Assembly (NCBI GenBank): GCA_965222605.1
Contig: OZ244960.1
Span: forward strand, 3,488,001 to 3,552,000
From: Candidatus Latescibacterota bacterium
Lineage (GTDB): Bacteria > Latescibacterota > UBA2968
Length of the DNA stretch: 64,000 nt
Reading direction: 5' to 3'
Part shown: positions 1 to 64,000 of the stretch, piece by piece
How the letters are laid out: each line of letters begins with the position of its first letter
Numbering within the stretch: the first letter of the stretch is position 1
Position numbers and translations under genes: made by a program
The notes under the pieces: generated by a model
Databases searched by the model: none
What the model was told of the DNA's origin: nothing
The model's input: the letters and a program-made list of their open reading frames with translations, nothing else

Positions 1-1797
1 ATCCACAATGGGCACGTTTCGCCAGCGCGTCAGCGAATTGTAGTGGTTCCAGATGACCTGGTCCATGGCGCGACCAAAGGATTTGCCGGGCGCGAGGACT
101 TCATATCGCACGCCCAAATTGACGATCAGGCCCTCAAATTCCATTTTATCCTGGACGTAAGCCGAATAAGTCGCAGGATTAAAGGGATCCATACCCACGA
201 TGGGGTCGCCCTGGCCCAGCAAGCGGATATTGCGTTCGCGAGTTGTGTTATAGACCACATCTTGCTGTTCGATGCTGTTGCGGATGATCTCAAAACCGGC
301 TTTTACAAAATGCCCCCGCGTCACCTGGCTGGACAAGTCGCCTTTTAGCAGGATTCGCGTGCGTCGCGCCCAGCTAAAGGCGTGGATATCTCGCGTGCCG
401 TAAAATCCGTTTGCACCGCGGACGATATCCGTTGTCACTGCCGGCACGTCGCTGGTATCGAGGGATGTGCGCTGGAAAGACACGCGGACTTCGTAAAATG
501 TTTTGGGCGATACGGTGTGTGTCAAGACGCCGTAAAATACCTGATCGTTGCGCGGCGACTTGCCCGAGGAGCTATATCCTGCGGGCAGGAAGAGGTTGCG
601 CCCGCTTTCCGAGATGCCGCGTACCCCGCCCGGTGGCACGCCCGTGGTTGCGCCGCCCGGACCGCGCACCACCCTGGTCGCGCCGTTGTTGAACCCGTCT
701 TTGTACACCCATGTGGTGCCGAGCTTAAATTTGTATTTGTCACCCGGTCGATAGGTCGCATTGGCCGATGTGTTCAGGTTAAAGGGTGCGTGATTGGCTG
801 GGCCTGGAAAAACAGATGCCTGCCGATCTGTATAGGTACTGAGAAAGAATCCGAGTTGTGGATTAATCGGTCCCGAAACATTGCCTTCCAAAAAATGCCC
901 CAACGCTTTATCGTAATCTGAGCGCGTTGCATCTATATTGGGATTGCCGGTATCCGGGGTGTTGCCCTCCAGAAGCGGACTGTCATAGACATTCGCGCCC
1001 CAGTGCTTTCTGCCCGGCAGGGTCAGGCGGTATTCGCCCAGCCCGCCGTAGCGCTCTTTGGCCTCGCGGCTCACCAGGCTGATCACACCGCCTTGTGCAT
1101 TGCCGTATTCGGCATTCATGCCGCCGGTGACAACGGCGACTTCTTGCAATGCCCCGCGCGCGAGACTGTTGACCTGTGAAGCCGTGTTGTTTTCGGCTAC
1201 GCCATCGTCATTGGACAGGCGAATGCCGTCGATTTCCACAAAGACTTCATTGGTGCCACCGGTTACCGAGGCGGTATGGCTTGCGCGGATGCGCATGGCG
1301 CCGTCCAGGGAGACGCCCGGCTGCAACTCGATGACTTCTGCCGTATTTCGCGCAAGGGGAACCTGTTCGACCTGCTCGACGCCCACAATATAGCGACTCA
1401 CGGTCTTATCTGGCTCCACAGCAGGTCGCTCGGCAATAACTACCAGTTCGCCGAGTTCTACGGCGGCTTCTTGCAGTACGATATTCACTGTGGTGGTCAA
1501 TTCGACCTGCACCAGCACGTTTTGAATATTTTCGGTGCGGTAGCCCACCAGGGACGCTTCTGCTTCATATACGCCCGGATCGACAGCTAATATTAAAAAG
1601 TAGCCATCTGCATCGGTCACGGCACCGCGCCGCGTGCCCTGTACGACCACGTTGACGCCGGGTAGCGGCCCACCTTGAGCGTCTTTCACCACACCTGTAA
1701 CTTTTCCTGTTGTAGCTGCCATCCCATCGCCTGGATGGAAGACGCATATTGCGCCGACCAGGATCAGGAGACAGCCCAAACGAATGTTAAAACGCAT
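1..1797 (-). CDS. TonB-dependent receptor, 5' part (gene continues beyond window start)
   Basis: ATG at 1797 with GGAGG RBS. Manual translation gives MRFNIRLGCLLILVGAICVFHPGDGMAATTGKVTGVVKDAQGGPLPGVNVVVQGTRRGAVTDADGYFLILAVDPG..., a signal peptide plus CarboxypepD_reg-like and plug domains. It is a close paralog of 10801-13824. Confidence 0.9.
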   Translation of the reverse strand, partial: MRFNIRLGCLLILVGAICVFHPGDGMAATTGKVTGVVKDAQGGPLPGVNVVVQGTRRGAVTDADGYFLILAVDPGVYEAEASLVGYRTENIQNVLVQVELTTTVNIVLQEAAVELGELVVIAERPAVEPDKTVSRYIVGVEQVEQVPLARNTAEVIELQPGVSLDGAMRIRASHTASVTGGTNEVFVEIDGIRLSNDDGVAENNTASQVNSLARGALQEVAVVTGGMNAEYGNAQGGVISLVSREAKERYGGLGEYRLTLPGRKHWGANVYDSPLLEGNTPDTGNPNIDATRSDYDKALGHFLEGNVSGPINPQLGFFLSTYTDRQASVFPGPANHAPFNLNTSANATYRPGDKYKFKLGTTWVYKDGFNNGATRVVRGPGGATTGVPPGGVRGISESGRNLFLPAGYSSSGKSPRNDQVFYGVLTHTVSPKTFYEVRVSFQRTSLDTSDVPAVTTDIVRGANGFYGTRDIHAFSWARRTRILLKGDLSSQVTRGHFVKAGFEIIRNSIEQQDVVYNTTRERNIRLLGQGDPIVGMDPFNPATYSAYVQDKMEFEGLIVNLGVRYEVLAPGKSFGRAMDQVIWNHYNSLTRWRNVPIVD

Positions 1798-1812
1798 GCT
1801 GAACCTCCGTTA

Positions 1813-2511
1813 CTATTTTGGGAAATACAACTTGAGCCGAACACCCAGGTTGAGTTTGTGAAATGGAAATGCCTCTTGTAAGCCCCAGGCTTCCAGGGGT
1901 CGCACATGGCCCCAGATGACGTGGTATTGTGCCCGAAGGTCAAATGCAAAATTCTGAGAGGCGAAATATTCGACGCCCAAACCGGCGTTCACGCCCAAAG
2001 CTGTGCGAACGTCTGATTCGGGACGCTGTATCAAATTGGTATCCAGCGTTCCACTTTGACCGGGATAAATTAATCCGCTGATTTCGTTGTTGTAGTGGTA
2101 AAAGCCCGATCCGATGACGAAGTACGGCGCGCCGCCACCCGATTCCAATTTTTCCCCTCCGCCGTTGAAATGGTAAATATAGTTGGCGGTTAGTGTAAAC
2201 CAGGTCATTTCTGAACTGGCGTTGGGACTGCCGTATTCCTGCAGGTCAACTGACCACAGAAAGCTGCGGTTTTCCAGTTCTCCCGAACCGTATTTGGCAT
2301 ATCGCGCGTCCAGTTCAAATGTCCAGGTCTGGTTGTTGATGCGCGAGATCGTTCCCCCGATGTCAATCCCACCCGAGGGAAACCATTGGTTCAACTTGAA
2401 CAGCGGCACATCGTATTGCCCGGTCACCCCAACAGACCAGGTGCCGTTCACTTCTGCCACTCCCGGCCCAATAAGGGCCAGACTTAATAACGCTGCTACA
2501 ATAAATCTCAT
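1813..2511 (-). CDS. Small outer-membrane beta-barrel protein
   Basis: Signal peptide, amphipathic beta strands and C-terminal strand LGVRLKLYF. Paralog of 13842-14555; both lie directly upstream of a TBDR. Confidence 0.8.
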   Translation of the reverse strand: MRFIVAALLSLALIGPGVAEVNGTWSVGVTGQYDVPLFKLNQWFPSGGIDIGGTISRINNQTWTFELDARYAKYGSGELENRSFLWSVDLQEYGSPNASSEMTWFTLTANYIYHFNGGGEKLESGGGAPYFVIGSGFYHYNNEISGLIYPGQSGTLDTNLIQRPESDVRTALGVNAGLGVEYFASQNFAFDLRAQYHVIWGHVRPLEAWGLQEAFPFHKLNLGVRLKLYFPK

Positions 2512-2672
2512 GCAATGACCTCCTCTTTGCGGTTTGTGTGACGATTTGCATGCTGCGGGAAAAACACATCTGTTCTCAAACTATAGGCATAACCTCCTTT
2601 CGGATCTCGGATGAAAGGATCAGGTGTATTAAAGCTGATGAACCACAACGATTATTTGTTTCAAAACGACTC

Positions 2673-2701
2673 ATGTTAATACCCAAATTAAGGCGGGTCA
2701 A
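2673..2701 (-). promoter_or_regulatory. sigma70-type promoter of TBDR operon 1
   Basis: Minus strand TTGACC-N17-TAACAT, conserved almost identically at 14717-14745. Confidence 0.7.
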
Positions 2702-2757
2702 TCAAAAACGATGGCTTGTAAAAGCTATTTTGCGATTCTTTTTGGAACCTCAGGCTC

Positions 2758-5205
2758 TCACTTTTCAGGTGTTGCACCATAGACAAACATAACCTCGCGG
2801 GTGTCCTTCTGTTTGCCGACTTCGTCCGTTATGGTCACTTGCAAAATATTTACACCCGGTTTGGCTTTTTGCAAATTTAGTTCTACGTATTCTTTTTCCA
2901 CGGGATTGGAGCCGACTTGATCGTAAGCGATAGATACTTCCGGTCTTTTTCTTTGCAAGAGTGCGCGAAGTCCCGATGAGATCGCGCTGGCGACTCCTGA
3001 GGAGAATTGGGAACTGAACTTAATCTGGTATTGCACTTTGTAGCGCGTCTGGCCGAATTTGTTGCGTTTCAGATTGTAGATTTCGAAATAGGCGAATACC
3101 TGTCTGCCGCTTCCGTAAGTTCTGGATGGATGGGGGATCACCCACACATCGTCTTTCCGAAGGCGGTCGTTTTTGCCCTCTTTTTTTATAGCGAGGGCAA
3201 GCTGGATGCCGCTCACTTTAAGTTGGCCGGAACTGTAGTCGTGAATATCCACATCTTGTTTGTAAACTCCTATGCGCCCAGAGATCACATCTTTCAACTG
3301 CACTTGAAGTTGGTATTTGCCGGGGGGAACTTCCAGTTTGAGCAGATCCGGCACAAATGCCCCTTTTCGCTCATCAAACCCGTCGCTTTTTTGATAGGTG
3401 AATACATCCGCTGTGCGATAAATGTGGGTATGTTCCTCGTCTGCAAGAGCCAATGTTCCCTGTACATGGATCAGGTGATCTTTCTGCGTCTGAGAGATTT
3501 TCACCTCTGCGGGGGGCACGCCGTAATAGACTTCGAGTTGGGTCTGGCCGTTCTCGCCGCGAAAGTCCGCGAGATCGTAGTAAAAGCCCAGCGCGTCTGC
3601 ACGGATGTCTGGGCGATAAAAGTCGGGCGTTTTTGCAACTGCCTTCTGGTAAATCACGCCGGGTGTGTAGCGAATTAGTTGCACTGCCTTCTTGAGCTTG
3701 TCGTCTCCAGCGGCCCTCGGCGGCAAGGGAGCGAAATCAAAATCGCCGCGTCCCACCTCATCTGTAAACGTAAATTCCACGCCGTTCTGGAGTTTTGTAT
3801 AGGTCCAGGTTTCCCATGGTACGGATTCCTGCGGACCATCCACAGTGACGGGCGCGTAGCTGTCGAATGCCATTTTTGGTATCGGATTTCCAGAACGATC
3901 TGTAATGCCCTGATCCCGCCGAGGTGTCGCGCCGGGCGTGGCGTCGATGGGATCCAGAGAATCCAGTTCGATGTCTTCCTCATTTGAGTCGCTGGTTCCC
4001 AGCCTGGCGATATCTCCGCGGTTCACCTCGGGCGGACTGTCCGTTGTGCTAAACGGGTCGCGCCGGGTGCGAATGGGAAAGACGGGGCCGATGAAGGTCA
4101 AATACGCAGCCTGTGGTCCGTATAGATCTACGGCCATTTGCGTTCGCACGGCCTCCACTTCCGGGCTTATGATAAATTCGCGGTTGTCGGAACGGGAGCG
4201 GTAATCCGGTTCGCCAAAGCGAATATACACTTCGCCCCGCCGGTCCCAGGGATACACCTTCGTAGAGAAGAAGGTTCGGGCGAACCAGACGCGGCGATAA
4301 TGCTCGATAATGCGCTCGTTGATCGCGGTTAGAATATCGGGATCTCTACGCCTCCAGAACTGGTGTAGATAGGCGAGTCGTTCCGCTTCTTTTTCGAGCG
4401 CGGCATAAGCATGCCGTTCCTTTTCCGAAGCCACGAGGGAGATATCCGTGTAATGCGCCCTTTCCGTTTCGTCCAGTTTGAGAAGGTATCGCTCGAACAA
4501 GGCCAGAGCACGTTCGTATTTCTCCAGATAAAAGAACCCTTGAGCCACTTGTGAAATTAATCTCGTTTCCCCTGGATCTCGCGCCAGATAGGGCGCGAGA
4601 TACTGTTCAATGAGATCAAATCGTTTGGCCTGGATGCACGCAAGCCCGAAGTAATAAAGTCCATCTGGATTGTCTGGCTCCTTTTCAACGTATTGCAGGT
4701 AGTACACGATCGCCTTTTCGTGATCGTCTCGGAATCGCTCATAGATTTCACCCAAAAGGCGATATGCCGGTGAGTATGTGGAATCAATTTTAGTCGCGCG
4801 TTTGGCCTCGCCCAAGGCTTTGCGGAAGTTTTGCAGCGCGCCCATTCCCCTGGCGGGACGTTCGGCATAGGTCAACCCAACACCGACGTAGGCTTCGGGG
4901 AGATCCGGGTTGAGTTCTTTGGCCTTTTCATAGGCGGCCTCAGCGGCGTCGTAATCGGCATTGGATAGATGTGCATAGCCCAATCGGGTTCTCAAATAGG
5001 CGTCTTTGGGATAGGATTGCGTGAGTCTCGTGAAGATCTCGATAGCGAGATCGAGTTCTCGGTTCAAAATTTTCTCCTCACCGAGGGCCACGAGCGAATC
5101 TCGCTCGGCGTCTGTGAGCGACACGGGTGGATTAGTCCCTTCAGATGGGGAAGCAAGGAACACAATACCAATGATTGCAAAGAGACGCAGATTTTGGAGT
5201 CTCAT
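2758..5205 (-). CDS. Secreted TPR + GWxTD-domain protein with C-terminal Ig-like domains
   Basis: Signal peptide and TPRs, then FWRRRDPD..T..NE...EHYRRVWFA...PWDRRGEVYIRFGEPD. ATG 5205 has an AGGTGAT SD; GTG 5247, overlapping the upstream stop, is an alternative start. Confidence 0.85.
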   Translation of the reverse strand: MRLQNLRLFAIIGIVFLASPSEGTNPPVSLTDAERDSLVALGEEKILNRELDLAIEIFTRLTQSYPKDAYLRTRLGYAHLSNADYDAAEAAYEKAKELNPDLPEAYVGVGLTYAERPARGMGALQNFRKALGEAKRATKIDSTYSPAYRLLGEIYERFRDDHEKAIVYYLQYVEKEPDNPDGLYYFGLACIQAKRFDLIEQYLAPYLARDPGETRLISQVAQGFFYLEKYERALALFERYLLKLDETERAHYTDISLVASEKERHAYAALEKEAERLAYLHQFWRRRDPDILTAINERIIEHYRRVWFARTFFSTKVYPWDRRGEVYIRFGEPDYRSRSDNREFIISPEVEAVRTQMAVDLYGPQAAYLTFIGPVFPIRTRRDPFSTTDSPPEVNRGDIARLGTSDSNEEDIELDSLDPIDATPGATPRRDQGITDRSGNPIPKMAFDSYAPVTVDGPQESVPWETWTYTKLQNGVEFTFTDEVGRGDFDFAPLPPRAAGDDKLKKAVQLIRYTPGVIYQKAVAKTPDFYRPDIRADALGFYYDLADFRGENGQTQLEVYYGVPPAEVKISQTQKDHLIHVQGTLALADEEHTHIYRTADVFTYQKSDGFDERKGAFVPDLLKLEVPPGKYQLQVQLKDVISGRIGVYKQDVDIHDYSSGQLKVSGIQLALAIKKEGKNDRLRKDDVWVIPHPSRTYGSGRQVFAYFEIYNLKRNKFGQTRYKVQYQIKFSSQFSSGVASAISSGLRALLQRKRPEVSIAYDQVGSNPVEKEYVELNLQKAKPGVNILQVTITDEVGKQKDTREVMFVYGATPEK

Positions 5206-5243
5206 GATGATCACCTGCCATGGTTTGAAAGTGAATGCTTTTC

Positions 5244-7226
5244 TCACCAGTTATGAACTTCGTGTCCCTGTCCCGACCACAGGGTTGCATCGACGATAAA
5301 AGACCATACAACCCCTGCCGTATAGCCGACAAGCAGCCCGAGAAAGACGGGTGTTGCTTTGCGGTAAAGCTGAACACCGCCGACAGCCATGATGATGGTC
5401 TTGCACCCCCAGGCGATAAAAATTGGCATCACATAGTGAGCCGTGTTATCCGCCGACGAGAGGGCCAATCCTATGGGGTGTATCTGCCACCAGCGAAAAC
5501 GATATCTGAGGAATGTCAACAATGCCATCAACGCGGCGCCAATGCCAAAGAAAACCATTCTCGCCGGGTCTGGCGCTTTGGGGGTTCTCATTTGTGATAG
5601 CGTAGAGGCAAACACCCTCTTCGGATCGCCGCTGAAAAACGGAAATCTGGGAAAATTGTATGCCCCGTGCGAATAGCCCAGGTAGAGCGTGTAGAGTACC
5701 GATGCGGCCAGGCCGAGCAACACGCCAATACCAACCCAGACGAGTAGCGCGCGCCGGTTGCCGCGAATTAGATCTCCCAATTTCACGGAATGGGCAACGC
5801 CCGGCGCGAACAGGCCGCGCATGTAATCAACCAGCGAATAAGACAGTGCGATTGCAGCCAGGCTCGCATTTGAAATGGCATAGGTACCCCGCATATCCAT
5901 AACAAATGCTTGTGGCGTGATAGTTGCCCCGGAATAGACGATCCCCGCTTCACAAACCACCCTTGCCAGGCCGATATAAATGACACCGGCGGCTGCGAGA
6001 TAGATTGTTGCTGTGGCGAGATCCATCCCAACTTGATGAAGCCAGAAAATTATGTAGGCCAGGCTACTCAGAAGCGCGAAAACAGAAGTTCGGTAGGAGA
6101 GTACCTCTCCACTGTCATTCACGCGATGTTGGGAAGAAAAGGCCCTGGCAAATACATCCCGCAAATGGTGGCGTGCCACCCACAGCCGCCATACCACCAT
6201 GGCAGCCAACGCCCCAAAACACTGCCACGCCTCTGTGGGGGGATCCGCGCTGAAGGAATCGGTTGATCTCTCGATCTGATACCCCAGGCGGTTGAAAATG
6301 CCGCCTTCTACGACGTGCAATAAAAAAAAGAACCAGACTGAAAACAACACCTGCGTGTTGGCGAAATACGCAAATCCGATGGTGAACAGATTGAGAGGCT
6401 CCATAACGACCACGGGGGAGTACCGCGTGAATCGAAAATCGCCCGCATTGGGAAAAATGTTCAGTGCCGGAACAAGGGGGAAAGACCACGATACCGTATT
6501 CCAAAAGAACAATGCGAAAGCAATGATTGCCGGGATCCAGAACAACTTTCCCCGCATGAACTCGGGGATCAATTTCTTCGCCCCGGCATCTTGCGCCATT
6601 TCAAGTGGAACCGCAACAAGGGGATAGACCAGTTTCTCATTGTCCGACCACTGTTTGCGGAGGATCACCATCGTGCTGGCCGACAGGGCGAAGACAGCGA
6701 GGATAAAAGTTGCCCACCACGCCAATGGCGCGACCCAAACTCCCCAGGGTATTGACGCGCCCAGAGGCAGCCCTTCAAAGAATGTGCGGAGGGCTTCTGG
6801 TTCTGTTGGCACCACCCATGAATTTAGATGCGGATGATAAAATTCCGCCCACCGATTTTCCGGGGTGGAAAAATAGATCGGGGTTGCAATCACCCCGATT
6901 AAAAAACCCGTGATGCCAGAGGCGGGCACTACGCAACCGACCATGCCAATGGCGACGATCGCCAGCAACTCGGAGGGGGAAAATGCAATCCGAGGACTGC
7001 ACATTTTGAGAAATGGGTTGGCGACAGCCACCAGAATGAGAAACACGGCCATGAGCGTGAGTTGGAAATAACTCAGATTCAGACGGGAGGAATGCACGAC
7101 CGTTTCTGCATACGTTACCCACAAATTGATGAAAACCACGATCCCCAGTCCCAACACCACCGAGCGGAATGTGAGGCCGCGTTCTGCTGGTGCGGGTGTT
7201 GTGGTTTTCTCCTTTGAACGCATCAT
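5244..7226 (-). CDS. Polytopic inner-membrane protein, DUF6785/DUF6784 family (putative OPT-like transporter)
   Basis: About 660 aa with many TM segments; motifs LRKQW...EKLVYPL and RFRWWQIHPIG. Confidence 0.7.
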   Translation of the reverse strand: MMRSKEKTTTPAPAERGLTFRSVVLGLGIVVFINLWVTYAETVVHSSRLNLSYFQLTLMAVFLILVAVANPFLKMCSPRIAFSPSELLAIVAIGMVGCVVPASGITGFLIGVIATPIYFSTPENRWAEFYHPHLNSWVVPTEPEALRTFFEGLPLGASIPWGVWVAPLAWWATFILAVFALSASTMVILRKQWSDNEKLVYPLVAVPLEMAQDAGAKKLIPEFMRGKLFWIPAIIAFALFFWNTVSWSFPLVPALNIFPNAGDFRFTRYSPVVVMEPLNLFTIGFAYFANTQVLFSVWFFFLLHVVEGGIFNRLGYQIERSTDSFSADPPTEAWQCFGALAAMVVWRLWVARHHLRDVFARAFSSQHRVNDSGEVLSYRTSVFALLSSLAYIIFWLHQVGMDLATATIYLAAAGVIYIGLARVVCEAGIVYSGATITPQAFVMDMRGTYAISNASLAAIALSYSLVDYMRGLFAPGVAHSVKLGDLIRGNRRALLVWVGIGVLLGLAASVLYTLYLGYSHGAYNFPRFPFFSGDPKRVFASTLSQMRTPKAPDPARMVFFGIGAALMALLTFLRYRFRWWQIHPIGLALSSADNTAHYVMPIFIAWGCKTIIMAVGGVQLYRKATPVFLGLLVGYTAGVVWSFIVDATLWSGQGHEVHNW

Positions 7227-7240
7227 TTCCAATCCACATA

Positions 7241-7292
7241 AAAAAATGAGACTCCGCCCGAAGCCGGACGGGCATCCGTTTCGAGCGGAGTC
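7241..7292 (-). terminator. Intrinsic terminator/attenuator-like hairpin between porV-like gene and DUF6785
   Basis: GACTCCGC...GCGGAGTC stem followed on the minus strand by a T-run. Confidence 0.55.
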
Positions 7293-7333
7293 GTATATTC
7301 AGCAAGCTGGCGTTTGGCCCGGCTCAAGCCCTC

Positions 7334-8344
7334 CTAAAACGAACCCGAAAGGCTGATGCGCAAAGGCGGGTCGAACAAGTCGCCGAAGTCGCTGTAGGAA
7401 ATATCCAGGCCGATGTTGCGCCCTGAAAAATCCCCTTTCAGGCCAGCGCCAACGCTCCAGGATTCGCTGTCGTATTTGAATTTATATCCCGCTCGCAGCG
7501 CGACCATATTGGCGAGCCAAAATTCGCCGCCCAGGTTCCAGCGTTGCAACCGGTCGGTAAAATACGCCCCTTCAAATGCCACGGTCAATGAAGTCGGGTC
7601 GCCCAGGTTCCCGTATAACTCCATCGCTACGCCAAGGTGGAAGGTGAGGGGCATCTCCGATTTCTCACTCACGATTTCCTGCTCGCCTCCCAGATTTTTC
7701 AGATTCATTCCCAGGCGCAAGCTCCGAAATCCGGTGTACATCAGCGAGTTCACATTGATGGAAACCGCTTTAAGCGTAACATCCGCCAGTTTGGACTGGA
7801 TATACCGAATGGTGCCGCCGGCTGATAGCTTATCCGTCAACTGGTAGGCATACGTCGCGCCAATGGCCATATCGCCTACGGTCACGTTTCGCCCCGTGCC
7901 ATCGGGTTGCATTGTGGTGGTTTCCATAAATGTGGGCGGTTGGAAGTTCACGAGAGAGAGGCCCACCACGCCCCAACTGCCGGTATTATACACAACAGCA
8001 CCCGAGTAAAACGCGGAATCAACCAGCCATTTTGCGTAACCAAATGCATAACCGAACTTGTTGATTTTCGTGGTCCCGGCCGGGTTCCAAACAATGCCGT
8101 CCATGCCGTCGGCCACGGCTGTAAATGCATCTCCCATGCCCGATACGCGGGCATTTGTAGATACTTTTAAGAATTGGAATGTCGATGGCTTGATCTTGTT
8201 CCGGCCGTCCAGGGTCAGAAAATCATCCTCTGCATTGGGAAATAAGGACTGACCGATTGCAGGTTGCGCTGTGCAGACCGCCAAAAACGCGATTGCGAGA
8301 AGCGGTATGCAACTTCGACAGAGGTTCAACAACATCCGTTTCAT
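7334..8344 (-). CDS. PorV/PorQ-family (UPF0164-like) outer-membrane barrel
   Basis: FQFLKVSTNARVSGMGDAFTAVADGMDGIVWNPAG motif and C-terminal Phe. Confidence 0.85.
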   Translation of the reverse strand: MKRMLLNLCRSCIPLLAIAFLAVCTAQPAIGQSLFPNAEDDFLTLDGRNKIKPSTFQFLKVSTNARVSGMGDAFTAVADGMDGIVWNPAGTTKINKFGYAFGYAKWLVDSAFYSGAVVYNTGSWGVVGLSLVNFQPPTFMETTTMQPDGTGRNVTVGDMAIGATYAYQLTDKLSAGGTIRYIQSKLADVTLKAVSINVNSLMYTGFRSLRLGMNLKNLGGEQEIVSEKSEMPLTFHLGVAMELYGNLGDPTSLTVAFEGAYFTDRLQRWNLGGEFWLANMVALRAGYKFKYDSESWSVGAGLKGDFSGRNIGLDISYSDFGDLFDPPLRISLSGSF

Positions 8345-8377
8345 AGCTGTTTATCCTTTTTTTGAGGTCCAAAACCA

Positions 8378-10729
8378 CTACCGGTGAATCACAAATGCGC
8401 CTTTGGATTTTTTGCCCATGCTGGCTGGCATTAGAGACTCGACCACAAAGAAATAAAGGGCCGAGGTCGCCTCGCCGGTCAAAAAGCGATCTTTTAGCAG
8501 CCAGGCCGCCTCGCCAGCGTTGGGATCGTCGTGATCGATCACCTGAATCAGGTCGCCGGATACGGTAAAAATGGAAATCCGCGATTTGCGGGGGACGCCC
8601 AGGAAACGCAGCTTTTTCGATCCCTGATAGTTGGCTTCTTCCAGACTTAGATCAAACGGATTGGGCACCACTACTACGGGGTTGGACAGCGCGTCTGCAT
8701 CGTCATTTGCCGCCAAAATTGGGGTTCCCGGCACAACCATGCGTTGCTCGGCAGCCGACCAACCGCCCTCCAGCCCATTCTCCAGGTGTGCCCGAACAGT
8801 TGGGGGGAGATCGTTGATGGTCATTCCAGTGGAATTGGACCAGTTGGTCTTGGGTGTGGCATAGGATCTCACGCTATAACCAAACGAAAATCCAGCCAGA
8901 GACTCTTCATCTACCCAGGAGTATTTCCCTCCGCTGTCAGACCCTTTCGGAATATCGGCTTTGAGGATCCACGGCCCGGTCTCTTGCCAGATTGACCGGT
9001 AAACCCGATATCCCGCAACATCTGCCATGCCGTAGTCGGGATGGATCGCATTATCAGCGGTATTGGGCCACTCCAGTACGATCTTTGCCTGCGCGTTGCT
9101 GGTCTGGAAAAACTCCACATCCGGTGGGGAGTCGGGAACATCGAACCCGGCGTTATACACAAATTGAGCGTGATCGAGGTGTCGAAGCATAGCTTCTTCG
9201 CCCCGGGACAGTCTCTGCTTCCGTTCATCATCGCCCACATTTCCAAAGTTGAACGACCATTGAATCATATCGTGCGGATAGCCGGTTTCCGTGCTCGAGG
9301 CCATATCTGCGGCTGAACCGAATCCATAGACCACCACCACTTTGGCCTTCTCGCCGGGCGCGAGGTTATAAGGTCCCCAGATCTGGTCGCTCCACTGCAT
9401 CTGTTCCGACGTCGGGTCGGGTGTGTTAGGCCCTGTGAAGATGTCGTATTGATCTGTCATACTCACCGATCCGCGCGTTGGATCGTCGATATTGCGCCGC
9501 GCGTGTGCGGTGTACCAATGCGAAAGCGGATCGCCCTGCGGATCTACAAAGCCCTCTGCTGCGTCTGCTGCGTTGAAGGTGTGACTCGGCCCAGTGTTGC
9601 GGAATGCCAGCGGAGCCATAAACTGATAGGCCAGCGAAATTGGCGTTCCTTCGGGCCGTGCCGTGCTGTTTGGAAAGTCGCCGCCGCCGTTTTCGAGGTC
9701 TCTGTAATACGGGTCGCCCGTATCTTCTTCAAAGCTGGCGTTGGTATTTCCATCCCACTGGTAGTTGATGAATTTTCCCTGGAACTGAGAGGCAGATAAT
9801 CCACTGAGGGGATTCGGCGTAAAATTGGGTGACTCGGTATATTTGTACCAGTCGTCCATTCCCCCCGGCGCGCGCCGATACCGCACCAACCCACCTTCGT
9901 GGCCCCAGCGATACGATGTGCCGTGGTTGTTGACATAAAATGTGTTCATCACCCCGAAATACGTATCGTTCAACTGCTTGTTACCGCGGTTTTCGAACTC
10001 GAGTTCGAGGATAAAGAAATCGTCAAAATCCTGATGGCTATAGGAGTGCGCTTTTCGCGTGACCCACACATCGTGCCTGGTTGACCACTGTGAAATGTGG
10101 ATCTCTTCTCCCGCCGTCTGCACGGGTGGATAAATGCTGTAATTGAAGTTGTGAATCTCGTAGGGGCGGCTCTGTGTGCGATCCACACTTTGGGGCGATG
10201 CGCCGCTCCACCAGTTGGATTTTATCATCCCGGGATTCACACCCCGGTCGGGCACGACGGTCGGGATGCCCCAGGTCGCCTCTTTCTGGTTTTGAATATC
10301 GTAAATTTGTGGTTCGACATCTTCGGTGGGCGTGCGCGGTCCCGTTACCGAGACAAATTTTTCACCGTCAACATGGGTCAACACCAGCACGCCTTCTCCG
10401 GCCGAGTGCATATTCGCTTCCGCTTTCTGCTCGGAGTGTCCCCAGCCCTTGCTGCCCCAGTATTCTTCGAACTCCTCTGTCCCCAGCAGGGCATACAGCG
10501 CATAAGTATTGCCCGGGTAGGACATCCGCATCATCACGCGACCTGGCGTCACGTGGTAATGCATGCCCGAGGTGCCCCAGTTTGTAAATGAGATCCAAAC
10601 CAGGGAGCGGGTCATGTGTCGGGCTGTTGAGTAGGGAACTTGTGCCGCGGATTGCAACGCGCCGACAAGCACCAGCACCACAGATAGCAGGCCAAGTCCC
10701 ATCCATCTTTTTACGTGATCACTGAACAT
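8378..10729 (-). CDS. Secreted protein with FN3-like domain and T9SS/FlgD-type C-terminal sorting domain
   Basis: Signal peptide; GYRVYRS FN3-like segment; C-terminus VVPNPF...LRFLGVP..SRISIFTVSGDLI...ALYFFVVE...FVIHR. Confidence 0.8.
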   Translation of the reverse strand: MFSDHVKRWMGLGLLSVVLVLVGALQSAAQVPYSTARHMTRSLVWISFTNWGTSGMHYHVTPGRVMMRMSYPGNTYALYALLGTEEFEEYWGSKGWGHSEQKAEANMHSAGEGVLVLTHVDGEKFVSVTGPRTPTEDVEPQIYDIQNQKEATWGIPTVVPDRGVNPGMIKSNWWSGASPQSVDRTQSRPYEIHNFNYSIYPPVQTAGEEIHISQWSTRHDVWVTRKAHSYSHQDFDDFFILELEFENRGNKQLNDTYFGVMNTFYVNNHGTSYRWGHEGGLVRYRRAPGGMDDWYKYTESPNFTPNPLSGLSASQFQGKFINYQWDGNTNASFEEDTGDPYYRDLENGGGDFPNSTARPEGTPISLAYQFMAPLAFRNTGPSHTFNAADAAEGFVDPQGDPLSHWYTAHARRNIDDPTRGSVSMTDQYDIFTGPNTPDPTSEQMQWSDQIWGPYNLAPGEKAKVVVVYGFGSAADMASSTETGYPHDMIQWSFNFGNVGDDERKQRLSRGEEAMLRHLDHAQFVYNAGFDVPDSPPDVEFFQTSNAQAKIVLEWPNTADNAIHPDYGMADVAGYRVYRSIWQETGPWILKADIPKGSDSGGKYSWVDEESLAGFSFGYSVRSYATPKTNWSNSTGMTINDLPPTVRAHLENGLEGGWSAAEQRMVVPGTPILAANDDADALSNPVVVVPNPFDLSLEEANYQGSKKLRFLGVPRKSRISIFTVSGDLIQVIDHDDPNAGEAAWLLKDRFLTGEATSALYFFVVESLMPASMGKKSKGAFVIHR

Positions 10730-10751
10730 GGAGAATATACCTCCTGATTAT

Positions 10752-10786
10752 TGGCCTGACCGCGCAACCTGTGTGCGGTCAGGCCA
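10752..10786. other. GC-rich intergenic hairpin after the TBDR gene (no U-tract)
   Basis: TGGCCTGACCGC-loop-GCGGTCAGGCCA, a perfect 12-bp stem. Confidence 0.7.
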
Positions 10787-10800
10787 TCGACTAAGTGTGA

Positions 10801-13800
10801 TTAGAACTTGAACCGCGCACCCAGCACAATTGACCGGGGACGTCCCAAACCGTCGTTGTACCGCGTCAGTTCAGCTATATCGCCAAATTGATCGAACTTA
10901 CCATCGCCCGGCGGCGGCAGAAGCAGTCCGTACTGAATCGTGCGGAAACCGGTCGATAGGTCATCCCGTTGCCCGAAGAAATTTCGCACCTCGACAAAGG
11001 CGGTTGCCAATGCGGTCTCGCCGATGTTGAAATCCTTTTCTGCACTCACATCGGCCACGGTGGTCACCGGTCTGTTTCGACGCTGCGCGGGACCAATCGG
11101 GGGCGAGTAGTTCCAGGGGCTTCCGGTCTGCATCTGCCAGATCAGCGTTGCCCGAAGGCCGGCCAGTGGCACAATGTGGTAATCTGGCGGCGAAGAAAAG
11201 AGGAGTTGAATACTGGCAAAATTGCGCCGATCCAGGCCACCATCCAGACTCGGGATGCTGTAAGAGCCGACATTGAATGCATAGAGTCCGGGCACAATTA
11301 CCACTGGCTGTTCCCAGAACCCGCTGAACTTGGGCACTTTATTATCCGCCAATTTCTTGTAGCCCCGGGCGATGTCGTCTGCGAGGGCGGCCAGCGACGC
11401 CCGTTCGGCTGCATCGGGCGTGCGGGGAAATTCCTGCCCGGTGTTGTCAAATGTCACGCCGGCAAAGTACAGGTCGCTTTTCACAAACTCGCCCGTCGCC
11501 ACATAAGTCCAGTCCTGAGCGCGTCTGCCGCCCGAGTGCGATTTGGCCCAGTTCAAATTGTAGGCCACGTTGAATGCGATCATATCTTTGAATTTTTTCG
11601 AGAACGACAACTCGAACCCGCGCGAGGTGGAAAACCGCCGGTTCCACTGTCCGTGGTCATACGCCGAGTTTTTCCCCCGAAACGGATCGTGGACGTAATT
11701 GTCCGAGTCGCCCTGCCTCCCTTCCTGATCTTTATAGAAGGATGTGAGGGCTATGACGTACGGTCCAGCAAAGTTCCACTCGAAACCCACTTCAAACTGC
11801 GTGGTCTTTTCGGGCTTTACATTGACATTGCCGAAATCCGCGGCCAGCGGATAGGTCAGCGCGTTCATGATTTCATTCTGTTCGATTACCCCGTCGCCAT
11901 CCACATCTCGATCTGCACCCGAGGCTGAGAACAACCGCGTGTAGAGGTTCTGCATGTCAAAAAACTGGTGGAACTGTCCTGTGAAGAACCGGATGAACGA
12001 GCGGTCTGTAATCGGATGAGAAATTCCGATGCGAGGGCTGAATGCCTTCTGTGTCGGTGAATCCACGATGGGCACGTTTCGCCAGCGCGTCAGCGAGTTA
12101 TAGTGGAACCAGAGCGGGTGGTCCATCGCGCGGCCAAAAGAATCGCCCGGGTCGAGGAGATCCGCTCGGAAACCCAGGTTGACTACCAGGCCCTCAAATT
12201 CCATTTTGTCCTGAATGTATGCCGCATAGGTGATCGGATTGAAGCCTTCCATCCCGATAATGGGGTCGCCCTTGCCCACCAGACGGATTTCGCGGTTGCG
12301 AGAGGTTTCAAAGATCTCTTCGTGCTGGTAGATGTCGTAGCGAATGATCTCAAATCCCGCCTTTGCGAAATGCCCTTTGTGCAACTGGCTGCTCAGGTCG
12401 GCTTTCAAAAGCACGCGGTTTCGACGGGCGTACTGAAATGCGTGGATATTCCTATCGACGAAAAATCCCTGCGCGTCCCGCGTTACATCTTCGGTCGCTG
12501 CCGGCACATCGGACGTATCCTGCGCTGTTCGCTGATAGGAAATCCGAATATCGTAAAATGTTTTCGACGAAAGCGTGTGTGTGAACACCCCGTACACAAC
12601 CTGATCAGTCCTGGGGTTTTTGCCCGCACCATTGCTGGACAGGAACAAATTATTGCCAGTTTGTCCAATGCCGCGAATGCCGCCAGCCGGTGTATCGGTG
12701 GTTTCAAAGCCGGTGTTAATGTCCCGACCGCCGTCGTGGAAGATGTTTCTATAGACCCATGTTCCACCCGCCTTGAACTTCATATTGCCCGAAGGGCGGT
12801 ATGTGATATTGCCCGAGGAATTGAAATTTTTTGGCTCTGAATCGGTTGGATTGGGATATACGGGCGCTCTTCGGGAGGTGGTGCCGCCCGTGAAAAATCC
12901 GATGTTCGGGGTGATCGGTCCCGAGATATTGGCCTCGAAGAGGTGTCCGAGCTTTTCGTCGTAATTGGTGCGCTTCCCGGAATGAATGCCGCTGTAATCG
13001 GCGCGGCCTTCCAGCAAGGGGCTGTCATAGACACTGCTACCCCAGTGCTTTCGCCCCGGCAGGGTCAAGCGGTACTCGCCCAATCCGGAATACCGGTCTT
13101 TATTTTCGCGGCTTACCAGGCTTATTACACCGCCCTGTGCATTCCCATATTCGGCATTCATGCCGCCGTTATAGACCGACACTTCCTGAATGGCGCCCCG
13201 AGACACGCTGTTGACTTGCGACATCGTGACATTATCCAGACCGTCGTTATTCGCCAGCCGAATGCCATCGATTTCAACCATGACCTCGTTGTTGCCGCGC
13301 CGTCCGCCGACCCGGCTCGCGCGAATCCGCAGGTTGCCGTCCAGCGAAACACCGGGTTGGAGCATAATGACTTCGGCTGTAGAGCGCGCCAGTGGCACAT
13401 TCTCCACATCTTCGGTGCTCACCACGTACCGCGTCACGGTCTTATCTACTTCTACGGGAGGGCGCTCGGCCACCACCACCAATTCACCCAGTTCGACAGC
13501 GGCTTCCTGAAGTCTGAACTCCACGGTGGTCGTCAGGTCCGCTCGCACCGCAATATTTTGCAAGATCTCTGCATTGTATCCCACCAGAGACGCTTCCAAC
13601 TCGTAGGCCCCTGGATCTACCGACAAAATTAAAAAATAGCCTTCTGAGTCGGCTGTTGCGCCGCGTTGCGTGCCTTTTATCAGCACGTTGGCGCCCGGCA
13701 ACGGCTCGCCCGAGGCGTCTTTGACCGTGCCGTTGATTTTACCTACTGTACCGGCCATGCCCTCTGAGGGCCAGAAACCAAATAGTGCCAGCAGAACACA

Positions 13801-13824
13801 GGCCAGACGTAATTTGTACCTCAT
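10801..13824 (-). CDS. TonB-dependent receptor
   Basis: Signal peptide, CarboxypepD_reg-like N-terminus, plug GGMNAEYGNAQGGVI, YIQDKMEFEGLVVNLGFRAD, C-terminal PRSIVLGARFKF. Confidence 0.95.
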   Translation of the reverse strand: MRYKLRLACVLLALFGFWPSEGMAGTVGKINGTVKDASGEPLPGANVLIKGTQRGATADSEGYFLILSVDPGAYELEASLVGYNAEILQNIAVRADLTTTVEFRLQEAAVELGELVVVAERPPVEVDKTVTRYVVSTEDVENVPLARSTAEVIMLQPGVSLDGNLRIRASRVGGRRGNNEVMVEIDGIRLANNDGLDNVTMSQVNSVSRGAIQEVSVYNGGMNAEYGNAQGGVISLVSRENKDRYSGLGEYRLTLPGRKHWGSSVYDSPLLEGRADYSGIHSGKRTNYDEKLGHLFEANISGPITPNIGFFTGGTTSRRAPVYPNPTDSEPKNFNSSGNITYRPSGNMKFKAGGTWVYRNIFHDGGRDINTGFETTDTPAGGIRGIGQTGNNLFLSSNGAGKNPRTDQVVYGVFTHTLSSKTFYDIRISYQRTAQDTSDVPAATEDVTRDAQGFFVDRNIHAFQYARRNRVLLKADLSSQLHKGHFAKAGFEIIRYDIYQHEEIFETSRNREIRLVGKGDPIIGMEGFNPITYAAYIQDKMEFEGLVVNLGFRADLLDPGDSFGRAMDHPLWFHYNSLTRWRNVPIVDSPTQKAFSPRIGISHPITDRSFIRFFTGQFHQFFDMQNLYTRLFSASGADRDVDGDGVIEQNEIMNALTYPLAADFGNVNVKPEKTTQFEVGFEWNFAGPYVIALTSFYKDQEGRQGDSDNYVHDPFRGKNSAYDHGQWNRRFSTSRGFELSFSKKFKDMIAFNVAYNLNWAKSHSGGRRAQDWTYVATGEFVKSDLYFAGVTFDNTGQEFPRTPDAAERASLAALADDIARGYKKLADNKVPKFSGFWEQPVVIVPGLYAFNVGSYSIPSLDGGLDRRNFASIQLLFSSPPDYHIVPLAGLRATLIWQMQTGSPWNYSPPIGPAQRRNRPVTTVADVSAEKDFNIGETALATAFVEVRNFFGQRDDLSTGFRTIQYGLLLPPPGDGKFDQFGDIAELTRYNDGLGRPRSIVLGARFKF

Positions 13825-13841
13825 ATCTCAATCTCCTTTGC

Positions 13842-14555
13842 TCAATTGGCGAAATAGAACTTGATCCGCGCGCCGCCGTTAAACTTGTGAAAGGGGTATG
13901 CCTTCTCCAGCCCCCAGGCTTCCATGGATCGCGTCTCTCCCCAGATAATATGGTATTGTCCGCGAATATCGATGGCGACGGACTGCGAGGCAAAATACTC
14001 GATACCGAATCCCAAACTCACGCCGGGTTCTGTGCGGACATCTTCTGCGGGTCGCAACAAAACGTTCGGGTCAATGGTCGTGCCACTCTGCCCCGGATAG
14101 ATCAGCCCACTCATCTTGTTTTTAAAGTGGTAGAAGCCCGCGCCAATGAGGAGATACGGCGCTCCTCCACCCGATTCCATCTTTTCACCACCCCTGTTGA
14201 AGTGATAAAGAAAGTTCGCTGATAGGCTTGCCCACACCATCTCTGAGTTGGCATTTGGGCTGTTGTAGCTTTGTCCATCGCCTCCAAAGAGAAAGCTCCT
14301 TTTCTCTAAATCTCCGGAACTATATTTGGTATATTGACCGTCCAGTTCAAACGTCCAGGTGGCGTTCTTGACGTTTACAATGGACGCCCCCACGTTGACC
14401 CCGCCGGAAGGAAACCAGCTATTCAGCGCGAATAGTGGCATTTCGTAATTGGCCACAATGCCCATTCCCCATGTGCCGTCAACTTCCGACTGACCTGTAC
14501 CCGGTATGGAAAACAACAGCGTCAGGCACAAAAAACCAGCTTTTCCATATTTCAT
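13842..14555 (-). CDS. Small outer-membrane beta-barrel protein
   Basis: ATG 14555 after AAAGGAGGAG RBS; paralog of 1813-2511. Confidence 0.8.
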   Translation of the reverse strand: MKYGKAGFLCLTLLFSIPGTGQSEVDGTWGMGIVANYEMPLFALNSWFPSGGVNVGASIVNVKNATWTFELDGQYTKYSSGDLEKRSFLFGGDGQSYNSPNANSEMVWASLSANFLYHFNRGGEKMESGGGAPYLLIGAGFYHFKNKMSGLIYPGQSGTTIDPNVLLRPAEDVRTEPGVSLGFGIEYFASQSVAIDIRGQYHIIWGETRSMEAWGLEKAYPFHKFNGGARIKFYFAN

Positions 14556-14716
14556 ACGCACTCCTCCTTTGCTGTTTACTGCATTTGAAAAACACATCTA
14601 TCTTGAAGCCATAGGCATAACCCCTTTCGGACCGCGGATGAAATGTGGTCTTAGTTGGACACCTTTTCAGGCTGATGAGCCATAACGATTATTATGACTC
14701 ATTTCAACTTTGACTC

Positions 14717-14745
14717 ATGTTAATATTCAAATTAAGGCGGGTCAA
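14717..14745 (-). promoter_or_regulatory. sigma70-type promoter of TBDR operon 2
   Basis: Minus strand TTGACC-N17-TAACAT; duplicate of 2673-2701. Confidence 0.7.
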
Positions 14746-14794
14746 TCAAAAACGGTGGCGTTTCAAATCTATTTCACCATTTTTTTATAAAAAG

Positions 14795-14833
14795 AAAAAA
14801 CGCCCTGGCACGAGGCCAGAGCGTTTTTGTTTT
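14795..14833. terminator. Intrinsic terminator downstream of DUF1592 gene
   Basis: AAAAAACGC-C-CTGGC/GCCAG-A-GCGTTTTT hairpin flanked by A and T runs. Confidence 0.65.
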
Positions 14834-14888
14834 ACCCTTGTGAAGTTGGCGATTAAGTGGTCTTAAAAAAAGTTATTGACTTAATCTT

Positions 14889-14964
14889 CTGGACGCCTGC
14901 CTAAAACATGCAGGCGTGACGAGCAACAGGTGTCATTGCGGCATGGTTTTGAGCCGCAATCCAG
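14889..14964. repeat. REP-like inverted doublet (two palindromic units head to head)
   Basis: CTGGA-CGCCTGC-ctaaaacat-GCAGGCG-TGAC ... GTCA-TTGCGGC-atggttttga-GCCGCAA-TCCAG. Confidence 0.6.
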
Positions 14965-14970
14965 TTTGTT

Positions 14971-17436
14971 TTATTTGGTCAAGAATGGCTCACTTGTCGC
15001 CACGAGCATGACCAGGTCTTTCAAGCCGTAGCCCTGTGACTTCAAATTGTGTACGATGCGATCTATTTCGGAACGGTCGGTGGCTTCCAGTGTGCGTCCG
15101 GTCGCGTAGGTGAGCATCTTTTCGGTCAGACAGCGGGCAAATTGATCTTTCTTTGCCATGAGGATCTTTTTAAAGCCCACAAGGCCATCGAACTTGTTCC
15201 CGTCTGCCATGACGTCTGACGCATCTATTTTTGGTTTCTTGGGACCGTAACCATATCGCCACGCGCCTATGGGATTGTAATTCTCCAGTGCAAAGCCCAA
15301 TGGATCGATGTGGCGATGACATTCGTTACAGGTGGCGATTTTTCGGTGGTTTGCCAGTTGCTGGCGGATGGTCGTCGATCCCCGAATGTCGGGTTCGATC
15401 GGCTCAATATCGGGCAGTGGGGGCGGGGGTGTTATGCCCAATATGTTTTCCAATACCCATACCCCGCGCACCACGGGCGATGTTTCGATCCCATTGGAGG
15501 TTGCCGTCAATACGCTGGCGTGTCCCAGCAGGCCGCCGCGTTTGGGATCGTTGAGTTTCACTTTGCGAAATTTCCGGCCTTCTACGCCTTCTATGCGGTA
15601 TAACAAGCTCAGGTCGCGGTTGACGAAGGTGAAGTCCGAGTCGATGAAATGTGCGATGCTCATATTTTTGTCGAGGATGTGATTAAAAAAGGCGTGGGTT
15701 TCTTTTTTGATCGCGTCTTCGAGATGCGCCTGATAGTACAATCGGAAATTGCGCGGGTCGGGCGGCATTTCGCCGATTTTGTACAGAGCTAACCATCGCT
15801 CTGTGAAATTCTCCACAAATGCCTGCGCTTTTTCGTCTTTTAACATGCGATCAATTTGCGCGCGCAAATTGTCTGGCTTGTGCAATCGCTTCTTTTTCGC
15901 CAGCTTGAACAATTCTTCATCCGGCATGGATGACCAGAGAAAATACGATAGCTTGGACGCGAGTGCGTAGTCGTCTAATTGGCCTTCGTTTTCGTAGAGA
16001 TAGAGGAAATTGGGCGAGCACAAGATGGCTTTTAAGCCCATTTTGATGGCCTGAATGCGCGAGGCGCCGGCCTTTTCATGTTGATCTACCAGTTGCAGGA
16101 TATGGGCGATTTCACTGTGTTTGACCGGGCGGCGATACGCGCGTGTTGCAAAGCGCGTCAGGACATCGCGCGGTTTGACCTTGTTGGGATCGCGCTTGCC
16201 AAAAGTGCTCGTGTGCGAAGGCGGGGGCCACTGTTCGTAAAGGGGACCTTCGATTTCGACTCTATATATGCGAATGCTCGGTCCCTGATAATTCATTACT
16301 GCGACTTCGGTTTGCCGATGTACGAGTTGTTGACCTTCCTTTTGCGACAGTTTTCGCCGGTCTGTTTTGTCGTAGAGCTGGGGGTGATATCGCCTCAGAA
16401 TACTCCGCCAATAAAGCGTGATCGGTCCGTTAGGATAGGTGACGCGCGGTACATAGGATTCATCCAGCCAGAGTTCGCGCTCATAATCGCGGGGTTGTCC
16501 ATCTGCGATCATTTCAAATTCGGCCATCGGCACATCTGATGTGTTGCTTTGCCTCAAGTCGCCATAATGCCCGGACGCGGCGACAATGCCCATGCGTATG
16601 GGTTCATTTTCATCTGTTCGCAGGGCTTTGTCATAGGGGTGTTGCTGGTTGTGTGCGGATGCGCGAACGCGAACGCGATACATCCCCGAATGCGGCACAC
16701 CTTTTCGGAATCTGTCGATGGACATATATCCCCAGCGGTCATCGGGACGGCGGAATAGCTCATCGTATCCCTGTTTCAAGCGGCGGCTCGCCGGTGCCAA
16801 AAACCCACCGGCCGCGCGCATGATGGGAAACGTAAACTCGTAAGTTTTCACTTCTGGCGGTGGGCCGGGCAATACGGCGTGCTCTACGATTTGATCGGCT
16901 GCGTCGAGATATTTTTCGACCAGAAAATCCGACATGACGAGTGTTTTGCCGATGTTGTCAAATCCGTGTTCTTCATCGTCCTGGGGAAATGCATCTGTGG
17001 GATCGAACATGGTCATGTCCAGATGCAATAGGTCCCGAATTGTGTTGCGGTATTCTTTCCGATTCAAGCGGCGCAATACCGTCTGTCCGCCCGTGCTTTC
17101 TTCTGCTTCGTAATGCGCTTTTAGCGCGGCGGTGATCCAATCGATCACGGGCTTCATTTCAGCCAATTCGGGCTGCGGCTCTTCATAGGGCGGCATTAAG
17201 CCGAGATTTAACATATCCGCGATATTTTGCCACGTTAGCAAAACATCTTCGTCGTGGAAATTTAGTGTGAGGGTATCAAAGCGCTGATCGGCTTTTTGAA
17301 GCTCTGCGCCGTGGCATTTATAACACCGCTGCGCCAAAAATGTCCGCACGGTATTTTTGTATGTCGCATCCCCTTCTGCCCAGGCAGTCGTTGAGAATAA
17401 AATGCCAATCAGGAGGGATAGAACGCTTTTTTTCAT
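14971..17436 (-). CDS. DUF1592-family protein (planctomycete-type cytochrome c + DUF1587/1595/1592/1588/1585)
   Basis: CYKCH and CNECH heme motifs, LRRLNRKEYRNT, LSYFLWSSMPD, TSPVVRGVWV, IDPLGFALE. Confidence 0.9.
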   Translation of the reverse strand: MKKSVLSLLIGILFSTTAWAEGDATYKNTVRTFLAQRCYKCHGAELQKADQRFDTLTLNFHDEDVLLTWQNIADMLNLGLMPPYEEPQPELAEMKPVIDWITAALKAHYEAEESTGGQTVLRRLNRKEYRNTIRDLLHLDMTMFDPTDAFPQDDEEHGFDNIGKTLVMSDFLVEKYLDAADQIVEHAVLPGPPPEVKTYEFTFPIMRAAGGFLAPASRRLKQGYDELFRRPDDRWGYMSIDRFRKGVPHSGMYRVRVRASAHNQQHPYDKALRTDENEPIRMGIVAASGHYGDLRQSNTSDVPMAEFEMIADGQPRDYERELWLDESYVPRVTYPNGPITLYWRSILRRYHPQLYDKTDRRKLSQKEGQQLVHRQTEVAVMNYQGPSIRIYRVEIEGPLYEQWPPPSHTSTFGKRDPNKVKPRDVLTRFATRAYRRPVKHSEIAHILQLVDQHEKAGASRIQAIKMGLKAILCSPNFLYLYENEGQLDDYALASKLSYFLWSSMPDEELFKLAKKKRLHKPDNLRAQIDRMLKDEKAQAFVENFTERWLALYKIGEMPPDPRNFRLYYQAHLEDAIKKETHAFFNHILDKNMSIAHFIDSDFTFVNRDLSLLYRIEGVEGRKFRKVKLNDPKRGGLLGHASVLTATSNGIETSPVVRGVWVLENILGITPPPPLPDIEPIEPDIRGSTTIRQQLANHRKIATCNECHRHIDPLGFALENYNPIGAWRYGYGPKKPKIDASDVMADGNKFDGLVGFKKILMAKKDQFARCLTEKMLTYATGRTLEATDRSEIDRIVHNLKSQGYGLKDLVMLVATSEPFLTK

Positions 17437-18710
17437 TTTAATTCAAATCCTTTCAGCGTACCGGTGCTTTGGCCAAAGTGATCGGTTTCCAGTCCAAAAT
17501 TTTGTAACATCGACACGTACAAATTGCTCAACGGAATGCGCTGGGGCTTTGCTTCTGGAAATACCATGTGTTGCCCGTGTTTGAATCCGCCGCCCGCGAG
17601 CAAAATGGGCAAGCTTTTATTGGAATGCGAACTGCCGTTGCCCATGCCGCTGCCCGATAACACCATCGTCTGGTCAAACAGCGTTCCCCCTGCGGGGTCT
17701 TCAATGGCTTTGAGTTTGTCAAAGAACAGGCCGAGGTGTTTCATCTGATATCTTTCAATTATTGTCAAGCCTTCCATGAGTTCGGGCAATTTGCCGTGGT
17801 GCGAGTATTTGTGGTAATTCGTATTCAGGCCCAAATCCGTGGTTTTGATCCCCATGCCCACTTCCAGGGTTGCAACTCGCGTGGAATTGGTTTGCAGGGC
17901 GAGGGCAATCAGGTCGTACATCAAGGGCAGGGTTTCGACAAAAGGGCCATTTTCCGGCATGTCCATATTGACCTGGGGTTTGGGTTTGTCCAGCCACGCT
18001 TTGGACATGCCCAGCTTTTTCTCAACTGTGCGTACAGAGGTCAGATATTCTTCCAGTTTTTCCCGGTCTCTTTGGCCCAGTTTGCGCTCAAAGGATCGCG
18101 CTTCTCCCATTACGGCGTCTAAGATGCTGCCGTGCTGATCGAGTGCGATTGCACGCTGTTCTTTTTCTTTTGCGGTCGTATCTACAAATAGTGCCTGGAA
18201 TACTTTTTGGGGATTGTTAATTGGCGGCACCCGCACGCCCGTGCGCGTCCAGCTCATTTCGCAGTGGCCATTGATGCTTACATTCAACGAGGGGAACCGC
18301 GTGTTGACGCCCACAAATTCCGCGGCTTTTTGATCGATGCTGATGTTGCCTTCGGGCATCATTTTGGCGTCTTTGATTCGGATGCCGCTCAAAAATGTGT
18401 GCGCGGTGCGGTGTCCGCCGGTTACACCGTGGTCCAGATTGGAAAAGATCGTGAAATCTCGCTGATGCGCTGATAGTGGTTGTAGGAGTGTGGGGAGTGT
18501 GTAATTTGCGCCGCCTTCTGTTGGGAAGAATCGCTCGGGGATCATCCCAAAGGGATTGCCAATACATACCAGCCGCTTTGCGGTCTGTGCGCGGGCAAGC
18601 GCAAATGCTTGACTCGCAGCCCGCCCCACGGGAATCATGGCATCTAAAAACGGCAATGCCAGACAAACACCTGCACTCCTGAGAAACGTACGCCGGTTCA
18701 GTGATTTCAT
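17433..18710 (-). CDS. DUF1552-family Tat-exported protein
   Basis: LNRRTFLRSAGVCLALPFLDAM Tat signal; ISIDQ; GSGMGNGSSHS..LPILLAGG. ATG 18710 has an AAGGAG RBS. Confidence 0.9.
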   Translation of the reverse strand: MKSLNRRTFLRSAGVCLALPFLDAMIPVGRAASQAFALARAQTAKRLVCIGNPFGMIPERFFPTEGGANYTLPTLLQPLSAHQRDFTIFSNLDHGVTGGHRTAHTFLSGIRIKDAKMMPEGNISIDQKAAEFVGVNTRFPSLNVSINGHCEMSWTRTGVRVPPINNPQKVFQALFVDTTAKEKEQRAIALDQHGSILDAVMGEARSFERKLGQRDREKLEEYLTSVRTVEKKLGMSKAWLDKPKPQVNMDMPENGPFVETLPLMYDLIALALQTNSTRVATLEVGMGIKTTDLGLNTNYHKYSHHGKLPELMEGLTIIERYQMKHLGLFFDKLKAIEDPAGGTLFDQTMVLSGSGMGNGSSHSNKSLPILLAGGGFKHGQHMVFPEAKPQRIPLSNLYVSMLQNFGLETDHFGQSTGTLKGFELK

Positions 18711-18732
18711 AAGTGACTCCTTTTTCATTGCG

Positions 18733-18769
18733 ATTTACATTTATTTACATTATTTACATTTATTTACAC
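18733..18769. repeat. Four tandem ATTTACA direct repeats (9-10 bp period) upstream of DUF1552
   Basis: atttacatt tatttacat tatttacatt tatttacac. Confidence 0.7.
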
Positions 18770-19071
18770 TATTATGATGATTGCGAACTGAGGTATATAG
18801 ATAACGAAAATTGTGGTCTGTGACAAGAAAAAATTCTACGGGATTATACAGGGCCTTAAGCGTATTACACGCTTATATGGATGCTTTAGATTCATAAAAC
18901 CAATGACCGAAACGCCGAACGCCGCAGGACATTGTTGTTTATTTTTCTTGAATTGAATTTTGGTTATGTACTATTTTTGGAGTAAATTTTTGGGACCTAT
19001 ACCTTTTTAGAGGCGTTTCTAATTGAGATAGAAACCGTATTGGACTGTTTTTTAAAAAAAGGAAAATAATT

Positions 19072-22000
19072 ATGCGTATCGCGACGGTATTTTTGAGTTT
19101 GATAGTCGCTGTTTTTGAAATACACGCCAGCGAGACGGACCTCCCGCCGCGCGGAGAAGGATCCATAGCTTTTGAGATCGATGTGTGCAGTTTTCGATAT
19201 CGGGGCCGCGAGGGATTCGAAGAAGTAACCCTGCGCTTTCCCGTCGCGCAGTTTGCATTTTTGAGACAAGATTCGGGGATTTATCTCGCGCGGTACAAGC
19301 CTTCGCTGCGGGTCTTAAACGATGCCGGAGAGATTGTGCAACAGGTGGAGGCGGGAAGCAGGCTGACAGCCGAATCGCTGGAAGCCACCGTCGATACAGA
19401 CCGCATGGTATATGACATGGTGCAGGTGCGCCTGCCCGCAGGTCGCTATCGCGGAGAACTGACCTTGAGTGACTTGCAGGCCGACCGGGCGGGATTGGCG
19501 GTATTTTCTCTCGATGTACCCACTTATGATCCCGGAAAAATAGGCATGAGCGATCTGTATTTGTCCTCTGGATTCAATCCACAGGGGGCAGGAGAGAGCC
19601 TTGAGATGTTTCGAAAAGATGGGCGATTGATACTGCCCAACCCTGCGCGGCAATATCGGCGGGGGAATCCGCTCTACCTGTATTTTGAGGTGTATTATCT
19701 GGGCTATCAGAGTCATCGGGTTGCAATGCAGATAGAAGACCGATACGGACATCGCCTTTGGCGTGACCAGCGGTCATTTCCGGGCTATCGGGGTGAAGTC
19801 AAATTTGCCGAGGGTATTCCCACCCATGAACTGCTGCCGGGGACATACACGTTGCGGGTTCAAGTGGCAGCCGGGCGGGATACACTCGTATCGGCTCGAA
19901 AATTTGAGGTGATGGGTGAGACGCTTGTTCCGGCTTCGGGTTTTGATGATCGGCGAGCAAAAACAGCGCAGCATTTATTAAAATGGTTTGGTGGATCCGA
20001 GGTTGAAGCCACTTATACTGGCTTGGGACGCGCAGACCGTGCGGCATTTCTCTACGGGTTCTGGATGGACCGCAATCCGATTGTGGCGCGGTCGTATTAC
20101 AATCCGCTGCTCGGTTTCGGTGCGCCTCCTGACTTAGATGGGGCGATGATCACAGCCCTGGGCAGGCGCAAAGAAATGGCAAGGCATATCGATCCGCGCT
20201 ATGCGGCCCGACAGGTGTTGCCGGATACAGTACAGGCAAGAGATGCGCTGAAGGTGCTCAACGCGCTTCTCGAGGAAGATGGAAACGATTTGATGGGACG
20301 AGCCGCGCAGGGATATGCCTATTTGTTTGCGAGCAATTTACCCTATGCGGAACAGACGTTTAACTCGGCGTTGAACGCAGGTGGGGTATTGCCCGAAGTG
20401 TACAACGGTGTGGGGATATCCCATATCGGACGCAGGCGGTGGGACGAGGCCGTGGCGGCTTATGATCAGGTTTTGGTTCTTCGCCCCAATTGGAAGACCG
20501 CGCAGGTCAACCGCGCGCTTGCCCGTTTGTTGGGGGGCAAACAGCGGGCAGAAGACGCCTTGAAGGAGGCGATTGAAGCCTATCCGCATCACCCGGAGTT
20601 GCTGTATTTGCTCGGGCGGGTGTTTGAACGCGAGGGCAAGGTCGAATCTGCCGAGAAAGCCTATACCCGACAGACTGTGGTAAATCCGATGCACGCGCGG
20701 GCGCGATTCGATCTGGGGCGGGTATGGTTGAAACGAGGACAACGCGCAAGGGCGACGCGCGTGTGGCGCGAGTTGATGGATACGCGCCCCGAACTGCGTG
20801 CGGAATGTCTTCCCTTGCTCCTAAGTGTGTATCAGCGGATGGGTGAAACAGGAGAGGCGCAAAAGGTAATGGCCGAGTATTTGCGTACGGTAGATGGCGA
20901 TATGCACGGCCTTCTGCAAGATATTCGATTATTGGCGACGGTGAAAGAGGTTGCCGCTTATGAAGCATTGCCGCCCGAGCAGCAGCCGATTTTTGTGCGG
21001 ATGTTCTGGCAGCGCCGCGATCCCACGCCGGCCACGCCGGGCAATGAGCGTCTGGTGGAGCACTATCGGCGAGTATTATATGCAATGCAACATTTTTCCA
21101 CTGGGCAAAAGCCGTGGGACAAACGCGGAGAGATTTATATTCGCTATGGAGAACCGGCACACAAGAGCCGCGCAGGCGATGTGCGCTATGAGATGGATCC
21201 GGATGTGGTGCGGGTTAAGGAGCGATTGTGGATGAGCTTGACTCCCGAGGCGCATAAAGAGATTATTGCGCGGATGGGCAGGCTGCGGACATCGACGCGG
21301 GATGTGCAATATCAAGGCGAAGATGCCGGGGATTTGATTGTTTCAGATTTTGAGTCTATTGATTACGAATTAAATCCCAATCGCACGTTTTTTGGGGGTG
21401 GTGCTGATCGCAATGATGGAAAATATTATGACGATGTTCAGGATTCGCACCGCGATCGCGATGCGGGTATGACGAATATTCGGGGTTTTCCCATCTTTCC
21501 CATTGATGGCGGGACGCGCTGGGAATATTGGATTTATCCCGATGTGGCAGGTGGTATTGAGGTCGTTTTTTCGGCGTTGGATTCTCGCGGTGCATTCGAT
21601 TTCCCCGATATGCCGCAGGGTCGCGTGCTGTCAACTTTTAATCAGAGCCAATGGACAGCAAAAAGACCCGATCGGGTGATGGCGCGGGCGGTGCGGCAAC
21701 AATCTGAAATTTATCGGCCCGTAACAGATGATTTAGCGTTTCACTTCGATGCGATAGATTTTCGCGGGGAGAGTCCGCGCAGCCGGTTAGAGGTCTATTA
21801 CGGTGTGCCTTTAGTTGCTCTGATTGATTCGGAGCGAATAGAAGGTCAAGTTGAACGGGGTATTGCTCTGTTTGACAGTACGTGGACACCGGTTTTTCGG
21901 AAGGTCGCCGGGTTGCCTTTTGCCGTGTCAGATGATACTGAGGTGGGTAGTGGAACACTATTGATTGATGAATTGGCACTTAATGTGCCGCCGGGCAAAT

Positions 22001-22536
22001 ATTATTTGGGCGTGGAAGTGCATGATCGCGCTCGCAATTTGATGGGCGCTTATACGCGCGAGGTGGAGGTGGAGCCATATAAGGGCGGTGAGTTGGGATT
22101 GAGCGATATAGAGATGGCCGGATCGGTAGTGGAGGATGTTGCGGTGAAGGTCAAAGGAGGGCATAAGGTCGTGCCTATGCCATCCAAAACCTATGTGCCG
22201 GGACAACCCGTGACGATTTATTACGAGGTCTATGGGTTGACATTTGACGAATTAGGTCAGACGCGATACCAGATGGATTACAAAATTTCACCTCGAAAAG
22301 GCAAACCTCTGGTCGTGACGATTTTGCGTGCGGTCGGAAAATTGTTGGGCATTGAAGAGAAGAAAGTGGTGACAATTTCTTACGAGCAGGTGGGTACGCG
22401 GGAAACAGAGTACAATTATCTGGAGATTGATGTGAGTGGGTCAGAGGCGGGGCACTATGAGATGGAGGTGACGGTAACGGATTTGAATACGGGTATGAAG
22501 GTAAGCAAAGAGGTGATATTTTTTATTGCTCCTTGA
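19072..22536 (+). CDS. Secreted TPR + GWxTD-domain protein (1154 aa)
   Basis: Signal peptide, N-terminal Ig-like domains, TPRs, FWQRRDPTPATPGNERLVEHYRR...PWDKRGEIYIRYGEP. Confidence 0.9.
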   Translation: MRIATVFLSLIVAVFEIHASETDLPPRGEGSIAFEIDVCSFRYRGREGFEEVTLRFPVAQFAFLRQDSGIYLARYKPSLRVLNDAGEIVQQVEAGSRLTAESLEATVDTDRMVYDMVQVRLPAGRYRGELTLSDLQADRAGLAVFSLDVPTYDPGKIGMSDLYLSSGFNPQGAGESLEMFRKDGRLILPNPARQYRRGNPLYLYFEVYYLGYQSHRVAMQIEDRYGHRLWRDQRSFPGYRGEVKFAEGIPTHELLPGTYTLRVQVAAGRDTLVSARKFEVMGETLVPASGFDDRRAKTAQHLLKWFGGSEVEATYTGLGRADRAAFLYGFWMDRNPIVARSYYNPLLGFGAPPDLDGAMITALGRRKEMARHIDPRYAARQVLPDTVQARDALKVLNALLEEDGNDLMGRAAQGYAYLFASNLPYAEQTFNSALNAGGVLPEVYNGVGISHIGRRRWDEAVAAYDQVLVLRPNWKTAQVNRALARLLGGKQRAEDALKEAIEAYPHHPELLYLLGRVFEREGKVESAEKAYTRQTVVNPMHARARFDLGRVWLKRGQRARATRVWRELMDTRPELRAECLPLLLSVYQRMGETGEAQKVMAEYLRTVDGDMHGLLQDIRLLATVKEVAAYEALPPEQQPIFVRMFWQRRDPTPATPGNERLVEHYRRVLYAMQHFSTGQKPWDKRGEIYIRYGEPAHKSRAGDVRYEMDPDVVRVKERLWMSLTPEAHKEIIARMGRLRTSTRDVQYQGEDAGDLIVSDFESIDYELNPNRTFFGGGADRNDGKYYDDVQDSHRDRDAGMTNIRGFPIFPIDGGTRWEYWIYPDVAGGIEVVFSALDSRGAFDFPDMPQGRVLSTFNQSQWTAKRPDRVMARAVRQQSEIYRPVTDDLAFHFDAIDFRGESPRSRLEVYYGVPLVALIDSERIEGQVERGIALFDSTWTPVFRKVAGLPFAVSDDTEVGSGTLLIDELALNVPPGKYYLGVEVHDRARNLMGAYTREVEVEPYKGGELGLSDIEMAGSVVEDVAVKVKGGHKVVPMPSKTYVPGQPVTIYYEVYGLTFDELGQTRYQMDYKISPRKGKPLVVTILRAVGKLLGIEEKKVVTISYEQVGTRETEYNYLEIDVSGSEAGHYEMEVTVTDLNTGMKVSKEVIFFIAP

Positions 22537-22599
22537 CATCTCTTCTGCTCAATGGTGGCATACATAATTGACAAGTAATGTGAAGCGATGGACAAACGC

Positions 22600-22641
22600 A
22601 AAAAAAAAATAAGCCCCGCAATACGGGGCTTATTTTTTTTT
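22600..22641. terminator. Bidirectional intrinsic terminator between convergent genes
   Basis: A-run-TAAGCCCCG-caata-CGGGGCTTA-T-run; it contains the recombinase stop codon. Confidence 0.85.
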
Positions 22642-23619
22642 ACATCCATATCGCAACCGTGCTACAGCACCAGTGCCAGCGAGTTGAGCGCGTGCATAAT
22701 GGGCAGGCATAGATGTGTCGCGCCATCGCCCCGCTATTTGCATCTCGACGATCGATGCACCCGCTGTTGCAAGGGACTGCGCCGATCCAATACGGAGCGA
22801 GTGCCCTGAGAACCGTCCAGAGATTCCTGTAGCGGCGGTACGCTGTTTTACGATGTTCCTGATTGCGCGGGTTGTCAGTCGCCCAGTTCCCAGATGATCG
22901 CCACGGCGCACGCGGCGAAAGAGGGGGCCATCGTCAATTTGGGCGGCGTTCAGCCAAGCCGTCACTGCCGTTGCTGTTGTCGGTCCAATGTACAGGATGC
23001 TGCTGCGCCCTTCCTGGTCGGTTTTAGACCATCGCACGGTAATGCGGGCACTGCCGTCCTTGACGTGTAAAAAATCTTCGACATCGAGGGCAACGCATTC
23101 AGACACGCGCAGGAGTGCGTCAGACATGACGGCGATGATGGCCGCATCCCGAAGGCCAGCGAGGGTGTGATCACTTTGAGCGACGCGTACCACTCTGTCC
23201 GCGTCATGCCAGCGCAGGCCATCCATTTGCCCCCGTCCGCGGTCTCGTCCCTGGCGTCGTATGCCTGCTAATACACGCTGGGTGGCTGGACCAATGGGAT
23301 CAGCATGGCCCTGGTGTTTCACGCGAAACCGGATTGCGCCCACGATTTGTGTACAGGTAGCTGGGCTGGTTCCTACTTCATACCGCACCGTCAGATATTC
23401 GGCGATGAGTGTATCGCTTTCCGCTCGGTCGTTGCGAAATGTATCCCAGGCATAAAGCGCAGACCGATAAGCTCTAATGGTAGCAGGAGCGAGTGATGCA
23501 CGCGCGAGTTCGGCCGCGGGCATTGAGAGTGTCTGAGCGGTGTGACCTGCCTGCATAGAACATCTGCAGGTGGGCAGGTGCATGGACTGGGATGTGGATG
23601 TTTTAATCATTGTGGCCAT
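22630..23619 (-). CDS. Cre-like tyrosine recombinase (start codon uncertain)
   Basis: LRDAAII...LLRVSE (catalytic R), SKTDQ (K), SGHSLRIG (HxxR), AGRW (W as in Cre), MPAHY (Y). Confidence 0.9.
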   Translation of the reverse strand: MATMIKTSTSQSMHLPTCRCSMQAGHTAQTLSMPAAELARASLAPATIRAYRSALYAWDTFRNDRAESDTLIAEYLTVRYEVGTSPATCTQIVGAIRFRVKHQGHADPIGPATQRVLAGIRRQGRDRGRGQMDGLRWHDADRVVRVAQSDHTLAGLRDAAIIAVMSDALLRVSECVALDVEDFLHVKDGSARITVRWSKTDQEGRSSILYIGPTTATAVTAWLNAAQIDDGPLFRRVRRGDHLGTGRLTTRAIRNIVKQRTAATGISGRFSGHSLRIGSAQSLATAGASIVEMQIAGRWRDTSMPAHYARAQLAGTGAVARLRYGCKKK

Positions 23620-23734
23620 TTTTTTCGGTATTGTGCAAATCAGTGGAGCAGGTGGTTTTTATTAGACGCTTACGCTATCCGATTTAGATTCATCAATTAG
23701 ACACGCGATAGCCTTTTTTTAGACTTGTGACCTG

Positions 23735-23768
23735 TTTATTTCCGATAATCCAACTTATCGGAAATAAA
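23735..23768. other. 34-bp lox-like recombination site (13-8-13)
   Basis: TTTATTTCCGATA-ATCCAACT-TATCGGAAATAAA: perfect 13-bp arms and an asymmetric spacer, about 115 bp upstream of the recombinase ORF. Confidence 0.85.
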
Positions 23769-23976
23769 GGGCAATGAAGTGTTGCGGCTCTATTTGGTAT
23801 TTGACCAGATGAAATAGCCGAAATGCCAAATATCGCAGGATATTGTTGTTTGTACCCTGGCTTCTTTTTTTATCTCGGCAATTTTTTTTAAAATTTTAAT
23901 AGATTAAAATTTAAATTGTTTAAAAATAATATGTTATGAGCGAAATTTACATATCGCATATTTTGGTCTATAACAC

Positions 23977-24005
23977 TTGACAGACTTTGAGGCACATATT
24001 AAATT
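23977..24005 (+). promoter_or_regulatory. sigma70-type promoter of TBDR operon 3
   Basis: TTGACA-N17-TAAATT. Confidence 0.7.
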
Positions 24006-24033
24006 GGTCAATCGTTGGATTATCGGAAATTAT
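24000..24033. other. Second, inverted, partially degenerate lox-like site overlapping the -10/+1 region
   Basis: taaattggtcaat-CGTTGGAT-TATCGGAAATTAT; 24014-24030 is the exact reverse complement of 23738-23754. Confidence 0.65.
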
Positions 24034-24267
24034 AGTTAATAATGAAGAAACCGACATCATAGATCGAAAGGAGGTGGCGCATTTAAGCCTGTTTTTGCAA
24101 TCAGAGGGAGGGAATTAAGAAGGAGGTGATGTTTAAGGGCTTATCGATATTGTTTTTTAGTTGGTAGTTTCTCCTTATCAGATGGAGAAATTAGCTTGTG
24201 GGAATGAGCCAGGTGAGCCTTTCCCGTATCTTTCCCAAAGCCGGGGAAGAAACCAAAGGAGGAGTTT

Positions 24268-27200
24268 ATGTACCGTTTGAGAGCTGGGTTTATAGCCTTG
24301 CTTGCCATTGCTCTGGGGTTTGGGCTGGCGTATCAGGCCGATGCACAGACCACCACGGGTAAAATTGCGGGTCGCATCACAGATGCTGGTGGCGACCCTC
24401 TGCCCGGGGCTAACGTAGTTCTTGTAGGCACCAGAATGGGAGCCACAGCAGATGTCAATGGCGATTACTTTATTATTCAGGTTTCGCCAGGCGTGTACGA
24501 AGTTCAGGCATCGCTTGTGGGATATCACACGGTGAGCAAGACGGATGTGGTGGTGAGTATTGACCGCACATCCCCTGTGAATTTTTCCCTGACAGAATCG
24601 ACCGTTGAATTGAGTGAGATCACGGTTGTGGCTGAGCGTCCGCCGGTTGAGTTGGAAGTTTCTTATGCTCAGACGATTATGAAGGCAAGTGAAGTTCGCG
24701 AAGCACCCACAGGTCCCCGCCTGCGCGACGCGTTTGCCACGCAGGTAGGTGTGGATAGCGATGACTGGGGTTTGACCATTCGCGGCGCAAGTGAAGAAGA
24801 GATGTTGTATACAATGGACGGTGTGGGTATGAAAGACAACCGCAATAACCGTCCGTATTCTTCTTTTAGCAAAACAAATCTGGCAGAAGTTCAGATTTTG
24901 ACAGGTGGCTTTAGTGCTGAATATGGCGATGCGCGCAGTGGCGTTGTCAATATTGTGACCCGTGAGCCTCGTCAGTTTACGATCAGTGCAGATGCGCGTT
25001 ATAATCCCGCTGGTCGCAAGCACTTTGGTCCCGACGTATATAGCTCGGACAATTGGTGGGATATTGGTCGTTTTGAGAGCGATGGCGCTACAGCAGATCG
25101 CAATGGCGATGGTGTGCCTGACTTTAAGGGTTGGACGCAGGAGTTCAGTGATCGCGGCGGTCCGGCAGGCGAATGGACTGCGGGTATTTACGATCTCCCG
25201 ATAACGACTGTTGCTCAAGCCAAAGGGATATGGGCATGGCAGCATCGCAACTTTGAATTAGAAGGGAATAATGGCTTTAATGCCAATGCTGCTGATCGCG
25301 AATCCGATTATCACTACGATGTGACGGTTGGCACACCGGTGATCAGCGATAAATTGTCGGTGATGTTGACCAATCAGCGCGAGCGTACGGCTTATACTTA
25401 CGACTTGTCCAAAACGTCGTATCGCGACAACCTGGCGCAGGCCAAACTGACGTTTACACCAACTGCCACAACAAAACTATCGCTGGGTTATTTGCGTGGT
25501 TGGGCAGATGGTACAAAAACAGGCGACTTTACGGGAACCTTTGTCAGATCGCAGGTGGAAGCCTCACGCCGTTTTGATGATGTTCAGATGTTTGCGCCGG
25601 GGTCTCAAGCCAATCAAGAGACCATTGACCGCAATTATTATACTCTGAATTGGTCGCACACATTGTCACCTAAGACATTTTACAATATCACTGCGCGTTA
25701 TGGCAGAACGGATTGGGAAGCCACATGGCAGAAACCTCAAGCCGTGGGTATTCCCGCGGCAGCGGTTTATCCCGATGGTCGGGTTGAAGAGATTACCGAA
25801 TCCGGCGTTGCATCTGCGCAATCAGCAGGTGCTGTGATTCTGGATGAAGCGCCTGTGGGTTGGAACTATGCCAACCGCCGCGTCGATATTCTGGGTATTT
25901 ACCGTTTGCGCGGTGGCGGTGGTGCCAGCCGTTCAGCGGACTGGTCTTATATCAAAGAGACGGATCTGACTTTTGATATTACCAGCCAAATGACACCGCA
26001 TCATCAGGTCAAAGCCGGTATTCAAGCGCATACGTTTTTCCTGCGTGAATATCGCGGTTATACCTCCACACTGCCAGACCGCCCCGAAGGTTGGGAAAAC
26101 GACAATCCGGCAGATATCGTGGCGACGCAAACAGCCAACTTGCACAATTATTGGGTGAAGACGCCGTGGTATGGTGGTTTCTTCGTGCAAGATCGTATGG
26201 AGTATCGCCAGATCGTAGTCAATGCGGGGCTGAGACTGGATTTTCACCGTCCGGACAAGTGGTTTGATCTGGTAGGACAGCCGCATGCAGAATACCTGGG
26301 ATCGAATGCCGAATTGTTATACGAAAATCGACGCTCGGTTCGCGCGCCGACCAAGTGGGCGTGGAGTCCGCGTTTTGGCGTATCTCACCCAACAACGGCG
26401 ACTTCCAAGCTCTTTTTTAACTACGGTCACTTCTATCAGGTGCCGACGACAGTAGAACTCTACCGTGCGCAGTCCGGTGCGGGTGAGCCATTGGAGAACT
26501 TTGGCAACACATGGGTAGAAATGCCTCAGACCATCGCTTATGAGCTTGGTTTTGAGAAGAGTTTTGAAGGCAAGTATCTGGCTTCGGGCACGGTGTATTT
26601 TAAGGACATCGACAAAGAACTCGAACCGAGTACGAGTTATTATCCCGAAAACAGTACTGGCAGGCGCACGCGGTGGACAACCCAGGGACGGATCAAGGAT
26701 GTGCGCGGTTATGAGCTTGCGTTTAAGAAATCGCGCGGTCAGTTCTTGACGGGTTTTATTTCTTATGATTACCGCCAGGAGCGCAGCAAGCGGATTGGGT
26801 GGGACCGCATCTATGACCAGAATACGGTTTCCACGCCTTCCCGCCTGATTATTGAAGGTAGTGCCAATGCCGCTAATCCACAATTTAAGCCGCGTCCAAT
26901 CTGGAAGTTGGGTTTGAACTTCCGAACGCCGCTGGATTACGGCGCCGAACAGCGCATGTTGAAGGGCGGTTGGGAAGCCAATTTGTTCTTCCGCCGAGAA
27001 GGCGGTTGGTGGATGAATCACAATCCGACTAATGATTCTGCGCTGCAGAATGTGTTGAATGTGCAGTGGACAGATAGCAACATGACAGATCTGCGGATTT
27101 CAAAAGCCTTTGATACCAGGGGCGCGCCGCTGTTGTATTTGGAGATTCACAATATTTTCAATTTCAAGAACTTCAACAATCTGCGCGACTACGATGGCGA

Positions 27201-27411
27201 GGTCTGGGACTATCCAGGCACAAATGACGATGCCAAAGCCGACGCGTATATGGAGCGGCTCGGGTGGACTGTTGATGCCAGCGGCAAACTTCAGGAAGGT
27301 AGCCGTCCGGGTTCCGATGTCGATCTGGACAATTTCCCGGAAACGCGCCGTCCTTATATCGTCTATCTGGACCGTCGAGACATCACGTTTGGTTTGCGAT
27401 TCTCGTTCTGA
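24268..27411 (+). CDS. TonB-dependent receptor
   Basis: Signal peptide, TGGFSAEYGDARSGVVN plug, FVQDRMEY, C-terminal RDITFGLRFSF. Confidence 0.95.
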   Translation: MYRLRAGFIALLAIALGFGLAYQADAQTTTGKIAGRITDAGGDPLPGANVVLVGTRMGATADVNGDYFIIQVSPGVYEVQASLVGYHTVSKTDVVVSIDRTSPVNFSLTESTVELSEITVVAERPPVELEVSYAQTIMKASEVREAPTGPRLRDAFATQVGVDSDDWGLTIRGASEEEMLYTMDGVGMKDNRNNRPYSSFSKTNLAEVQILTGGFSAEYGDARSGVVNIVTREPRQFTISADARYNPAGRKHFGPDVYSSDNWWDIGRFESDGATADRNGDGVPDFKGWTQEFSDRGGPAGEWTAGIYDLPITTVAQAKGIWAWQHRNFELEGNNGFNANAADRESDYHYDVTVGTPVISDKLSVMLTNQRERTAYTYDLSKTSYRDNLAQAKLTFTPTATTKLSLGYLRGWADGTKTGDFTGTFVRSQVEASRRFDDVQMFAPGSQANQETIDRNYYTLNWSHTLSPKTFYNITARYGRTDWEATWQKPQAVGIPAAAVYPDGRVEEITESGVASAQSAGAVILDEAPVGWNYANRRVDILGIYRLRGGGGASRSADWSYIKETDLTFDITSQMTPHHQVKAGIQAHTFFLREYRGYTSTLPDRPEGWENDNPADIVATQTANLHNYWVKTPWYGGFFVQDRMEYRQIVVNAGLRLDFHRPDKWFDLVGQPHAEYLGSNAELLYENRRSVRAPTKWAWSPRFGVSHPTTATSKLFFNYGHFYQVPTTVELYRAQSGAGEPLENFGNTWVEMPQTIAYELGFEKSFEGKYLASGTVYFKDIDKELEPSTSYYPENSTGRRTRWTTQGRIKDVRGYELAFKKSRGQFLTGFISYDYRQERSKRIGWDRIYDQNTVSTPSRLIIEGSANAANPQFKPRPIWKLGLNFRTPLDYGAEQRMLKGGWEANLFFRREGGWWMNHNPTNDSALQNVLNVQWTDSNMTDLRISKAFDTRGAPLLYLEIHNIFNFKNFNNLRDYDGEVWDYPGTNDDAKADAYMERLGWTVDASGKLQEGSRPGSDVDLDNFPETRRPYIVYLDRRDITFGLRFSF

Positions 27412-27424
27412 CCTTTTCATCCCT

Positions 27425-27450
27425 GCCCTCTCCTGTGAGTGGGAGAGGGC
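27425..27450. other. GC-rich intergenic hairpin after the TBDR gene
   Basis: GCCCTCTCC-tgtgagtg-GGAGAGGGC; same position in its operon as 10752-10786. Confidence 0.6.
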
Positions 27451-27501
27451 TAAAGGGGATCGCTGTTTGAATTGTAGATATTTCTCAAGGAGTATAAACT
27501 T

Positions 27502-29619
27502 ATGAAACGTTTTGTATTTGTGCTGATGGCTATGCTGATGGCTGGCAGTGCTTATGCACAGGGTCACGAGATCGGCACCCTGTGGAGCTCGGGTCGTCTG
27601 ATTTGGCCCGGCGGTCTCGAAACAGGTCTTACCGATCCGGATATCGGTTATCGCGTTGGAAATTCGGGTTTTGCCGTGGTAGGGCTATATTCGAAGTTTA
27701 ATGTGCCCGGTTATTACGAAGGCGGCCAACATCTGGTAAATACCACGCAAAGCCCCTGGTGCAATGACCTGCTGGACGACCTCGCTGATTTTTCGTCTTC
27801 GAAGTTGGGGGGCACAGAGACGCGATTGAACAAGCCCAATCCGAAGTTTTTTCGCATCAATCCACCAACGTTGATTCAGGATGGCAAAGAGATATTGAAT
27901 CCCAATTGGCGTTTGTTCCCCGAAGACGACGATGCCGTGCGGTCGGACCTGGGGGCTGATCTTATGATCAGCAGCACGCTTGTAAACTCCGAAGGCTTGC
28001 GCATTGTGCGCGAGACGTATTCGTGGGCAAACCAGGACGCCGACGATATGATCTTTGAAGTTACGACGATTACGTATCCGGAAAATCCGCATGTGGTTGA
28101 TCTCAGAGCAGGCGAGCGCGGCATTGCTGCAAGCCCGGAAACGGCGCAGAAAAACCCGTCTTATGACAATTTCCACGTTGGGTTGAACTACTATTTGCAG
28201 CGCGGTGGTTCAGGTCCTGCTGGTGGCGCGCATATCACTATTAATCCCGAAGATGGAGGTCGCGCTTACGATGCTGGCTTGCTCGCTGGCGGTATATGGG
28301 ATGAGGTGAATTACTGGGATGATGATGAAAAGCTGCTCTATATCCACGATGGCGACGACAGCGATAAGTTGGGGTATCGCCCCGATGGCGATGACCGCGG
28401 CGAACCTGCGCCCGCTACTGGCGATTTGCTCGATGGGGTGCGCGCTGCCAATATCAGTTCGGGTGAGTTTATGGAATCGCACTACAAAGGGCGCGTGTTT
28501 TTGCACGTGGATAAGACGCCGACAAACGATCCCAATGTGTTGAGTGAGAACTGGCTGGAAGACATGTCTGATCCCGAAAATGCACAGCCGCGTCAGGTGC
28601 GCTGGGTGCCGGGTGAAGTGTGGACGAGCACGCGCACAGCTAATCGCAAGACCGTGCATGATTTTTATGTGCAGCCGGGTACAACACGCGATGAACGGAT
28701 TTCAGATTCCGATCCCGACCAGCCAGGGTATGTGACGACAGAGCAGATCTATCAGTGGCTGACGACATTTGGCCCCTGGGACTTGAAGCTCGGTCAAAGC
28801 ATTCACATTGTATCGGCAGTGATTGTCGCTGGTCCGTCTGAAGCAGAGAACAAGCGCGTGGGTAAGGCATGGGCAGATGGCACAATTGGTTTTGTTCAAA
28901 AAGAAGCTTTCCTCGACAGTGGGTTAGATTCGTTGAAGGCGACTGTGGCAGTTGCGCGTCAAGCCTGGGCAAATCGCACGGGCACGATGCCCCGATTGCC
29001 CGCTGCGCCCAATTGGCCTGCTTCGGTCACGCTGACCTCTGGTCCCGATCGCAACGAGTTGAGTTGGGATGCTGTTTCTGGTGCGGTCAAGTATAATGTG
29101 TATCGCTACGCGGGTCGTCATACAGAAGTGCCCGAACTGATTGGATCACCAACGGGCACCACCTTTAACGATGAGACTTCGATTCGCGGTACGAGATATT
29201 ATTATTCCGTGACAGCCGTTGATGCCAATGGCCTGGAGAGCAGTCGGTTTGCCTCGCGCACCGAAGCAGAGGGTGTGAGTCCCTTCCGCGGTCCTGCCAA
29301 TGACATTACGCAGGTTCGCATTGTGCCCAATCCATATCAGGTGCAGGGCGGGCAACTCGACGATGGGGGTTATAACTATCAGGGTCAGCCCCACAAGCTC
29401 CAGTTTGTGAATCTGCCGGGACAGGCTGTTATCCACATTTTCACCATTACCGGTGATCTCGTGACGCGCCTTGACCACACTTCTGGCTCTGGCGATGAGT
29501 CATGGGATTTGATGACTTCGGATAACAACCAGTTTCTGGTCAGTGGGATCTACTTTGCTCATATTGAAGATACGGCAACTGGTGCCAAGCACATCGAACG
29601 CTTTGTCGTGGTCAGGTAA
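27502..29619 (+). CDS. Secreted protein with FN3 domain and T9SS/FlgD-type C-terminal sorting domain
   Basis: Signal peptide; LSWDAV..YNVYR..YYYSVTAVD FN3; VPNPY...QFVNLP...IFTITGDLV...SGIYFAHI...FVVVR. Confidence 0.85.
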   Translation: MKRFVFVLMAMLMAGSAYAQGHEIGTLWSSGRLIWPGGLETGLTDPDIGYRVGNSGFAVVGLYSKFNVPGYYEGGQHLVNTTQSPWCNDLLDDLADFSSSKLGGTETRLNKPNPKFFRINPPTLIQDGKEILNPNWRLFPEDDDAVRSDLGADLMISSTLVNSEGLRIVRETYSWANQDADDMIFEVTTITYPENPHVVDLRAGERGIAASPETAQKNPSYDNFHVGLNYYLQRGGSGPAGGAHITINPEDGGRAYDAGLLAGGIWDEVNYWDDDEKLLYIHDGDDSDKLGYRPDGDDRGEPAPATGDLLDGVRAANISSGEFMESHYKGRVFLHVDKTPTNDPNVLSENWLEDMSDPENAQPRQVRWVPGEVWTSTRTANRKTVHDFYVQPGTTRDERISDSDPDQPGYVTTEQIYQWLTTFGPWDLKLGQSIHIVSAVIVAGPSEAENKRVGKAWADGTIGFVQKEAFLDSGLDSLKATVAVARQAWANRTGTMPRLPAAPNWPASVTLTSGPDRNELSWDAVSGAVKYNVYRYAGRHTEVPELIGSPTGTTFNDETSIRGTRYYYSVTAVDANGLESSRFASRTEAEGVSPFRGPANDITQVRIVPNPYQVQGGQLDDGGYNYQGQPHKLQFVNLPGQAVIHIFTITGDLVTRLDHTSGSGDESWDLMTSDNNQFLVSGIYFAHIEDTATGAKHIERFVVVR

Positions 29620-29677
29620 GAGAGCTTCCAGCAGTCAGCAGTTAGAGTTGACTTGCTTTTGATCAAGGAGATAAGTT

Positions 29678-30760
29678 GTGAAATACACAAAACTGGCCCT
29701 CATGATGCTCGCGCTGTCTTTGGGGCTTCTGGCCACAACAGCACAAGCGCAGCTGCGTGTACCAGATAAAATTTTGCCAGAGAATCACGAAGAGAATAAT
29801 CCCGTATTTATCAAAGTTGCTCAGGCTGGCTTTACATTTTTGAAGCTGCCGACCAATGCGCGTTCAGCAGCCCTTGCAGGTTCGGGTACAGGTATAATCG
29901 GTTCTGCGTCTGGCGTGTTTACCAATCCTGCAACGCTGGCGTTTTTCGATGGTCGTGAGGCATTTTTTACTTATGTTTCATGGATTGCCGATACCAAAAG
30001 CCAGGTCGCTGGTGCTGCTTTCAATATTCCAGGCCGCGGTACCTTTGGTGTGGGATTTGTGACTTATGATGCCGGTACGTTCAATGGCACAGCCATTGAT
30101 CCAAACCCCGCAGGTGCGGGGTTTACAGAGACGGGGACGTTCACAACGTCTAACTACGCGCTCTCTGCGGCTTATGGCATGAAGATTACCGATCGTTTTT
30201 CGGTGGGTGCCAATGTGAAGATTGCCAGTCAAAATTTGGGCACTGGCAGTGTGTTGATCGGTGGTAATCGCACAACTGTCGATAATTCCAAGACAGCATT
30301 TGCTGTGGATCTGGGTACGTATTTCAATACGGGCTTCCGCAATACGATTCTGGCGATGACGGTGCAAAACTACAGCTTTGAACAAACCTATCAGCGCGAG
30401 GCATTTGAGTTGCCGCGCAATATTCGTTTGGGGCTGCTGGTGGATGTGTTGTCCCTGTCGGGCAGTATCCCGGTTCCCCATCACCTGGATCTGGCATTGG
30501 ATGTGACGAATCCCGTGGATTTTGACGAGCAGGTCCTGGTTGGTCTGGAATACACATTTCAAGCCGCCGGTAGTCCGATTGGCTTTTCTGGTCGTGCGGG
30601 TTATAAGACCAATCACGATACAGAGAGCTATGCCTTTGGCGGTGGTCTGAAGTATTTGACGGAAACCGGCAGGGGTGTTAAGCTCGATTATGCCTTTAAG
30701 GCATTTGACAGCAATTTCTTCTCTTCTGTACATGTGATTTCAGGGGCTATTGATTTTTAG
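29678..30760 (+). CDS. PorV/PorQ-family outer-membrane barrel
   Basis: FTFLKLPTNARSAALAG..VFTNPA; GTG start with AAGGAG RBS; C-terminal Phe. Confidence 0.85.
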   Translation: MKYTKLALMMLALSLGLLATTAQAQLRVPDKILPENHEENNPVFIKVAQAGFTFLKLPTNARSAALAGSGTGIIGSASGVFTNPATLAFFDGREAFFTYVSWIADTKSQVAGAAFNIPGRGTFGVGFVTYDAGTFNGTAIDPNPAGAGFTETGTFTTSNYALSAAYGMKITDRFSVGANVKIASQNLGTGSVLIGGNRTTVDNSKTAFAVDLGTYFNTGFRNTILAMTVQNYSFEQTYQREAFELPRNIRLGLLVDVLSLSGSIPVPHHLDLALDVTNPVDFDEQVLVGLEYTFQAAGSPIGFSGRAGYKTNHDTESYAFGGGLKYLTETGRGVKLDYAFKAFDSNFFSSVHVISGAIDF

Positions 30761-30804
30761 TCGCTGAAATACAGGTTTGAAGATTAGAACCCCGATGCTA
30801 AAAT

Positions 30805-30842
30805 AAACGGCGGAGAGACGCAATGTCCTTCCGCCGTTTTTT
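30805..30842 (+). terminator. Intrinsic terminator after porV-like gene
   Basis: AAACGGCGGA...TCCGCCGTTTTTT. Confidence 0.75.
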
Positions 30843-30920
30843 CATGGCTTGACAGGTATGCGGGTAAGGGGTATTGTATCTGCCTTTGCTTTACGCCGGG
30901 GTTTTTCAGGAGAGGGATGT

Positions 30921-33797
30921 ATGTTGAATACTTTTTTAATCGCGCTTTGCCTCTTTTTGGCGGTTGCGTCTGCTTATGGCGCAACGGTATTGCTCGAGGA
31001 TGGTACGGTGTTAAAGGGCGAGATTGTGTCGGAATCTGAGTCCGAGGTGGTGATCAAGACGCCGATGGGCGAACTCCGGGTAGAAAAGGCGCTGATAAAA
31101 ATGATAGAGCGGCCTTCGCGCAATATTACTGTGTTGCTCGAGGATGGCACGGTGTTGAAGGGTGAGATGGTATTGGAATCAGAGTCAGAGGTGGTGCTTA
31201 AGACTTTGATCGGCGAGCTTCGGGTAGAGCGGGTACACATCAAAATTTTAGAGCGAGAAAGAGAAGTGGAGGAGGGAGAGGCGGGTCAGCAGGTCGAGGC
31301 AGAATTGCAGGCGAGTTTCGGCGAGTTTGAAGATCAGGTGGCGGGTTTGATTTTGGCGGAGGTAGCCAGTGCGGATACGGCCGCTTTTTACAAGGCATTG
31401 GACCGGAAGGCGAAGGGTCTGTTTTTGGCGCGGTTCTGGCAGGGGCGCAATCTGCTGGTGCTGAAGTATTATTACGGTTACCACTTTGGGCGTCGTTATG
31501 TGACGGTGTCAGATGCGTATTTTGAGCGGGGAGATTTGATTCCGAAGAAGTATATCACGCGGGCGCAGGCTCCAGATGAGAAGCTGGTGACGGAGGCTGC
31601 CCGTATTTGTGACCGGATGCTGATTTTACATCCGAATGATGTGGTGGCGATGTGCGCGCTGGGCTATCTGCGACTGGAGCAAGACGATGTGAAGGAGGCA
31701 GAAAAACTGTTCTTAAAGGCGATTAAGAAGCAGAAGAAGTTTGTGGAGGCGCGCAATGGGCGGGCGCTGGCGGCATTGAAGATGCCGGGCCAGAAGTCGC
31801 GGGCACTGAGGTTGTTCCGCGAGGCCTGTGCGATGGATAAAGCATATCCGGCGGCACACTACAATCTGGGGATGTGCCATCTGGCGATGGTGGGGATGGA
31901 TCGGGTGGATCTGGATTATTATTTTGGGAATGTGGTAGAGCTTTTTCCGGATCACTATGACGCATATTTCAAGCTGGGCGTATTTTACGAGTCGCTGCGC
32001 TATTACGACAAGGCGATGAAAGCGTATTCGCGGCAGATGGCGGTGAACCCCGGTCATCCCATTACGCCTGCGCGTCTGGCTTATGTGGCGATGCGGTTGA
32101 AGAGCGCGGGGAAGGAGACCTATAGTCTGGACGACTTGGAGGCGATGGCAAAGACAAAGCCGAAAGAGTATTTGCCGCTTTTGGCCGAGATGTATATTGA
32201 GCGGGGGGATTTTGTCCAGGCGCAGGCGGCTTTTGAACGTTATTTTCAGTTTTTGGATCCGACAGAACGAGGGTATTATCAGGATCTGTCTCTGGTGGCT
32301 CCTGCCGAGGTGCTTTCCAAAATTCAGGGAGCTTTTGGTCGGTCGCTAATACGGCTTCGAGATGTTTTCTGGCTGGAGCAGGATCCCACGCCAACGACAC
32401 AGGTGAACGAGCGCCGCGTTGAGCATTATCGGCGGGTGCATTTCGCGCGCTCAAATTTTGCCGAGGGCCTGGAAGAGTGGCACGGTCGGGGGTGGGACCG
32501 GCGGGGCGATGTGTATATTCGGCTGGGGCATCCGGATCATCGGAGTTGGTCGGATTATCTGGTGTTTGAGACGGATGAGAAAGTCGCAAAGGTGAAGAAT
32601 CGGCTGAATATGATGGCCGCAAACGCCCTGGAAGAAGTGATGCCGAGCAAGCATGTGCATGGGCAGTCGAGCGCGTCGTATGGATATGGGGCCGGTCCCG
32701 AGACGGCTGAGTTGCGGGGTGTGCCGACTTTCCCGATACCGCGCAGGCGCAGTGTGATGCTTGATGGGTCTGAGCTGGGGTATAAGTGGGAGTCGTGGAT
32801 TTATGCCGAGGTCGGCGGGGGGATTGAGATTACGTTTCTGGATCCTACGGGTAGCGGTTTTTTCGATTTCGCGCCTATTCCACCCAATTCGCCCAATCAC
32901 GCGCTGTGGTCTCGGATGGCCCCCGAGACGGTTGTGGCGCGGGTTGTGTCCCATACGCCTTCGATTTATATGTATGATTACGGTGGTGAACCTCTGGACT
33001 TTTATATGTACACGGCAAATTTCCGCGCATCGGAGCGAGAGACGGCTATGGAGACGTATATGGGGGTGCCGATGGCCGCTTTGACGCCGTCGGGAAATTC
33101 ATATCTGATGCTGGATCGAGAGGTCGTGGTCTATGACCGGTCGCTGAAACCGGTTTTTCGGGATAGTGTGCGGGTGGCTGAAGCTATAAGTGGGCAGGCG
33201 GAGAAGGGGACACTAATGGTGGATCAGGCGCGTGCGGCACTGTCTCCTGGGCAGTATTTATTGGCGGCTCAGGTGCGCGATCCGATAAGTCGAAAAATTC
33301 AGGTGCATAAGACGTATGTCGCGGTTTCATCTTTCCGCGGTGAGGCGTTGGCTCTGAGCGATCTGGAATTGGCGGGGCAGATTGTTGAGGTGGGAGAGCA
33401 GGTAGGGAAGTTCCAAAAGGGGGATTTGCGGGTGGTGCCTCTGCCGTCTAAGATATTTGCGAGGGCGCAACCGGTTTATCTCTATTACGAGATTTATAAT
33501 TTGAGCCGAGATGCGTTTGGGCAAACCCGCTACCGCGTGGAATACAGGCTTAAGGGGATACAGGGCACGGGTCTGATTCGGGGATTGGGACGGCTGTTGA
33601 GCCAAACGCCACGGGCCGATGGGGTGCAGATTTCTTATGAGCATACGGGAACCGCGACCTCAGAGCCGCTTTATATTGCGCTGGATGTGCCCGAGGATAG
33701 CAAGGAGCAATTGGAAATTGAGGTGGTGGTGACGGATTTGAACAAACCGAATACGCCCAGCGTGAGCAAGCAGGCGCGGTTTGTGCTGGGTGATTGA
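30921..33797 (+). CDS. Secreted TPR + GWxTD-domain protein with two N-terminal VLLEDG repeats
   Basis: Duplicated TVLLEDGTVLKGE..ESESEVV.KT..GELRVE module; FWLEQDPTPTTQVNERRVEHYRR...GWDRRGDVYIRLGHPD. Start set at ATG 30921. Confidence 0.85.
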   Translation: MLNTFLIALCLFLAVASAYGATVLLEDGTVLKGEIVSESESEVVIKTPMGELRVEKALIKMIERPSRNITVLLEDGTVLKGEMVLESESEVVLKTLIGELRVERVHIKILEREREVEEGEAGQQVEAELQASFGEFEDQVAGLILAEVASADTAAFYKALDRKAKGLFLARFWQGRNLLVLKYYYGYHFGRRYVTVSDAYFERGDLIPKKYITRAQAPDEKLVTEAARICDRMLILHPNDVVAMCALGYLRLEQDDVKEAEKLFLKAIKKQKKFVEARNGRALAALKMPGQKSRALRLFREACAMDKAYPAAHYNLGMCHLAMVGMDRVDLDYYFGNVVELFPDHYDAYFKLGVFYESLRYYDKAMKAYSRQMAVNPGHPITPARLAYVAMRLKSAGKETYSLDDLEAMAKTKPKEYLPLLAEMYIERGDFVQAQAAFERYFQFLDPTERGYYQDLSLVAPAEVLSKIQGAFGRSLIRLRDVFWLEQDPTPTTQVNERRVEHYRRVHFARSNFAEGLEEWHGRGWDRRGDVYIRLGHPDHRSWSDYLVFETDEKVAKVKNRLNMMAANALEEVMPSKHVHGQSSASYGYGAGPETAELRGVPTFPIPRRRSVMLDGSELGYKWESWIYAEVGGGIEITFLDPTGSGFFDFAPIPPNSPNHALWSRMAPETVVARVVSHTPSIYMYDYGGEPLDFYMYTANFRASERETAMETYMGVPMAALTPSGNSYLMLDREVVVYDRSLKPVFRDSVRVAEAISGQAEKGTLMVDQARAALSPGQYLLAAQVRDPISRKIQVHKTYVAVSSFRGEALALSDLELAGQIVEVGEQVGKFQKGDLRVVPLPSKIFARAQPVYLYYEIYNLSRDAFGQTRYRVEYRLKGIQGTGLIRGLGRLLSQTPRADGVQISYEHTGTATSEPLYIALDVPEDSKEQLEIEVVVTDLNKPNTPSVSKQARFVLGD

Positions 33798-33823
33798 TAG
33801 GCGCGATCAACAGGAGGAATGCC

Positions 33824-34276
33824 ATGATGCAAACAAGCAAAAGCATGTCCACCACAATTGAGGAAGACGTTATCCAAAGTGGCGAGGAGGTTGCAGACGA
33901 TGCCCGCGTCTTTGAGGGGACCGATGTGCCTGTGAAGAAACTTTTCTACTATCTGGAAAAAGGGTACAATCTGCACATTTTCTTAGACTATTTTCCATCA
34001 GTGAGCCGCGAGCAGGCGGTGGAGGAAATCGAAAAGAGGGTGCGCGAGAATGCGAGCGGTGTCGTTCACAGCCGCAAGGACACCATGAGCGGCCTGCCCG
34101 TGTTCAAAGGAACCCGCGTGCCTGTAAAAAATCTGTTCGACTATCTTGCAGCTGGAGATAATCTGGACGAGTTTTTGTGTGGCTTTCCAAGTGTGAGCCG
34201 TGAGCAGGCAGTGAAGGTACTCGATATGGCGAAAGAGGCTTTGGAGAGTTACGCTTATGAGAGTGCTTCTCGATGA
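33824..34276 (+). CDS. Antitoxin with tandem DUF433 domains
   Basis: Two copies of VF.GT.VPVK.LF.YL..G.NL..FL..FPSVSREQAV; AGGAGG RBS. Confidence 0.85.
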   Translation: MMQTSKSMSTTIEEDVIQSGEEVADDARVFEGTDVPVKKLFYYLEKGYNLHIFLDYFPSVSREQAVEEIEKRVRENASGVVHSRKDTMSGLPVFKGTRVPVKNLFDYLAAGDNLDEFLCGFPSVSREQAVKVLDMAKEALESYAYESASR

Positions 34277-34577
34277 ATCCGTACCAAGACAGCTAAGACG
34301 CCATTTACCCGGGCATGTGGTGCGGACAGCGAGAGACATGCAATGGGACGGCAAGAGCAATGGTGAGTTTTTGGCTTTGGCCAGGGATAATTTTGATGCC
34401 TTTATTACTGCCGATCAGCATATAGAGCATCAACAGAACATAACCGAAGAGGATATTCCAATCATCGTGCTCATTGCAAGAGGTAATCGCATTGCGGACT
34501 ATCTACCGATAATCTCCGACATACTGAGTGCTCTATCTAATGTGAAACGCGGAGAAGTCGTCGGCGTTGGAGCCTGA
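34257..34577 (+). CDS. DUF5615 PIN-like toxin
   Basis: MRVLLDESVP...FITADQ; overlaps the DUF433 gene. Confidence 0.85.
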   Translation: MRVLLDESVPRQLRRHLPGHVVRTARDMQWDGKSNGEFLALARDNFDAFITADQHIEHQQNITEEDIPIIVLIARGNRIADYLPIISDILSALSNVKRGEVVGVGA

Positions 34578-34610
34578 TAGCTCGAGGAACTTGCTCCGAT
34601 CCATAGAGCT

Positions 34611-35630
34611 TTAATAGATGCGTTTGATAATGTGATACCCTGCTGGAGTTCTAACTGGTCCGCCGACCTTACCTGGTTCGATTTTCTTTACGGCCTGTTC
34701 AAATCCGGGCAAGAGTGTGCCGGGTAGAAAAGCGCCGAGGTCGCCGCCCCGTCGCCCCGATGCCGTGTCGGTAGAATAGAGCCGTGCAAGCGCTTCAAAT
34801 TTGGCACCTGAGTTGAGTTGTTCGAGCAATTTGTGGGCGTCGGCTTCGGTTTTGACGAGGATGTGTTGGGCGCGCATTTCTCCGGCTTCGCGTGCTCTTT
34901 GGAGCGTTTCTATGCGCGTTTTGGACTCTCGAAGATTTTCCTGAGCCAGCGGGTGATTGGGTTGGAGACGGACGGCGGTTTGAAAGTGTTGAATGGCGTC
35001 TTCATACTGGTCCAATTCGAGGTACGCACTGCCCATGTTATTGTACGCATCGGCAAAATTGGGTTTGTAGCGGATGGCTTTTTCGTATTGTGGGATGGCG
35101 TCTCGATACCGACCTTCGTAAGTGTAGAGCAGGCCCAGGTTGTGGTAAACGTCGGCGTAGTCGGGTTTGAGTTTGAGAGCCTGCTGGTAGCTGACTTCGG
35201 CTTCCCGGTGATTGCCAGCCATGGTGTGGGCAGCGCCCAGGTTGTTGTGGATTTCGTGGTTTTCGGGATCGTATTGGAGGGCGCGCTGGTACGCGACAAT
35301 GGCGCTGTCGAATTGGCTATGAGCGACATAGGCGACGCCCAGGTTGAAGTGGGCTTCGGCAAAGTCGGGTTTGGCGGCTATGGCTTTTTGATATTGTGCT
35401 ATGGCATTGGGATATTGGCCTTTTCCAACATAGAGATAACCGAGGTTGTTGCGGGCGTCAAACGCATCGGGACTCAGGGCGAGGATGGCTTTGTATTCTT
35501 CGATGGCGAGGTCGATTTTGCCTTCATGACGATATTTTTCGGCCTGTTCAAAGTGGATGCGGACCTGGCGTTCAGTGCAGCCGAAGAGCAGGATGGTTGA
35601 GAGGATCAAAAGGTAAGTGCGTGGAATCAT
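34611..35630 (-). CDS. Lipoprotein with TPR repeats and C-terminal PpiC/parvulin PPIase
   Basis: LLFGC lipobox, NNLG TPRs, RAQHILV...GGDLGAF...GYHIIKR. Confidence 0.9.
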   Translation of the reverse strand: MIPRTYLLILSTILLFGCTERQVRIHFEQAEKYRHEGKIDLAIEEYKAILALSPDAFDARNNLGYLYVGKGQYPNAIAQYQKAIAAKPDFAEAHFNLGVAYVAHSQFDSAIVAYQRALQYDPENHEIHNNLGAAHTMAGNHREAEVSYQQALKLKPDYADVYHNLGLLYTYEGRYRDAIPQYEKAIRYKPNFADAYNNMGSAYLELDQYEDAIQHFQTAVRLQPNHPLAQENLRESKTRIETLQRAREAGEMRAQHILVKTEADAHKLLEQLNSGAKFEALARLYSTDTASGRRGGDLGAFLPGTLLPGFEQAVKKIEPGKVGGPVRTPAGYHIIKRIY

Positions 35631-35823
35631 AAATTAAAGGATGCCGATTTCGCGCAAGACGCGCAGTGTGTTGGGCAGGGAGTGTCTAATAAAAAATAGT
35701 GTGTTTTAGTCTTTGGGACAACTTAAAAGCGGATCAGGATTTTCAGGATTAAAGGATATTCAGGATTAAAACCCGGGAGATGGGCGGGCTGACCACTGAA
35801 AGCTTAAAGCTGAAAGCTAATTT

Positions 35824-38352
35824 ATGAAACTCCACTTCTTGGGTGGTGCCGATGAGGTCGGTGCTTCCTGCACATTAATTGAGATTGAAGGTCGGCGCAT
35901 TCTGGTGGATGCGGGTATTCGAATGGGGGCTGCACAGGGGTCGCAGTTGCCCAATTTTTCGGTGCTGGACGATGTGGGCATGCCCGATGAGGTGCTGATT
36001 ACACACGCGCATACCGATCATACGGGTGCGTTGCCGGTTTTGGTGAGTAGTTTGCCGGCGGGTGTGAAGGTGTATTGTACGCCTGCGACGAAGGCGATTA
36101 CACAGGTGTTGTTGTCAGATGCTGTGAAATTGATGGCGCAAGACCGGGATGGTGAGTTGCCTCTTTATCCGCCCGAGGCGGCCGATGAGGCATTGGGGCG
36201 CATGGTGGGCGTGCCGTGGCTTGCAACAGTGCCGATTTGTGACGGCGCGTTGACCGCGACCTGGATTCCCGCGGGGCATATTTTGGGTGCGGCATTGATC
36301 TATATTGAGGGTGTGCGAGAAAGTGTTTTGATGACGGGCGATGTGTCGGTTGCCAATCAGTTGACGATTCCGGGCATGGTTGTGCCGCAGTGTCGGCCCG
36401 ATGTGATGGTGATGGAATCGACGTATGGCAATCGCCAGCACGCGGATCGCGCTCAGCAAGAGGCCGCGCTCGCATTGCGCGTGGCCGAGGTGATTGAAGC
36501 GGGTGGCAAGGTGTTGATTCCCGCTTTTGCCGTGGGGCGTTCTCAGGAGGTTATTTTGATTTTGGCGCGGGCTATGCGGCGCAAGCAGATTCCCGAGTTT
36601 CCCGTGTTTGTCGATGGGATGGTGCGGTCGGTCAATGCGGTATATGCGGCTTTTGGGGATGATCTTTCGCCATCGGTGCGGCGCAGGGCAGAGCGCGATG
36701 AGGGTGTTTTTTATTCGGATACTGTGGGGGCGGTGTCGTCATCTGCTGATCGCCGCCGGGTTTTGTCGGGGCCGCCGTGTTGTGTTGTGGCGTCTTCGGG
36801 GATGTTGATCGGGGGCGCGTCGAGTTATTATGCGGAGCGTTTGGCTGGCGATGCGGCGAATTTGATTGCTATAACGGGGTATCAGGATGAGGAGTCTCCC
36901 GGGCGTGCGCTGTTGGATCTGATGCAGGCGAGAGATCCCGAGGAGCGCGTGTTGATGCTGAATGGACAGCGCGTGCGCGTGGCGTGTCAGGTGGAACCCT
37001 ATTCGCTTTCGGCGCATGCAGATGGGGGTGAACTTGCGGGATTGGTTCAGAGGTTGAAACCGCGTACCTGTTTTCTGGTACACGGCGATGTAGAGGCGCG
37101 AGGCGCGTTGTCTTCGATGGTGGATGTTTATTTGCAAGAGGGCGTGCAATTGCCGGAAAATGGCGGTGCATATACGGTGGAGACAGTGCAGAAGATGCGA
37201 CAACGCGGCTATGGTCGGCGCGTTTTGCGAGCGGGTATTGCAGGCGGAAGACCGCTGAGTGATGATACGCTTTCCGAGGTGCAAAATTATGTGGTGGAAA
37301 CTGGCGCGCAGGGGCCGTTTCGCGCGCAGGAATTGGCGGAGATTTGGTTTGGTACGGAGATGACGACGCCGTCAGAGGTGGAGGCTTTTCGGTTGTTGTT
37401 GTCGGATTCGCGGGAATTTTTTGAGCCGGATTATCGGCGCGCGTATTTGTTCCATCCAAAAGAGGTGTCAGAAGCCGGACCGATGGAGATGAATGAAGCC
37501 CGCGCGCGTATTATGTCGGTTTTTCCGCCTGAGGCGGGATTGTTTAAGTGCAGTGCGTATATAGATGACGGTGTGTATGAACTGTCTTTTTATTTTCCCG
37601 ATGTGGTTCGAGAGCAGTATGGCGAGACGCTGTCCAGATTAGAGAATGAAACGGGTTGGTCGCTCAGGCTGCGGGAAACGCCGCATCAGGGACGGCTTTT
37701 TGAAGAGGCGCAAGATGCAGTGCCCGCGGGTACAAGGGTTTTGAAAGCGCCAGCGTTGCATCTGGATCAAAAGGCGGTGGTATTGGCTGTTGCTGTATCA
37801 AAGGATGGAGTGGATGATTGGGAGCGGGTAAGCGGTGATGCGGCAGCGGGCTTTAAGGCAAAGACGGGTTTTGATTTGATATGGCGGCCGGATCATCAGG
37901 TGCAGACAAAGGTAAAGGCAGAAGTCGCAATGAAGCGAGCGGATGCATGGGAGATCAATAAAGCATACAGCGAGATCCGAAAGGCATTAGAGGACCAACC
38001 TCACGCGCCATCAAAAATGGGTCTGAAGAGCGGTTCGTATATTGAGGTGGCTTTTATTTCCTCTCAGGTGGGCAATCGCTATCGCGGATTGCTAAACGCG
38101 GTGGGCGAGAGGATTGGGTGGGAGATTCAGGTGCGTCCGTCAGCCAATCAAGATGAGATTGCCCGAGAAGCGCGTGCAATTACGCCAGAAGAATGTGTGG
38201 TGCGCGGCGCGGCGAAAATTTATTTGACTGAAAATCGCGTGGAGGTGCCGGTGGCGATAGTGCCAGAGGATGCAGATACACGCGCGACAGCGTTTGAAGA
38301 AAGTACAGGGTTTACAATTGAGTGGGAAGAGGCGAAAAGCAACCACAGATAA
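35824..38352 (+). CDS. MBL-fold beta-CASP ribonuclease with long C-terminal extension
   Basis: THAHTDH, GHILG, MESTYG, AVGRSQE, SAHAD and LVHG motifs. Confidence 0.9.
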   Translation: MKLHFLGGADEVGASCTLIEIEGRRILVDAGIRMGAAQGSQLPNFSVLDDVGMPDEVLITHAHTDHTGALPVLVSSLPAGVKVYCTPATKAITQVLLSDAVKLMAQDRDGELPLYPPEAADEALGRMVGVPWLATVPICDGALTATWIPAGHILGAALIYIEGVRESVLMTGDVSVANQLTIPGMVVPQCRPDVMVMESTYGNRQHADRAQQEAALALRVAEVIEAGGKVLIPAFAVGRSQEVILILARAMRRKQIPEFPVFVDGMVRSVNAVYAAFGDDLSPSVRRRAERDEGVFYSDTVGAVSSSADRRRVLSGPPCCVVASSGMLIGGASSYYAERLAGDAANLIAITGYQDEESPGRALLDLMQARDPEERVLMLNGQRVRVACQVEPYSLSAHADGGELAGLVQRLKPRTCFLVHGDVEARGALSSMVDVYLQEGVQLPENGGAYTVETVQKMRQRGYGRRVLRAGIAGGRPLSDDTLSEVQNYVVETGAQGPFRAQELAEIWFGTEMTTPSEVEAFRLLLSDSREFFEPDYRRAYLFHPKEVSEAGPMEMNEARARIMSVFPPEAGLFKCSAYIDDGVYELSFYFPDVVREQYGETLSRLENETGWSLRLRETPHQGRLFEEAQDAVPAGTRVLKAPALHLDQKAVVLAVAVSKDGVDDWERVSGDAAAGFKAKTGFDLIWRPDHQVQTKVKAEVAMKRADAWEINKAYSEIRKALEDQPHAPSKMGLKSGSYIEVAFISSQVGNRYRGLLNAVGERIGWEIQVRPSANQDEIAREARAITPEECVVRGAAKIYLTENRVEVPVAIVPEDADTRATAFEESTGFTIEWEEAKSNHR

Positions 38353-38507
38353 ACACAGATGAACACAGAGTGAGAGGTGAGAGGCTGGGGCTGTCTCACG
38401 TCTTATATCTTAGTGTGTGGAACTGCTGGTGAAGCGTCGCAGTTGTACACCGTTCCGTGTCTTTGTGTGAGGCCCTCTCACGTCTCACGTTTTTTAGGAG
38501 GCATAAA

Positions 38508-39641
38508 ATGAGTGAATTTCCAAGTCCGTTTGCAAATCCGATGCCAGGGGTGCGTGTTGTGGAAGGCGCGCCGGCGCTTTCAAGGCCGACCAGGGAAGAG
38601 GTTGAAGCGTTTCCCACAGAGGCGGTTAAATTGCTGGATCAGCGGCGGTCGGCACAGCGCGCCGCTGTGGATAGATACGCGCTCAATTGGGCAAAGGGAC
38701 GACATTTTGTCATTATTGGTGGGACGGGGTTGGGCATTGGCTGTTCGGTGGCAGTGGCTTTGCTCGAGTTGGTTGCCGAGAGCGGAAGTCTGACGGTGGT
38801 GGCACGCGATTTGTCAAGGTCGCTGGGATATGCGACGGGTGAGGAGATGCAGATGCGCGCAGAGGCTGCTAATTTTGGCGACCGTTTTCATTGGATTAAT
38901 GATGGGTATGATCTGGAGGGGAGGGCATTGGACAAAATTGTCGCAGCGCTCAAAGCAGCCAATGCCGAGGATGTGATTTATATCAATTCAATGGCAGCAG
39001 CGAGTTCGGGCGTGTTGCCGGGTTATCCTCCAGCATTTGTGAAGGATGTCGATGCAGAGGGTTTGTTCCAGTGGCAATTGACACCTCTGCCCGAGCGGGC
39101 CGTTGAAGCGACCAAATTTGTGATGGGCGATATGGCTGTGCAGTTTACAGATGTGCTGATGGATTCGGAAATTTCCGTGGCTGTGACGGCTTTTTGCGAT
39201 TGGCGCGGTAGTTTGGATAAGCCGAGCCGCGATCCAAAAGCTGTGGAATACGGGCGCAATGGCGCGTATTCGACGAGTTTGTATTTGCCCAAGGACGCGC
39301 TTCATGCGGCGACTTCGGCGGCTTATGGTACAGATCGGAAGGTGATAGATGTGTTTTTTCCGGTGATGCGGACGCGCGCTTTGCCGTTTATTCCAGGCGG
39401 TACGACGATGTCTTATGTGTATGATAAATTGATGGAAAGAGCGGGTATCCGGCGCGTGGATGTGCCGGAGTTGGGATTGGGGATGCTGGATACGATTGGC
39501 AAGACATTGACGACGGATGATTTTAATCCTTTTCCGCGATTGGACGCGCATGAGATGTCGCTGGATTTGTGGTTCTATGAGGTGGTAAAGCAGTTGAATG
39601 AAGATGAAAATAGTCCGTTTTATTACAAGAGATGGTTTTAG
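38508..39641 (+). CDS. Divergent FabV/trans-2-enoyl-CoA reductase-like Rossmann protein
   Basis: IIGGTGLGIG; EATKFVMG; Y-x7-K(DAL); TRALPFIPG. These resemble FabV landmarks by eye. ATG 38508 has an AGGAGG RBS. Confidence 0.55.
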   Translation: MSEFPSPFANPMPGVRVVEGAPALSRPTREEVEAFPTEAVKLLDQRRSAQRAAVDRYALNWAKGRHFVIIGGTGLGIGCSVAVALLELVAESGSLTVVARDLSRSLGYATGEEMQMRAEAANFGDRFHWINDGYDLEGRALDKIVAALKAANAEDVIYINSMAAASSGVLPGYPPAFVKDVDAEGLFQWQLTPLPERAVEATKFVMGDMAVQFTDVLMDSEISVAVTAFCDWRGSLDKPSRDPKAVEYGRNGAYSTSLYLPKDALHAATSAAYGTDRKVIDVFFPVMRTRALPFIPGGTTMSYVYDKLMERAGIRRVDVPELGLGMLDTIGKTLTTDDFNPFPRLDAHEMSLDLWFYEVVKQLNEDENSPFYYKRWF

Positions 39642-39707
39642 AGGAGAGGGAAAAAAGAAGACAGCGAAAAATTGGCATTGGCAAGACCTGTACTTTTCAA
39701 TACACCA

Positions 39708-39846
39708 GGATACACATTGAACAGGTGTATCCATCTGTTTACATAAGTGTATCCATCCGTTTACACCTATTTATATTTATATAAATCAGTCATTTATTTG
39801 TGTTTTTCTTAAATGAGCGATTATAAGTGTATCCTGTTGTTTACAC
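39708..39846. promoter_or_regulatory. Upstream activator-like sites GTGTATCC-N4-GTTTACA (3 copies + 1 inverted half)
   Basis: Copies at 39725, 39747 and 39827; GGATACAC at 39708; IHF-consensus AATCAG-N4-TTA at 39784-39796. Confidence 0.6.
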
Positions 39847-39888
39847 TTGTAACTGACTGTCACATTTGCAACACAAATAATTCTTAAA

Positions 39889-39936
39889 ATTTATCTCTTT
39901 GTTTTTCAAGCACTTGAGCGTCTTCAAGTGTTTTTT
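39889..39936. repeat. 48-bp direct repeat, copy 1 (hairpin + T-run, IHF-like)
   Basis: 46/48 identical to 41770-41817. Confidence 0.8.
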
Positions 39937-39953
39937 TTGTTTAAAAACGTTTT

Positions 39954-39970
39954 CAGGCACGCATTTTGCG
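39954..39970 (+). promoter_or_regulatory. sigma54 (-24/-12) promoter
   Basis: caGGCACGcattTTGCg matches GG-N10-GC / GGCACG-N4-TTGC. Confidence 0.6.
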
Positions 39971-40151
39971 CTATAAAAAGGGGAAGACCGTAAAGACACT
40001 AAATTTTTGCATGAAAGGAGGATAACATGACAACGGCAACGTGACACAAGCTGACTTTGAGCGGTTAATGACAGATATGGCTGACCTGTCTATACTTTGC
40101 AGGGACAGGATAAATACTTTTTGACACGAGCAACCCAAACAAGGAGATTAG

Positions 40152-40916
40152 ATGAAACGATTTTTGAAGCAATGGACGATACCCATTCTGGGATTAATTG
40201 TGCTGAGCCATACCGCCGAGGCACAACAATCTTTTCGTGCAAAGGCAATTGCTCAGATTGCAGAACAATTTCCCAATAGCGACAAGTCACCCCAACAGAT
40301 TTACGACGAAGGACTCATCTGGCATACTGCAAAAATATTTGTCAAACAATTCAGAAATTTCGAGTTGGGGGCATTGACAGGGCCAATTGACGAAGATAGT
40401 TACCGCACAGTGCCCGGACCAATGGGTTCAGTCACTGACAGTACAGCGACGCCTATGGATCCAGGATCTGTTCCCGGCGGTATAACCACAGATGATACCC
40501 CATCCGTTGGGGCGACTGAATCTGACTCTACCACTCATATCCTCACCCAGCGCATTGACCGGCGCTCTATATTCTTCAGTGAAGGGCACGCAGTGACCAC
40601 AACCGCCGAGCAAGATTATACTGAGGCGGAGCGTCGAGAGATTCGCAAGACCTTCCTGAGCATGTTTGATGGCTTGCCCCAAGACGTGCGTATCGTGATC
40701 GAGTTGGGAAGCATACAGTATCACGGTCAAACAGCCACGGTTACAGCGCAGTGGAAGTATGACATCGTAGGTCATGCCACGCGGTTGAGTCGTCCTTACA
40801 AAGACCAGTCTCCGGGTTCCCTCACACTGCAAATGTTGCGAGTGGGCGACAATTGGTTGGTGACAGACTTTCGCGGTTTGGTCAATGGTTTGAAAACCGA
40901 TGTGACAAGCCGCTAA
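40152..40916 (+). CDS. Secreted hypothetical protein
   Basis: AAGGAG RBS and signal peptide ending AEA; no family recognised. Confidence 0.7.
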   Translation: MKRFLKQWTIPILGLIVLSHTAEAQQSFRAKAIAQIAEQFPNSDKSPQQIYDEGLIWHTAKIFVKQFRNFELGALTGPIDEDSYRTVPGPMGSVTDSTATPMDPGSVPGGITTDDTPSVGATESDSTTHILTQRIDRRSIFFSEGHAVTTTAEQDYTEAERREIRKTFLSMFDGLPQDVRIVIELGSIQYHGQTATVTAQWKYDIVGHATRLSRPYKDQSPGSLTLQMLRVGDNWLVTDFRGLVNGLKTDVTSR

Positions 40917-40931
40917 ATAGCGGAGGTTGCC

Positions 40932-41744
40932 ATGAGGTGCTTTTGGTGCATTTTGCTTGCGTTTTGTATCCTGAGTTGTGGTGATAAAGGTACTGGACCA
41001 GAAATAGAACCAGAGCCAGAACCCATCCCCAAACCTCTGACAAGTGACCTGATCATTGACCTGCCGGGCGGGGTAAGAATGGCCTTTATATGGGTAGAAC
41101 CGGGCACGCTTAGAGCGGAAATGCCAATTAGAAATCCATCGACAGGGAAAATTAGACACCATATTCGTATAATGGAAATCCCCAAAGGCTTTTATCTTGG
41201 GAAGTATGAACTCACGCAGCAACAGTGGGAGCAAGTGATGCACACCTTACCCTGGCCCCAAAGAGAGGAGACCGGTTTTACGGAACCGGTTTATCCTGCC
41301 TATAATATTTCTTGGGTTGATGCACAAGAGTTCGCGAAAAAGCTGACCGAACTTCAAAATGACAGCCTATACCGATTACCAACCTCCATGGAATGGGAAT
41401 ATGCCAGTCGAGCCGGTGCAAAAACAAACTGGTTCTTTGGTAGTAGCTCTGATTCTCTAAGTGACTACGCCTGGTGGGGCAAGAATGTGGATAGCGCGCA
41501 AATTGTGGGTACTAAGTTGCCCAATCCCTGGGGATTTTATGATATATATGGCAATGTGTGGGAGTGGACACAGAGTGGACTCGGGTCTCGAATAAATCCA
41601 ACACGTTATATAAAAGGCGGTAGTTATGATACGTCAGCGTTGGACGCGAGCTCTATAGGGTTTGTCCCTGCCGGTACTCCTGCGCGCAGTCCACAACTGG
41701 GTGTGCGAATATTGCGAGAAGGTCCAAAAGTCTCGCAGCCGTAA
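40932..41744 (+). CDS. Lipoprotein with FGE-sulfatase/SUMF1 domain
   Basis: ILSC lipobox; GKYELTQQQW, RLPTSMEWEYA, PNPWGFYDIYGNVWEW. Confidence 0.85.
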   Translation: MRCFWCILLAFCILSCGDKGTGPEIEPEPEPIPKPLTSDLIIDLPGGVRMAFIWVEPGTLRAEMPIRNPSTGKIRHHIRIMEIPKGFYLGKYELTQQQWEQVMHTLPWPQREETGFTEPVYPAYNISWVDAQEFAKKLTELQNDSLYRLPTSMEWEYASRAGAKTNWFFGSSSDSLSDYAWWGKNVDSAQIVGTKLPNPWGFYDIYGNVWEWTQSGLGSRINPTRYIKGGSYDTSALDASSIGFVPAGTPARSPQLGVRILREGPKVSQP

Positions 41745-41769
41745 AAAAGGCATCGAAAGAACAATCATT

Positions 41770-41817
41770 ATTTATCACTTTGTTTTTCAAGCACTTGAGC
41801 GTCTTTAAGTGTTTTTT
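41770..41817. repeat. 48-bp direct repeat, copy 2
   Basis: 46/48 identical to 39889-39936. Confidence 0.8.
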
Positions 41818-41849
41818 GAAACACAAACCTTTGTATAAAGGAGAATAGA

Positions 41850-44800
41850 ATGCGTTGTAACAGACCGAAACCTATTTTTGGGATGTTTCATCTTTTGTGC
41901 GGAGTACTTATAGTCAGTGTGGTTCTTGGGATAAATGCGATTTCTTCTATTGAAGCGGTGACACAGATCGGTGCAGGAGATCGAATCTTTTTTCGCGGAG
42001 ATCAGTGGGCAACAAATCGCACCGCATCGCAGACTGGATTTGAGGTGATCCGTATATCGAGTGACAGATTAGTATCTGACATGAAATATATTAGAAACAC
42101 TCTCAATCTCAAACTGATGGTTGGATTAGGTTATGATGTCGTTCCGAGAGAAAAACCCTGGCCTGGCGATACGATGGATGAGAAATTATCCATATTTCGA
42201 GACAAGTTGGCAAATTGGCTCGGTACGCACAGTCTTGATATATCTGCCTTCCATTTTAATCTCGAATATGCGGAGAAGTTTTATACAGAAAGGCATCCCG
42301 ATAGTACCAGGCGGGTTGATGCATTGACAGATACCATGACATTAATCATAAAAAATTATCAGCGCACAATCCGTGAAGTATGCGATTCATTGACAGCAGA
42401 CGGCCATGCAATCGGTTCATACCCAAAACTTTGGGTTTTCGGTGCAAAAGGAACTGGTTATAGGACTTATGAAGAGTTTGGATGCGATTGGAATGCTTTG
42501 ACATCAGACCCTTATGCGATTGATGTCCCCACAATCGGGGTGGGCACCTCAACAGTCTCTGTAGTCCCAAACGAAGTCAATCCAACACCTGGAGTCATGA
42601 AGTGGATCCCAAATCTTGCGGATCTCAAGATTTGGGGAAGTGCAGAGCATATTAGAGATCTCAAAAACCTTACAAATGGAAAACCCGTTGTCATCCAATA
42701 CCACATCGATGGCAGCCAACTACATCGAAATTTGTACCACCTTTACTGGAACGATTTTCGAGAATTGGCGAGGCATTTCAAAGCGGTGAGCGAAGAAGGA
42801 ACATCACATTTTGGCGGCAATTATCCCGTTGGATATTATCAGCCATTTTATCGTGCAAAGATTCTCGACTCTGAAGGGATAGAACGTGAAGTACACTTCT
42901 CTCTGGATGAATCTGGTGACCCTCCCTCGGGTCCCATTCCCTGGGAGGATGGGCAGAAATATCCCGCACGTTTATGGGAAACAGGCGAGGAAGGGGATTG
43001 GGGATATGATGCTACGATGAATAAGCCCAATAAGTGGGAGCGTGAGTTTATTGCCAATATTCTGTCTGCAACTGGCACTCCCTTAACAGGACACACTGTA
43101 CCAGCAACCACACGCTGGAGTGGCGAGATTTATCTCATTGGCGATGTAGTCATTCCCAGTGGTGTGACTGTGACCATTGGGGAAGGGACGGTGATTAACT
43201 TTCGCCCGGGTACGGATGTTTACGAGTCGGGTTTGGACACAAATATCTCTGAAATTGTTATTCAGAATGGTGGCACTTTGATTGCTGATGGCTCTATCCA
43301 GAATCCCATTATTTTTCAGTCATCATTCAGGGCTGATGGCACTGATCCCAGCGGTGATGGTTGGGCGGGCATCAGGGTCGTAAATGGCGATACCTTGGAC
43401 ATCCTTTATAACCCCAGCAAAGACGATTGGGGTGGCATTCGCAACGAGGGCGGCACATTGACCCTCCAAAATTGTGTTATTAGCGATGCCGAAGTGGGTG
43501 TTGAAGTGACTTCTTATCAAGGCAAGACAACTATTTTTGAAACAGATTTGTCTGCAAATCACTTTGGTATGAAAGTACACGAAGGTGCCAGTGCAACTCA
43601 GTTAGAACTGATAAATATTGGTCTGTATCGCAATATGAAGGGTGTGAATGCATTTCTGTATGGGCCGGGTCATGTAGAAATGCGTAATGCCACTATTGCA
43701 GATAATTTACAAGGGTCAGGATTTATCGCCGCGGATGGAGATAATCTCTCCGTGAAGTTTAAAAACACCATTGTCGCTTTTAATACTGTGGGGATTTACA
43801 CAGCGGGTACAAACCTTAGCTCCCCAACCTTAACACTCCAATATTGCGATGTGTTTGGAGCACCGCCATCGGGGCTGATTTTCAGGGTGTATATACCGCC
43901 ATGCCAACCACCAGTGGGAATATCGGCAATGTTTCTTTTGATCCAGAATTTGTCGCTCGTGCATCCGAGACGTCCGAAGAGTACGATTATCACCTGCGGG
44001 TAACTTCACCTTTAATTGATACGGGTGATCCAAGCATGACAGAGGCTGATAATTCAACAATCAACATGGGCAGATATGGTGGGACTTCGGAATATACGTC
44101 TGTGCCTGGAAGTAACAATGGTGGTAACAGTGGTGGTAACAGTGGTGATAACAGTGGTGATAACAGTGGTGGTAACAGTGGTGGTAACAGTGGTGATAAC
44201 AGTGGTGGCAGTAACTCGGTGCCCGTATTCGAGGATTTCGAGGATGGTCAAGCACAGGGTTGGACTGCTTCGGCAGGCACATGGAGTATCAAGAGCGTGG
44301 ATGGCAGTAACCGATACGTGATGGCAAGTAGCACTGAGAGTATCAATCGCGCTTATAAGAATGTGTCAGGCTGGTCGGGCGGATATGTCATTGAAGCGAG
44401 AATGAAGATCAGGGCTGCCGAAGGCAAGGTGATATTTTCCCAGGCGAATCAGAATGAGAGCTATCGCCTGGATGTGATGACATCGAGCAATAATTTTCGG
44501 CTGGTAATCAACGATGCCCTGCACAATCACTACATGACCCTGAACACAAATACGTGGTATGATGTGAAGGTCGAAGTGACTTCATCGCATGTGAAGGCCT
44601 GGCTGAATGGCTCTCTTAAACACACCGTGAATGTCAGTGGTGCGCCAGATGGGTATATTGGTGTGGGATCATTCGGAAGTACAGGTTTGGTCGATCATGT
44701 TTATGTCGATGATGTAAGAGTCACAAGTGCGGGGAGTGGTGATAATAGTGGTGGTAATAATAGTGGTGGTGATAATAGTGGTGGTGGTAATGGTGGAGAC

Positions 44801-45022
44801 AATAGTGATGGTGGCGGATCAGAAACGCCTTCGTCCCCGATTACTGGCGATTTTAATGGCGATGGTGTAGTCGATACTTCTGATTATGCTTTATTTGTTG
44901 CGGTTTTTGGAACGAGTGAAGGGGATGCAAATTTTGATGCGCGTATGGACCTGGACGGAAATGGAGTCATTAATGTTGCCGATTTTTTAATTTTTGTGAA
45001 TCACTTCGGATCTACCTCATAA
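41850..45022 (+). pseudogene. Large secreted protein (unknown N-domain, beta-helix, Gly/Asn/Ser linkers, ConA-like domain, dockerin/EF-hand tail), frameshifted near 43860
   Basis: ORF 41850-44003 reads ...LQYCDVFG and then loses coherence. The overlapping frame continues ...GNVSFDPEFV...DYHLRVTSPLIDTGDP...INMGRYGG and ends in GDFNGDGVVD...DLDGNGVIN. Confidence 0.75.
44114..44209 (+). repeat. 8 x 12-nt coding tandem repeat AACAGTGGTGRT (NSGG/NSGD)
   Basis: Directly visible; a looser copy lies at about 44735-44815. Confidence 0.9.
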
Positions 45023-45039
45023 ACTCGTTTTGAAAAAAA

Positions 45040-45072
45040 TATGAAATGGACACTGGACATGTCCATTTCATA
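45040..45072. other. Perfect 13-bp inverted repeat after the dockerin gene
   Basis: TATGAAATGGACA-ctggaca-TGTCCATTTCATA. Confidence 0.7.
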
Positions 45073-45117
45073 GCAGTTCCAGGGCCGCAAAATATTACGA
45101 TGAGGAGGTAAGCACGT

Positions 45118-45150
45118 ACGCCATCAGCAAAATAGCTGATGGCGTTTTTT
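45118..45150 (+). terminator. Intrinsic terminator
   Basis: ACGCCATCAGC-aaaata-GCTGATGGCGT-T-run. Confidence 0.8.
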
Positions 45151-45219
45151 GTGTTGGGGGTTTGTGTCGCAAGTTTGTTTGGTCAACACCTGAGCCAACG
45201 CGAAAGGTATTAATAATTG

Positions 45220-45247
45220 TTGACAGTGTAACAAAGTATGTTACATT
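45220..45247 (+). promoter_or_regulatory. higBA promoter with overlapping palindromic operator
   Basis: TTGACA-N16-TACATT with TGTAACA-aagta-TGTTACA. The ATG follows the -10 by 7 nt with no SD, so the mRNA is probably leaderless. Confidence 0.7.
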
Positions 45248-45254
45248 TCTATAA

Positions 45255-45530
45255 ATGATCATAAGTTTTAAGCATAAAGGTCTTGTCGAACTTTTCGAAC
45301 GCGGTCACAGCCGCCGAGTGCGTTGGGATTTGCAAAGGCGTTGCTTACGTCGTTTGGAAGTTCTCGATCAAGCGGAATCATTGACAGACTTGAATATACC
45401 GGGGTTCAATTTTCACGGTCTGCAAGGATTACCCAAACGTTATAGTATTCACGTCAATGGCCCGTGGTGTATTACGTTCGAATGGCAAGATAGTGATGCA
45501 CTCAGGGTCAATCTTGAGCAATATCATTGA
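45255..45530 (+). CDS. higB: HigB-type (RelE/ParE family) toxin
   Basis: MIISFKHKGLVELF...FHGLQG..RYSIHVNGPWCITFEW...EQYH. Confidence 0.9.
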   Translation: MIISFKHKGLVELFERGHSRRVRWDLQRRCLRRLEVLDQAESLTDLNIPGFNFHGLQGLPKRYSIHVNGPWCITFEWQDSDALRVNLEQYH

Positions 45531-45537
45531 GGTGACA

Positions 45538-45867
45538 ATGGCCGAATATTCCGTCAAACGTCCGTTGAATCGCGCGCCTGTTCATCCGGGTGAGATTCTG
45601 CGCGAAGATGTATTGCCATCGCTTGAGTTATCGGTGAGTGAAGCTGCTCGACGACTCGGGGTTTCGCGTCAACAATTGCATCGCGTTCTGGCCTGTACGC
45701 ATCCGATTACAACAGAAATGGCACTTAGAATAGGGAAACTCGTCGGCAACGGTCCTGGACTGTGGTTGCGCCTGCAACAAGCTTGTGATTTGTGGCGTGT
45801 AGAGCAGTGTTTGAAAGACGAACTTGCAGAAATAAGACCTGCGAATTTGACGCACTCCCAGGGCTAA
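45538..45867 (+). CDS. higA: HigA antitoxin (XRE HTH)
   Basis: PVHPGEILRED...AARRLGVSRQQL...ITTEMALRI...WLRLQ. Confidence 0.9.
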   Translation: MAEYSVKRPLNRAPVHPGEILREDVLPSLELSVSEAARRLGVSRQQLHRVLACTHPITTEMALRIGKLVGNGPGLWLRLQQACDLWRVEQCLKDELAEIRPANLTHSQG

Positions 45868-45880
45868 AGCATTACTATGT

Positions 45881-46112
45881 GGTTTGGTCAATGGGTTGAA
45901 AACCGTGTGACAAGCCGCTAAATAGCGGAGGTAAGCAAAAACGCCATCGGCAAATAGCTGATGGCGTTTTTTGTGTTGGGGGTTTGTGTCGCAAGTTTGT
46001 TTGGTCAACACCTGAGCCAACGCGAAAGGTGTTAATAGTGATTGACAGTGTAACAAAGTATGTTGCATTTTTGTAAATGATCACGAGTTTCAAGTATAAA
46101 GGGCTTGTCGAA
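45881..46112 (+). repeat. Composite duplicate: 3' end of gene 40152-40916 fused at GGAGGT to terminator/promoter/higB 5' remnant
   Basis: 45881-45932 matches 40875-40927 (1 substitution, 1 deletion); 45927-46112 matches 45104-45290. Confidence 0.9.
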
Positions 46113-46131
46113 TTGATACAGGAGAAGAAAC

Positions 46132-46503
46132 ATGCAATCTATTTATGTACAGGTCCCTGAAGATATTATACAAAATATCGTGCAGCAAATGTACGATGAT
46201 GGATATGTTTACGATAGTAAAAATGATTCTCAGTTTTTAAGTGATAGAGACCCTTTAATTGTAAAAATGTCGGATGGGGAATATAGAGAAGTAACTGCTT
46301 TACATTTACAAGAGGTTGTGGATGGCTTGATCGAAATCCAACTGGATCAAGCATTTAGAAAGTATAAAGAACAAAATGTGACATTGCCGATGTGGATGTA
46401 TAAGAGGTTTTTTCGAAAAAATATGTATGGATTGTATTGGGGTTTATTTATGTTTGCGATGGGTATTGCGATAGGTGTTTTATTTTCTCTGGATATACCG
46501 TAA
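46132..46503 (+). CDS. AT-rich hypothetical protein with C-terminal TM helix
   Basis: AGGAG RBS; hydrophobic C-terminus. Confidence 0.65.
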   Translation: MQSIYVQVPEDIIQNIVQQMYDDGYVYDSKNDSQFLSDRDPLIVKMSDGEYREVTALHLQEVVDGLIEIQLDQAFRKYKEQNVTLPMWMYKRFFRKNMYGLYWGLFMFAMGIAIGVLFSLDIP

Positions 46504-46526
46504 CCAGAAAAAGGAGTAGAGAAACC

Positions 46527-48866
46527 ATGTCTTACCAGATGCCACCCGAAGAACTCGCCGCGATTGTTGATGCGCCTCTAACACCTTCGTTTAGCATTGA
46601 TCCCACAAAGACAATGTTGCTGTTGATGCACCGTCCGGGCACACCGTCTATTGAAGAGGTGTCGCGGTCCGAGTTGCGTCTGGCAGGATTGCGCCTGGAT
46701 CCAGATGTCAATGGGCAAAGTCGCGTGGGATTTTACAATGGGCTGACGCTCAAGTGGATTGCCAATGGTCGTGAAATACCTGTGACGGGTTTGCCGCAAG
46801 ACGCGAAAATTGGACGGGCTTATTGGGCGCCCGATGGTCGGCGGTTTGCTTTTTCGGTGACGGGTGATAATGGGATTGATCTGTGGGTGGGCAATGCGAA
46901 GACGGGTCGGGCGCATCCGGTTGGCGATGTGAAATTGAATCAGGTGTTTGGCGGGGCAATCGTCTGGCTGCCCGATAGTTCGGGGCTGTTGGTGCGTGCG
47001 GTATGTGATGGTCGAGGCAATCCGCCCGGGGTGCCCCGCGTGCCCAAAGGTCCGGTGATACAGGAAAATGTGGGGGAACGGGCAGCACCATCGCGCACGT
47101 ATCAAGATTTGTTAAAGAATGCACATGATGAGTTGCTATTTGAATATTATGCCACTTCGCAGGTTGCACTTGTGCGCCTGAATGGCGATGTGAGACCTGT
47201 GGGTTCTCCCGGGTTGATTGGTCGCGCTGATCCGTCGCCAGATGGTCGTTATGTGCTGGTGTTGACTATTCACCGACCGTTTTCGTATCTGGTGCCTTCG
47301 TATCGTTTTCCAACAAAAGTAGCGATCTGGGATTTGGATGGGCGCGAGGTGCGCGAACTTGCTGATTTGCCATTGGCCGAATCTGTGCCGATTGCTTATG
47401 ATGCCGTGCCCGAAGGTGCGCGGTCATTTGGATGGCGCGCAGACGCGCCTGTGACCGTAACGTGGGTTGTGGCACAGGATGGCGGCGATCCCGAGGTGGA
47501 TATGGCGGTGCGGGATATTGTGTATGCGCTCGACGCGCCTTATGAGGGTGATGGGCGCGCGCTCATGTCGCTGGCGATGCGCTATGGTGGGTGTTCGTGG
47601 GGGACGGGTGATCTCGCGTTGGTTTCAGAACGCTGGTGGAAAACGCGGCGCGTGCGTACGTGGCGCATTCGCCCGGATGATTCGGACTTTGAACCACAGG
47701 TATTGTTTGACCGGTCGTGGGAAGATCGCTACAGCGATCCGGGCGCGCCGGTGTTCACGCGGTTGCCCAATGGTCGGTCTGTGTTGCTGACCGATGCGTC
47801 GCAACGCCATCTGTTTTTTGCAGGCGATGGTGCGTCGCCCAAAGGTGATCGCCCATTTTTGGATCGCTATGATCTGGAGACGGGCAAAGCAGAACGTCTC
47901 ATGCATTCTCAGGTGCCATTTTACGAGCGGCCAACGGTGATGATCGATGCCAATACGGTGTTGATGAGCCGGGAGGGCGTTGAGGAACCGACCAATTATT
48001 ATTTGCGGGATTTGGAGCGCAATGACATGCGGCAGCTCACGCATTTTGTTCATCCCATGCCGCAATTGAGAGCGGTACAGAAGTCGTTGATTCAGTATCG
48101 GCGCGAAGATGGGGTGCAATTGAATGGGACGTTGTATTTGCCGCCCGGATATAAAAACGACGATAGTCCACTGCCAGTGCTAATGTGGGCTTATCCCCGC
48201 GAATTTAAGAGTGCAGATGCCGCGGGTCAGGTGAAGGATTCTCCCTTTCGCTTTGTGCGTATCAGTCCGCATGGTGCGTTGCCTTTTTTGGCGCGGGGTT
48301 ATGCTGTGCTGGATGGTCCGGCGATGCCGATTGTGGGCGAGGGAGATAGTGAGGCAAATGATACCTACATCGCGCAACTTGCCGATAGTGCAAGGGCCGC
48401 GGTTGATGAGTTGGTGCGTCTGGGTGTGGCCGATCCCAAAAAAGTGGCGGTGGGGGGACATTCCTACGGCGGTTTTATGACGGCGAATTTGCTGGCACAC
48501 ACAGATTTGTTTTGCTGTGGTATTGCGCGCAGTGGCGCGTATAACCGCACGTTGACGCCTTTTGGTTTTCAGGCAGAAGAGCGCACGCTCTGGCAGGCAG
48601 CAGATATTTATGCGGCGATGTCTCCGTTTAATCATGTGCCCAAAATTAACGCGCCTTTGCTACTTATTCACGGCGAGGCGGACAATAATTCGGGCACGTT
48701 TCCCATGCAGAGCGAGCGATTTTACAATGCGCTCAAAGGACACGGCGTCATCTGTCGATTGGTGATGTTGCCGCATGAGAGTCACGGATACCGGGCGCGC
48801 GAGTCGATTATGCACGTTCTGTGGGAGATGTCAGAGTGGTTGGATAGATACGCTAAAAAGGAATAA
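46527..48866 (+). CDS. S9 family serine peptidase (prolyl oligopeptidase/glutamyl endopeptidase-like)
   Basis: GGHSYGG nucleophile, HGEADNN, ESHGY. ATG 46527 has an AAGGAG RBS. Confidence 0.9.
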   Translation: MSYQMPPEELAAIVDAPLTPSFSIDPTKTMLLLMHRPGTPSIEEVSRSELRLAGLRLDPDVNGQSRVGFYNGLTLKWIANGREIPVTGLPQDAKIGRAYWAPDGRRFAFSVTGDNGIDLWVGNAKTGRAHPVGDVKLNQVFGGAIVWLPDSSGLLVRAVCDGRGNPPGVPRVPKGPVIQENVGERAAPSRTYQDLLKNAHDELLFEYYATSQVALVRLNGDVRPVGSPGLIGRADPSPDGRYVLVLTIHRPFSYLVPSYRFPTKVAIWDLDGREVRELADLPLAESVPIAYDAVPEGARSFGWRADAPVTVTWVVAQDGGDPEVDMAVRDIVYALDAPYEGDGRALMSLAMRYGGCSWGTGDLALVSERWWKTRRVRTWRIRPDDSDFEPQVLFDRSWEDRYSDPGAPVFTRLPNGRSVLLTDASQRHLFFAGDGASPKGDRPFLDRYDLETGKAERLMHSQVPFYERPTVMIDANTVLMSREGVEEPTNYYLRDLERNDMRQLTHFVHPMPQLRAVQKSLIQYRREDGVQLNGTLYLPPGYKNDDSPLPVLMWAYPREFKSADAAGQVKDSPFRFVRISPHGALPFLARGYAVLDGPAMPIVGEGDSEANDTYIAQLADSARAAVDELVRLGVADPKKVAVGGHSYGGFMTANLLAHTDLFCCGIARSGAYNRTLTPFGFQAEERTLWQAADIYAAMSPFNHVPKINAPLLLIHGEADNNSGTFPMQSERFYNALKGHGVICRLVMLPHESHGYRARESIMHVLWEMSEWLDRYAKKE

Positions 48867-48895
48867 AAATTCAAAAAAATGAATTTTTATTCTTG
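48858..48895. promoter_or_regulatory. Tandem ARG boxes overlapping the -35 (TTGACT) of the arg operon
   Basis: aaGGAATaaaaATTCAaa and aaTGAATttttATTCTtg, 2 bp apart, match WNTGAAT-W4-ATTCANW. Confidence 0.8.
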
Positions 48896-48993
48896 ACTTG
48901 TGTTTGTTTCCGGTATATTTTTTTCCTCATATCATCTTTGAATAGGAACCACAATGCAGGTAAAAGTACCTCAGAACATGGAGGGGGAAAATT

Positions 48994-49650
48994 ATGAGTG
49001 CGAAAAAAGAACGGCAGCAGAAAATTTTAGAACTGATTACTGAGGGATCTATCACACGTCAAGAAGAACTGAATGCTGCGTTGCAGGAAGTTGGAATTTC
49101 GACTACACAATCGACCCTATCAAAAGATATTAAGGAACTGGGTATTGCAAAAGCACCTGATGGTGAAGGGGGCTTCCGATATCAAATTCCAGGGATTCCA
49201 ATAGGTTCAGAACGGATGTCGTTACATGGTGATGACCTGTTGAGGCGCGAGTTGCAAGACTTTGTTATTGGTGTAGAAGCGGTGGCTCATACGCTGATTT
49301 TGAAGACTATTACTGGACATGCTCAGGGTGTTTGTGAAGCAATTGATCAAGCAGAATGGGCAGAAGTTGCTGGAACGCTCGCTGGAGAAAACACCATTTT
49401 TATTATTTGTCGCTCATCAGAAGCATGTCAGGATCTTGAAAAGAGTATTTGGTTACAAATGAAAACTTGGTCGACAAATCAATCAGTAAGCGGTGTTGGG
49501 ATAAATTCTGTAAGTAATGAAAACCCATCAGTAGCACGTAAAGAAGGTATTCTGGTCATTCGTTCACAAGCACCTCAACCTCTTGGGAATACGTTGAAAC
49601 AAAGTCGCGAAGCACGGTTGAAAGGGCTGGCGGAGAAATCCGGTTTATGA
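48994..49650 (+). CDS. argR: Arginine repressor with ~60-aa C-terminal extension resembling a VapB/AbrB antitoxin tail
   Basis: RQQKILELI..TQSTLSKDIKELG wHTH; GTLAGENTIF arginine-binding domain; extra tail NPSVARKEGILVIRS...REARLKGL. Confidence 0.85.
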   Translation: MSAKKERQQKILELITEGSITRQEELNAALQEVGISTTQSTLSKDIKELGIAKAPDGEGGFRYQIPGIPIGSERMSLHGDDLLRRELQDFVIGVEAVAHTLILKTITGHAQGVCEAIDQAEWAEVAGTLAGENTIFIICRSSEACQDLEKSIWLQMKTWSTNQSVSGVGINSVSNENPSVARKEGILVIRSQAPQPLGNTLKQSREARLKGLAEKSGL

Positions 49651-50081
49651 AAATTTTGTTGGATACATCTGTGCTTATCGCCGCGATGGTTGAAGCCCAC
49701 CCCAATCACGACCGAGCACTGATGTGGTTAAAACGCGCACGGCAAGACGATGTTTCTGCATATATTGCGGCTCATACACTTGCCGAGTTGTATGCTGTTT
49801 TAACGCGTTTGCCAGTACAACCACGCATTTCTTCGGCCATTGCACTGCAACTTATCCAGGAAAATGTCGTCTCTGTATTTGAAATAATTGCATCAGACGG
49901 CGATGAATACAAAACGCTTTTGGTGCATCTCGCGCAACAAGGCATCACAGGTGGTGCAACCTACGATGCTCTGATTGCACATACAGCTTACCGGATTCGG
50001 GTTGATCATTTGATAACTTTTAATGAACGAGATTTTAAGGCTGTTTACCCAGATATTTCAGATCAGATTTTAGTACCTTGA
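49647..50081 (+). CDS. vapC: PIN-domain VapC-type toxin
   Basis: MKILLDTSVL, LAELYAVLT, YDALIA, TFNERDF; ATGA overlap with argR. Confidence 0.9.
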   Translation: MKILLDTSVLIAAMVEAHPNHDRALMWLKRARQDDVSAYIAAHTLAELYAVLTRLPVQPRISSAIALQLIQENVVSVFEIIASDGDEYKTLLVHLAQQGITGGATYDALIAHTAYRIRVDHLITFNERDFKAVYPDISDQILVP

Positions 50082-50093
50082 AAGGGTTGTGCG

Positions 50094-51026
50094 GTGATTA
50101 AAATAGGTATTTACGGCGATACCGGGATGGTGGGGCAGGAACTCCAAAAGGTTTTGAAACACCACGATCGGGCAAATATCGCGTTTCGACAAAATTCAAG
50201 GCGTCGGGAAGGCAATTTGGCCGATTGCGATGTGGTGTTTTTGGCGACAAAAGATCCCGAGTCGATGACGTTTGCGCCCGAGGCACTGGCCGCAGGTGCG
50301 AGGGTTATCGATATGAGCGGTGCTTTTCGGTTGCCTAAAGAGGCGTTTGAAAAGGGTTATGGTCTGGCGCATACGGCGTCTGAGTTGCTCAAAGAAGCGG
50401 TTTATGGCATGCCCGCTTTGTTTGCCAAACATATTGCCAAAGCGCGTTTGGTGGGCAATCCGGGTTGTTATCCCACGAGTGTTATTTTGTCTCTGTATCC
50501 CCTCAAATCACTCGTGCAGGGGGAAGCGACGATTGTGGCGACTTCGGGCAATTCGGGTGCGCGAGCCGAGGTGGAGGATGTGTCAAATGAGATTGCGTAT
50601 AGCTATGGCAAGCGACACAAACATGTGCCCGAGATGGTGTTGTATTCGGGTTTTGAAGTGAATTTTACGCCTATTGTGCTGCGGTCGGTATTTGCGGGTA
50701 TCAATGCAAATATTCGAATAGAACTGGTTGATGAGTTGAAAGCGCTGGCGAATGAAGATGCCGCAGCGCAGTTGCGCGAGACCATTGCAAGTGCTTATGG
50801 CTCGGACGATCTGGTGCAGGTGGTCGAAGATTCCGACGCGCATTGGTGGGGTACGCGCGATGTGGTGGATACGCATAAACTGATTATCAAGTTGGGCGTT
50901 GATGACGGCTTTGCTTATATCAATGCCCTGGAAGACAATTTGCAAAAAGGCGCGGCTACTCAGGCTGTGGAAAATATGAATTTGATGCAGGCTCTGCCGC
51001 GGCTTTTTGGGATTACCAAAACGTGA
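50094..51026 (+). CDS. argC: N-acetyl-gamma-glutamyl-phosphate reductase
   Basis: GDTGMVG, IDMSGAFR, GNPGCYPT, DNLQKGAATQAVENMN. Confidence 0.9.
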   Translation: MIKIGIYGDTGMVGQELQKVLKHHDRANIAFRQNSRRREGNLADCDVVFLATKDPESMTFAPEALAAGARVIDMSGAFRLPKEAFEKGYGLAHTASELLKEAVYGMPALFAKHIAKARLVGNPGCYPTSVILSLYPLKSLVQGEATIVATSGNSGARAEVEDVSNEIAYSYGKRHKHVPEMVLYSGFEVNFTPIVLRSVFAGINANIRIELVDELKALANEDAAAQLRETIASAYGSDDLVQVVEDSDAHWWGTRDVVDTHKLIIKLGVDDGFAYINALEDNLQKGAATQAVENMNLMQALPRLFGITKT

Positions 51027-51928
51027 TGGAGAAAACCTTGGATCACAATATAGTTCAAAAGGCTGAGATTTTGATTGAGGCATTTCCGTATATTCGCGCA
51101 TTTCGCAACAAAATTATTGTGGTGAAATACGGCGGTAGCACACAGCCCGAAGAGGGCGGTTCCCCTACTATAATGGCCGATCTGGTGTTTATGGAGACCG
51201 TGGGTATGCGTCCTGTGGTTGTACACGGCGGGGGGAAGGATATTAACAGGCGTTTGGAAGCGTCGGGTATTGAATCGGAATGGGTCAATGGATTGCGGGT
51301 GACCGATAAGGCGTCGATGCAGGTAGTGGAAGATACGTTGTTTGGCGAGGTGAACAGGCGCATTGTCGATGGTCTGGAGATACTCGATGGACGCGCGCGC
51401 GGTATGTCGGCCAAAGACGCTGGCGTGATGTATGTGACGCGGCATTTTGCGACAGTAGAGAAGGAAGGCGGGAAGACCAGAGAGATCGATATCGGCTATG
51501 TTGGCGATGTCGCCCGAATTGATCCCGAACCCATCCGTTTGGCCTGTGAAGAAGGCATGATTCCCGTTATTTCGCCTGTTGGATTGGGGCCAGAGGGCGA
51601 GAGTTATAATGTGAATGCCGATACAGCGGCGGGTGAGATTGCGAGGGCACTGCAAGCGGAGAAGCTGGTGTTTTTAACGGATGTGAATGGCATTCGACGG
51701 TTTCCGGATGATCCGGATTCGCAGATTTCAACACTACATGTCAATGACGTGGAGATGCTGATTGAGAGAGGTATTGCCAGCGGGGGGATGATTCCCAAGT
51801 TGCGCGCGTGTGAACGTTCTGTGAAGGGCGGTGTTCACAAGACGCATATTATTGATGGCAGTGTTCCGCACGCGCTTTTGCTGGAGATTTTTACCCGCGA
51901 GGGTATTGGAACGCAAATTGTGCAGTAG
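51023..51928 (+). CDS. argB: Acetylglutamate kinase
   Basis: VVKYGG, VHGGG, GLRVTD, NVNADT, GGMIPK. Confidence 0.95.
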   Translation: MMEKTLDHNIVQKAEILIEAFPYIRAFRNKIIVVKYGGSTQPEEGGSPTIMADLVFMETVGMRPVVVHGGGKDINRRLEASGIESEWVNGLRVTDKASMQVVEDTLFGEVNRRIVDGLEILDGRARGMSAKDAGVMYVTRHFATVEKEGGKTREIDIGYVGDVARIDPEPIRLACEEGMIPVISPVGLGPEGESYNVNADTAAGEIARALQAEKLVFLTDVNGIRRFPDDPDSQISTLHVNDVEMLIERGIASGGMIPKLRACERSVKGGVHKTHIIDGSVPHALLLEIFTREGIGTQIVQ

Positions 51929-51951
51929 CTTTTTAACCATAAGGACTTAGC

Positions 51952-53151
51952 ATGACGACTCGAGAAATTATTGATTTAGAACAGAAGTATATTCTGCAAA
52001 CCTATGGACGGCCCGAGTTTGTGCTGGAAAAGGGCGATGGGGTCCATATTGTGGATACGGACGGCAAGCATTATCTCGATTTTGTGAGTGGCTTGTCTGT
52101 CAATGCTCTGGGATATAATAATTCGATGATTCAAGAGGCTGCCAACGCGCAGTTGGGTAAGTTGATCCATGTTTCAAATTTGTATCACACGATTCCGGCG
52201 CCTCAACTGGCACAGTTGTTGTGCGAGCATTCGTTTGCAGATCGCGTGTTTTTCTGCAATAGCGGAACAGAGTCTATCGAGGCTGCGCTGAAGTTTGCGC
52301 GCAAGTGGGGGTACAAGAATTTTGAAGATGCGCCCAAGAATAAAATTATTGCGATGAATAATTCTTTTCACGGGCGAACGTATGGCGGGATTTCTGCGAC
52401 GGGTCAACCCAGATATCATCAGGGATTTGGGCCGATGTTGCCGGGTATTGAATTTGCCGATTTGAACGATTTGGAGTCGGTGGAGAAGCTGGCAGATGGC
52501 CAGACGGTGGCTGTTTTGCTGGAGCCGCTACAGGCAGAAGGGGGTATTCACTCGTCAGATCCGGAATTTTTGGAAGGTGTGCGCGCCCTGTGCGATGAGA
52601 TGAAGATGTTGTTGATTTTCGACGAGATTCAGTGTGGTTTGGGGCGGGCTGGTTCGCTGTTTTGCTACGAGCAGTACGGTGTGGCGCCAGATATTATGAC
52701 GCTTGCCAAACCCTTAGCTGGCGGGTTGCCGATTGGGGCGACACTTGTGACGCAGGATGTGGCCGATGCGGTGGAGCCGGGGGATCATGCCGCGACGTTT
52801 GGGGCGCATCCCGTGTCTTGTGCGGTGGCGATTGAGGTATTTAAGACGATATCTGATCCCGCATTTATTGCGGGTATAGAAGAGAAGAGTGCGTATTTGT
52901 TTGGGAAGCTGAATGCTTTGAAAGACAAACACGCCGGGAAGGTGACGGAAATTCGCGGCAGTGGGTTGATCGCGGGCGCGGTGCTGAAAGAGATATCGGC
53001 GGCGGATGCGATGAATGCGATTCGGGAAAATAATGATATTTTAGTATGTGTCGCAGGGCCAGATGTGGTGCGCTTTTTGCCACCACTGGTGATTGAGAAA
53101 GAACATATTGATGCGGCTGTGAATGCGCTGGATGAGTTTTTGTCCGATTAG
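51952..53151 (+). CDS. argD: Acetylornithine aminotransferase
   Basis: FCNSGTE, SFHGRT, FDEIQCGLGR, AKPLAGGLPIG. Confidence 0.95.
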   Translation: MTTREIIDLEQKYILQTYGRPEFVLEKGDGVHIVDTDGKHYLDFVSGLSVNALGYNNSMIQEAANAQLGKLIHVSNLYHTIPAPQLAQLLCEHSFADRVFFCNSGTESIEAALKFARKWGYKNFEDAPKNKIIAMNNSFHGRTYGGISATGQPRYHQGFGPMLPGIEFADLNDLESVEKLADGQTVAVLLEPLQAEGGIHSSDPEFLEGVRALCDEMKMLLIFDEIQCGLGRAGSLFCYEQYGVAPDIMTLAKPLAGGLPIGATLVTQDVADAVEPGDHAATFGAHPVSCAVAIEVFKTISDPAFIAGIEEKSAYLFGKLNALKDKHAGKVTEIRGSGLIAGAVLKEISAADAMNAIRENNDILVCVAGPDVVRFLPPLVIEKEHIDAAVNALDEFLSD

Positions 53152-54398
53152 CATTGAACGGTTTTTTCGATTACCTGACCATCACCGCAGTGGATAACGG
53201 CTTTCCATTCTCTGTCATCGTCTCGAACATCTATGCCGCCTTGCCGCCAGTTGGTCTGAAAATGTACGGAAAAGGGTTCGTCATACGCGGTATCGTAGAA
53301 TTTGCCATTCCGATAAAAATCGACATAGCTGATTGTTTCGGGATATAAGCTGGCCAGTCGAAGCCAGCGCTGGCCTCGATATTCCCAATTGGGTTCTAAG
53401 CCCTGGAGGTAATATTGGTCATCAATCGCATCTGTGTCGATTCCTATACCTTCTGCCATCCGGTGTGCAAAAAAGGTGTCTTCCCCAGTGGTGATTCCCC
53501 AGTCGGCGGGAGGCTCCTGTTTGGTCATGTTGTTGTAATATCCCCACGAGGTCTGCGTTTTATAGGCGACCTGGAGTTGACCAATGGCCTGAGAGTCTTC
53601 ATTGCACACGATGGGGCGGTTCAGGTTCCAGCTTTGCACTTCTCGAATCATGTTGTGATATCGCTGCCGCGTGCAGCCGTTTCCGTGAATGAGTATGACG
53701 TCGCTGGCTTCGGCGACTTCCCGGTTGTGATATCCACCGCCGCCGCTGCACCCACAGGGCAAGCCGCCCGATTCTTTTCGCGCGAGATCCAGTAATGCCG
53801 CCATTCCCTCAGGTTCTCGTATAATGGGATGGTTTGCGAATGATCCAATATTCATTTCATTTGCGACTTCTATGATGACATTGGGATATTCTTTTAAAAA
53901 GCGCGAAGCGGTTGTCACGGCATTGCGAATGGCTTTTCCATCTTTTAGCCAGCGCGTTTGCGAACCGTAAAAAAAACTGACGATGACGACCATTCCAACT
54001 GCATCTGCACCCCGGATCAATTTGTCCATCCGATCGGCGTAATCGGCGTCGAGGTTCAGGCCGTCTGCACCAAAGGGATTGTTTTGTATTGTGTGATTTG
54101 GGGTTGTAAAACACGGGCCTCCACCTTGAAATCCGGTTGTGAATGCGCGCAATCCATAGCGATACCATTCGGGCAATGCCGCAATGAGACGCTCGGTATT
54201 GGCTGTGGCATCCCATTCGCTGTGGCCCCACCGCGCAAAGCGGTCGGGTTCCATCGCGTCGTCAAAAATACCCTGGATAAATCGCGCGTTCATTAGCAGT
54301 CCATGGACACTGGCTCTCGTCCCATCAATGTCTGAATACGTCACCTTCTCGTTTATCAGAAATTTTTCGCCTTCAATTGTCAGGTGTGTTTTTGCCAT
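53148..54398 (-). CDS. Hypothetical protein, possible glycoside-hydrolase-like TIM barrel
   Basis: 416-aa ORF with IEVANE and IVCNED glutamates placed as in clan GH-A; family uncertain. Confidence 0.55.
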   Translation of the reverse strand: MAKTHLTIEGEKFLINEKVTYSDIDGTRASVHGLLMNARFIQGIFDDAMEPDRFARWGHSEWDATANTERLIAALPEWYRYGLRAFTTGFQGGGPCFTTPNHTIQNNPFGADGLNLDADYADRMDKLIRGADAVGMVVIVSFFYGSQTRWLKDGKAIRNAVTTASRFLKEYPNVIIEVANEMNIGSFANHPIIREPEGMAALLDLARKESGGLPCGCSGGGGYHNREVAEASDVILIHGNGCTRQRYHNMIREVQSWNLNRPIVCNEDSQAIGQLQVAYKTQTSWGYYNNMTKQEPPADWGITTGEDTFFAHRMAEGIGIDTDAIDDQYYLQGLEPNWEYRGQRWLRLASLYPETISYVDFYRNGKFYDTAYDEPFSVHFQTNWRQGGIDVRDDDREWKAVIHCGDGQVIEKTVQC

Positions 54399-54407
54399 AT
54401 TTTCTCC

Positions 54408-55838
54408 TTAACGTTCGTAGAGGTATTCGGTGTAATCCCACTCGTAATCCCGGGAACTTCCCCATGCGCTTTCCGCATAGTATTTTTCTATAATTTCGTC
54501 GTGTTTTCGAGTGAGTTGATGCAGGTTTTCGGGATGTCTCAGGGCGTCGTTGGTTTCTTTTTGCCAGGTCTCAAGGCGATTTTTTAATGCCTGCAATATG
54601 TCGTGGTATGCCCGGTTATTGGATAGATTTTCAAATTCCCATGGGTCGTTTTGCAGGTCGTAGAGTTCGTATTCGGGTGGTCGTTCATAGAGTTCATAAG
54701 CTGCCTGAATGCGCTTATCTGCACCGGAAATTTCCTCTTGTGTCGCGCCGGATGCCCACCTTTGCGTTGTGTCCGAATATCCCAGCGCGCTCGGGCTTGG
54801 GCGGTCTTGTAGCAGGTTGGCGATGAGTTTGTATCGTTCATTTCGTACAGCGCGCTGTGGGAAATACGTGACGACGCCACCGCTTCCCCATTCGGCATAT
54901 AGATGGGTTCGCCATTCAATTTTTTGTCCTTTTAATAGGGGCGCAAAGGATGCACCTGCCACACCTATAGGACACGCAATTCCCAAAATATCTGTCGCGG
55001 TTGGCAAGATGTCGATCTGCGATACCAATTCGTCGCGTGTGTGACCTTCGAGGCTGATACCGGGGCATCGCACGATTAGCGGGATGTGCAATCCGCCCTC
55101 GTAGATCGATGTTTTTCCCCGAGAAAATTGGGCGCCGTGATCGGTTGTAAAAATCACGAGTGTATTTTCGGTTTTGCCCAGTGCTCTCAGTTGTTCTAAA
55201 ACCAGTCCTATGCCCGTATCCAATCTGGACATGCAGTTGTAATAGTCTGCGGTTTCCTCTCTGAGGCGGGGGGTATCAATACCGACAAATGGGAGCGGTT
55301 CGACGTCTTTGCCTTCCTGCGGTTGTGCTGGTACGCCGAATTGTTGGCGGTGGAATGGCAGGTGCGCGTCGGGAAAACTGATTTGTAAAAAGAATGGCTC
55401 GTCTGATGGTTTCATAAATTCACCGGCAATTTCGGCCATTTTGCGTACGTCGCGGTTGGCAAAACTGATAAATTCTTTCGGATTCCACCACAGGTCGTAG
55501 GGAAAAGCGTCTTCGGGGTTGATGTGCAGTTTGCCGATGAGCCCGGTTCTGTATCCTTCGTTTTTTAACAGGCGGGGCATATTGGGAAATGTATCGTACA
55601 GTGCGTATTTGTGGGTTGCCAACCCGAACTGGCCATTTTGATGTGGATATAATCCGGTTAGAATACTCGCCCGGCCCGGGCTGCACACGGCCTGCGTCGC
55701 ATACATATTTTCAAATCGCACGCCTTCAGAGGCCAGCTTGTCTATATGCGGTGTTTGTGCATAAGGGTCGCCATAACAACCGATGTGCTGCCCGTTGTCT
55801 TCCGAAATTATGAGCAGGATATTGTACCTGGATGACAT
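54408..55838 (-). CDS. Sulfatase (N-sulfoglucosamine sulfohydrolase-like)
   Basis: CSPGRASILTG, GKLH, TTDHG. ATG 55838 follows an AAGGAG RBS. Confidence 0.9.
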   Translation of the reverse strand: MSSRYNILLIISEDNGQHIGCYGDPYAQTPHIDKLASEGVRFENMYATQAVCSPGRASILTGLYPHQNGQFGLATHKYALYDTFPNMPRLLKNEGYRTGLIGKLHINPEDAFPYDLWWNPKEFISFANRDVRKMAEIAGEFMKPSDEPFFLQISFPDAHLPFHRQQFGVPAQPQEGKDVEPLPFVGIDTPRLREETADYYNCMSRLDTGIGLVLEQLRALGKTENTLVIFTTDHGAQFSRGKTSIYEGGLHIPLIVRCPGISLEGHTRDELVSQIDILPTATDILGIACPIGVAGASFAPLLKGQKIEWRTHLYAEWGSGGVVTYFPQRAVRNERYKLIANLLQDRPSPSALGYSDTTQRWASGATQEEISGADKRIQAAYELYERPPEYELYDLQNDPWEFENLSNNRAYHDILQALKNRLETWQKETNDALRHPENLHQLTRKHDEIIEKYYAESAWGSSRDYEWDYTEYLYER

Positions 55839-55943
55839 TTTGAACTCCTTTCTGAACTTAGAACCAAATTGACACAACGATTGCGATACCCTATCTTTTT
55901 GATCCTCGTTCTCCGTTTACTCACCTTTTGAGGAATAACCGAT

Positions 55944-57659
55944 ATGATCAAGGGTTTTGCTCCACAACTCGCCTTTTTGTTGGGAAAGCGCACAAACCGG
56001 CAAAATCTCGGTGTGCTGTTCAAACTTCTGCTGACTTTTTCTCTGATTGTTGCGGTTTTCAGTGTTCTTTTTCATGTGATCATGGTCAGAGAGGGCCAGG
56101 AGTTTAGCTGGTTTACGGGTCTTTATTGGACGCTTACAGTCATGTCAACATTGGGATTTGGCGATATTATCTTCCATGGAGATTTGGGGCGTTTATTCTC
56201 TATGCTGGTTTTGCTGACGGGCATGATTTTTCTGTTTATTGTTCTGCCGTTTACCTTTATTCAATTTTTTTATGCTCCGTGGATTCAAACCCAATCCGAA
56301 GCCCGCACACCGCGTCAGTTGCCCCGCAGCACGCGAGAGCATGTTTTGTTGACCCACCATGACCCCATTGCACAATCTCTTATCAACAAGCTGGATCGCT
56401 ACCACTATTCCTACTATCTCCTCACGTCAGATGTGGCGCATGCACAGCAGCTTTACGATCAGGGTATCAATGTTGTGGTTGGGGATTTAGACAACCCGGA
56501 TACCTTCAAGAAAATGCAGATTGAGCAAGCGGCTCTCGTTGCGGCAACAGATACCGACCCGATTAACACCCATATTGCATTTACTGTGCGCGATCTCAAT
56601 CCCACTGTGCCGATTATCGCCAGGGCAGATGACCCCAATTCCGTAGATATTCTCGAACTTGCGGGATGTACCCGTGTTCTTCAACTTGAAAAAATGCTCG
56701 GCGCATCTCTTGCGCGACGCACTCAAAGCGGGGATACCGCAGCGCATGTGATTGGTCAGTACGGAGACCTGTTCATCGCCGAGACCACGGCGGCCCATAC
56801 GCCCCTTGTGGGCAAAACTCTTGAGGAAATTGGCCTGCATAGAGAACTGGGCCTGACGGCTGTCGGTGTTTGGGAGCGTGGTATTTTTCAATCGGCATTG
56901 CCCGATACCCGTATTGGTCCCCACACTGTGCTGGTCATGACGGGGACACAGAGTCAATTGGATAGGTTTAACGAGTTGTTCTGTATCTACAAAGTTTCGA
57001 ATGTCCCCGTTGTCATCATTGGCGGTGGCGGCGTTGGCATGGAGGCTGCGCGCACCCTTGTCGAACAAGGGCTCGACTATCGGATTGTGGAAAAAGATGC
57101 GGATCAGGCTCAGAGGCTCGACAATTGCATTGTGGGAGATGCCGCGGATTTTGAGGTTTTAAAAAAAGCCGATATCATGAATGCGTTGACGGTTATTATC
57201 ACCACGCACGATGATGATATCAATGTTTATCTCACGGTTTATTGCCGAAGATTAAATCCGGAAATTCAGATTATTAGTCGCGTCACGCAAGAGAGGAATA
57301 TCGCGACTCTGCACCGTGCAGGCGCGGATTTTGTTATGTCTTATGCGTCGATGGGCGCAGATGCTATTTTTAATTTCTTAAAACGCAGTGATACTCCGAT
57401 GGTGGCCGAGAGCCTAAGCGTGTTTAGCGAGGATATCAGCGTGTTTAGAATGAAGATACCCTCTTCACTTATTGGAAAAACGATTGCAAATTCAGCCATT
57501 CGAAAAAATACGGGATGCACGGTTATTGCAGTTAATGACAACCACGAAATGCAGCTCAATCCCAATCCCAATGAACCGCTGCCAAGAGCGGCGGAGATCC
57601 TCCTTATTGGCAGTACGGAAGGGGAAAAGCGATTTTTGGATATGTATGTTCATGTGTGA
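55944..57659 (+). CDS. Potassium channel with tandem TrkA-N/TrkA-C (RCK) domains
   Basis: MSTLGFGD pore, IIGGGGVG, repeated RCK domains. Confidence 0.9.
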   Translation: MIKGFAPQLAFLLGKRTNRQNLGVLFKLLLTFSLIVAVFSVLFHVIMVREGQEFSWFTGLYWTLTVMSTLGFGDIIFHGDLGRLFSMLVLLTGMIFLFIVLPFTFIQFFYAPWIQTQSEARTPRQLPRSTREHVLLTHHDPIAQSLINKLDRYHYSYYLLTSDVAHAQQLYDQGINVVVGDLDNPDTFKKMQIEQAALVAATDTDPINTHIAFTVRDLNPTVPIIARADDPNSVDILELAGCTRVLQLEKMLGASLARRTQSGDTAAHVIGQYGDLFIAETTAAHTPLVGKTLEEIGLHRELGLTAVGVWERGIFQSALPDTRIGPHTVLVMTGTQSQLDRFNELFCIYKVSNVPVVIIGGGGVGMEAARTLVEQGLDYRIVEKDADQAQRLDNCIVGDAADFEVLKKADIMNALTVIITTHDDDINVYLTVYCRRLNPEIQIISRVTQERNIATLHRAGADFVMSYASMGADAIFNFLKRSDTPMVAESLSVFSEDISVFRMKIPSSLIGKTIANSAIRKNTGCTVIAVNDNHEMQLNPNPNEPLPRAAEILLIGSTEGEKRFLDMYVHV

Positions 57660-57668
57660 AATGAATAC

Positions 57669-58148
57669 CTACTCGTCTGCGATACTTCGATACTTCCCCC
57701 CATAATAGAGCAGTGGATTTCCCTCTCCTAATTCTCCCGCCAGTATTTCTCCTACAAACATATCGTGATCGCCTGCTGGCAAGATATTCACCAGCTTGCA
57801 GTCGAGATATCCCAGTGTTCCTTCCAAAATCGGCGCCCCTGTTTTGCTTTCGCGCAATGCCAGATCGGAAAAATTCTTTGGTCCCGGCACGGCAAATCGG
57901 TTGGATAAATGTTCCTGTTCTCGGGTCAGGATGTTGATTGCATAGTACTGTCCGTCAGATAAGGCGCTGTGCATGGTGGCCGATTTATCAACCGATACCA
58001 CAACGAGCGGTGGATCCAGCGATAAAGACATGACGGCATTGGCCGTCATGCCGGTTATGTCGCCATTTTTGTATCGCGTGGTGACGACGGTGACACCGGT
58101 TGTAAACTGCCCCATTATATCTCGTTGCAGCCGTGAATCAAATGCCAT
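57669..58148 (-). CDS. Flavin reductase-like protein
   Basis: FTTGVTVVT, SLDPPLV, AGDH..FVGE, PLLY..GKY. Confidence 0.9.
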   Translation of the reverse strand: MAFDSRLQRDIMGQFTTGVTVVTTRYKNGDITGMTANAVMSLSLDPPLVVVSVDKSATMHSALSDGQYYAINILTREQEHLSNRFAVPGPKNFSDLALRESKTGAPILEGTLGYLDCKLVNILPAGDHDMFVGEILAGELGEGNPLLYYGGKYRSIADE

Positions 58149-58159
58149 AGATCCTCCTT

Positions 58160-59338
58160 TTACCAATCCCCCACACTGCCATCGGGATAAAATACCCGCT
58201 GTAACACTTCCTGTTCAAATGGATGTTTTGCAACTTCGGATTCGTCAATTTCTATGCCGAGTCCGGGGGCGTGCCACGGTTTTACTGTGCGGCCATTTTT
58301 ATTAACTGTATAACTTTCTGATACCACATCGTAGCGCCAGGGGACATCGGCGTGTACTGCTTCGCAGATGATGTACGATGGCGTGGCAAAGCCGAAGGCA
58401 AGGGAGGCCGCTGTGCTTACCGGTCCCTGGGGATTGTGCGGTGCGATTGCAATGCGATAGCATTCAGCCATTGCTGCTATGCGCCGGGCTTCACTTAGTC
58501 CACCGCAGTGGGTTATATCGGGTTGGATTACGCTGCATGCGCGCAGTTCAAATAATTCGCGGAAGTGGTGTTGAGAGACCAGGCGTTCGCCGGTTGCTAT
58601 TGGTGTGCTCACGGCGTTTTGGACCGCCGCGATATCCGCCATGGTTTCCGGCCAGCAGGGTTCTTCAAAGAAGTAGAGGCCATAGGGTTCAAGCGCGCGA
58701 GCAAACCGAATGCCCATTCGGGGCGATGGGCGGGCGTGGCAGTCAACCATGATGTCTATTTCAGGTCCTGCGGATTCGCGCATCGCGCTTACACAGGCTT
58801 CGGCGTAGTGAATCGGCGTTAGTCCTTCGATGGGCATCGTGGGTGGCACGGCCATGGATTTGAATGCGGTAAATCCGTCTTCTACTGCTTGCAGGGCCAG
58901 TTCGCCAAATCGCTTTGCATCTTTTGGGTGGGTTTCGTAGAACAATTCCATTTTTCCCCCGCCCAGATGGCAATAGGTGCGGATGTAATCGCGTACAGGC
59001 CCGCCCCAGAGTTCAAAACACGGTACGCCGTGTATTTTGCCCAGGATATCCCACAGCGCGATGTCAATGCCGCTGATTGCCGTGGCGCGTACAATACCAT
59101 TGCCGTGCCAGAAGTGCTGGCGGTACATGATTTGCCACAGGTGTTCAATGCGTCGGGGGTCTTCGCCGATCAATAGTGTTGACAGGTCTTCAATCGCGCC
59201 GACGACGGACCGCGTGTGCCACTCCAATGTCGCTTCGCCCCAACCCCACAGGCCGTCTTGATCGGTCAGGATTTTTACAAAGATCCAATTTCGCATGCGC
59301 GCATGACATACCAGTGTTTCTACACCTGTGATTTTCAT
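58160..59338 (-). CDS. dgoD: Galactonate dehydratase family (mandelate racemase/MLE superfamily)
   Basis: [36 protein letters not shown]-terminal DGSVGDW. Confidence 0.8.
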
Positions 59339-59339
59339 T

Positions 59340-60650
59340 TTACAGCCCCCGCAACCACTGTGCCGATGGCGAGTTGACCGATGCGTAATGTGCGGCGAGG
59401 TCGGCGGTCATGGTTGCGATCATTTCTCGGTGTTCGGGGGCGTCAAACAGGTTGTTCACCTGGTCGGGATCGTTTTGGCGATCAAAGAGTATGGCATCGT
59501 GGCCTTTCACATAGGCCAGTTCGTAATTGGGGGTGAATACGCCAGCTCTGTTCTGGTTGTGATGGATATAACAGACATCATCCCATTCGGTTTCTTCGCC
59601 GCGCAAGAGTGCGGATGCATCTCGTCCCTGCTCGCGTCCACAGGGTTCAAATCCCATGAAGGTCAAGATGGTGGGCATAAAATCGACGGAGCCGACCATG
59701 CGATCTATTCGCGTGCCAGCCGCGATTTTTTCAGGCCAGCGGATCAACATGGGGACGCGATACGCTGTTTCATAGAGTTGATTTTTGCCCATTAATCCGT
59801 GTTCGCCCAGATATTCGCCGTGGTCGGATGTGAAGACTACAATTGTGTTGTCCAGGATTCCCTTTTCGCGTAGTGCATCGAGCATTCTGCCAACGCAGTC
59901 GTCTATGAGTTTGACCATGCCGCAATAGTGGGCCGTGTGTTTGCGTAAGATATCATCTTTCGGAGCCTGTTTTTTGGGTACCCAACTGGGCTGGTTTTCT
60001 TCGTTGCGCGTGTCGGGCAATGGCATGTCTGCGGGATTGTACATGGCGTCGTAGGGTGCGCGTACAGGAAATGGCGGATGGGGATCGGGAATGCTGAGCA
60101 TAAAACAAAATGGGTTTTCGCGATCTCGCGTCAAAAATTCATTGGTTTTTTCGGTTAGCCAGTCTGTTGGATACGTTTTTTCGTCGCCCATGGTTTTGTA
60201 GCTGAATACTGTGGGTTGCACATCGCCCATATCGACATCTTCGATTTTTTTCCAGTGTCCGCGGTTGAACATGTATTCGGCGTCGTCAAAGCCCATTGTG
60301 CGTTCGGGGTGTACCCAGCCGGGGCGCGGGGGACCGTCCAGATGCCATTTGCCGGCGTATCCGGTGTCGTATCCACGGTCTTTTAATGCTTGGGCAAATG
60401 TGATTTCATCGCGGTTGAGGGGGATGTTGTTTTGATATGCACCGTGTACATGTTCGTAGCGTCCGGTGAGGAATACACCTCGGGATGGGGTGCATACGGC
60501 GACGTTGACCATGAAGTTCGTCAAGATTGCGCCTTCGTTTGCAAGGGAATCGATATGGGGCGTATCGACGAGTGTTCCGCCATACGCGCTCAATGTCCAG
60601 CAGCTTTGTTCGTCGGTGTGGATGACGAGGAGATTTGGAGTGTCTGCCAT
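59340..60650 (-). CDS. Sulfatase
   Basis: HTDEQ, CTPSR, GKWHL, TSDHGE. Confidence 0.9.
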
Positions 60651-60659
60651 TTTTTCTCC

Positions 60660-62033
60660 TTATTGTTGGGTTAACCAGGGGTCGTCGTTTTTTTTCAGCC
60701 AGTTGTTCATTTCTTTCCCAAGTTCTGCGACAAGGCCGGGGTGATCGCCAGCGATGTTTTGTAGCTGATAGGGATCTGAGACATTATCGTGGAGGATTAT
60801 TTCTTCGCCTTCGCGCGTTCTCATGACGACATAAGTGTGTCGGTGTGTACGCACGCCGCGCGATCCGCCAGCGGGGTTGTTGGGGTTTACGTTGAGATAG
60901 AGCGCCGAGGTCGGGCGTGTGTTTTCTTTACCCAGGAGGATGTCGGAATAATCCGTTCCCTGGACGCTGTCGGGGACCTGTCCTACGCCCATGAGATTGA
61001 GCAATGTGGGCATTAAATCCGGCGTGCCGATTAACAGGTTATCTGTGCCGGGTGTGATTTTTCCGGGCCAGCGGATGATGAATGGTACAGCAAATGATTC
61101 TTCATAGTGTACGGTTTTGCCCATGAGGCCGTGGCTGCCCATCATTTCACCGTGGTCAGAGGTGAAGACTACGATGGTATTTTCTTCAAGACCCTCGGTT
61201 TTCAAACAGTCCAGTATGCGTCCGAAGTTTTCATCGACGCCGGTTACCATGGCGAAATAGTGTTTCGCGTTTTCGCGGGCGCTGTCGCCGCGTGTATCTG
61301 CGGGTACGTTGGGGCGCGTCAAGAGGTCTTCATGGGTGGCATCGCCGTATCGGGCGACGTATTCTTCTGGTACTTGTTTGAATGGCATGTGCGGTGGGTT
61401 GTGGGATATGACGAGTGAGAATGGTTTTTCGGGGTCCCGGTATTTGTCACCTTCATTGCGGATGTAGTTTATTGCGATGTCGGTTTCGTGTTTGGTGGAC
61501 CATTCCCGCGGGTCGATGCGTTTGTCAATGGGGTCATTGCCGGTCCAATAATGGGGATTGAAATGCCAATCGCAACAGCCGTAGGAATACCAGAAGTCAT
61601 ATCCGTGTCTGCGCGGTCCCGGCGGGGTATATGAATCCCAGATGACGCCATTTCCTCTGGGTCCTTCTGTGTATTGATATTGCTCATTGGGAGGATCGAG
61701 GTGTAGTTTGCCCAGGTATGCCTGATTGTAGCTAGCTTTGTGCAATACGTCTGAGAAGCACTGTGCGTTTTCCCGCAGGTAATTTTTGTATTGTACGGTC
61801 GTGGAATTGACGTTGCCGAGTACGCCGTTGGCGTGGGGATATTGTCCGGTGAATAGCATTGCCCGATATGGGCTGCATACGGGTCTGTTGCTTACGGCGT
61901 CGGTCAATACGAGGCTTTCGGACGCAAACCGGTCAATATTGGGGGTTATTACGGGGTCTTCGTTCATGAATCCCATGGCTTGTTTGCGATATTCATCGGG
62001 GAATACGAATACGAGGTTGGGATGATCAGGCAT
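60660..62033 (-). CDS. Sulfatase
   Basis: FPDEYR, CSPYRAMLFTG, GKLHL, TSDHGE. Start probably MPDHPN at 62033. Confidence 0.9.
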   Translation of the reverse strand: MPDHPNLVFVFPDEYRKQAMGFMNEDPVITPNIDRFASESLVLTDAVSNRPVCSPYRAMLFTGQYPHANGVLGNVNSTTVQYKNYLRENAQCFSDVLHKASYNQAYLGKLHLDPPNEQYQYTEGPRGNGVIWDSYTPPGPRRHGYDFWYSYGCCDWHFNPHYWTGNDPIDKRIDPREWSTKHETDIAINYIRNEGDKYRDPEKPFSLVISHNPPHMPFKQVPEEYVARYGDATHEDLLTRPNVPADTRGDSARENAKHYFAMVTGVDENFGRILDCLKTEGLEENTIVVFTSDHGEMMGSHGLMGKTVHYEESFAVPFIIRWPGKITPGTDNLLIGTPDLMPTLLNLMGVGQVPDSVQGTDYSDILLGKENTRPTSALYLNVNPNNPAGGSRGVRTHRHTYVVMRTREGEEIILHDNVSDPYQLQNIAGDHPGLVAELGKEMNNWLKKNDDPWLTQQ

Positions 62034-62137
62034 CTTTGTCTCCATTTTAAATGCACGGGAACACACCGCCATAAATTGTATCAATAGTCGCTGCTGTCAA
62101 GGATTATACATTGAGGGTGAGGGTGCTCTGTATTTCT

Positions 62138-63265
62138 TTATTTGATCCCTACGACCCGATCGTAAATCGCCTCTAATTTTTTACTCTGTTTTTCCAGATT
62201 GTGTTGATTTTCGACGTGGGTACGACCAGCGCGGCCAAATTGTTCGGGGGTACTGAGCAGGGTGTCCAATCCCGCTGCGAGGCCCGCTATATCTCGTTCA
62301 GGAAATAATAGGCCGCATGTTTTGTCGATTACGACTTCGGGGATGTCGGCGTGTAGGGACGATACGATGGGGACGCCCATTGCCATGGCTTCGATTAGTG
62401 CGACGGGGGCGCCGCCTTCTGTGTCGCCGTCTGATGCTGTGACGCTGGGATAGAGGAGGATTGTTGCGCGTTTTAGTTCTTCAAGTGCTGCGGGATGGGG
62501 GAGCAGTCCGAGCATTTTTACGCGGTTTTCAAGGCGGAGATTTCGTATTTCGGCTTGTAGTTGCGGGCGCAAAGGCCCGTCACCTATCATCCGCAGTTGG
62601 GCGTCCGGGTATTTTTCCGCTATTTTTACAAATGCCTGGATTGCGTATTTCAATCCCTTTTTTTCACGAAATACAGCATAAGTCAATACGATGGGTTGTT
62701 TGGGTGTGTGGTCTGTTCTGAAGGGTATTTTGTCGAGATCTACGCCCAGGTGTTGTACGTTTACCCGATTGGCCGGGCATCCCAGTGCAATGAGTTGTTC
62801 GCCCATGAAGGGACCTTCGACGAGGAAGAGATCGCCTTCGGCAAAGAGGCGTTTGTATCGTTTTTGCCATTTTTTTTGTCGGGATAGTGCCGATACGTCC
62901 AGGCCGTAAAAGGTGGTGATCATGGGGATGTCTGCGCGCTGTTTTGCGGATAGACACCGGTATCCTTCTTGCCCAAAGTGCGCGTGGATGAGGGCGGCGT
63001 TGTGTTCGCGGAGCCAGTTTTCATAGCTGGCGTACGTGCCGCGTATTTTGCGAATGAGGCGCAGGGTTGTTCTGCGAGCAGGCGATATATCTTCGGCTGA
63101 TAAGACGGGTTCAATGGGAAACTGGTCCAGGTTCTGGCGCGTTTGTGTGAGGACGATGGGACGATATCGTTTTAACGCGCGAATCTGGTCGTATATCCAG
63201 GTGGCTGTTGCTGGCAAGAAGGGGTTGGCACTGTGCGCGACGACAGGTTCCATGCGATTTCTCAT
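62138..63265 (-). CDS. GT4 glycosyltransferase (WcaL-like)
   Basis: IHAHFG, EKKG, PSVTASDGDTEGGAPVALIEAMA. Confidence 0.9.
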   Translation of the reverse strand: MRNRMEPVVAHSANPFLPATATWIYDQIRALKRYRPIVLTQTRQNLDQFPIEPVLSAEDISPARRTTLRLIRKIRGTYASYENWLREHNAALIHAHFGQEGYRCLSAKQRADIPMITTFYGLDVSALSRQKKWQKRYKRLFAEGDLFLVEGPFMGEQLIALGCPANRVNVQHLGVDLDKIPFRTDHTPKQPIVLTYAVFREKKGLKYAIQAFVKIAEKYPDAQLRMIGDGPLRPQLQAEIRNLRLENRVKMLGLLPHPAALEELKRATILLYPSVTASDGDTEGGAPVALIEAMAMGVPIVSSLHADIPEVVIDKTCGLLFPERDIAGLAAGLDTLLSTPEQFGRAGRTHVENQHNLEKQSKKLEAIYDRVVGIK

Positions 63266-63509
63266 AAAGAAACCCGTTGATACGCTCCATCAACGGGTTT
63301 GTAAATTCTGGCTTAATTCCACGGGGGCGCGGTCAGGTGTGGAAAAAAGCAATTTTTTTGCCTGTCGTCAACCTATCTCCATCTTGGTCCTGTTATCCAT
63401 GCAACAAATGAGTATCGACTTCCTTCACCCTGAACCGGTGCGGCGTGGTGGCATTACCATCGACGAGCAGACGTTTCAATACCTCAGTAGTCGAGTAGTC
63501 TTTCCTGAT

Positions 63510-63764
63510 CTAAAATTTTGCAGGCGTTCTCTCACGCACCATCAGCACTTGATCAGCACGTAGCGATTTAATCGCGGAAATGGGCACTGTGACCACAGAT
63601 ACGGATTCGCCAATGGCATTAAAAATCTCTAAAATTGCCCCTTCTTCTCCACCCGTAGGATGTGGTACATAATCGACCACGACAGCAACATCACCCTGTT
63701 TTAAATTTTCTTCGGGTATGTTGCGCGTTATTGCCACTTCCTCATATAATTTTGGTTTTGTCAT
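63510..63764 (-). CDS. DUF4926 protein (putative antitoxin/immunity)
   Basis: LYEEVAITRNIPEENLKQGDVAVVVD...ILEIFNAIGES..VVTV. Confidence 0.8.
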   Translation of the reverse strand: MTKPKLYEEVAITRNIPEENLKQGDVAVVVDYVPHPTGGEEGAILEIFNAIGESVSVVTVPISAIKSLRADQVLMVRERTPAKF

Positions 63765-64000
63765 GATTCATCCTTGTCTGGTTTTAGGGTTACAAACCTG
63801 AACTTCCCATCTATAGCACGAACAATCCAGATTGTTACAACAGATAGTATTCCACTCGGCCCCACCAATTCACCACTTACCCGATAGAATATCCCATATC
63901 TGTTTTCTCTTTCTTGCACGACGTCATTCCGGGCAATTAAATCTCGGATGGCCTGTTCAAGAACAGCAGGATTTTCTGTTGTGAATCCTGCTTGTCCCAG
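63761..64000 (-). CDS. DUF6883-like putative toxin, 3' part (5' end beyond window)
   Basis: Manual translation LGQAGFTTENPAVLEQAIR...NRYGIFYRVSGELVGPSG..VVTIWI...FRFVTLKP; ATGA overlap with DUF4926. Confidence 0.75.
   Translation of the reverse strand: MGQAGFTTENPAVLEQAIRDLIARNDVVQERENRYGIFYRVSGELVGPSGILSVVTIWIVRAIDGKFRFVTLKPDKDES

Follow-up and report, generated by a model that had tools for sequence, protein, structure and literature searches.

In the window (the whole 64,000-nucleotide stretch of Candidatus Latescibacterota DNA that was analysed), a gene for a Cre-type tyrosine recombinase lies divergent from a TonB-dependent receptor operon, and the 648-bp intergenic region holds two lox-like sites with a predicted promoter between them (Table 1). 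The receptor gene is followed by genes for a protein of no recognised family and a PorV/PorQ family outer-membrane protein, and a gene for a TPR and GWxTD-domain protein probably closes the operon. A first-pass annotation of this DNA had labelled the second and third products CTD and PorV. The PorV label agrees with the NF033709 score; the 705-aa protein gave no Pfam match and only a weak NCBIfam match (E 0.0013), with nothing in either library pointing to a T9SS C-terminal domain, and the CTD label was not retained.

Table 1. Features of the recombinase-receptor locus, in window coordinates.
Feature	Position	Strand	Basis or remark
GC-rich hairpin AAGCCCCG-CAATA-CGGGGCTT, A and T runs on flanks	22611..22642	.	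Direct reading; gap between convergent TPR gene and recombinase gene
Cre-type tyrosine recombinase gene, 329 aa	22630..23619	-	Pfam Phage_integrase, E 5.5e-16
Conserved block from site 1 to recombinase start; repeated TTAGAC-like words, GCTATC...GATAGC inverted repeat	23655..23720	.	
Site 1, perfect 13-8-13 lox-like palindrome	23735..23768	.	Read from sequence
Putative inverting segment, 259 nt, including promoter	23755..24013	.	Interval between the 17-nt arms; collinear in all orthologous loci
Highly conserved block beside inner arm of site 1; inverted repeat TATTTGGTATTT/AAATGCCAAATA	23769..23835	.	Alignment
Predicted sigma-70-type promoter TTGACA-N17-TAAATT, now facing receptor operon	23977..24005	+	Consensus score 10/12
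Site 2, inverted half-site	24000..24033	.	Read from sequence
Conserved 5' leader of operon, repeated AAGGAGGTG words	24034..24267	+	Alignments
TonB-dependent receptor, 1047 aa; CarboxypepD_reg, Plug and beta-barrel domains	24268..27411	+	
705-aa protein, no recognised family	27502..29619	+	
PorV/PorQ family outer-membrane protein, 360 aa	29678..30760	+	NF033709, 147.6 bits, cut-off 90
TPR and GWxTD-domain protein, 982 aa	30849..33797	+	

All 17 PDB matches of the recombinase at E<=0.01 were Cre or its derivative Tre (top E 2.3e-17), with no Xer or integrase chain among them, and the NCBIfam XerC, XerD and XerA models scored well under cut-off (54 vs 335 bits). By these comparisons, the protein appears nearer to Cre than to Xer, lambda-Int or other tyrosine recombinases. 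Overall identity to Cre was low in the alignment, in which R171, K199, H273, R276, W299 and Y308 matched R173, K201, H289, R292, W315 and Y324 of Cre, bearing out the initial description of a Cre-type R-K-HxxR-W-Y enzyme. The catalytic motifs were kept in all five orthologues; the residues around K199 read WSKTD in the window and vary in the others, with the lysine itself retained. With dN/dS values of 0.12-0.28 over five orthologues, the gene is under purifying selection.

Site 1 (TTTATTTCCGATA-ATCCAACT-TATCGGAAATAAA) sits 116 bp upstream of the recombinase start codon. Site 2 (TAAATTGGTCAAT-CGTTGGAT-TATCGGAAATTAT) consists of a degenerate inner arm, the spacer CGTTGGAT and a good outer arm, TATCGGAAATTAT; the inner arm overlaps the -10 of the promoter, agrees with the arm consensus at about 5/13 positions and, apart from the -10, is unconserved. 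The reverse complement of site 2 agrees with site 1 at 11/13 positions of the outer arm and 7/8 of the spacer, and 17 nt form an exact inverted repeat (23738-23754 vs 24014-24030) with 259 nt separating the arms. The perfect palindrome at site 1 and the 11/13, 7/8 and 17-nt figures for its inverted copy had been given in the first-pass annotation and were reproduced here. At up to two mismatches, the 17-mer was found in two places only in the window, both of them the sites (0.04 expected), and none of 100 shuffles yielded two matches; the longest spaced inverted repeat was 17 nt, compared with 12 nt in 200 shuffles of the intergenic region. In the whole 6.34-Mb genome the 16-nt core has two perfect matches only, both at the locus. 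A third stretch that comes close to the core (L003, 1 mismatch) falls within coding sequence, has no recombinase gene in its vicinity and was set aside as a chance occurrence.

The -10 hexamer of the promoter between the sites is identical with the first six bases of the site 2 inner arm, and the sequence confirmed the proposal that the -10 doubles as a degenerate arm. The promoter is a predicted one, matching the sigma-70 consensus, which is not validated for this phylum, and its transcription start is likewise predicted. In 16 of 16 aligned rows the -35 TTGACA was unchanged and the -10 region TTAAATT was retained, one row (G014) having a single change just upstream. A protein bound to the good arm of site 2, just downstream of the -10, would stand in the way of RNA polymerase. 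The position of that arm, and the presence of one good arm only at site 2, would suit a locus with no or rare flipping, where the recombinase is mainly a DNA-binding regulator: binding at site 1 would control its own gene, and binding at the outer arm of site 2 (about +1 to +20) would repress the operon, perhaps via a loop that joins the two sites.

The two-site design enclosing the promoter is kept in five genomes of the same genus, four of them G020, G012, G011 and G018 and the fifth the remnant genome G023, and site 1 was found in the orthologous loci L008, L009, L011 and L036. Six genomes have canonical sites, and in each of them spacer positions 1-7 are the same in site 1 and site 2 and position 8 is not. 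Among genomes the 7-mer varies, with three alleles (ATCCAAC, AATCCAC and AATCAAC). Identity within genomes together with variation between them is the pattern predicted if crossover regions must be identical. The spacer of the window is unlike those of its relatives at three positions, with the same change in both sites, which suggests that the pair was homogenised after the lineages split. G027, whose recombinase has diverged (70-79% identical), has a derived sequence common to both sites (ATTTCTTTTTATTCAA vs TTGTATAAAAAGAAAT, complementary at 15/16 positions). From these alignments, site 1 and site 2 appear to evolve as a pair, and the comparative data lend strong indirect support to the view that the two recombine with each other. 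Binding alone needs no identical spacers, yet positions 1-7 covary in 6/6 genomes; this, and the retention of all catalytic residues under purifying selection, argue against a recombinase that mainly regulates by binding.

The outer arm of site 2 was perfect in the five canonical-recombinase genomes and in the remnant genome (6/6) and in just four of nine examined genomes without recombinase, a distribution suggesting that the arm decays after recombinase loss. Because the arm is still perfect in four recombinase-free genomes, its conservation could partly reflect a role in the 5' end of the transcript.

The flipped allele, for which related genomes had been proposed as a place to look, was found in none of the seven genomes with a recombinase or remnant (the window, G011, G012, G018, G020, G023 and G027) and in none of the nine examined genomes without recombinase, in all of which the promoter points towards the receptor operon. 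Logan contigs of four sequencing runs spanned both sites in the reference orientation and contained no inverted junction; in the run search, two runs matched fractions of 0.98 and 0.97 of the words sampled, and other runs matched less. Since contigs drop rare variants, these data neither show nor exclude flipping. In a related strain, X21, the site 1 spacer carries C>T at 23750, and the contigs do not cover site 2 there. Of the ON/OFF switch originally proposed, the anatomy, the Cre/lox-type reading and the paired sites stand; two orientations were not seen here in the 7+9 genomes or the contigs of the four runs, and with no second orientation seen at the locus we infer the switch and its feedback rather than observe them. 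The single orientation of all copies seen would also be expected of a binding regulator.

Recombinase genes have been lost repeatedly. There are at least two distinct deletion scars (G023 and G025), the gene is wholly absent in G022, the genome with the closest receptor gene, and in others, and receptor-gene trees have recombinase-bearing and recombinase-free genomes in both major groups. Such repeated loss implies that the switch is dispensable. Losses that leave the promoter towards the operon, the mixed trees and the absence of a flipped allele from the genomes and contigs searched would fit an ancestral switch of the genus that is now frozen ON here, the recombinase being kept for another task or being lost. 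In the window, on the other side, the sites are intact with spacers identical at 7/8 positions, the recombinase gene is undamaged and has a dN/dS far under 1, and the spacer pair was apparently homogenised after the lineage split; we regard a frozen relic as unlikely. The scar in G023, with a breakpoint in the site 1 spacer, was considered as a footprint of aberrant recombination and rejected: its other end is blurred, with about 20 unmatched bases.

Homologues with recombinases 52-54% identical were found in other uncultured bacteria (loci L012-L027), where the same design stands ahead of divergent giant adhesin (surface-protein) genes. Two MAGs supplied 11 copies, and in all 11 a pair of inverted lox-like sites is spaced about 179 nt apart; the central hexamers of each pair are reverse complements, with seven different hexamers overall. 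A TTGACA-N17 promoter lies between the sites, touching an inner arm; it is directed towards the recombinase in 11 of 12 adhesin-locus copies and the opposite way in the remaining one. Between L013 and L015, two loci of one genome, the flanks are collinear (88.7% and 94.7% identity) and the interior is reversed (94.2%, minus strand), with breakpoints within the sites. This comparison of sequences establishes inversion in the adhesin-locus family. That homologues of the same design display both orientations is a further point against binding-only regulation at the present locus, to which we assign a low probability.

The genome's own paralogue (47% identity) adjoins a cadherin/fn3 surface-protein gene, and there a perfect inverted repeat of 15 nt encloses a TTGACA-N17-TATAGT promoter; both repeat arms covary with those of the G026 orthologue. 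Homologues in Poribacteria and Binatia (L016, L019, L023, L026 and L028-L030) have weak or dissimilar inverted repeats only.

The arm core TTTCCGATA...TATCGGAAA is palindromic at 10 Cre-like homologues from other phyla (26-42% identity), at most about 1.2 kb from the gene at eight of them and further off at two. On the Shewanella ANA-3 plasmid, the source of SCre/SloxP, there is one CCGATAA-N6-TTATCGG palindrome, with arms ending TCCGATA. We take this lone palindrome to be SloxP, and on that assumption the likeness to SloxP-type arms noted earlier is upheld. Recurrence of the core at distant homologues and on the SCre source plasmid suggests that it is the binding site of the recombinase family. 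In literature full text, the arm core was not found alongside 'SloxP'; PMC3082901 gives the site in a figure alone, so the matching palindrome was located on the source plasmid instead. Scans of genome and metagenome contigs for TTTCCGATA-N8-TATCGGAAA turned up neither another orthologue nor a flipped copy; most hits were noise, from repeats of Marinomonas, Okeania and others, and the rest were distant homologues.

A Cre-like gene beside a single palindrome is a common arrangement. Homologues occur in 369 plasmid records, and when a second inverted site was sought at six distant homologue loci, five gave the palindrome only and one, L211, gave no palindrome either. By analogy, the recombinase and site 1 might form a plasmid-like resolution or integration module for circular DNA, with site 2 an unrelated look-alike in the leader. 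Given that the 17-nt exact match is beyond chance and that site 2 is conserved and covaries with site 1 in the spacer and, in G027, in the arms, we consider this highly improbable.

Apparently, the locus is a Cre/lox-type invertible promoter (inverton) strongly biased to ON, a reading that we hold to be probable. The anatomy of the locus, the conservation of that anatomy and the co-evolution of the sites are all seen in the alignments. We infer continued flipping, the order of its steps, the feedback and the use of a half-site, as follows. A recombinase dimer would bind site 1; at site 2 one monomer would bind the good outer arm, and the fourth would probably be held on the degenerate inner arm via protein-protein contacts. 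The sites would pair, and strand exchange within the identical part of the spacers would flip the 259-bp segment with its promoter. The observed orientation would be ON, with the promoter driving the genes for the receptor, the 705-aa, the PorV-family and the TPR proteins. In the flipped, OFF orientation its transcripts would cross site 1, enter the recombinase gene and raise recombinase expression, so that return should be faster; cells would nearly always be ON, with a small transient OFF fraction. Cre-type enzymes normally require two arms per site, and the single good arm at site 2 therefore counts against the inverton reading. The uniform orientation of the copies examined and the repeated recombinase losses count against it too.

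Tyrosine-recombinase promoter inversion is textbook biology for other subfamilies, mainly in gut bacteria and pathogens. In E. coli, fimS is a short promoter segment between inverted repeats that is flipped by the adjacent tyrosine recombinases FimB and FimE, turning a surface structure on or off; recombinase expression depends on orientation, which gives the switch its bias. Its repeats are only 9 bp long, the half-sites beside them are dissimilar, the accessory proteins IHF and Lrp are needed, and the recombinases are not Cre-type. The present locus shares with fimS a short segment between inverted repeats, here with a predicted promoter, and the adjacent tyrosine recombinase, and differs from it in having lox-like 13-8-13 sites. 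In Bacteroides fragilis, according to the portion of PMC4747536 available, the tyrosine recombinases Tsr19/BF2766 and Tsr0667 (SusC/SusD clusters) serve invertible promoters and shufflons; the promoters are documented in both orientations, and a single enzyme can act at distant sites. As far as that portion goes, a local tyrosine recombinase and outer-membrane TonB-dependent receptors (SusC-type) among the targets, in a related superphylum, are common to both cases, as promoter inversion would be, whereas our locus has another recombinase subfamily and other repeats, one local site pair and one orientation seen.

The SCre/SloxP, VCre/VloxP and YR-series systems are described on phage or plasmid DNA, have one full site and serve resolution or circularisation, and the Cre-type systems tested require identity of the partner-site spacers to recombine (PMC3082901 and PMC10250229, in the parts accessible). 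Within those parts, the term 'phase variation' has 0 occurrences in PMC10250229 and none in PMC3082901. The present module resembles Cre/loxP of phage P1, SCre/SloxP, VCre/VloxP and the YR series in that its closest solved relatives are Cre and its six catalytic residues align, and in its 13-8-13 palindrome close upstream of the gene and the spacer identity of its partner sites; with SCre/SloxP it also shares the arm core TCCGATA, as in the lone palindrome of the source plasmid. Compared with the phage and plasmid systems as described in the accessible text, it is chromosomal, its second site is an inverted half-site, and its sites enclose a predicted host promoter. The adhesin-locus invertons, too, have inverted CCGATAA/TTATCGG sites and a TTGACA-N17 promoter next to an inner arm, beside a surface-protein gene that runs divergently. 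They have two recognisable arms per site, a segment of about 160 bp, several copies per genome and a promoter mostly towards the recombinase, whereas the present locus is single-copy, with site 2 a half-site, a receptor operon as target and the promoter towards that target. Literature searches at the level of main articles listed no published Cre-type natural promoter invertase and no sponge-symbiont DNA inversion.

To our knowledge, Cre-type recombinases are known almost only as phage or plasmid resolution enzymes and laboratory tools, and Latescibacterota is a phylum without cultured members. We tentatively suggest, as a possibility that falls short of being likely, that in uncultured bacteria, largely those associated with sponges, Cre-type recombinases act as natural promoter invertases and make up a family that extends across phyla, with a separate crossover sequence for each switch, surface-protein targets and, here, a usable one-armed site. 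On the same tentative footing, the targets would elsewhere be giant adhesins, several to a genome, of which one is ON and most are OFF; here the target would be a TonB-dependent receptor/PorV operon. The missing arm of the one-armed site might be replaced by the -10 of the promoter, in a self-resetting switch that is nearly always ON. If the switch works, phase variation would extend to Latescibacterota, and an outer-membrane complex for nutrient uptake or linked to secretion would be switched on and off within a host-associated community, which might be a hedge against receptor-using phages or grazers. Cre-type enzymes would then have a natural regulatory role, and genome engineering would gain ready-made orthogonal recombinase/site pairs whose spacers vary naturally, along with a half-site that works. 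The lineages that repeatedly lost the recombinase while the promoter stayed ON provide a natural experiment in what such switches cost and what they gain.

The locus has other conserved elements. The block at 23655-23720, nearly invariant in four of five aligned rows (the window, L008, L009 and L036), conserved in L011 too and missing from the remnant L031, may be the recombinase's own control region. The block at 23769-23835 is possibly an accessory-factor binding site or a leftward promoter. Rfam gave no family in the leader (24034-24267) at E<=1 and none across 23550-24350. A consensus terminator scan made no call, even for the visible hairpin with its T run at 22611-22642. That hairpin is conserved in orthologues, is still present in G025 after recombinase loss and is probably a two-way terminator.

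The first-pass annotation had described a perfect arm-spacer-arm (13-8-13) lox-like site, an inverted copy of it, and a promoter whose -10 lies in the degenerate inner arm of that copy. Direct reading of the sequence and a repeat scan bore out all three (see the table). Sites 1 and 2 share an exact 17-nt inverted repeat whose arms are separated by 259 nt; the predicted promoter matches the sigma-70 consensus, which may not be that of the host, at 10 of 12 positions, and its -10 takes up the first six positions of the site 2 inner arm. The inverted repeat is not due to chance, because the 17-mer, allowing up to two mismatches, occurred only twice in the window, both times in these sites (0.04 expected), the longest spaced inverted repeat in 200 shuffles of the intergenic region was 12 nt, and no other perfect copy of the site core was found in the 6.34-Mb genome. 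The conserved leader contains a strong AAGGAGGTG word 5' of a 12-codon ORF (ATGTTTAAGGGC...TAG), which is retained in the recombinase-bearing group and frame-shifted in the other; it may encode a leader peptide or be meaningless.

Positions of the features discussed (window coordinates unless a contig or locus is named)
Feature	Position	Strand	Remarks
Tyrosine recombinase gene	22630-23619	-	329 aa
Site 1	23735-23768		perfect 13-8-13 palindrome; direct reading
Predicted promoter	23977-24005	+	TTGACA-N17-TAAATT; inside the segment
Site 2	24000-24033		inverted partial copy of site 1; 11/13 outer-arm and 7/8 spacer bases match; direct reading
Word and 12-codon ORF in the conserved leader	24120-24180		
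TonB-dependent receptor	24268-27411		
Large TPR protein, preceding cluster	19072-22536		
Large TPR protein, receptor operon	30849-33797		
Inserted ORF in G011	L011 2712-3836		374 aa
Second Cre-like recombinase, window's genome	C1:2737410-2738627 (L006 1171-2403; L299 7730-9031)		47% identity
Homologues, first MAG	L012, L013, L015, L018, L021, L025		about 3500-4000 in each locus
Homologues, second MAG	L017, L020, L022, L024, L027		about 3500-4000 in each locus

The assignment of the enzyme to the Cre type held as well: all 17 solved relatives found at E<=0.01 were Cre or its derivative Tre, and all six catalytic residues align with those of Cre. By sequence, the enzyme is a Cre-type recombinase and its site is lox-like. 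The operon 3' of the promoter encodes a TonB-dependent receptor, a 705-aa protein, a PorV/PorQ-family protein and a TPR/GWxTD protein; the label 'CTD' given earlier to the second gene was not confirmed, and its product belongs to no known family. Large TPR proteins close both the preceding gene cluster and the receptor operon. A DNA search gave weaker matches to the N-terminal part of the receptor elsewhere in the same genome and in related genomes; this type of operon is therefore repeated in the genome.

We regard the locus as probably a Cre/lox-type invertible promoter for the TonB-dependent receptor/PorV operon, biased to the orientation facing the operon (ON). In the ON state the recombinase gene has no strong promoter facing it; inversion (OFF) would make the strong promoter read into that gene and, presumably by feedback through the recombinase, promote reversal, so the layout predicts a strong ON bias.

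The genome that contains the window is a single contig, and its closest named relatives are MAGs of the Latescibacterota; several of the lower-share sequencing runs containing parts of the window are labelled sponge or coral-reef metagenomes. At E<=1e-20, the recombinase had a match in 10 of the 31 genomes of the family search, the window's own included. Orthologues of 86-87% identity were present in G011, G012, G018 and G020, a diverged one (70-79%) in G027, and a C-terminal remnant in G023. G020, G012, G011, G018 and G023 are collinear with the window and have the same design: the perfect palindrome adjoins the recombinase, the half-site adjoins the operon, and the promoter lies in between. 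Spacer positions 1-7 read ATCCAAC at both sites in the window, AATCCAC in G020, G011, G018 and G023, and AATCAAC in G012. They were thus identical between sites 1 and 2 in all six genomes, and position 8, beside the inner arms, differed in all six. Cre cuts six bases apart within the 8-bp spacer, and only the inner six positions need to match; the observed pattern fits this rule. Two sites are presumed to recombine only when their spacers match (PMC10250229). That the sites exchange strands is argued chiefly from the matching spacers, for which a protein confined to binding would have no need; use of the sites as operators is, on the same ground, an unlikely explanation. In G027, which has the most diverged recombinase, the arm-plus-spacer sequence is derived, and it is the same at both sites but for one mismatch (ATTTCTTTTTATTCAA vs TTGTATAAAAAGAAAT). 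This shared change and a 17-nt repeat beyond chance make it scarcely credible that site 2 is an unrelated look-alike. In G011, an inserted transposase-like ORF (read from translation only) separates site 1 from the recombinase gene, and CGGAAATAA of the outer arm is apparently present as a 9-bp duplication; given this insertion, the recombinase would be out of direct reach of a flipped promoter.

A flipped allele of the locus was not found in any genome aligned, whether recombinase-bearing, remnant or recombinase-less, nor was an inverted junction found in the contigs of four runs (Logan contigs, which cannot show rare forms). Of the proposed ON/OFF switch, the anatomy, the Cre/lox-type reading and the paired sites stood: three of four inverton characteristics are present (the promoter as a prediction), and the decisive fourth, two orientations, has so far not been seen.

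Nine same-genus genomes (G014, G015, G016, G017, G019, G022, G025, G026 and G028) lack the recombinase by DNA search and alignments, and in every one of them the promoter and the operon are retained, the promoter facing the operon. G025 has a clean deletion that begins in the last codons of the recombinase gene and ends about 25 nt within the segment, the terminator hairpin being retained; the deletion in G023 is a different one, starting in the spacer of site 1 and ending within the recombinase gene. A perfect outer arm at site 2 is shared by the five genomes with a canonical recombinase and G023; of the nine without the enzyme, four have it (G016, G019, G025, G028), and G014, G015, G017, G022 and G026 carry a mutated one. 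Site scoring left out G013, G021, G024 and G030, which match only downstream of the site, and G029, with a weak match to the receptor coding part only. In a receptor-gene tree (first 1500 nt, 15 rows; G022, G027, G024 and G030 left out, the start motif not being found), both deep groups contain genomes with and without the recombinase. The switch is therefore an old feature of the genus that disappeared several times, ON being left each time. Besides the lack of a flipped allele, the dispensable recombinase and the single good arm of site 2 speak against flipping at this locus, which may, with low probability, be a frozen relic; dN/dS values of 0.12-0.28 for pairs of five orthologues indicate that the recombinase is under purifying selection.

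Comparison of the window's receptor with loci L008, L009, L011, L031, L270 and L271 showed 98-99% identity to the receptors of G022 and G025, both without the recombinase, and about 59-61% to those of other recombinase-bearing genomes, whereas the switch region and recombinase are 80-87% alike; DNA homology with the latter group stops near window position 24681. The histories of the switch and of the receptor body are thus different, through allele replacement or fast surface-protein divergence.

Among the functionally closest systems is fimS, which uses another recombinase subfamily and other repeats. The promoter inversions and SusC/SusD shufflons of Bacteroides fragilis are also functionally close and run by tyrosine recombinases, but of other subfamilies and with other repeats (PMC4747536). 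No report of a Cre-type natural promoter invertase was found in literature searches, which included inverton surveys and work on DNA inversion in sponge symbionts, and in the DeepInverton survey (PMC11602134) neither 'Latescibacter' nor 'TonB' occurs in the main text; supplements may list such loci.

The arm core is, judging from matches elsewhere, not limited to this genus. A TTTCCGATA-N8-TATCGGAAA palindrome accompanies a Cre-like homologue (26-42% identity) in ten loci from other phyla and metagenome contigs, at a distance of up to about 1.2 kb in eight and more than 2.7 kb in two. The Shewanella ANA-3 plasmid has exactly one CCGATAA-N6-TTATCGG palindrome, ATCATGTCCGATA-ATTACAGT-TATCGGACACGAG, presumably SloxP. 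This plasmid is the source of the SCre/SloxP pair (PMC3082901).

The paralogue in the window's genome, divergent from a cadherin/fn3/dockerin protein gene, is associated with a perfect inverted repeat of 15 nt that surrounds a TTGACA-N17-TATAGT promoter; at its orthologue in G026, a one-base change is mirrored in both repeat arms. Homology between the two begins exactly at the left repeat, and the cadherin/fn3/dockerin gene is followed by genes for a DDE transposase and a Big_2/LapA-type protein.

Homologues of 52-54% identity occur in six copies in one MAG and five in another. Directly upstream of each of the 11 genes, two lox-like sites lie in inverted orientation at a distance of about 179 nt, and their central hexamers are reverse-complementary in every copy; seven different hexamers were found, some shared by copies of one genome. 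L014, from a third MAG, is a twelfth locus with this arrangement. A TTGACA-N17 promoter lies between the sites, abutting an inner arm, in a segment of roughly 160 bp. The divergent neighbours of L013 and L015, the two checked, encode proteins longer than 1200 aa that contain cadherin-like, Calx-beta and fn3 domains. Between these two loci of one genome, the flanks are collinear (88.7% and 94.7% identity) and the interior is reversed (94.2% on the opposite strand), with the strand change inside the sites. The promoter faces the adhesin gene in L015 and the recombinase in the other 11 of the 12 loci; a segment of such design therefore exists in both orientations. For this family, a promoter directed into the recombinase gene is a normal state, and the multi-copy loci resemble a one-on, rest-off system serving a family of surface-protein genes.

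Follow-up and report, generated by a model that had tools for sequence, protein, structure and literature searches.

Gene layout of the locus

The window is the whole stretch of DNA analysed, 64 kb long. The features at the locus, with their positions in the window, are the following:

48860..48873, no strand: ARG box 1 (GGAATAAAAATTCA), one mismatch, sharing bases with the stop codon that ends the S9 peptidase gene upstream
48880..48893, no strand: ARG box 2 (TGAATTTTTATTCT), one mismatch, 20 bp past box 1 and abutting the -35 hexamer
48893..48921, + strand: promoter-like TTGACT-17-TATTTT, a consensus match only
about 48900..50095, + strand: divergent AT-rich block comprising promoter spacer, 5′ UTR, argR, tail and vapC, delimited by identity to L020, GC and GC3
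48994..49650, + strand: ORF of the argR-tail fusion, 218 aa, complete ArgR plus linker plus tail (ORF list)
48994..49449, + strand: ArgR core, codons 1-152, winged-helix DNA-binding and oligomerisation/effector domains (PF01316, PF02863)
49450..49518, + strand: end of ArgR proper and Ser/Asn/Thr-rich linker, codons 153-175, relaxed constraint
49519..49650, + strand: VapB-type toxin-binding tail, codons 176-218 and stop (ENPSVARKEGILVIRSQAPQPLGNTLKQSREARLKGLAEKSGL), identified by homology searches with the tail; binding predicted
49647..50081, + strand: vapC, 144 aa, PIN domain (PF01850), putative toxin gene
50094..51026, + strand: argC, N-acetyl-gamma-glutamyl-phosphate reductase family, starting 12 nt past vapC (ORF list, Pfam)
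51023..51928, + strand: argB, amino-acid kinase family (ORF list, Pfam)
51952..53151, + strand: argD, class-III aminotransferase (ORF list, Pfam)

The ORF list and Pfam confirmed the layout that the sequence-only reading had proposed, in which ArgR runs in frame through a linker into the tail, overlaps an intact PIN gene by ATGA and is followed by argC-argB-argD. The ATGA at 49647-49650 holds both the stop codon of the fusion and the start codon of vapC, and a GGAG lies 8-9 nt upstream of the latter; the overlap and the GGAG are retained in all three carriers of the intact cassette. The antitoxin-bearing gene is thus located directly upstream of vapC, on the same strand and overlapping it, as is typical of toxin-antitoxin (TA) pairs, and the module is part of a biosynthetic operon instead of having a separate promoter. 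The genome has a single copy of argR.

For scoring of operators we used TGAATWWWWATTCA, which we take to be the ARG-box core. With at most one mismatch, boxes 1 and 2 were its only matches across the 64-kb window, and with at most two mismatches there were five matches against 3.24 expected from shuffled sequences. Box 1 was found in the same place at no more than one mismatch in 20 of 20 genus rows, with the cassette present or absent, and box 2 in 19 of 20 (L026 has two mismatches). The tandem ARG boxes noticed ahead of the operon are real; they fit this core and are conserved in the genus. They abut TTGACT-17-TATTTT, the sole + strand promoter-like site before 51027, and are predicted to be operators. 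Past this promoter-like site, no further promoter-like or terminator-like site was found on the + strand before argB. One RNA-library run (X18), which covers the stretch in part, has contigs over a 5′ portion of argR and a 3′ portion of the PIN gene. They are only a weak hint that the cassette is transcribed, and the gaps in this run do not indicate absence.

The fusion is present in relatives and in independent contigs

An overlooked stop codon, a frameshift or a chimera made in assembly could in principle have joined ArgR and tail. The genome is a metagenome-assembled single contig. We found no evidence supporting such an artefact. The same in-frame fusion is encoded in the genomes of two further species (G011 and G025, 85-87 % identity), an in-frame ORF through the tail is present also in G030, and four metagenome proteins (P0001-P0003 and P0005) carry the fusion. 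Moreover, individual contigs of three runs (X1, X3 and X4, one of which may be the source sample), each belonging to a different study, extend without gaps from 48850/48870 to 50133-50138, through argR, the tail and the PIN gene into the beginning of argC. In both the relatives and the contigs the reading frame of the fusion is kept and free of indels, and an artefact is effectively refuted.

The ArgR part is a complete repressor

In the Pfam search, Arg_repressor (PF01316, cut-off 27 bits) was recovered at residues 4-66 with E 1.7e-18 and 66.6 bits, and Arg_repressor_C (PF02863, cut-off 25 bits) at residues 87-152 with E 9.7e-22 and 77 bits. The NCBIfam equivalog TIGR01529 (argR_whole) was narrowly missed with 127.7 bits against a cut-off of 130.45, and the remaining ArgR equivalogs were farther under their cut-offs. 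The full-length core aligns with the solved AhrC (1F9N) and ArgR (1B4A) over residues 4-148, and the core has a dN/dS of 0.03-0.15. ArgR is a hexamer. The Asp-Asp pair of its effector motif G-x-x-G-D-D-T has a role in arginine binding. The solved AhrC and ArgR read GDDT at this place and the fusion reads GENT, with E132 and N133 invariant in 13 of 13 relatives, tailed or tail-less, so that effector binding may differ from the models. To summarise the comparison with AhrC/ArgR, the alignable core, the ARG boxes at its own promoter and the linkage to argCBD are shared, whereas the 66-residue C-terminal extension, E132-N133 and the sub-cut-off TIGR01529 score set the fusion apart.

The tail is homologous to antitoxin C-termini

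Pfam gave no match on residues 153-218, NCBIfam returned nothing meaningful for the tail alone, and no AbrB, RHH, PHD or HTH antitoxin domain, PF04014 included, was detected in the fusion by Pfam at E<=0.1. A word-based search with residues 160-218 produced no candidate among shorter proteins, and one with the tail half of the L004 antitoxin found only itself; word seeding failed because the tails are too divergent, and a profile HMM search was needed. When the profiles were compared by hhalign, four tails matched five stand-alone antitoxins with 95.7 % probability (E 1e-8) over 41 columns up to the C-terminus. Residues 183-218 of the fusion align end to end with residues 57-92 of the L004 antitoxin (39 % identity, pairwise E 2e-5); both proteins end in GL and both genes overlap the next by ATGA. 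The proposed resemblance of the tail to the C-terminus of VapB-type antitoxins is therefore borne out. A MAFFT alignment placed the linker stretch SVSGVGINSVSN under the AbrB loop of L004, and we did not accept it as evidence of an AbrB remnant.

The tail profile (43 positions) was searched against 1.84 billion representatives at E<=0.001. It matched 132 proteins. Nearly all end in the module and measure about 76-100 aa, although some were very short (38-68 aa). P0002, from the fusion clade, was the sole match with ArgR domains, and both of them were present. The other 131 comprised 52 AbrB-type proteins (MazE_antitoxin and/or MraZ), 12 proteins of other families, including HTH_17, RHH and RelB-like, 67 without any domain and none with ArgR. 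The organism's own genome contains one tail of this type (E 1.5e-20), the next-best match having an E of 1.35. R205 and R208 are invariant in the alignment of the tail module.

Codon 163 or so is the position at which cassette-free ArgRs stop, and secondary stops of L016 and L017 are found there as well. The dN/dS of the linker is 0.30-0.97, so its constraint is relaxed. For the tail, we obtained 0.28-0.35 against G030 and 0.45-0.68 among the three carriers, the latter from 3-12 substitutions.

The PIN protein and its linkage to the tail module

The vapC product contains a PIN domain (PF01850, E 3.1e-16) with invariant D6, E47, D107 and N126. Position 126 is a fourth acidic residue in many PINs, in contrast to the asparagine seen here. 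The protein stays under the VapC cut-offs of NCBIfam (48.5 bits for TIGR00028, which requires 73.6), and its dN/dS of 0.08-0.13 indicates purifying selection. A sequence search of the PDB with the PIN profile gave no solved PIN at E<=0.01, the best being the VapC 3ZVK (E 0.16), so no solved template can be named for the tail-toxin interface. The top PDB match, the cohesin loader 6YUF (E 0.0019), was taken as chance. There are 27 PIN matches in the genome.

The nearest PIN relative outside the genus is found in L004 (58 % identity), downstream of an antitoxin of 92 aa with an AbrB/MazE domain at residues 8-46. The tail module was present directly upstream of the PIN gene in all five genome loci with PIN identity of 35-58 % and in 16 of the 17 metagenome loci where the PIN reached 35 % identity or more and its N-terminus was covered by the contig (five of these 16 were identical or close to training rows). 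It was present in none of the four loci with PIN identity of 25-29 %. The partner antitoxins of L004, L006 and L008 contain PF04014. The homology searches with the tail thus led to antitoxin C-termini encoded upstream of related PIN genes, as the sequence-only reading had anticipated.

The cassette lies in a probably foreign block and is decaying in sister species

The argR-tail-vapC architecture occurs in a few uncultured Latescibacterota. Comparison shows that the ancestral arrangement is argR followed directly by argC. Identity to L020 in 30-nt steps falls after about 48890 and returns from about 50110; the block between is divergent from the nearest cassette-free relative, although both its flanks are 83-100 % identical to the same relative. 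The block has a GC content of 0.40-0.46 against 0.50-0.63 in the flanks. GC3 is 0.31 in argR and 0.37 in the PIN gene against 0.54 in argC, and the range given by the evidence for a foreign block is 0.31-0.34 against 0.53-0.58. Trees of argR unite the three carriers (99/98 and 98/98), and monophyly of the carriers is rejected by argC (AU p 1.2e-4) and by the upstream peptidase gene (AU p 1.9e-4). The block seems to be an allele of foreign origin which, in three species, took the place of the resident argR through recombination.

Six genomes could be compared for the state of the cassette: both parts are intact in three, the tail alone is left in one, neither in two, and the toxin alone in none. 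The genome with only the tail is G030, which indicates that the tail can persist for some time without its partner. In the three sister species that have lost the toxin or both parts the cassette is decaying, and the module is therefore dispensable. This qualifies the suggestion that argR could be addictive, since these losses show that a genome can rid itself of the module if the toxin is the first part to go.

Discussion

We interpret the locus as a type II VapBC module in which a 43-residue VapB toxin-binding module is welded to the only full-length ArgR of the genome, and we assign this reading a probability of about 0.7. It is based on the architecture, the tail homology, the linkage between module and PIN, the conservation, the pattern of selection, the operon layout and the discordant phylogeny. 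That ArgR stands in place of the antitoxin's DNA-binding domain is supported by the tail homology and by the frame kept in relatives and contigs. It seems that a housekeeping regulator also serves as antidote in a TA pair.

According to this interpretation, a flexible linker of ~13-23 residues would join the C-terminus of ArgR to the tail, making an antitoxin without a small DNA-binding domain of its own. The ArgR part would oligomerise and bind the tandem ARG boxes at the single promoter, so the fusion, VapC and argCBD would come from one arginine-repressible transcript. The ATGA overlap would couple translation of vapC to that of the fusion. Each tail would bind and neutralise one toxic VapC, with R205 and R208 as candidates for plugging the acidic active site formed by D6, E47 and D107, and VapC would be freed if degradation of a labile tail or linker outpaced its replacement.

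Several observations were counted against the VapBC interpretation: the tail dN/dS among the closest carriers (only 0.45-0.68), the toxin-less tail of G030, the PIN score under the VapC cut-offs, the lack of a significant solved PIN relative by sequence, N126, E132-N133, the decay in three of six cassette lineages, and M157 as a possible start of a free antitoxin. Some of them would fit a vapBC pair that was inserted between argR and argC and then shed its DNA-binding domain, leaving a relic tail that is read through by accident and neutralises nothing, next to a domesticated PIN that is non-toxic or otherwise checked. The tail dN/dS, the linker values of up to 0.97, the tail kept in G030 and the sub-cut-off PIN agree with this scenario, and with 27 PIN matches in the genome, cross-talk is conceivable. 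However, the genome has no other tail of the module family, the module and this PIN subfamily occur together at all five genome loci and at 16 of the 17 metagenome loci, and none of the six genomes combines an intact PIN with a broken tail. The PIN also keeps D6, E47 and D107 under a dN/dS of 0.08-0.13, and the ATGA overlap and GGAG are kept in all three carriers. We therefore regard a relic as improbable.

The very short module matches (38-68 aa) could also mean that the antitoxin works as a free peptide of 62 aa, started internally at M157 (ATG at 49462), the ArgR fusion being incidental read-through. An ATG at codon 157 is indeed present in the window and in L013, L014 and L015. Yet a clear Shine-Dalgarno sequence is missing at the customary spacing from it (GAAAAGAG is ~13 nt upstream), in contrast to argR and vapC, whose starts are preceded by GGAG at about 8 nt. 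P0006, with its tail intact, has L at position 157, argR lacks an internal + strand promoter-like site, and the frame of the linker is open in four species and several metagenome proteins. We give the free peptide little credence, about one chance in ten.

Antitoxins swap small DNA-binding domains, and the closest known counterpart of our fusion is the pair of AbrB/MazE-type VapB and PIN VapC at L004:2726-3435. It has a PIN of the same subfamily (58 % identity) and likewise an antitoxin gene directly upstream with an ATGA overlap and a homologous module of ~41 residues ending the protein, but a 48-residue swapped-hairpin domain (PF04014) there takes the place of the complete 152-residue ArgR here. 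The same tail is also carried by P0163 (HTH_17), L007/L062 (RHH-like) and P0213/P0229 (RelB-like), so the toxin-binding module is naturally shuffled between DNA-binding domains. These are, however, small dedicated antitoxins of 86-118 aa, and none is a housekeeping metabolic regulator.

A precedent for the recruitment of a transcription-factor family as partner of PIN toxins is given by the truncated MerR antitoxins described by Makarova, Wolf and Koonin 2009 (PMC2701414). That MerR is a truncated protein devoted to its TA pair, whereas the ArgR studied here is full length, the sole copy and within its own regulon; the main text of that paper has no occurrence of ArgR or arginine repressor. 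The winged helix of AbiEi, the antitoxin of the type IV system AbiE, is said to resemble ArgR and BirA in the account of PMC3985639. The likeness is by fold only, AbiEi being not an ArgR, having no arginine regulon and facing another toxin. Full-text literature searches, the results of which were surveyed superficially, gave no description of an ArgR-antitoxin fusion.

More tentatively, the fusion might be a selfish, addictive allele of a housekeeping regulator that displaces the resident argR by recombination, a doubtful proposal that we put at well below even odds. The antidote would be welded to the sole ArgR with the poison immediately downstream, and homologous recombination between the conserved ARG-box/promoter region and argC would have replaced the native gene at least twice among the species of one genus. 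Loss of the block would leave a stable VapC without its antidote, so that an ordinary allele could not easily return. If this is true, synthesis of toxin and antidote would be repressed by ArgR with its effector, and release of VapC would go with arginine excess, not starvation, which reverses the common view that starvation leads to dormancy.

In the VapBC interpretation, what has been swapped in is an entire metabolic repressor, encoded once in the genome and still within its own regulon. The locus may then be a natural case of a TA pair that reads a metabolite through a well-understood sensor, and the contested question of whether nutrient status is linked to TA activation would become directly testable. 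It also suggests a route by which a TA module may make an allele of an essential-pathway regulator hard to displace. In the comparative data the block looks to be moving between species and replacing the native allele. The locus also offers decay caught in stages, from the intact pair through the tail alone to neither part, and both this series and the lack of a toxin-only genome are as an active pair predicts.

Gene layout and domains

The sequence-only reading had placed an ArgR that runs in frame into a tail, overlaps an intact PIN gene by ATGA and is followed by argC-argB-argD. ORF calls and Pfam searches agree with this layout.

48994-49650, + strand: argR-tail fusion gene (ORF, 218 aa)
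49647-50081, + strand: PIN/vapC gene (ORF, 144 aa; PF01850, E 3.1e-16)
Fusion residues 4-66: Arg_repressor (Pfam)
Fusion residues 87-152: Arg_repressor_C (Pfam)

No Pfam match was obtained for fusion residues 153-218. The fusion stop overlaps the PIN start in the ATGA common to both ORFs, a GGAG lies 8-9 nt upstream of the PIN ATG, and argC, argB and argD follow in this order with successive gaps of 12, -4 and 23 nt. The ArgR part scores slightly below the TIGR01529 cut-off and is alignable end to end with the solved AhrC (1F9N) and ArgR (1B4A), whose C-termini fall approximately where the extension of the fusion starts. The genome, a Latescibacterota MAG in one 6.34-Mb contig, contains a single argR match, even at E<=10.

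An Asp pair of ArgR is involved in arginine binding. Codons 132-133 (window 49387-49392) encode E-N (GTLAGENT) instead of the D-D (GDDT) of the solved AhrC and ArgR, and E132-N133 is invariant in all 13 aligned Latescibacterota-type ArgRs, tail-bearing or tail-less. Judging from these residues, the effector, or its mode of binding, may be different in this lineage.

The tail as a VapB-type module

The closest PIN relatives outside the genus come from other phyla (loci L004, L006, L005, L008 and L007, with 58, 46, 42, 38 and 37 % identity), and in each of them an ORF of 90-97 aa ends at the PIN start. Three of these upstream ORFs (L004, L006 and L008) carry an N-terminal AbrB/MazE domain, and that of L007 has weak RHH-type matches. 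In L006, from a KSB1 MAG, the PIN gene (403-839) is split in two overlapping ORFs (403-558 and 480-839), likely by a frameshift or a sequencing error.

Fusion residues 183-218 align without gaps to residues 57-92 of the L004 antitoxin (39 % identity, pairwise E 2e-5), and both proteins end in GL. Using hhalign, four fusion tails matched five stand-alone antitoxins over 41 columns (probability 95.7 %, E 1e-8), up to the final residue of the antitoxins. We also scored A5, a 43-position profile of the tail module, against 1.84 billion representatives (cut-off E<=0.001) and recovered 132 proteins, the best of which, P0002, represents the fusion clade. Nearly all remaining matches are about 76-100 aa long with the module at the C-terminus. 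All three comparisons bear out the resemblance, suggested in the sequence-only reading, of the tail to the C-termini of VapB antitoxins encoded upstream of PIN genes.

N-terminal domains in Pfam scans of the 131 A5 matches other than P0002
AbrB-type (MazE_antitoxin and/or MraZ): 52
Other families (HTH_17, FitA-like RHH, RelB-like, AF2212-like and others; including a RhoGAP repeat protein, an evident false match): 12
No domain matched: 67
ArgR domains: 0

The 162-aa antitoxins of loci L050 and L051 (P0128-like) share the tail module and have about 75 extra residues before the AbrB domain, a region for which no Pfam match was found.

A metagenome scan with the PIN protein gave 28 relatives, all at <=59 % identity; nine loci with the PIN N-terminus off the contig or with a partial match were left out of the upstream check. 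At PIN identities of at least 35 %, 16 of the 17 loci had an overlapping upstream ORF with a match to the profile (25-sequence search, E 9e-11 to 3e-20; 5 of the 16 are identical or close to profile-building rows); by the criterion used, L066 had none. At 25-29 % identity, such a match was found in none of four loci. Because of this linkage, the tail module and this PIN subfamily are predicted to be partners, the ArgR-borne tail being that partner.

In the organism's own genome the A5 family is represented by this tail only (E 1.5e-20; next match 1.35). At E<=1e-8 the PIN matched 4 of 168 genomes of the phylum, namely the three carriers of the intact cassette (tail plus PIN) and one genome at 30 % identity; beyond these the subfamily is absent from the phylum. 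The organism's own genome is otherwise rich in VapC-type toxins: 27 PIN matches pass the Pfam cut-off, and one of the 27 contains an internal TAG.

Distribution and decay of the cassette

The family survey returned an argR match in 30 of 31 genomes; in G029 (same genus, 98 % complete) the survey query gave none at E<=1e-5. Of the 29 other loci, 23 have an ArgR of about 155-162 aa with argC next to it (10 loci were read in all frames); the contig of L037 stops short of argC. About 160 unrelated extra bp separate argR from argC in L025 and L027 (genomes G012 and G020; gap of 208 vs 47 nt), and we saw no similarity to tail or PIN in them. Insertions at the argR-argC junction may be recurrent. Six genomes of the genus have the cassette or remnants of it.

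State of the cassette in six genomes
G000 (the organism's own), G011, G025: fusion and PIN intact, ATGA overlap
G030: fusion tail present, PIN deleted save the last 19 codons
G021: linker followed by a TGA stop, with tail fragments but PIN absent
G024: TAA in the position of the G021 stop, tail absent, 20 PIN codons remaining

P0006, a metagenome protein from a G024-type relative, is open through the stop position into an intact tail, and the stops of G021 and G024 are therefore secondary. In none of the six genomes is the PIN intact and the tail broken. This order of loss is what these sequences would be expected to show if the tail is the working antidote, six related genomes being few. A further fusion variant, the library protein P0004 (203 aa, on a 2825-nt contig), lacks 8 residues of the linker, has FRF in place of the last 12 tail residues, and may be another decaying copy.

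dN/dS, pairwise among the three carriers unless G030 is named
PIN: 0.08-0.13
ArgR core: 0.03-0.15
Linker: 0.30-0.97
Tail: 0.45-0.68 (3-12 substitutions only)
Tail vs G030: 0.28-0.35

The in-frame fusion is also present in other material: besides the intact copies in G011 and G025, contigs from three runs of three studies, one run possibly being the source sample, extend gap-free from 48850/48870 to 50133-50138, with 0, 10 and 26 substitutions. Run X4 also contains a cassette-free argR-argC contig at deeper coverage. In a metatranscriptome run, contigs lie on 48970-49277 and 49911-50084, a weak hint from an RNA library that the fusion/PIN stretch is transcribed.

Predicted operator and promoter

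ARG boxes were searched with the consensus core pattern TGAATWWWWATTCA.

48860-48873: ARG box 1 (<=1 mismatch to the core pattern)
48880-48893: ARG box 2 (<=1 mismatch to the core pattern)
48893-48921, + strand: promoter-like TTGACT-17-TATTTT, adjoining both boxes

The two boxes are the only matches with <=1 mismatch in the 64 kb; at <=2 mismatches, 5 matches were observed vs 3.24 expected. We found no further promoter-like site on the + strand upstream of 51027 and no terminator-like site upstream of 52643. The sequence-only reading had put tandem ARG boxes ahead of the operon, and two predicted boxes are indeed there: both, with the -35 hexamer, are kept in 20 of 20 genus rows (window to L031), cassette present or absent. 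Because of this conservation, the boxes are predicted to have served ancestrally as operator of an autoregulated argR-argCBD operon, inside which the toxin module came to lie.

The 5′ leader of the three carriers (window 48900-48993 and the upstream regions of L013 and L014) is 50-64 nt longer than in cassette-free relatives, and the boxes stand at -134/-114 or -120/-100 in carriers vs -70/-50 in these relatives. The G run before the argR start (48980-48987, ribosome-binding site) varies in length among strain variants, and base 48983 is missing in one contig of the RNA run. For the library protein P0001, the gene call adds 13 residues by starting at an upstream ATG, which in the window is not in frame.

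Origin of the block

The three carriers group together in trees of the argR N-domain (99/98) and C-domain (98/98), the latter also uniting all six bearers of the cassette or its remnants (97/93). In trees of argC and of the S9 peptidase gene upstream, cassette-free species are interspersed with the carriers, and monophyly of the carriers was rejected (AU p 1.2e-4 and 1.9e-4, respectively) for groups set by trait, not by the trees. GC3 in carriers is 0.31-0.34 for argR, 0.37 for PIN and 0.53-0.58 for their own argC, and 0.48-0.54 for cassette-free argR; GC in the window is 0.40-0.46 over 48750-50250 vs 0.50-0.63 outside. Compared with L020, its nearest cassette-free relative, the window shows 87-100 % identity as far as ~48890, 13-90 % across the block and 83-97 % from ~50110. 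These patterns are most simply read as recombination, more than once, that exchanged the resident argR for a foreign allele spanning promoter spacer to vapC. The conserved ARG-box/-35 region and argC would have been the recombination anchors. The donor would lie outside the genomes sampled.

Relation to known systems and proposed mechanism

Shuffling of the DNA-binding domains of antitoxins is well known. The locus shares with VapBC the PIN toxin, the overlapping upstream partner and the homologous toxin-binding module; unlike VapB, the ArgR fusion is not a small dedicated DNA-binding antitoxin. Comparative evidence thus makes ArgR-tail/PIN a predicted VapBC-like pair. The relevant parts of Makarova et al. 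2009 (PMC2701414) name RHH, AbrB, PHD, HTH and a truncated MerR as partners of PIN, with no mention of ArgR. AbiEi is reported to be like ArgR in fold only (PMC3985639). Full-text literature searches found no ArgR-antitoxin fusion.

From established knowledge of ArgR, the ArgR part would form a hexamer and, with effector, repress the single promoter. By analogy with type II systems, VapC synthesis would be coupled to that of the fusion through the ATGA overlap, and each tail would bind one VapC. In solved VapB and FitA complexes arginines reach into the PIN active site, and R205 and R208, invariant in the tail module, are candidates for this role. An internal start at M157 is a less likely alternative. 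In the coupled scheme, high effector would shut off synthesis of both fusion and VapC. If the fusion is more labile than VapC, VapC would then be freed under arginine excess, not starvation.
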